From positions 1 to 21,612 of the forward strand of contig CBDDBZ010000012.1 in NCBI GenBank assembly GCA_965225945.1: a stretch of 21,612 bases of DNA, given 5' to 3'. Positions within the stretch are counted from its first letter, which is position 1. Each line of letters begins with the position of its first letter. Below, in pieces: positions 1 through 21,612 of the stretch. Origin of the DNA: Alphaproteobacteria bacterium. Its GTDB lineage: Bacteria; Pseudomonadota; Alphaproteobacteria; GCA-2731375. Position numbers and translations under genes: made by a program. The notes under the pieces were generated by a model that did not search any database, had not been told where the DNA came from, and saw nothing but the letters and a program-made list of their open reading frames with translations.

Positions 1-318
1 GTCGCCCGAGATGCCGGGCTCGCGGCGCAATGGCTCGCCAAGGCGGCGGCCAAGGGCGTGGCGGCAGCGCAAAACAACCTCGGCTATCTCTACGCCACCG
101 GTGAGGGCGTGCCAGCCGACCTGGTGGAAGCGCACAAGTGGTTCTCGCTCGCCGCCTCGGCCGGCCATCCCCGCGCCCGCGCCAACCGCGAGGCGGTCGC
201 CGCGCAGCTCTCCGAGGCGCAGAAATCGGCTGCCCGAAAGCGCGCCCGCGACTGGCTCGCCGAACGCCGACGCGCCAACGCCCGCAAGGGCGAGGCGTCC
301 GATGACAAAAGCGAATAG
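1..318 (+). CDS. Sel1-repeat (tetratricopeptide-like) protein, C-terminal part; gene starts left of the window
   Basis: Frame 1 is open from base 1: VARDAGLAAQWLAKAAAKGVAAAQNNLGYLYATGEGVPADLVEAHKWFSLAA, a typical Sel1 repeat (AQxNLGxLYxxGxGVxxDxxxAxxW). Confidence 0.85.
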   Translation, partial: VARDAGLAAQWLAKAAAKGVAAAQNNLGYLYATGEGVPADLVEAHKWFSLAASAGHPRARANREAVAAQLSEAQKSAARKRARDWLAERRRANARKGEASDDKSE

Positions 319-372
319 GCACCGGATGCCGCCGATCGATGACTCGAGCCGTCGCGGCGAGGGTTGGCTAGA

Positions 373-411
373 TTGTTTCGCTGGAATTCAATATTATAAT
401 GAGCATTATAA
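373..411 (+). promoter_or_regulatory. Sigma70-like promoter and palindromic operator of the TA operon
   Basis: TTGTTT (373-378), 16-bp spacer, TATAAT (395-400). A perfect inverted repeat TTATAATG-ag-CATTATAA (394-411) overlaps the -10 box in an AT-rich patch just upstream of the antitoxin. Confidence 0.65.
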
Positions 412-443
412 CTTAGAGCCATTAGGATGAAACGAGAATTGGC

Positions 444-668
444 ATGTTGAAGCTGAAGGTAACGACCGTGGGGACGTCGAGCGGGATCGTTCTGCCGAAA
501 GAGGCATTGGCGCGCCTCAATGTCGAGCGGGGTGATCATGTGTATCTGGTGGAAACCGAGGACGGCTACCGAGTGACGCCCTACGACCCGGAATTCGAGA
601 AGCAGATGAAGCTTGCCGAGGAAGGCATGCAGCGGAACCGCAACGCGCTTCGTGAATTGGCGAAATAG
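444..668 (+). CDS. AbrB/MazE/SpoVT-family DNA-binding antitoxin
   Basis: 74 aa; LKVTTVGTSSGIVLPKEALARLNVERGDHVYL is the swapped-hairpin AbrB/MazE pattern; directly upstream of a Doc toxin. Confidence 0.9.
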   Translation: MLKLKVTTVGTSSGIVLPKEALARLNVERGDHVYLVETEDGYRVTPYDPEFEKQMKLAEEGMQRNRNALRELAK

Positions 669-679
669 GCTCGACTCGA

Positions 680-1072
680 TTGCAACCGACATGGCTCGAT
701 AAGGCCGTGCTCATAGCGGTCCATGAGCGCTCGATCGCGGAATATGGCGGGTCGCCGGGCATGCGGGACGAAGCCTTGCTGGAAAGCGCGCTGGCACGAC
801 CTCGCCAGCTGTTGGCGTATGGGGCATCCCCCACAGTTTTCGATTTGGCTGCGGCTTATGCCCATGGGATCACGAGAAATCATCCCTTCGTGGACGGAAA
901 CAAGCGAACCGGCTTCCTCGCGGCCTACATAATCCTTGCAAGCAACGGACTGGATCCGCGCATGGGGGAAACGGACGTGGTGCATTTCATGACGGGAGTC
1001 GCCGAAGGCGGCGTGGGCGAAGCGGAACTCGCGGCTTGGCTCGCCCGGACCTGCGTGAAACGGGAAGCGTGA
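680..1072 (+). CDS. doc: Type II TA toxin, death-on-curing (Doc/Fic) family
   Basis: 130 aa; GGSPGMRDEALLESALARP and catalytic motif HPFVDGNKRT (Doc-type Lys); TTG start. Confidence 0.9.
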   Translation: MQPTWLDKAVLIAVHERSIAEYGGSPGMRDEALLESALARPRQLLAYGASPTVFDLAAAYAHGITRNHPFVDGNKRTGFLAAYIILASNGLDPRMGETDVVHFMTGVAEGGVGEAELAAWLARTCVKREA

Positions 1073-1074
1073 GC

Positions 1075-1324
1075 GGCCGGGATTCTGTCGGCGGCGTGAA
1101 CTCGGGCGCCATGACGGCGTTCGCATCCATCGTGACGGCCCAGCGGATATCCTTTACCGGCCCATGCTCCGGGTCGATCTCGAAATCATGCACCGCCCGT
1201 TCCGAGGGGAAACCAACCACGACCACGCCCCTGGCCGGCTTCCCCCGCGGCGCCACGGCATCGAATTCCACCACCAACACCTCGCAACCGTGCATTTCCA
1301 GAACCGGATGAAGTCGGCGTTCAT
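1075..1324 (-). pseudogene. Degenerate DUF1330-like small protein
   Basis: ATG at 1324 overlaps the phosphatase stop (ATGA) and reads MNADFI. After a frame change it reads PVLEMHGCEVLVV...RGVVVVGFPSERAVHDFEIDPEHGPVKDIR, resembling DUF1330 (VVIEFPS...A...PEY...R). No clean stop before the doc 3' end. Confidence 0.45.
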
Positions 1325-1962
1325 TTTCGCTCTCCCTCCGGTTCCGTACCGGCATGCGGCGCCGCGATCCGTTCCCAGCTCCGCGCCTCGCCGGCATCGA
1401 GAGCCGTCGTCCGCCAATGGGGCGAGGTCGCGTCGGGCGGGACGTGGCGCACCGCCACGCCGTTCGGGATCGTGCCGTCCATCGACAGCGGCGCGTAGCG
1501 CTGCACCGACCAATAGACCCCGCCGTGGCCGACGATCAACACCGGTCCTGGATGGCTCAGCGCCGTATTCACGGCGGCCAGCGCGCGGGCCATGAAGGCC
1601 TCGTAGGGCTCGACCCCGACGGGCGCGGCGCCCGCCAGCCATTCCCGCCACCACTCGCCGATGTGTTGGCCCTCGAACGCGCCGAAGTCGATTTCGCCGA
1701 GCCCGTCGATGACGACGATCGGCGCCTCGAGGGCGCACCTGACGATCTCCGCCGTCTCCCGCGCGCGGCTGAGCGGACTCGCACAGATGGTGGCGACATG
1801 AACTCCCGCGAGCACCCCCCGCGCCGCCCGGGCCTGCCGCCTGCCCTCGGCGTTCAGCGGGATATCGGCCGAGCCCTGGCAAAGCCGCAGCCGGTTCCAC
1901 TCGGTTTCGCCGTGGCGCAGGTAATAGAACGGCTTCGGCGCCAGCGCCGGCGCCTCAGACAT
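1321..1962 (-). CDS. Histidine phosphatase (phosphoglycerate mutase-like) family protein
   Basis: RHGETEWN motif, SPLSRARETA, EIDFG, VGHGG. Confidence 0.92.
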   Translation of the reverse strand: MSEAPALAPKPFYYLRHGETEWNRLRLCQGSADIPLNAEGRRQARAARGVLAGVHVATICASPLSRARETAEIVRCALEAPIVVIDGLGEIDFGAFEGQHIGEWWREWLAGAAPVGVEPYEAFMARALAAVNTALSHPGPVLIVGHGGVYWSVQRYAPLSMDGTIPNGVAVRHVPPDATSPHWRTTALDAGEARSWERIAAPHAGTEPEGERK

Positions 1963-2659
1963 CGAGGCCCAGCCGTTCCCGGCCGATCGCGCGGGCCACT
2001 TCGCGCCGCTTCGCCGTCAACCCCGACGCCGCCTCGCGGAGATGCGCCAGCGTTTCCGGGCTCGCCTTGTCCGGGGCGCCGCAATCGAGGTGTGGCGCCG
2101 GATCATATTCGATTTGCAGTTGGATCCGACGTGCAGCCTCCTCGCCGTGCACCAGCGCCGCCAGCCGGAGGGCAAAATCGATTCCGGCCGAGACCCCGGC
2201 GCCGGTGACGACGTTGCCGTCAACGACGACGCGTTCGGCTACCGGTTCGGCGCCGAGCAGCGCCAAGAGATCCAGCGCCGTCCAATGGGTCGTCGCCCGC
2301 TTGCCCCGGAGCAGCCCCGCCGCGCCCAACACCAGCGAGCCGGTGCAGACCGAGGTGATCCACTGGGCGCCCTCGCCGAGGCGGCGAACCGCCGCCAGCA
2401 GGCCTGCGTCGCCCATCGCCTCCAACTGGCCGGGCCCGCCGGGAACGAACAGAATGTCGGTCTCCCGACAGTCGTCGAACGTCGTGGTCGGCGTCAAGGC
2501 GAGGCCACGGTCCGAGACCACGGGGATGAGATCATGCGAGAGCAGCGCCACCTCGCTCTCCGGCATCCGCGCCATCACCTCGAACGGGCCCGTCAGGTCG
2601 AGCTGCGTAAGGCGGGGAAACAAAACCATGGCGATGCGCATCGCACTCGCCTTTTCCAT
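1955..2659 (-). CDS. DJ-1/PfpI family protein (isonitrile hydratase-like)
   Basis: TQLDLTGPFEV, VPGGPG, nucleophile elbow SVCTG, ATTHW, GAGVSAGID, LQIEYDPAP. Start could be 2641. Confidence 0.92.
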   Translation of the reverse strand: MEKASAMRIAMVLFPRLTQLDLTGPFEVMARMPESEVALLSHDLIPVVSDRGLALTPTTTFDDCRETDILFVPGGPGQLEAMGDAGLLAAVRRLGEGAQWITSVCTGSLVLGAAGLLRGKRATTHWTALDLLALLGAEPVAERVVVDGNVVTGAGVSAGIDFALRLAALVHGEEAARRIQLQIEYDPAPHLDCGAPDKASPETLAHLREAASGLTAKRREVARAIGRERLGLDV

Positions 2660-2704
2660 CCCGGCCCTTTCCCATGCTGAATTCGCCGCGCTTCGACGCC
2701 GCCG

Positions 2705-5170
2705 TCAGTCTGCCGAGGCTTGCTCCGACTCGGACGGCTCATAGCCCTCTTCCTCGTCGCTATAGTGCGCCACGATGAAGTCGCGGAAGGCGGCCGCATG
2801 AAGCGGCCGGCTGATCCAATAGCCCTGCGCCTCGTCGCAGCCGCGCTCGCGCAGGAAGGTGTAGTGGTCCGCCGTCTCCACGCCTTCGGCGACCGCCCTC
2901 ATATGCAGGCCGTGCGCCAGGTTGATGATTGCGGTGGTGATCGAGGCGCTCTCGTTGTCGGCGCTCAGATTGCGCACGAAGGCCTGATCGATCTTCAAGC
3001 TGTCGATCGGGAAGCGCATCAGATAGGCCATGGAGGAATAGCCGGTGCCGAAGTCGTCGATCGCCAGCGAAATTCCCTCCTGGCGGAACTCGTCGAGCAT
3101 CTCGTAAACTCGATCGGCGGAGCTCATCACCATGCCCTCGGTGATCTCGAGCTCGATCACCGAGTGCGGAATGTCGAATTCCGCCAGCATCGACTTCACC
3201 ACCTCGGTCAGGTTGTCGCGCCGAAAATCGGCCGGCGACAGGTTGAAGGATATCTTCAACTCCGGCAACCCGCTCTCGCGCCATTCCTTCAACTGTTCAC
3301 AGACCATCCGCATCACCTTGTTGGTGATCTGGATGATCAGGCCCGACTGCTCGGCGATCGGGATGAAGGCCGCCGGCGAGACCATGCCGCGTTCTTCGTG
3401 ATACCAGCGTACCAAGGCCTCGGCACCGATCACGCGGCCGCTCTGGACATCGATCTTGGGTTGAAAGTTGAGGAAGAGATCGTCATTGGCGATGGCCTCG
3501 CGAAGGTCCACTTCCAGCGCCTTGCGGTCCTGGATCTTCGCGTTCATTTCGGCATCGTAGAGGGTGTAGGTGTTCCGGCCCTCCTGCTTCGCGCGGTAGA
3601 GCGCCAAATCGGCGTTCTTGATCAGCGCGTCGCCGTCATTCCCGTCGTTCGGAAACAGCGTGATGCCGATACTGGTGCCGGAGAATATCCGCTCGCCATC
3701 GATGTCGAAGGGTTGCGAGATATCGTTGACGATCCGTCGCGCCAGGACCTCGACACCGTAATCCGAGTTCATGTTGGTCTGCACAATTGCGAATTCGTCG
3801 CCGCCCAGGCGCGAGACCGTGTCCGACTGACGCACGCAGTTCAACAGTCGTTCGGCAACCTGCTTCAGCAACTCGTCGCCGACCGGATGGCCGAGGGTGT
3901 CGTTGACGTCCTTGAAGTGATCGAGGTCGAGCATCAGTAGGGCCGCCTTGCGATCAACCCGAGTGGCGGTGCTGAGTGCCTCCGCCAACCGCTCGAGGAA
4001 GACGACGCGGTTCGGCAGGCCGGTCAGTGAATCCCGGTTGGCGGCGAGCCTGAGCGCCTCCTCCGATTGCTGCCGCCTCTCGGTCATCCAATTGATGGTC
4101 TTCGCCAAGCGGCCGAACTCGTCGTCCCCCTGGACGTCGATCCGATGGTCGAGATCGCCCCGCGCCATCGCCGTGGCACCCTCGGTCAGCGCATCCATCG
4201 GCCGGACGATCCGGCGGATCAACAGGACCCCGGTGGTGGCGCCGAGGATGCCACCGACCGCCGTCATGATGGCGAGAAAGAGGATAAGGAGCTGGGTCGA
4301 GGTCGCGACTTCCAGATCGGCGGCCAACCGCGCCTGCTCGCCGCGCGACGAGACGACCTTGGCCAGCACCGCATCGAGCCGGGACAGACCCTGGTTGAAG
4401 CCCCGTACTCGCGCGCGGTGGTCGCCCGAGGCCTCGACCACGGCCGCCACCTTGTCCGGCACGGTCACCAACTCTGCCGCCATCGTCTGGTACCAGGCCC
4501 GCTCGGCCTCCGGAATCCAGGCCGGCGCGAAACGATCGGCGAGCGTCCCGGATGCCGCCCGCAACCGCCTCAGGGTCTCCCGATACGGCACGTCGTCGGC
4601 GCGGACATAGGCCGTCATCACGCCCCGTAGCGCCTCGAGCGCCAGGGTGAGATCACGCGCCGCGTCGCGCCGAAAGCGGGCGCCGCTGCCGGTTGCCGAG
4701 CGTTCGCCGTCAAGGAAGGCGTTGGTCCGCTCGATGGCACCACCACTGGCCGAGGCCAGCTCGGCAAGTGCGTTGCGCACGCGCGTCTTGAGCTCCAGCG
4801 TCTCGGTCCCCGCGCGGAGCAACGAAGCCAGACTTTGTTCGAGGTCCGAAGGCAGCCCCGAATTCTCGTCCCGGGCGGCCGCCGAGAAGGTCGCGACGGA
4901 GGCATCGAAGGCCTTGCCCCATTCCCCCGCCGACATCGAGGCGTCCTCCGGCCCGAGCGGCACCGGCGCGCGGATCGCGTCGGCGTTGCGACGAAGCTCG
5001 ACCTGCAGTTGCGTCGCGGTGGCCTGATCCGGGCCGCCGATCTGGGCCGCCACGATCACGTCGTCCATGATCCGCGTGGTCAGCAGGTAGGCCACGACGG
5101 CGGTGATGAAGAACAGGAAGACGAGCATCCCGAAGGCGAGGGTCACCCGTTTCTTGATGCCGATCTTCAT
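2705..5170 (-). CDS. Membrane-anchored HAMP-GGDEF-EAL bifunctional diguanylate cyclase/phosphodiesterase
   Basis: Two hydrophobic segments around a periplasmic region, HAMP (DDEFGRLA), DSLTGLPNR, RLGGDEF, EALVRW, ELEITE, IDDFGTGYSS, AEGVET. Confidence 0.95.
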   Translation of the reverse strand: MKIGIKKRVTLAFGMLVFLFFITAVVAYLLTTRIMDDVIVAAQIGGPDQATATQLQVELRRNADAIRAPVPLGPEDASMSAGEWGKAFDASVATFSAAARDENSGLPSDLEQSLASLLRAGTETLELKTRVRNALAELASASGGAIERTNAFLDGERSATGSGARFRRDAARDLTLALEALRGVMTAYVRADDVPYRETLRRLRAASGTLADRFAPAWIPEAERAWYQTMAAELVTVPDKVAAVVEASGDHRARVRGFNQGLSRLDAVLAKVVSSRGEQARLAADLEVATSTQLLILFLAIMTAVGGILGATTGVLLIRRIVRPMDALTEGATAMARGDLDHRIDVQGDDEFGRLAKTINWMTERRQQSEEALRLAANRDSLTGLPNRVVFLERLAEALSTATRVDRKAALLMLDLDHFKDVNDTLGHPVGDELLKQVAERLLNCVRQSDTVSRLGGDEFAIVQTNMNSDYGVEVLARRIVNDISQPFDIDGERIFSGTSIGITLFPNDGNDGDALIKNADLALYRAKQEGRNTYTLYDAEMNAKIQDRKALEVDLREAIANDDLFLNFQPKIDVQSGRVIGAEALVRWYHEERGMVSPAAFIPIAEQSGLIIQITNKVMRMVCEQLKEWRESGLPELKISFNLSPADFRRDNLTEVVKSMLAEFDIPHSVIELEITEGMVMSSADRVYEMLDEFRQEGISLAIDDFGTGYSSMAYLMRFPIDSLKIDQAFVRNLSADNESASITTAIINLAHGLHMRAVAEGVETADHYTFLRERGCDEAQGYWISRPLHAAAFRDFIVAHYSDEEEGYEPSESEQASAD

Positions 5171-5291
5171 GGCTGGCGGCCTGCCTCAGTCGCCCCCGTT
5201 CGGGGCTCTCTCACATCGACGCCGGCACCCTTCCGGCGTCGATCCGAGCGGGGTCGTCGGCGCCTCACGGGCGTGCCGGCGATGGTCGAAC

Positions 5292-5320
5292 TCTCTACCA
5301 TCGGCCACGAAGCTTGTCCA
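5292..5320 (-). promoter_or_regulatory. Possible sigma70-type promoter for the GGDEF/EAL gene
   Basis: Minus strand TGGACA, 17-bp spacer, TAGAGA; only a partial consensus match. Confidence 0.3.
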
Positions 5321-5339
5321 TTCGAGGCGGGCCCCGGGT

Positions 5340-5734
5340 GATGTACGAGAGTTTGTGTCAGGGGAAAGAAGGAGGGTACTCCGTGGGTTGTCATGATCCA
5401 CGAGAAGGAGCACCCCCCAATGCCGCAAGCAGCGACGATCAGGAGTTTACCGCACGCGTTCGCGATGATGAAGACGATGCGAGGCGAGGGTATCGAATGG
5501 GGCGAGGATTATCGCCAAGTCTCGGCGGCGGCGCTGAAGGATATCTTGGAGGGCCGCATGGCCTCGGAGGTCGACCGTCACCTGGAGGAGATGGCGCGCC
5601 TGGGCCAGGCCGATCGGCGCAACGGGAGCTATTCGCGCTGGCTCCTGTGCGAGCTCGGCGTGATCGAACTCCAGGTGCCGCGCACGCGAAGCTTCAGCGC
5701 GCTCCGGGTGGTGCGGGCCTACGTGCGTCGCGCG
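5340..5734 (+). mobile_element. Truncated IS256-family element (left end plus about 105 codons of transposase from ATG 5420)
   Basis: MPQAATIRSL...EVDRHL...DRRNGSYSRWLLCELGVIELQVPRTR is the IS256 transposase N-terminus; similarity stops after RAYVRRA. Upstream GAGAGTTTGTGTCAG resembles an IS256 end, and GGAGGGTACTCC (5371-5382) can pair with the RBS region GGAGCACCCCCC (5407-5418). Confidence 0.8.
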
Positions 5735-5808
5735 GGCGGCCCTCACCTGCTAGTCTCGCTCCGCGCCTCGGGCGGGGCGGCCAACGGGGAGGGGACGGTC
5801 GAACGGCG

Positions 5809-6654
5809 ATGCATCTCGGAGTCTTCAGCTACAACACGGATTACGGCATTCGCGTCGATCATCTGGCCCGGGCGCTGGAGGAACGCGGGTTCGAATCGCT
5901 CTGGATCGGCGAGCACAGCCACATTCCGGCGAGCCGCGAGACCCCCTATCCGGGCGGTGGCCATCTGCCCCGGCCTTATTACCACATGGCCGATCCCTTC
6001 GTGTCGCTGGCCGCCGCCGCCGCCGTCACCACGGACCTCAAGCTCGCTACCGGCATCTGCCTGGTGATCGAGCGCGATCCGATCATGCTGGCCAAGGAAG
6101 TGGCGAGCCTCGACCAACTGTCGGACGGCCGCTTCATCTTCGGTATCGGGGCTGGCTGGAACGCCGAGGAGATGGAGAATCACGGCACCCCCTTCGAGCG
6201 GCGCTGGAAGGTGTTGAGCGAACGCATCGCGGCGATGAAGGTGATCTGGGCCGAGGAGGAGGCGAGCTACCACGGCGAGTTCGTCGACTTCGAGCGCATC
6301 ATCTCCTATCCCAAGCCGGTGCAATCGCCGCATCCGCCGATCCTGATGGGGAGCGCCACCGCCGGCGGACGCCGCCGCGTCGTCGCCTATTGCGACGGCT
6401 GGATCCCGATCGACGTCCTGCTGGAGGATTTGGGAGGCGCGATCGCCGATCTTCGCCGTCGCGCCGAGGCGGCGGGCCGTGATGGGGACGGGATTTCCGT
6501 TTCCGTCTTCGCCTTCGACGGCGCCAACGCGGACGCGCTCGAACGCTACCGCGATATGGGGGTCGATCGCGTGGTGCTGATCTCGCCCCGCCACGAGGCG
6601 GAGGCCATGGCCTTCCTCGATTCGCTGGCGCCGCTGGCCACGAAGTTGGCTTGA
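5809..6654 (+). CDS. LLM-class (luciferase-like) oxidoreductase, putative F420/flavin-dependent (Rv2161c-like)
   Basis: MHLGVF...EERGFESLWIGEHSHIP, DPFVSLAAAAAVT, LAKEVASLDQLSDGRFIFGIGAGWNAEE, PKPVQSPHPPI. True start is ATG 5809, not 5314. Confidence 0.92.
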   Translation: MHLGVFSYNTDYGIRVDHLARALEERGFESLWIGEHSHIPASRETPYPGGGHLPRPYYHMADPFVSLAAAAAVTTDLKLATGICLVIERDPIMLAKEVASLDQLSDGRFIFGIGAGWNAEEMENHGTPFERRWKVLSERIAAMKVIWAEEEASYHGEFVDFERIISYPKPVQSPHPPILMGSATAGGRRRVVAYCDGWIPIDVLLEDLGGAIADLRRRAEAAGRDGDGISVSVFAFDGANADALERYRDMGVDRVVLISPRHEAEAMAFLDSLAPLATKLA

Positions 6655-6657
6655 ACC

Positions 6658-7708
6658 ATGACGACGACGAAGCCGAACGCGCTCGCGCCGCTCGGCGGCG
6701 CCCAGGCCTGGCGGGGCACCGCGCCGGCGGACTGGCACCATCGCTTGGACCCGACGGCGACGGCGGAGATCGAGGGCGCGCTTCTCCCTAGCGTGGGCGA
6801 AGGCCGACGCGACGACGCTTCCCCTCCCCGCCCTGATGCCCCTGTTGGCGGAGATCCGCGAGCGGCTGGAGACCGGCCCGGGCATCCAGCTTCTCTCCGG
6901 CCTGCCGGTCGCGGACCAGCCGCTGGACGCGCTCCGCGCCCTCTTCCTCGCCATCGGGCGCGGCCTCGGCACGCCCCTGAACCAGAACCGGGCGGGCGAG
7001 TTGATGGCGGACATCACCGACGAGGGCGCGGGCCGCCGCGAGGAGCGCGGCAAGATCGAGACGGCCGATGGCGAGACCTTTCTCGCCTCTCGCGCCCGGG
7101 TGCATTCGAGCGGACGCTTGCGCTATCACACCGACCGTTGCGACGTTACCGCCTTGCTCTGCGTCCGCGCCGCGGCCGCGGGCGGCGTCAACCGCCTGGT
7201 GAGCGCGATCGCCGTCCATGACGAAATGGCGCGCCGCCGGCCCGACCTCGCCCGGCTGCTCTACCAGGACTATTACCGCAGCCGCCTCGGCGAGGAGGTG
7301 GGCGACAACGAGGACTATTACGCGCTCCCCGTCTTCGCGCATTGGCGAGGTCATTTCACCACGCACTATTCGCGGACCTATATCGAAGCGGCACAGTTCA
7401 ACCCCGAGGTGCCGAAAATGAGCCCGGCGCAGTGGGAGGCGCTCGACCTGCTGGCGAGCCTGGCCGACGAGGTCGCTTTCGAGTGGCGGCTGGAGCCCGG
7501 CGACGTGCTGTTCCTCAACAACCACGTCGTCTATCACGCGCGCGAGCCCTACCAAGACAGCGATGAGTCCGGGCGGCAAAGGCTGCTGCTCCGCCTCTGG
7601 CTCTCGGTGGCGAACAGCCGACCCTTGCCGGACGGCCACGGCGTGCTGTTCGGCGACGTTCGCGCCGGCAGGGTCAGAGGCGGCATCGCGAGAGCAGAGC
7701 CCGCATGA
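6658..7708 (+). pseudogene. TauD/TfdA-family Fe(II)/2-oxoglutarate dioxygenase, frameshifted near 6783-6790
   Basis: N-terminus (AWRG...W...L...AEIEGAL) is in the 6658 frame. The rest (LAW...LPLPALMPLLAEIRERLETGPG, YHTD, LEPGDVLFLNNHVVYHAR, RLLLRLWL) is in the 6836 frame. Could be a sequencing indel. Confidence 0.8.
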
Positions 7709-7846
7709 CCTGGGGCGCCCATCGGCCCGGCAGGGACAAAGGCATGGAGGCTCGGCGTATCTCCTCCGACCGCTACGTCCGGGCACGCTCGCCGGCCCAC
7801 CCCTCCTACATCGAAGTGCCAATCATTCCCGCAAGGGACGAGCGAC

Positions 7847-8686
7847 ATGGATGACCTGGAAGGCGCCGTCGCGGGCCATTATTCCGGCGCCGACATCGCG
7901 CGGGGGATCCTGACGGCACTTCGAGAGGCCGGTCACGAGGCTGGGCGGCCGACGCCGGGCGATCTGGCGCCGCTGGACCAGTTTCACGCCCGCGGTCTCG
8001 CCGCGACCCGGGACCTGGCGGCGTTGTTGTCGCCGGCGCCCGGCGCGCATCTGTTGGACATCGGCGCCGGCATCGGCGGTCCCGCCCGCATAATCGCCGA
8101 AGCCCACGACTGCCGAGTCACCGGGATCGACCTGACGCCGGCCTTCGTCGAGGCCGCGCTGGCCCTGACGGAGGCCACCGGGCAGCGGAATTGCGTCGGC
8201 TTCGAATGCGCCAGCGCGCTGGCGCTACCGTTCGAGGATACGAGTTTCGATGCCGCCTATTCGCAGAACGTAATTATGAATATCGCCGATCGGCCCGCGT
8301 TTTACGCCGAGGCCGCGCGGGTCTTGAAGCCGGGCGCGCGGCTGGCGCTTTCCAATGTCGCCCAAGGCGCGGGCGGACCGCCCTATTTCCCCGTGCCCTG
8401 GGCCGAGACCGCGGCCACCAATTTCCTCGCGACGGCGGCCGAAACCCGAGCGGAGATCGCGGCGGCGGGCCTCGAGGTCCTGCATTTCGAGGACATGACG
8501 ACCCCCCATCTCGCCTTTTATGACGAGCAGCGCGAGCGGGTCCGCCGCGAGGGCCCGCCCAAGCTCGGTATCCATGTCCTGATGGGCGAGCGGATGAAGG
8601 AAATGCAGCGCAACAGCGCGCGGAGCGTCGCGGAAGGCCGGGTGCTGACGCTCGAAATCCTGGCCCAAAAGCCGGGTGCCGCGTGA
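7847..8686 (+). CDS. Class I SAM-dependent methyltransferase (sarcosine/dimethylglycine N-methyltransferase-like)
   Basis: LAPLDQFHARG, LLDIGAGIGGPAR, VTGIDLT, LPFEDTSFD, RVLKPGARL, FPVPWA. Confidence 0.9.
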   Translation: MDDLEGAVAGHYSGADIARGILTALREAGHEAGRPTPGDLAPLDQFHARGLAATRDLAALLSPAPGAHLLDIGAGIGGPARIIAEAHDCRVTGIDLTPAFVEAALALTEATGQRNCVGFECASALALPFEDTSFDAAYSQNVIMNIADRPAFYAEAARVLKPGARLALSNVAQGAGGPPYFPVPWAETAATNFLATAAETRAEIAAAGLEVLHFEDMTTPHLAFYDEQRERVRREGPPKLGIHVLMGERMKEMQRNSARSVAEGRVLTLEILAQKPGAA

Positions 8687-8700
8687 GCGGAGGAACGGCG

Positions 8701-8838
8701 ATGGTCGACGATCTCGGATATCGGGCCGAGATCGGGGTAACCACGCCCTCAAGCAACACCGCTCTCCGGCCGGAGTACGACGTGGACCTAGCGCTTGCGC
8801 TCGCCGAGGGTGTGACGAACAGCGGTATGCTCGAATAG
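8701..8838 (+). pseudogene. N-terminal remnant of an arylmalonate decarboxylase / maleate isomerase (Asp/Glu racemase fold) gene
   Basis: GAGGA RBS then MVDDLGYRAEIGVTTPSSNTALRPEYD...GVTN, matching the family N-terminus (LGxRxxxGVxxPSxNTxxxPE); stops after 45 aa. Not in the ORF track. Confidence 0.6.
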
Positions 8839-8896
8839 CTTTCGTGGCCTCGAGCGCGGCAGGCAGGCGCGCGCGCGAGGACGACGGGCGGCGCAT

Positions 8897-8947
8897 GTCA
8901 CAAAAATCTCACAAAACTCCCGAGGTTTTGTGGGGAGTTTTGGTGAC
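8897..8947. repeat. Nested inverted/direct repeat cluster
   Basis: CACAAAAC (8910-8917)/GTTTTGTG (8925-8932); alternative CAAAACTCCC (8912-8921)/GGGAGTTTTG (8933-8942); outer GTCAC/GTGAC; TCACAAAA occurs twice. Confidence 0.6.
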
Positions 8948-9067
8948 TCCGAAACCGGCGGTATTCCGCCACGGCCGGAAAAGTCACACAAACTACCGAT
9001 TTTGAGCGCCTACCGAAGCGGGAACATCTTCACTAACGGCGCGGTGGGATAGAGGGCGATGACTTAG

Positions 9068-9885
9068 TTAGCCTTCCAGTCGCTCTGCCCACGCCGCGAG
9101 ATCCAGTTCTGCCTCCCGTGTCTGCCCGCCTAATTTGAGGTAAAGTTCCCGGCGACGGTCAAATTCCGGCAGCGTGAGGTTCTGATTGTAATTGCGGAAT
9201 TCCTCTTGCAGGCCTTCCAGGACGTTCTATTCCGCCGCCAGCACCGACGCCTTCGTGAGGGCCAGGGTTTTTGCCGGAAACGAGGCGATACGATAGGCAA
9301 GCCGTTCAACGAAAGGCCCGATCTCATCGGCGTCCAGCGCCCGGTTGACGTAGCCATACCTTTCCGCCAGATCGGCATCGAAATCCTCGCAGCCCAGCAG
9401 CACCTCCAGCGCCCGGCTTCGCCCCATCAGGCGCGGCAGGCGCTTTGTGGACGTGCCCCCCCCGGCGCCAACCCAAGCATTACCTCCGGCTGGGATAGGA
9501 TCGCGCTGCCCCGCGCGGCAAAGCGCATATCCATGGAGAGCACGGTCTCGGCCCCACCGCCGCGCACCCTGCCTTCGATCTTAGCGATGGTGATCTTGGG
9601 CATCGTGCGCAGGCGTTCCCGCGCGGCCTGATTGGCACTAATTCCCAAATCGGCTGCCGCAGGCCCGATCGTCTTCAGGTCTCCATGGGCGATAAAGAAC
9701 TCAGGGTTCGCACTCTGGAACACGATTACATTGACTGCCGAATCTTCGGCGAGCTTAGGAATAAGGGCGTTGAATTCTCCACGCAGCGTAGGGTCCATCA
9801 AGTTGATGGGCGGATAATCGATGGTGATCCAGGCCACGCGCCGCTGCACCTCCACCTTTATGTGTTCGAAGTCTTCATGCGCCAT
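9068..9885 (-). pseudogene. Enoyl-CoA hydratase/isomerase family, frameshift plus premature stop
   Basis: PPINL, FFIAHGD, IAKIEGRVRGGGAE, QPEV..GLAPGG; frameshift in a G8 run (9456-9463); then TKRLPRLMGRSRALE...AERYGYVNRAL; in-frame TAG (9227-9229) followed by NVLEGLQEE...GGQTREAELDL...* ending at 9068. Confidence 0.85.
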
Positions 9886-10106
9886 GTCTGATCCCCAAAT
9901 TTACTGACCCAGCCACGCAGGCGGACAGCAGGATGTTGTCATGAACGGACGAATTCATCCAGTCCGCCGTTCGATCAGCCCGAGGTAAGACGCCACCTCG
10001 GCCTTGATCCTGTTCTCTGCCCCGTCTGGGAGCGCCTGTATTTGTCGCCAAGCCACTCGCCAGGGCCGTATACCTTCCTTAGTTCTTACGCCAACGAGGC
10101 TAGCGC

Positions 10107-11129
10107 TCATTCCGCCGGCAGGATGGTAATCCACATCGGCTGCGCACCGACCTCATAGGTGGCGAGAAGCTCGAGCACGCCCGTGTCCTGGGGAATCGAA
10201 AAGGCCCGAACGCGTCCCGAATCAAGCCCCGCCGAGAGCAGAAAGCGGCCGTCCGGCGTGATTGCCATGACGCGCGGCGTCGCTTCGGTCTCGGCGTGAC
10301 CGATCGCCCTCGGCTCCCCGCTCGCCTCGTCGAGGGCGAAGCAGGCGAGGCTATCGTGGCCCCGGTTCGCCGCGTAGAGGAAACGCCCGTCGGGCGTCAG
10401 CCGGATCTGCGCGCAGCTGTTCTTGCCCCTCCAGCCTTCCGGCAGCGTCGGCACCGTCCCGAGCGGAGCGAGCGTGCCGCGCTGGGAATCGAAGGCATAG
10501 GTAGTGACGGAACAGCCTTGCTCGTTCGAGGCGTAGAGCAGATCCCGCGTCGGATGCCAGCAGAAATGCCGGGGCCCAACGTCGCCGCCGGGCGAAACCC
10601 GGTCGGGTTGGTTCGGCGTCAGCCGTCCGCTCTCGGGATCGAAGCGGAACTGGAAGATCGCGTTGGCGCCGCCCGCCCCGTGGATGTGCGGCACGAAGGC
10701 GAACCGATTGCCACGGTCGGTCTCGAAATAGTGCGAGCCCCGGCCGGTATGGCGCCATTCGATCGGCGGATGGCGGGCCGCGCCCTCCGCGCCGATGGCA
10801 TGCACCGCCGCCCGCTCGCCCATGTAATAGGCGGAGAGCAGGAAACGGCCGGCCCGATCCATGCCCATGTAGCAGGGGTCCGAATCCACCGCGATCTCGC
10901 CGATGCTGGCGAGGCCGCCGCCCACGGGATCGCAGCGGAAGCTCTCGATGATCAGGTCGTCGCGCCGAGCGACGTGGAGCTGGCGTCCGTCCGGCGAGAC
11001 CGCGATCGGCGCCGGCCGCCCGGGCGCCGGAATATCCTCGACCGGCCTCAGCGCCGCCGTCGCCGGATCCATCTCCAGTCGCGCGATCCGCCCCTCGCCC
11101 GAGACCGTGATGTAGACATGTAGGCTCAC
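10107..11129 (-). CDS. Lactonase family beta-propeller (6-phosphogluconolactonase/YbhE-like)
   Basis: GRFLLSAYY, GPRHFCWHP, YASNE, CAQIRLTPDGRFLYAANRGHDSLA, PMWI at the C-terminus. Confidence 0.92.
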   Translation of the reverse strand: MSLHVYITVSGEGRIARLEMDPATAALRPVEDIPAPGRPAPIAVSPDGRQLHVARRDDLIIESFRCDPVGGGLASIGEIAVDSDPCYMGMDRAGRFLLSAYYMGERAAVHAIGAEGAARHPPIEWRHTGRGSHYFETDRGNRFAFVPHIHGAGGANAIFQFRFDPESGRLTPNQPDRVSPGGDVGPRHFCWHPTRDLLYASNEQGCSVTTYAFDSQRGTLAPLGTVPTLPEGWRGKNSCAQIRLTPDGRFLYAANRGHDSLACFALDEASGEPRAIGHAETEATPRVMAITPDGRFLLSAGLDSGRVRAFSIPQDTGVLELLATYEVGAQPMWITILPAE

Positions 11130-11339
11130 CTGCAGCCCTCCCCCAAATCGCGAACGCGCGCCTGAAGTGTATTCGGCCGGCGGCGGGGAAGGAAATCGGC
11201 GGGCATGTCACCCAGGGGAATCGGGTAAATATTTTCAGCCTGTGACGAGGCTTGCGAGGAAGTCGTCATCCCAAGCGGCGAGGCTATCGTCGAGTTGGTC
11301 GTGCGAGGGGGCGTTGCCGGCGAAGGAGCGGCCCCTGGA

Positions 11340-11353
11340 TGGGAAGCAGAACG
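11340..11353. repeat. Left copy of 14-bp target-site duplication TGGGAAGCAGAACG
   Basis: Identical to 12699-12712; abuts the TG terminus. Confidence 0.85.
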
Positions 11354-11388
11354 TGTATCGCACCCGGTTCCTTGGACACAAGTTTGTC

Positions 11389-12248
11389 TCATGCGGCGGG
11401 CCTGAGTGACATCGCGGTGTGCCACGCCTGACGAGCTTGAGCGGGGCTCAGGTAGCCGTTCTTCTCCACGATCCACTGGGCATTGTACTGTTCGACGAAC
11501 CCGCGGACGGCGTTCCGCAGCTCCGCGATGTTGCGGTAGATGCGGCCATGGATGATCTGTTCCTTGAGCGTGCGATTGCCGGCGACGCCGTTGGTCTGGG
11601 GCTGTTCGACGAAGGCGTAGGACGGCTGGATGCCCCAGAACTTGATGGTGAAGTGGTCCGACAGATACTGGGAGCCGTGATCCATCCGCAAGGCCAGCCC
11701 CCGCGCCGCACCGGCGGAGGTCGAGGCATACAGCCTCGCAAGCCCCATGGAGATCGGCTGAAGGGCGGCGAAGCGGTCGCCTCGCTTGCACACATGCCAG
11801 CCGACGCACTCGGCGTTCCAATGCTCGATGGCGGTGAATATCCAGCCCCAGCCGTCGTCCACCGTGAACACCCGAACGCCGTCCGTGCCCCACATGAGGT
11901 TGGGGGCATGGGTGATGATCTCACCGACATGGGGATTTCCGCCACGGCGGCGGCAGCGATGGGGCGAGAGCAGGTTGTTCTCGCGCATCACCCGGAGCAC
12001 CCGCTTGCGGGAAACACGGATGCCACCACCCGAAGCCGAGCCCAGACCTTGCGGTGGTCCCAGGGGGATGCCTCCAGGTCGGCCTATGGCCACCAGCAGA
12101 GCCTCGTCCGAGATCGAGGGCTTCGGTCCCCGGCGCTTTGCTGGTGGGCGCTCACGATTTCATGGCGTAGAACGAGGAACGGGCAAAACCCCAGGCCGCA
12201 CAGACCCGCTGGAGGCCGACCCGTGCCGGGAGAGGTGGCGGCACTCAT
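11389..12248 (-). pseudogene. IS3-like OrfB DDE transposase (rve integrase core), multiply frameshifted
   Basis: ATG at 12248 overlaps the orfA stop (ATGA). Segments GLQRVCAAWGFARSSFY / KRRGPKPSISDEALL / HRKVWARLR / RKRVLRVMRENNLL are joined only through frame changes. WGTD and DHGSQY are present, but NGVA(ERF)NRTLK lacks the catalytic Glu. Confidence 0.85.
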
Positions 12249-12652
12249 CGCCGCGACCTCCGCCGCCCCAAAGGGCCGGACGTCTCCGTCTTGGCCTCCA
12301 GCAGTTCCACCTGCATGATCAACTCCCCGATCCGCTTCATGGCGATGTCCAGTTCCGCCTTTACCGGATCGCCCTTGCGTTCCTTGAGCGAGGCATCGAT
12401 CCCGGCGATCGCCTTCTCACGCCACTGCTCGAGCCGGAAAATCTCCACGCCCAACTGCCGCGACAAAAGTTCCACCGGCTCGCCACGCAAAAGCCGCAGG
12501 GCAACCTCACGCTTGCGCGTCACCGTCCACCGCTGGCCAAGTCCCAGCGGGCCTGCCGGCGAAACCTGGCCCGGGGAAAACGTGGACGAGCCAAGCTCGC
12601 CCTCGTTTACCACAGGCCCATCAACAGCAACTTTGTTCTCAAAATTGTCGGA
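12245..12652 (-). pseudogene. IS3-like OrfA (helix-turn-helix)
   Basis: QRWTVTRKREVALRLLRGEPVELLSRQLGVEIFRLEQWREKA...KRIGELIMQVELL. RBS AAGGAGG is present but the expected ATG appears deleted (ACATCCGACAAT). Confidence 0.75.
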
Positions 12653-12698
12653 TGTTCCGGTCCTCCTTGGGCCAATTCTGTGTCCTGGGTCCGACTCA

Positions 12699-12712
12699 TG
12701 GGAAGCAGAACG
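12699..12712. repeat. Right copy of 14-bp target-site duplication TGGGAAGCAGAACG
   Basis: Identical to 11340-11353; abuts the CA terminus. Confidence 0.85.
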
Positions 12713-13002
12713 AGACCGGCAATGGTTTGAGAGTTGCCGAGGATGTGAGCTGCAATGGGCGGCGTGGCCACCAGAACCGCGAGAGGGCAGCACGGGCGGT
12801 TCATCACCACCATGTTCCTTGGTTATCGAAACAGGGACCAAACGATATTTCTCTCCGAGCGGTCCGCGACTTAAATACGGCAACGAGGTGATCGAGACCG
12901 CGGCTGCGAGGCCGCGCGAGTCGACATCCGCCGGGACAAGACCGTCGCGGTGCGCGGCATTGCGGCACCATGCCGAGCGATGCCATGAAAGGGAGAATGA
13001 CA

Positions 13003-13393
13003 ATGCTTCGTCGATTTATTTCGACCCTGGCCGCCATCGTGACCGCGGGCCTCATCGCGGGCCCCGCGATCGCGGGCGGAGCGGTCAATGAGACTTTGTT
13101 CGGCATCGCGCTCGAGGGTTACGACCCGGTCGCCTACCACAGCGTCGGCAAGCCGGTCGAAGGCAGCGCGCGGATCAGCTACAGGTGGCGCGACGCGACC
13201 TGGCGTTTCGCCAGCGTCGAGAATCGTGACCGGTTCTCCACCGACCCCGAGCGTTACGCACCAGCCTATGGTGGCTACTGCGCCTACGGCATGGCCCAAG
13301 GCGCAAAAATCGACATCGACCCGAACGCCTGGGCCATCGTCGAAGGCAAGTTGTACCTCAATGTGAACAAGAGGGTGCAGCAAACCTGGAAAG
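13003..13393 (+). pseudogene. Secreted YHS-domain protein, 5' part (interrupted by IS110)
   Basis: Signal peptide, ALEGYDPVAY, WRFASVENRDRF..DPERYAPAYGGYCAYG, IVEGKLYLN; breaks after QQTWK. Confidence 0.9.
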
Positions 13394-13501
13394 ATGGTGT
13401 ATCGCGGCGGCTGTGCCTGATGATATCAGGATGAGCGCAGCCCCTTCACGCATGATCGTTGAATCGGGGTCGCCCTGACCTCGAACATCAAGGAAGGAGC
13501 G

Positions 13502-14554
13502 ATGACGATGGCACATTTCGTAGGTCTGGATGTTTCGGTGAAGGAGACGGCGGTATGCGTCGTCGACGAGGTTGGCGAGGTGGTGTTGGAGCGGAAAGTG
13601 CCGACCGAGCCGGACGACATCGTCACGCTGCTGACCTCGATCGGCGTGGCCTATGGCCGGATCGGGATCGAAGCCGGTCCGCTCTCGCAATGGCTGGTCA
13701 ACGGTCTTGCCGCCGCCGGGCTGCCGGTTGTCTGCGTCGAGACTCGGCACATGAAAGCACTGCTCAAGGGGCAGCAGATCAACAAGAGCGACCGCAACGA
13801 TGCGCGCGGCATCGCCCAGATGATGCGGGTCGGGCTGTTCAAGCCGGTGCATGTGAAGACCCTGGTTGCCCAGGAGCAGCGGATGCTGCTGACCAGCCGC
13901 AAGCTGCTCCAGAGAAAACTGCTCGACGTCGAGAACGATCTACGCGGGACGCTGCGCAACTTCGGTCTCAAGGTGGGCATGGTCAGCACCCGCGGGTACG
14001 AGGCGCGGATCCGCGAGCTGGTCGAAGACTTTCCGAAGCTGGCCGCTATTGTGGAACCGCTGCTCACCGTCCGGCGAGTGATGCGCCAGCAGTTCGCGGT
14101 CCTCCACAAAATGGTGCTCGACACGGTCCGCCATGACCCGGTCTGCCGACGGCTCATGACGGCACCCGGCGTCGGCGTGGTCGTCGCGCTGACCTACCGG
14201 GCTACCATTGATCAGCCGCAGCGCTTCGTTCACTCCAGGGCGGTCGGCGCGCATGTCGGCCTGACGCCGAAGCGCTTCCAGTCCGGCGAGATCGACTATG
14301 ATGGTCGCGTGTCCAAGTGCGGCGACAGCATGCTCCGCACGATGCTGTACGAGGCCGCGCAGTCGCTCCTCACCCACGGCCGGAAATGGTCCTGGCTGAA
14401 GGCGTGGGGCATGCGAGTGGCCCAGCGACGTGGCATGCGCCGTGCCATCGTCGCCGTCGCGAGGCGCCTGGCCGTAGTTCTGCACCGCATGTGGGTCGAC
14501 GGCACCGAGTTCCGCTGGAGCAACGGCCCTGCTGACGCCGTCAAGGCGGCTTGA
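13502..14554 (+). CDS. IS110-family DEDD recombinase/transposase
   Basis: GLDVS, IEAG, KSDRNDARGIA (DEDD residues), PGVG, GLTPKRFQSGE (conserved Ser), SKCGD, AIVAVARRLA; intact 350 aa with RBS AAGGAG. Confidence 0.96.
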   Translation: MTMAHFVGLDVSVKETAVCVVDEVGEVVLERKVPTEPDDIVTLLTSIGVAYGRIGIEAGPLSQWLVNGLAAAGLPVVCVETRHMKALLKGQQINKSDRNDARGIAQMMRVGLFKPVHVKTLVAQEQRMLLTSRKLLQRKLLDVENDLRGTLRNFGLKVGMVSTRGYEARIRELVEDFPKLAAIVEPLLTVRRVMRQQFAVLHKMVLDTVRHDPVCRRLMTAPGVGVVVALTYRATIDQPQRFVHSRAVGAHVGLTPKRFQSGEIDYDGRVSKCGDSMLRTMLYEAAQSLLTHGRKWSWLKAWGMRVAQRRGMRRAIVAVARRLAVVLHRMWVDGTEFRWSNGPADAVKAA

Positions 14555-14604
14555 ACCTTCGACTGTACTGACAAGGAGATCAACGAGTTCTGCTTAGGCA
14601 GAGA

Positions 14605-14773
14605 GATGTCCTCACGGGGACGACGGGTGGGGTGAGTTCGTAATGTCGGTAGACCCTGCCGCTGACCGGCGGCAAGGACGCGCGAAAGATTGAACCGCCT
14701 CATCCTCTGATCCCATCATGAGGTGGCCACGCGCCAACCTCGAAGAGAAGCAAGAGCCCCGTGCGGCAACATC
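14605..14773 (+). ncRNA. Predicted bridge/seek RNA of the IS110 element
   Basis: Closing stem CACGGGG (14613-14619)/CCCCGTG (14757-14763) encloses two hairpins with internal loops whose strands match the target site and the element ends (see findings). Transcript ends are unknown. Confidence 0.8.
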
Positions 14774-14828
14774 CGCCAGTGCGGAACGACGTGAAGAAGG
14801 AATATGGCATGACGTAACCAGAAAGGGC

Positions 14829-14852
14829 TTGACCGAGGACGCGATAGAGAAG
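14829..14852 (+). promoter_or_regulatory. Outward-facing -35 (TTGACC) completing a promoter at the circle junction
   Basis: Joining the right end to the left end through one core gives TTGACC, 17 bp, GATGGT, as expected for IS1111-type circles. Confidence 0.6.
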
Positions 14853-14911
14853 CCGACATTCCCGGCTACATCGCGCGCGCCGATCGGCACTGGGGGCGGC
14901 TCATGGGTTGA
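14853..14911 (+). pseudogene. YHS-domain protein, 3' part
   Basis: (A)DIPGYIARADRHWGRLMG*, the typical I..AD..W C-terminus of this family, in frame after IS removal. Confidence 0.88.
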
Positions 14912-14978
14912 GCCGGGGGCGCGCGTGCTCCGGGCTCGCGCGCATCCCGCGCCGCACACTTTACGCCTCGAGGATCCA

Positions 14979-15841
14979 ATGATGATCATTACGCGAACCG
15001 CTAGCCGCGCCGCCCTCGGTATTTTGCTGGCGCTCGTCTTCACGCTCCCCGCGGTGACCGCCTCGGCGGCGCCCAGGCCGAGTTGTGGGAGCGTTGGACC
15101 GCACATGATGCCGCATCCACCGCCACCATCGATCATTCGGCGTGGGACAGGTTTCTCGAGGCCAATCTCGTCCTCGGCCGGGACGGCATCAACCGGATGG
15201 CCTATGGCCAAGTCTCCGCGGCGGACCGCAAGGCGCTCGCCCGCTACCTCGACGCGCTCGCGGCGGCGCCGATCAGCCGCTATAAGCGCGACGAGCAGCT
15301 GGCCTATTGGATCAACCTATATAACGCGCTGACGATCAAAGTCATCCTCGACCATTATCCGGTCAAAAGCATCCGCGATATAGACATCTCTCCCGGTTGG
15401 TTCTCGTTTGGCCCCTGGGACAGGAAGTTGATCGAGGTGGAGAGCGAGATGGTGTCGCTCAACGACATCGAGCATCGCATACTGCGGCCGATCTGGCGTG
15501 ATGCGCGGATCCATTACGCGGTCAACTGCGCCTCGCTCGGCTGTCCGAACCTGGCACCCATGGCGTATAATGCGAAAACCACGGTCAGCAGCCTGACCGC
15601 GGGTGCGCGCGCCCATATCAACCACCCGCGCGGCGTCTCGATCGAAGGCGGGCGGCTCTACATTTCAACGATCTACAAGTGGTTCGTCGAGGACTTCGGC
15701 GGCGACGACAAAGGCGTGCTCGACCATCTTCGCCAATTTGCCAATCCGGAACTCGCAAACAAGCTCGCAAAGTTCGTCGCAATCGACGGCTACAGGTATG
15801 ACTGGGGGATAAACGACGCAGTGCCGATAGAGCAAATGTGA
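14979..15841 (+). pseudogene. Secreted DUF547-domain protein, 1-bp frameshift near 15077
   Basis: Signal peptide ...TASAAPR in one frame continues as AELWERW...IDHSAWD, QLAYWINLYNALT, SLNDIEHRILR, DARIHYAVNCASLGCPNL, YDWGIND in another. May be a sequencing indel. Confidence 0.88.
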
Positions 15842-16860
15842 TGTCCCGTACCAGCCCTATTTCGACGAATCGGAAACTGTTTTTGACCGGAGCCTCCGGC
15901 GTCGTCGGAAGAGCTCTCCTCAAACAGCTGGCGAGCAATGAGGTTATTTGCCTAACGCACCGAGAGCCCGTGTCGACGCCTGGCGTGGAGACGGTGCACG
16001 GCAACATCACGGAAAGGCGGCTTGGCCTCGCCAAGGATTCATTCGGCGAGCTCGCCAATCGAATCGGCTGCATCGTTCATGCCGCCGCCGTTACCAAATT
16101 CTCCCAGTCCGCGAAAAATATCTTCGCCGCCAACGTCGAAGGCACCAGACAGGTCCTGGAATTGGCTCGAGCCGCTGGCGTTCCGCTATATTTCGTCAGC
16201 ACGGCCTTCGTGCATCCGGTTCGCGACCTCACCGGTACCGCCGTGTCCAACGCGTACGTGGAGTCCAAGCTATGCGCGGAGGACATCATCCGATCAAGTG
16301 GGCATCCGGCCACGATCGTGCGCCCGTCCATAGTCGTCGGAGATTCGAGGACCGGCGAGATCAATAAGTTTCAGGGGTTCCACCAAATTCTCGAAGTGGC
16401 GTTACGGGAACGGGTACCCTGGCTCCCGGGAGCAGCGGACGGCTATATCGACTTCATCCCCCAGGATGCCGTCGCGGACATCATCCTCGGTCTCGTGCGG
16501 GCGGAGGTCGTGAACCGAGACTATTGGTTGACGGCTGGCGCGCGCGCCCCGCGGTTGCAGCATCTGCTCGCTCTGGCCGTCGCCATCGCCTCTCACCTAT
16601 TCGGACAGCCAATCCCCGTGCCGCATCTGGTGAGACCCGAGGTGTTCGAGCGGTTTCTCCGCTCGAAACGCCTCGCCGCCCAGCCGGCCGCCAAGCGTAT
16701 CGCCTACAAACAGCTTTCCCATTACGCCCGGTATCTGTCGATCGTCGAACCGCTCCCGACCTCGCTTCCCGACCTTGCCTACGATTGCGATTAGACCTTC
16801 GTCTCGAACGTCCGGTATTGGTGTGCGCGCAACGGCCACGCCGAGTTCGTGGCGGCGTGA
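15841..16860 (+). CDS. Extended SDR / thioester-reductase-like NAD(P)-binding oxidoreductase (TAG at 16792-16794 may be premature)
   Basis: FLTGASGVVG, IVHAAA, NVEGT, VSTAF, YVESK, RPSIVVGDSRTG; TGATG coupling to DUF547. The frame stays open past the TAG (TFVSNVRYWCARNG) to TGA 16860, which is 19 bp before the next start. Confidence 0.8.
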
Positions 16861-16879
16861 ATCGGGTCCGCGTAATCCG

Positions 16880-17035
16880 ATGTACGACATCGAGGTTCTC
16901 CCGAGTGTGACGGATATTCCGAAGGCGGCGTGGGAGGCTCTGGCACCGCCCGACGATCCGCTGTGGCAATGGTCCTACTTCAGGGTCATGGAATCGAGCG
17001 GTATCGGGCCGGATGGGTTCGAGTACATTGTTTTT
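16880..17035 (+). pseudogene. GNAT/FemAB-like acyltransferase, 5' part (interrupted by IS1595)
   Basis: MYDIEVLPSVTDIPKAAWEALAPPDDPLWQWSYFRVME...EYIVF; joins in frame to 18069 after removing the IS and one TSD. Confidence 0.85.
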
Positions 17036-18060
17036 GGCTCAATTCGTGAATTGTATGCATTAGTGATAGAGTGCCTGGAACGTCAGGAGGTTGGGTTATG
17101 GACGGCAAGGGTTTCCAGGTGTGGCTTTCGGCGGCGCGCGGGCTGACGCGCGCGCAGCGGCGCGAGGCGCTCGCGGTGCTGTCGGGCCGGAGCGAGGGCG
17201 AGGCATCGAAGGCCGCGATCGAGCTTGGTGTGGACGAGGCCCGGCGCTGTCCGCACTGCGCGAGCGAAGGGGCGGTTTCGCGCGGTATGGCGCGGGGTCT
17301 GCGGCGCTACCAGTGCAAGGGCTGCGGCAGGACCTTCAACGCGCTGAGCGGTACGCCGCTGTCGGGCTTGCACCACAAGGAACGCTGGCTGTCGTTCGGG
17401 GCGTCGCTGGCGAAGGGGGAGACGGTGAAGGCGTCGGCGGCGCGCTGCGACGTGGCGGTGAGCACGGCGTTCCGCTGGCGTCACCGGTTTCTGGCGGCGG
17501 CGCGGAGCGATTCGGAGGTGCTCAAGGGGATCGTGGAAGCGGACGAGACCTACGTCCTGGAGAGCCGGAAGGGCGCGCGCGGGCTGGGGCGCAAGGCACG
17601 GCGGCGGGGCGGCAAGGCGAAGAAGCGCGGCCTCTCGCGCGAGCAGGTACCGGTTCTCATGGCGGCGGACCGGAGCGGAACGACGGTCAGCGCGGTGCTG
17701 CCCAGGGTCGATGCGGCGGCGCTCACGGCTGCCCTCGACCCGGTGGTCGCGAAGGACGCCCTGCTGGTCTCCGACGGCGGCGCGAGCTACCCACCGTGCG
17801 CCGCCGCGCTCGGGGTGAGCCACGAAGCACTCAACCGCTCGATGGGGGAACGGGTTCGGGGCGATCTGCATGTGCAGACGGTGAACAGCCGCCACAGCCG
17901 GTTGAAGGACTTCCTGCGTCCCCGCCGCGGCATCGCCACCCGCTATCTGGACAACTACCTGAGCTGGTTCCACCTCGTCGGCCTCGCCCCCGGCGCCAAT
18001 GACCGAGCCTGCCTCGCCGCCGCCGTAACAAGGTGACGCATACAATTCACGAATTGAGCC
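17036..18060 (+). mobile_element. IS1595-family insertion sequence, intact
   Basis: Perfect 23-bp terminal IRs GGCTCAATTCGTGAATTGTATGC (17036-17058 / 18038-18060); 8-bp TSD TTGTTTTT (17028-17035 / 18061-18068). Confidence 0.97.
17098..18036 (+). CDS. IS1595-family transposase
   Basis: Zinc ribbon CPHC...RYQCKGC, TFNALSGTPL, HTH STAFRWRHRFL, GIVEADETY, LVSDG, HVQTVNSRHSRLK, GIATRYLDNYL. Confidence 0.96.
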   Translation: MDGKGFQVWLSAARGLTRAQRREALAVLSGRSEGEASKAAIELGVDEARRCPHCASEGAVSRGMARGLRRYQCKGCGRTFNALSGTPLSGLHHKERWLSFGASLAKGETVKASAARCDVAVSTAFRWRHRFLAAARSDSEVLKGIVEADETYVLESRKGARGLGRKARRRGGKAKKRGLSREQVPVLMAADRSGTTVSAVLPRVDAAALTAALDPVVAKDALLVSDGGASYPPCAAALGVSHEALNRSMGERVRGDLHVQTVNSRHSRLKDFLRPRRGIATRYLDNYLSWFHLVGLAPGANDRACLAAAVTR

Positions 18061-18068
18061 TTGTTTTT

Positions 18069-19055
18069 CGCCGCGATCGCCATATAGCGGCGATCCTGCC
18101 GGCGTTCTGGTTCGACGCCTATCCGCTCTCCCTTGGGCTCGGCGGCAAACTCGACAAGGCGGTCGCCCTATTGCGCAAGCTGGTGCCGGCTCTTTTGCGC
18201 ATCCCTGTCTATTTTTGCGGACATCCGATGGGCGAAGGAAGATTTCTCAGGGCTAGCGATGAATCATTCTCGATCGATCGACAGGTTCTCGCGACGGTGC
18301 GGGAACGGGCGTGGGCCAAGGGCTTGCATTGGATCATATTCAAGGATTTCTCGGAGCCGACGATCCCGACACTCTTTCCGGCGCTGAAGTCGTCGAAGTT
18401 CTTTGCCGTCCAGGGTTTGCCGGACGCCCGGCTCAGGCTGTCGTCGCCGAGCTTCGAGGATTACGTGCGCGATGGCAAATCGAATGCGAAGAGAAATATT
18501 CGTAAGAGACTGCGAAAGTTCGCCAAATTTACGAACTTGCGGATAGAAATCATGGACATGCCCGAAGACATATTTTCGGATATTATGCCCCTTTATTATC
18601 ACGTCTTGGCGCGGGCGAAACTGGAGTTGGAGCGTCTAACGCCGGCCTATTTTACATCCCTGTCGGCGGCCCGAGACATCGACAAGAAATTCGTCGCCTG
18701 TTTTGATGTCGATCGGCTGATTGGATATATCCTCTGCCTGTTTGCGGGGGAAGGCGCGGCCTGCCTTCGCGGTGGCTTCGATTATCAAATGTCCCGTGAA
18801 TCCGGCTGCTATTTTATTCTCCAATACGAATGCATAAAGCTCGCAATTTCGGCTGGCTGTCGGGAGATGAGCTTCTGTCAGACCACCTATCTTCCTAAAC
18901 TGGCGCTGGGTTGCCGTTTGGCGCCTTTCCAGCATATCGCGACGCACAAGAGCGGCTTCTTGCGACCGATCATCCGGCGCCTGTTACCGATGCTGTTCAG
19001 CCGCTATTCCAGAATATGCGGGTTGGATCGTGCCACTGCCGGAGCGCGGCCGTGA
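18069..19055 (+). pseudogene. GNAT/FemAB-like acyltransferase, 3' part
   Basis: RRDRHIAAILPAF...FCGHPMGEG, IIFKDF, SFEDY, LERLTPAYF, GFDY, YF..Y..I.LAI, QTTYLPKLALGC. Confidence 0.82.
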
Positions 19056-19085
19056 CCTCATGGCGGCGAGGGGCGTCAGCCCGTC

Positions 19086-19862
19086 GTGAAATTCCGGTCT
19101 AGGGAAATGTCAATGGTTTCTTCATTCGCCGGTATTGCTGTCATGCTCGGCGTACTTATCCTCGCCTGGCCTGCCGGGTCCGAGGGCCTTCCGGTGAGGC
19201 CCGATCTCGCAAAGGCTGGATGGAAGGTGCTGAAGTTTGCCGGAAAGCCGGCGACGCAATTCACCGGCCGTGCCGACGGTGCCATCGAAGTGACGGCAGC
19301 AGAAAGCGTCGCCATCCTCTATCGCAGGATCTCCGAGGGAGACCGGCAAAAGCGGCAGCTCTCCTGGCGCTGGCGCGTCGACAAGACGACGCCAGCGAGC
19401 GATCTCTCCCGCAAGGGCCATGACGACCGACCCCTGGCCCTTCACCTATGGTTCCCAAAAGACCCGGATAAAACTGGTTTATTGGATAAGTTGAAAACCA
19501 CCATGGCGGGGCTTTTTGATGTGCCCATGCCTGGGAAGGTCCTGACATACGTCTGGGGCGAAAAGGGACGGCGGGGCGACAGCATTATCAACCCCTACAT
19601 TCCATTGGACGGAACTATGGTCATCCTTCGCTCGGGCGACGCCGCGACGGGCCAGTGGTTTGGGGAGCAAATCGACTTCGCTACCGATTTCGAACGTGCC
19701 TTCAATTACCACGCCCCCGCGCCGACCTATGTCGCGGTGTCCGGCGATGCCGACGATACCATGGGGCGAAGCCTGGCGTTGATCATCGATATAGTCTTCA
19801 GCGGCGGGTCCGACCAGCGCAACAATCGTCCAGATTCCGGTGAACTAGCGGCGCTACGTTGA
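19086..19862 (+). CDS. Secreted DUF3047-domain protein
   Basis: Signal-like N-terminus, LSWRWRV, KGHDDRP, LTYVWG, W...DF.RAF, VSGDADDT. Start may be ATG 19107. Confidence 0.85.
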   Translation: MKFRSREMSMVSSFAGIAVMLGVLILAWPAGSEGLPVRPDLAKAGWKVLKFAGKPATQFTGRADGAIEVTAAESVAILYRRISEGDRQKRQLSWRWRVDKTTPASDLSRKGHDDRPLALHLWFPKDPDKTGLLDKLKTTMAGLFDVPMPGKVLTYVWGEKGRRGDSIINPYIPLDGTMVILRSGDAATGQWFGEQIDFATDFERAFNYHAPAPTYVAVSGDADDTMGRSLALIIDIVFSGGSDQRNNRPDSGELAALR

Positions 19863-19930
19863 ACGAGTCTTTTCCGCACCGACGAACGAATTGCGCTATC
19901 CCGGCAACGGCAAAAGCCAACGCCGTCGCT

Positions 19931-19962
19931 ACCGTTCGGAGGCGGCTATTCGGAACGGTTTT
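19931..19962 (+). terminator. Possible intrinsic terminator between convergent genes
   Basis: ACCGTTC...GAACGGT stem followed by a short T run; the inner part pairs imperfectly. Confidence 0.3.
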
Positions 19963-20175
19963 TCGACCGAGCGGCGAGGCTCGAGGCCAAGTTGGCGGGC
20001 GATGCCGACAAACCTGAAAACGCGGGCCGGCCGGCGCGGCGGATAGACGTTGCCACGGGCACGCCATGGGGTCCCGTTTCGAAACTCATCCGGTTGCCGA
20101 CCCCGGGTTCGAGCCGTCTTGTGTCCATGGTCTGGCTCCCTCGATGGTTCGTGACCCGCGGGTGTGACGACCCCT

Positions 20176-20973
20176 CTACGCGCGGCGCGGCGCGACCGCC
20201 TTGTAGACCACGGGCAGCAACGACAGGACCGCAAGCCCCACCAGGGCGACGATGACCTCCGGCGTCAGGATATCCGCCGGCGAGAACTCCCCGCCCATGG
20301 CGAATATGCTGCCCAAGCCCGTCCCGACCGAGGCAAAGACGAAGGAGCCGGGGATGATGCCGATCAGGGTGGTGAGGGCGTAGGTTCTCAGGTCCACACC
20401 GAGGAACGCCGGCACCAGATTGACGACGAAAAACGGGAACAACGGCACCAGGCGCAGCACCAGCAGATAGTTGAACGCGTTTTTCCGGAAACCGGCCTCG
20501 AACTTCTTCAACCAGGGCCCCGCCTTGGCGCGGAGCGGTTCGCCGAGCGACGACTTCGCGGCCATGAAAATCGCCACCGCGCCCGCGGTCGCCGAGAGGA
20601 CGACGAACGTGGTGCCCAACAGCGTGCCGAACAGGAATCCGGCGGCGATGGTCATGACGGCGCCGCCGGGAAAGGAAAAAGCGACGATGGCCGCGTAAAC
20701 CAGGAAGAAGATCGCCGGCGCCAAGATCATATGATCCAAGATGAAATCCTCGAGCAGCATGCGGTTCTCATGCAGGGTCTCGAACGTCAGGTAATCGTCG
20801 AGGCCAAGGGCGAAAAAGCCGATCGAGCCGAGCCCGAGCACGGCGAGGGGGAGCAGCCGCTTCACCGAAATCCGGGCTGTCTCATCCGGCGTTCCCGCCG
20901 GGGCATTCTCGATGGAGCGGGCATCCCCGGAGTCGGACTGGGTTTCGTTCACCATCACATGTTTTCCTTTCAT
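20176..20973 (-). CDS. TVP38/TMEM64 (DedA/VTT) family membrane protein
   Basis: SFPGGAVMTIAAGFLFG, ATAGA, YLLVLRLVPLFPFFVVNL, TLIGIIPG; TAATG coupling to the upstream flavoprotein. Confidence 0.93.
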   Translation of the reverse strand: MKGKHVMVNETQSDSGDARSIENAPAGTPDETARISVKRLLPLAVLGLGSIGFFALGLDDYLTFETLHENRMLLEDFILDHMILAPAIFFLVYAAIVAFSFPGGAVMTIAAGFLFGTLLGTTFVVLSATAGAVAIFMAAKSSLGEPLRAKAGPWLKKFEAGFRKNAFNYLLVLRLVPLFPFFVVNLVPAFLGVDLRTYALTTLIGIIPGSFVFASVGTGLGSIFAMGGEFSPADILTPEVIVALVGLAVLSLLPVVYKAVAPRRA

Positions 20974-21612
20974 TACGGCAAGTGTTGGAGAGCGCCGACC
21001 AGCTTGCGGGTACGATGGCTGAACAGCCTCGGCGTGTAGTAGCTGCCGGTGGCCCGTTTCGAGACCTCGCTCAACGTCGGATAAGGGGCGATCAGGTTGG
21101 CGACGGCGCCGATCGCGAGGCCCTGCTGAATGGCCAGGACCCAGGTCAGGATCAGTTCGCCGGCATGCGCGCCGACGATGGTGGCGCCGAGGATGCGGCC
21201 CTTGCGGCCGACGACGATCTTGATCAAACCGTCGGTCTCGCGCTCGGCCCGCGCCCGGTCGTTCTCGGCGAACGACCCCTTCAGTAACCGGATATCGTCG
21301 CCGAATTGTTCGCGGGCCCGGCGTTCATCGAGGCCGACATGGGCGAGTTCGGGGTCCGTATAGGTCACCCACGGCACCGCCGCGTCGTCGACCTTGGCCG
21401 GAAGATGGAAAAGCGCGTTTCGGATGACGATTCCGGCCTGATAGGCGGCCATGTGGGTGAACTGATAGGCGCCCACCACGTCGCCGATGGCGAAGACCTT
21501 CCTGTTGGTCGTCCGTAGGCGCTTGTCCACCGCTATACCCTCGGGCCGATAATCGATGCCGGCGGCTTCCAGGTTGAGCCCGCCGACATTCGCCCGCCGT
21601 CCGGCGGCGACC
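20973..21612 (-). CDS. Pyridine nucleotide-disulfide oxidoreductase (MerA/Lpd-like), C-terminal part; gene starts right of the window
   Basis: VAAGRRANVGGLNLEAAGI, FAIGDV, QFTHMA, VPWVTYTDPELAHVG, NDRA, ILGATIVG, PYPTLSE. Confidence 0.92.
   Translation of the reverse strand, partial: VAAGRRANVGGLNLEAAGIDYRPEGIAVDKRLRTTNRKVFAIGDVVGAYQFTHMAAYQAGIVIRNALFHLPAKVDDAAVPWVTYTDPELAHVGLDERRAREQFGDDIRLLKGSFAENDRARAERETDGLIKIVVGRKGRILGATIVGAHAGELILTWVLAIQQGLAIGAVANLIAPYPTLSEVSKRATGSYYTPRLFSHRTRKLVGALQHLP

Follow-up and report, generated by a model that had tools for sequence, protein, structure and literature searches.

RNA-guided recombinases of the IS110 family are under development for inserting, inverting and deleting DNA without double-strand breaks, and most such work is based on IS621 and a few relatives. 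On a contig of an alphaproteobacterium (CBDDBZ010000012.1, positions 1 to 21,612; this stretch of 21,612 nucleotides is called the window below), a transposase gene of this family is followed by a long non-coding end, and the locus raises the question of whether that end encodes an RNA that specifies where the element inserts. The initial annotation had answered that it does, placing a bridge or seek RNA at 14605-14773 with four guide segments that match the target and donor sites of this copy. From the analyses described here we consider it very probable (about 0.9) that a bridge RNA (seekRNA) of ~170 nt, which would guide insertion, is encoded on the transposase strand within the 3' non-coding end; that the RNA is produced, that the protein binds it and that this copy is active, we infer from the IS110 family.

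The element, its ends and its transposase

The ends of the element are common to ten full copies in this genome, at 98-100% identity (Table 1). In a genome of the same genus the orthologous site is empty and reads ACCTGGAAAG-CCGACACG across the insertion point, which fixes the boundaries and indicates that no bases were duplicated beyond the shared AG. Insertion is sequence-specific, and a target-site duplication is absent from the ten copies when judged with the empty congener site. In the window the element interrupts a gene for a YHS-domain protein, the orthologue of which is uninterrupted in the congener (83% identity). Just upstream of this gene, an open reading frame at 11389-12093 on the minus strand has the appearance of an IS3-type transposase remnant, with matches to rve, HTH_21 and rve_3 below the Pfam cutoffs and to rve_2 just above; a Pfam search of the overlapping frame at 12245-13003 on the minus strand returned no match. 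The genes at 15083-16794 on the plus strand, encoding a DUF547 protein and an NAD_binding_4/epimerase-type reductase, are unrelated to the element.

Of the two non-coding ends, the right one, downstream of the transposase gene, measures 298 nt and the left one, upstream, 108 nt. Subterminal inverted repeats of 7 bp lie 6 nt from each element end; those of relatives are 9-10 bp long and covary between clades (TATCGCGGC versus TAATCGGCCG), and a range of 7-17 bp is given for the IS1111 group (PMC11208160). The terminal ATGG is retained in relatives with an assigned left end, with the exception of one misassigned row, and a copy on a Bosea plasmid carries ATGA in its place.

The transposase has a DEDD (RuvC-like) domain at the N terminus (PF01548, 68.9 bits) and PF02371 at the C terminus (73.6 bits). 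With the NCBIfam model NF033542 ("IS110 family RNA-guided transposase") it scored 250 bits, where the cutoff is 140. Because relatives align from residue 3, the true start may be M3. Alignment to the protein chains of IS621 (E = 1e-12) and ISCro4 (E = 1e-13) retains D10, E57, D97 and D100, together with G253-L254-x-P256-x4-S261-G262, that is, a GL-P----SG motif. The D, E, D, D and Ser positions are catalytic in IS621. A GL-P----S/TG motif is described for IS1111-type proteins (PMC11187229). When identical proteins were sought in the protein collection for the window transposase and seven sister copies, no match was found, for which a different called start is a possible cause. With a DEDD/Ser transposase, subterminal repeats, a long 3' non-coding end and insertion without duplication, the hallmarks of the IS1111 group are all present, and the element is an IS1111-type member of the IS110 family.

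Table 1. Features of the element and of its insertion site, in window coordinates.
Feature	Position	Strand	Basis or remark
Whole insertion sequence, 1459 bp	13394..14852	+	Ten copies and empty congener site; one AG core copy counted, at the right end
Interrupted YHS-domain gene, 5' part	12970..13393	+	3' part 14853-14911; Pfam YHS match below family cutoff
Left target half TGGAAAG, core AG at 13392-93	13387..13393	+	Final 5 nt identical to loop strand 14684-88
Left terminal extension ATGGTG (left donor half)	13394..13399	+	Core G plus ATGG complements 14713-17
Left subterminal inverted repeat TATCGCG	13400..13406	+	Reverse complement of 14840-46
Transposase/recombinase gene, 350 aa	13502..14554	+	PF01548, PF02371; NF033542
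Predicted bridge/seek RNA region	14605..14773	+	Covariance-model match 14605-14775; model R1, 176 bits
Closing stem	14613..14619 / 14757..14763	+	Minimum-free-energy fold
Arm-1 outer stem	14625..14639 / 14692..14705	+	Minimum-free-energy fold
Putative target loop, 5' strand AATGTCGG	14642..14649	+	Reverse complement of CCGACATT at 14853-60, 8/8
Arm-1 apical hairpin	14657..14674	+	Minimum-free-energy fold
Putative target loop, 3' strand GCGAAAG	14682..14688	+	Sense of left target half plus core, so would pair with bottom strand
Putative donor loop, 5' strand CCATC	14713..14717	+	Complement of GATGG at 13393-97
Arm-2 hairpin	14720..14741	+	Minimum-free-energy fold
Putative donor loop, 3' strand AGAGAAG	14744..14750	+	Sense of right end plus core, equal to 14846-52
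-35-like TTGACC facing the right end	14829..14834	+	Conserved; function speculative
Right subterminal inverted repeat CGCGATA	14840..14846	+	
Right terminal extension GAGAAG (right donor half plus core AG)	14847..14852	+	
Right target half CCGACATT	14853..14860	+	

A conserved fold downstream of the transposase gene

A check of the sequence, together with a fold of 14605-14773, bore out the initial annotation in the placing of all four segments, both junctions and the stems. This region folds at -74.5 kcal/mol (z = -3.3), a stability equalled by none of 200 shuffles; the longer stretch 14555-14852 folds less distinctively (z = -1.6). In this element the two bases after the 5' target strand are UA; CU, which would pair with the core, stands there in the more distant clade (65-68% protein identity). 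A search of Rfam 15 over 13000-15300 with E values up to 1 returned no matching family, which means no more than that Rfam lacks a curated model for this RNA.

Comparison with relatives was more informative about the fold. A scan of species-representative genomes yielded at least 559 stretches encoding relatives, of which the best 80 were analysed (65-95% protein identity); the resulting alignment, A1, excludes four loci (L043, L056, L058 and L072), as well as duplicates and any sequence of less than 150 nt. Among the 59 distinct sequences, 79.3% of cells pair, versus 36-46% when the partners are slid, and the covariation score was matched in 0 of 500 shuffles. Compensatory changes occur in eight of the 17 pairs of the arm-1 outer stem (90.7% of cells paired), in eight of the ten pairs of the arm-1 apical hairpin (81.5%) and in four of the eight pairs of the arm-2 hairpin (87.7%), where both sides of such pairs have changed in 14-27 sequences. 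The closing stem is paired in 84.3% of cells, and none of its nine pairs has double changes on this alignment.

Variation within the alignment is concentrated precisely in the two strands of the arm-1 internal loop, the rest being strongly conserved. According to the initial annotation, a fold that buried the four segments in stems would have spoken against a guide role. The window fold does depart from an ideal open loop, in that 3 nt of the target strands pair together (TCG/CGA), but the helices that bury guide strands are poorly kept among relatives, being paired in 29% (the TCG/CGA helix) and 52% of cells. Judged from these comparisons, the predicted structure is a conserved fold with internal loops that would present guide strands, as in bridge RNA or seekRNA.

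Guide strands follow the flanks of insertion sites

If the arm-1 loop reads the target, its two strands should change as the insertion site changes, and a covariance test of this kind had been proposed in the initial annotation; when it was run, the scaffold stems covaried and the loop bases tracked the flanks. For the guide/flank counts we dropped seven rows with no recognisable right end in the search range (L040, L043, L051, L058, L072, L082 and L105) and four with a misassigned end (L056 and L073 on the right, L050 and L098 on the left), and also excluded loci with too little flank or an N. With G-U pairs allowed, 21 of the 50 unique combinations of a 5' loop strand with its right flank matched at 8/8, 19 at 7/8, seven at 6/8 and three at 5/8, as compared with an average of 5.7 for unrelated pairings of guide and flank. 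On the right side as on the left, 0 of 5000 permutations were as good, and the same held on both sides (0/5000) within each clade, in a fixed register and with Watson-Crick pairs only; these permutation counts overstate the significance, since the relatives are not independent.

The extent of the match could be read from the closer clade, in which 20 unique pairs with 16 different guides show near-complete pairing at flank positions 1-8 and background levels at positions 9-10; seven of these pairs are 8/8 Watson-Crick, and four more reach 8/8 given wobbles alone. On the left side, identity in relatives begins at position -1, takes in the AG core and persists as far as -7, after which it falls. 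The guide of the Bosea plasmid copy matches 8/8 on the right and 7/8 on the left. Seven loci match poorly at the fixed register (L048, L055, L061, L062, L065, L078 and L103), and in three of them, L055, L061 and L078, the register is apparently shifted, by 2 nt in L055.

The left guide, given in the initial annotation as GAAAG, stood for the window copy, where the loop strand at 14682-88 matches the copy's own left flank over 5 nt (14684-88 = 13389-93), and proved too short for the commoner repeat-type targets, on which the match is 7 nt, GCGAAAG, as at L003, L004 and L006 (flank GAGCGAAAG).

As far as sequence comparison can tell, then, the target-loop strands are predicted to read opposite DNA strands on the two sides of the core, and they change together with the target. 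A further step, which we take only tentatively and at somewhat less than even odds, is to regard the clade (65-95% protein identity) as a natural reprogramming series, in which one scaffold carries more than 30 target-loop sequences that each match their own site, with a 15-bp code made up of 5 nt and the AG core to the left and 8 nt to the right, tolerance of U-G wobbles, and exact targets that are all filled in this genome.

The strands of the putative donor loop and the element ends are both nearly invariant and hence offer no covariation to compare. The donor strands match the joined ends over 5 nt (CCAUC) and 7 nt (AGAGAAG); in relatives CCCAU is conserved, and GAGAAG is invariant in 59 of the 59 sequences aligned. 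These conserved matches are consistent with an arm-2 loop that would read the donor.

Copies and targets in this genome

Beyond the ten full copies, the genome holds one broken copy and one 262-bp stump; model R1 matched 12 copies, and the RNA is identical in most. The initial annotation had named insertion of other copies at unrelated sites as a finding that would count against its reading; instead, all ten full copies lie at sites resembling GAAAG-CCGACATT, the hyphen marking the insertion point. The left flank is GAAAG in nine of the ten and GATAG in one, and the right flank is CCGACATT in seven, CCGGCATT in two and ACGACATT in one. The changed base in CCGGCATT would give a U-G wobble with the guide, and the two copies that have this flank are identical in their flanking sequence, from which we conclude that both lie within one larger repeat. 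Most insertion sites fall in a dispersed repeat.

A search for unoccupied sites, with at most one mismatch to the 13-mer and the fifth base free, found 30 near-sites, including four repeat copies reading GAAAC-CCGACATT, in which the core G is changed to C, and five reading GATAG-CCGACATT. None of the 30 near-sites in this genome was an exact unoccupied GAAAG-CCGACATT. That no exact site is free, and that some near-sites have an altered core, suggests that the targets are saturated in this genome and that the core is required.

Several copies depart from the common form. The window copy differs from its sisters at several left-end and coding positions. The stump (L013, at C37:60701-60962) is identical to element positions 1198-1459, comprising the RNA region and the right end; its right flank is the normal CCGACATTCGG, its 5' side abuts unrelated sequence, and it could either supply RNA in trans or be a simple truncation. 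The broken copy (L011, L012 and L014, at C37:368927-374285) is in three pieces, split by insertions of 2545 bp and 1338 bp that are both flanked by short direct repeats, the second lying just past the RNA closing stem. In L010 (C29:43159-44614), ~20 differences are clustered in the 3' part, equivalent to 14477-14727 of the window, and two guide bases are changed (14648 G>T and 14684 G>A), yet the flanks are the same as those of L005; this copy looks as if it had been partly exchanged with a different variant.

A search of 33 genomes from the order, this one included, gave matches to model R1 in only four, and in neither of the two congeners searched. This patchy distribution, with congeners that have no copy, points to a recent gain of the element and a burst in this genome. 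The closest relatives found, L026 and L027 (94-95% protein identity), are on 1.6-1.7 kb contigs from metagenome bins that bear the labels Dehalococcoidia and Myxococcales, and the other close relatives are all from Alphaproteobacteria; mis-binning of a repeat contig seems likelier than transfer between phyla. The genome also contains a second, distantly related IS110-family element in five copies (L015-L019, on C30, C16, C11 and C13), with 72% identity over ~160 nt of the gene. Model R1 matched neither these copies nor L020, so the second element does not use this RNA scaffold.

Transcription

A scan of 13300-14950 for sigma-70-like promoters predicted none, and the two terminator-like sites that it returned are both on the minus strand inside the transposase gene. 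The RNA might be made by co-transcription with the gene followed by processing, or from a non-consensus promoter. Contigs assembled from four RNA-library runs of one study, out of 21 runs listed, cover 13389-14861 and continue into the flanks of other copies, and neither a joint nor a circle junction was present in them; as these contigs may be DNA and carry neither strand nor ends, they have no bearing on transcription either way. A TTGAC followed by C, A or T lies 24-28 nt inside the right end in most of 58 relatives. This motif could, speculatively, be the -35 element of a promoter completed at the circle junction, where the best -10 match is only 3/6.

Proposed mechanism and alternative explanations

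By analogy with IS621 and with the IS1111-type elements ISEc11, ISPa11 and ISKpn4, the element would excise as a circle in which the right end is joined to the left (...AGAGA-AG-ATGGTG...), and the DEDD/Ser recombinase would bind the RNA. The two strands of the arm-1 internal loop would then each pair with a different strand of the target, one to the left and one to the right of the AG/CT core, and the arm-2 loop would read the donor, CCAUC pairing with the core G and left end and AGAGAAG with the right end and core. Exchange of strands at this shared dinucleotide, AG (CT when the opposite strand is read), would yield an insertion without duplication.

Three other explanations were weighed against this one. 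That the four matches arose by chance, in a structured region that is simply an ordinary 3' UTR or terminator element, is a view to which we give practically no credence. In 20000 dinucleotide shuffles of the non-coding end GAAAG appeared in 9918 (50%) and CCATC in 4057 (20%), as against 1300 for AGAGAAG and 111 for the 8-mer; both 5-mers are thus frequent by chance and alone mean little, and the signal is carried by the 8-mer and the 7-mer. The common 5-mers and the modest z score of 14555-14852 would fit chance, but all four segments together, in any place and any order, arose in 2 of the 20000 shuffles, and dozens of relatives that have other targets show the same positions following their flanks. 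Nor do we think it at all likely that the family is RNA-guided while this copy, or its lineage, is a dead relic in which the matches record history. Against the divergence of the window copy from its sisters, the copy broken by two insertions and the stump, all of which would suit a relic, stand a full-length reading frame with its catalytic positions kept, the near-identity of the ten full copies (98-100%, with most RNAs identical) and the occupation of every exact target in the genome; the two congeners searched and found to have no copy likewise argue for a recent burst.

The guide might instead act as DNA. Internal guide sequences of IS200/IS605 elements read the cleavage sites, and single-stranded transposon DNA could play such a part here, or the loop strands could be internal copies of sites bound by the protein. 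Covariation of guide and flank would look alike under a DNA guide, and the promoter scan and the RNA-library contigs, as described above, do not disfavour one. Yet repeats bound by a protein would not follow each flank base for base, and the stems themselves favour RNA: G-U makes up 265 of 2547 cells, and stem pairs read on the plus strand are paired in 86.8% of cells, versus 80.5% when read on the minus strand. The protein, moreover, matches a model of RNA-guided transposases (NF033542), and an RNA guide is described as co-purifying with the transposase in this protein family (PMC11187229; PMC11208160). We therefore hold both forms of this proposal to be very improbable and retain the bridge RNA encoded by the 3' non-coding end as the preferred reading.

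Relation to known systems

The RNA-guided mechanism and its occurrence in most IS1111-type elements were published in 2024, with bridge RNAs predicted in 93% (PMC11208160). The mechanism has thus been known since then, and the present element is very well supported as a further member. The class facts on which the initial annotation drew, an RNA downstream of the transposase in IS1111 elements (PMC11187229) and a CT core in IS621 (PMC11208160), agree with these accounts.

Close parallels in design are ISEc11, ISPa11, ISKpn4 and ISPst6 as described by Siddiquee et al. (2024, PMC11187229), which likewise have a long non-coding region downstream of the transposase gene, subterminal inverted repeats and the GL-P----SG motif, and whose proteins, at 330-350 aa, include the length found here (350 aa). 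In that account IS1111-type seekRNA elements also insert site-specifically without duplication, and the order of guides is the same as in the present element, both matches lying in one folded arm with the top-strand match on the 5' side, the reverse of the IS110-type order; arm 1 (14625-14705, 81 nt) is close in size to the short seekRNA of 82-96 nt reported for IS1111-type elements (PMC11187229). The sequence and target differ from those of the four named elements.

IS621 (Durrant et al. 2024, PMC11208160; structures 8wt6-8wt9) similarly has a target loop and a donor loop, with guides for the top and bottom strands that flank a shared dinucleotide core, here AG and thus CT on the other strand. 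As described there, IS621 differs in that its RNA lies in the left end, upstream of the gene, its guide order is reversed and its subterminal repeats are 2-3 bp; further, the right-side target guide of the present element is, unlike that of IS621, 8 nt long and does not reach the core. The alignment to the IS621 recombinase, in which DEDD and SG are kept, spans mainly the C-terminal domain.

The nearest named relative found was ISMno22 of Methylobacterium nodulans (NCBI annotation of plasmid NC_011887.1), at 51% protein identity. An RNA of the same family follows its transposase gene immediately (model R1, 115 bits, E = 3e-26), with the same donor strands and the same ATGG and GAGAAG ends and with different target strands; in the copy inspected the guide complement begins 4 nt past the assigned end, so the right boundary is approximate. 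A full-text literature search for ISMno22 returned no paper naming the element, and ISMno22-like elements may already figure among the ISfinder elements for which Durrant et al. tabulate predicted bridge RNAs in their supplement. [quoted passage not shown]

Significance

No new mechanism is revealed by this element. What the clade offers is a natural record of how positions in the RNA read positions in the DNA in an IS1111-type system with a shared AG/CT core, including the mismatches and wobbles that are present at real insertion sites. For this genome, the finding accounts for ten full and two partial copies, for the disruption of the YHS gene and for the occupation of the dispersed repeat. 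Should it match IS621 in activity and in freedom of programming, the system would amount to an independent IS1111-type recombinase, with rules of specificity that are legible from genome sequences alone.
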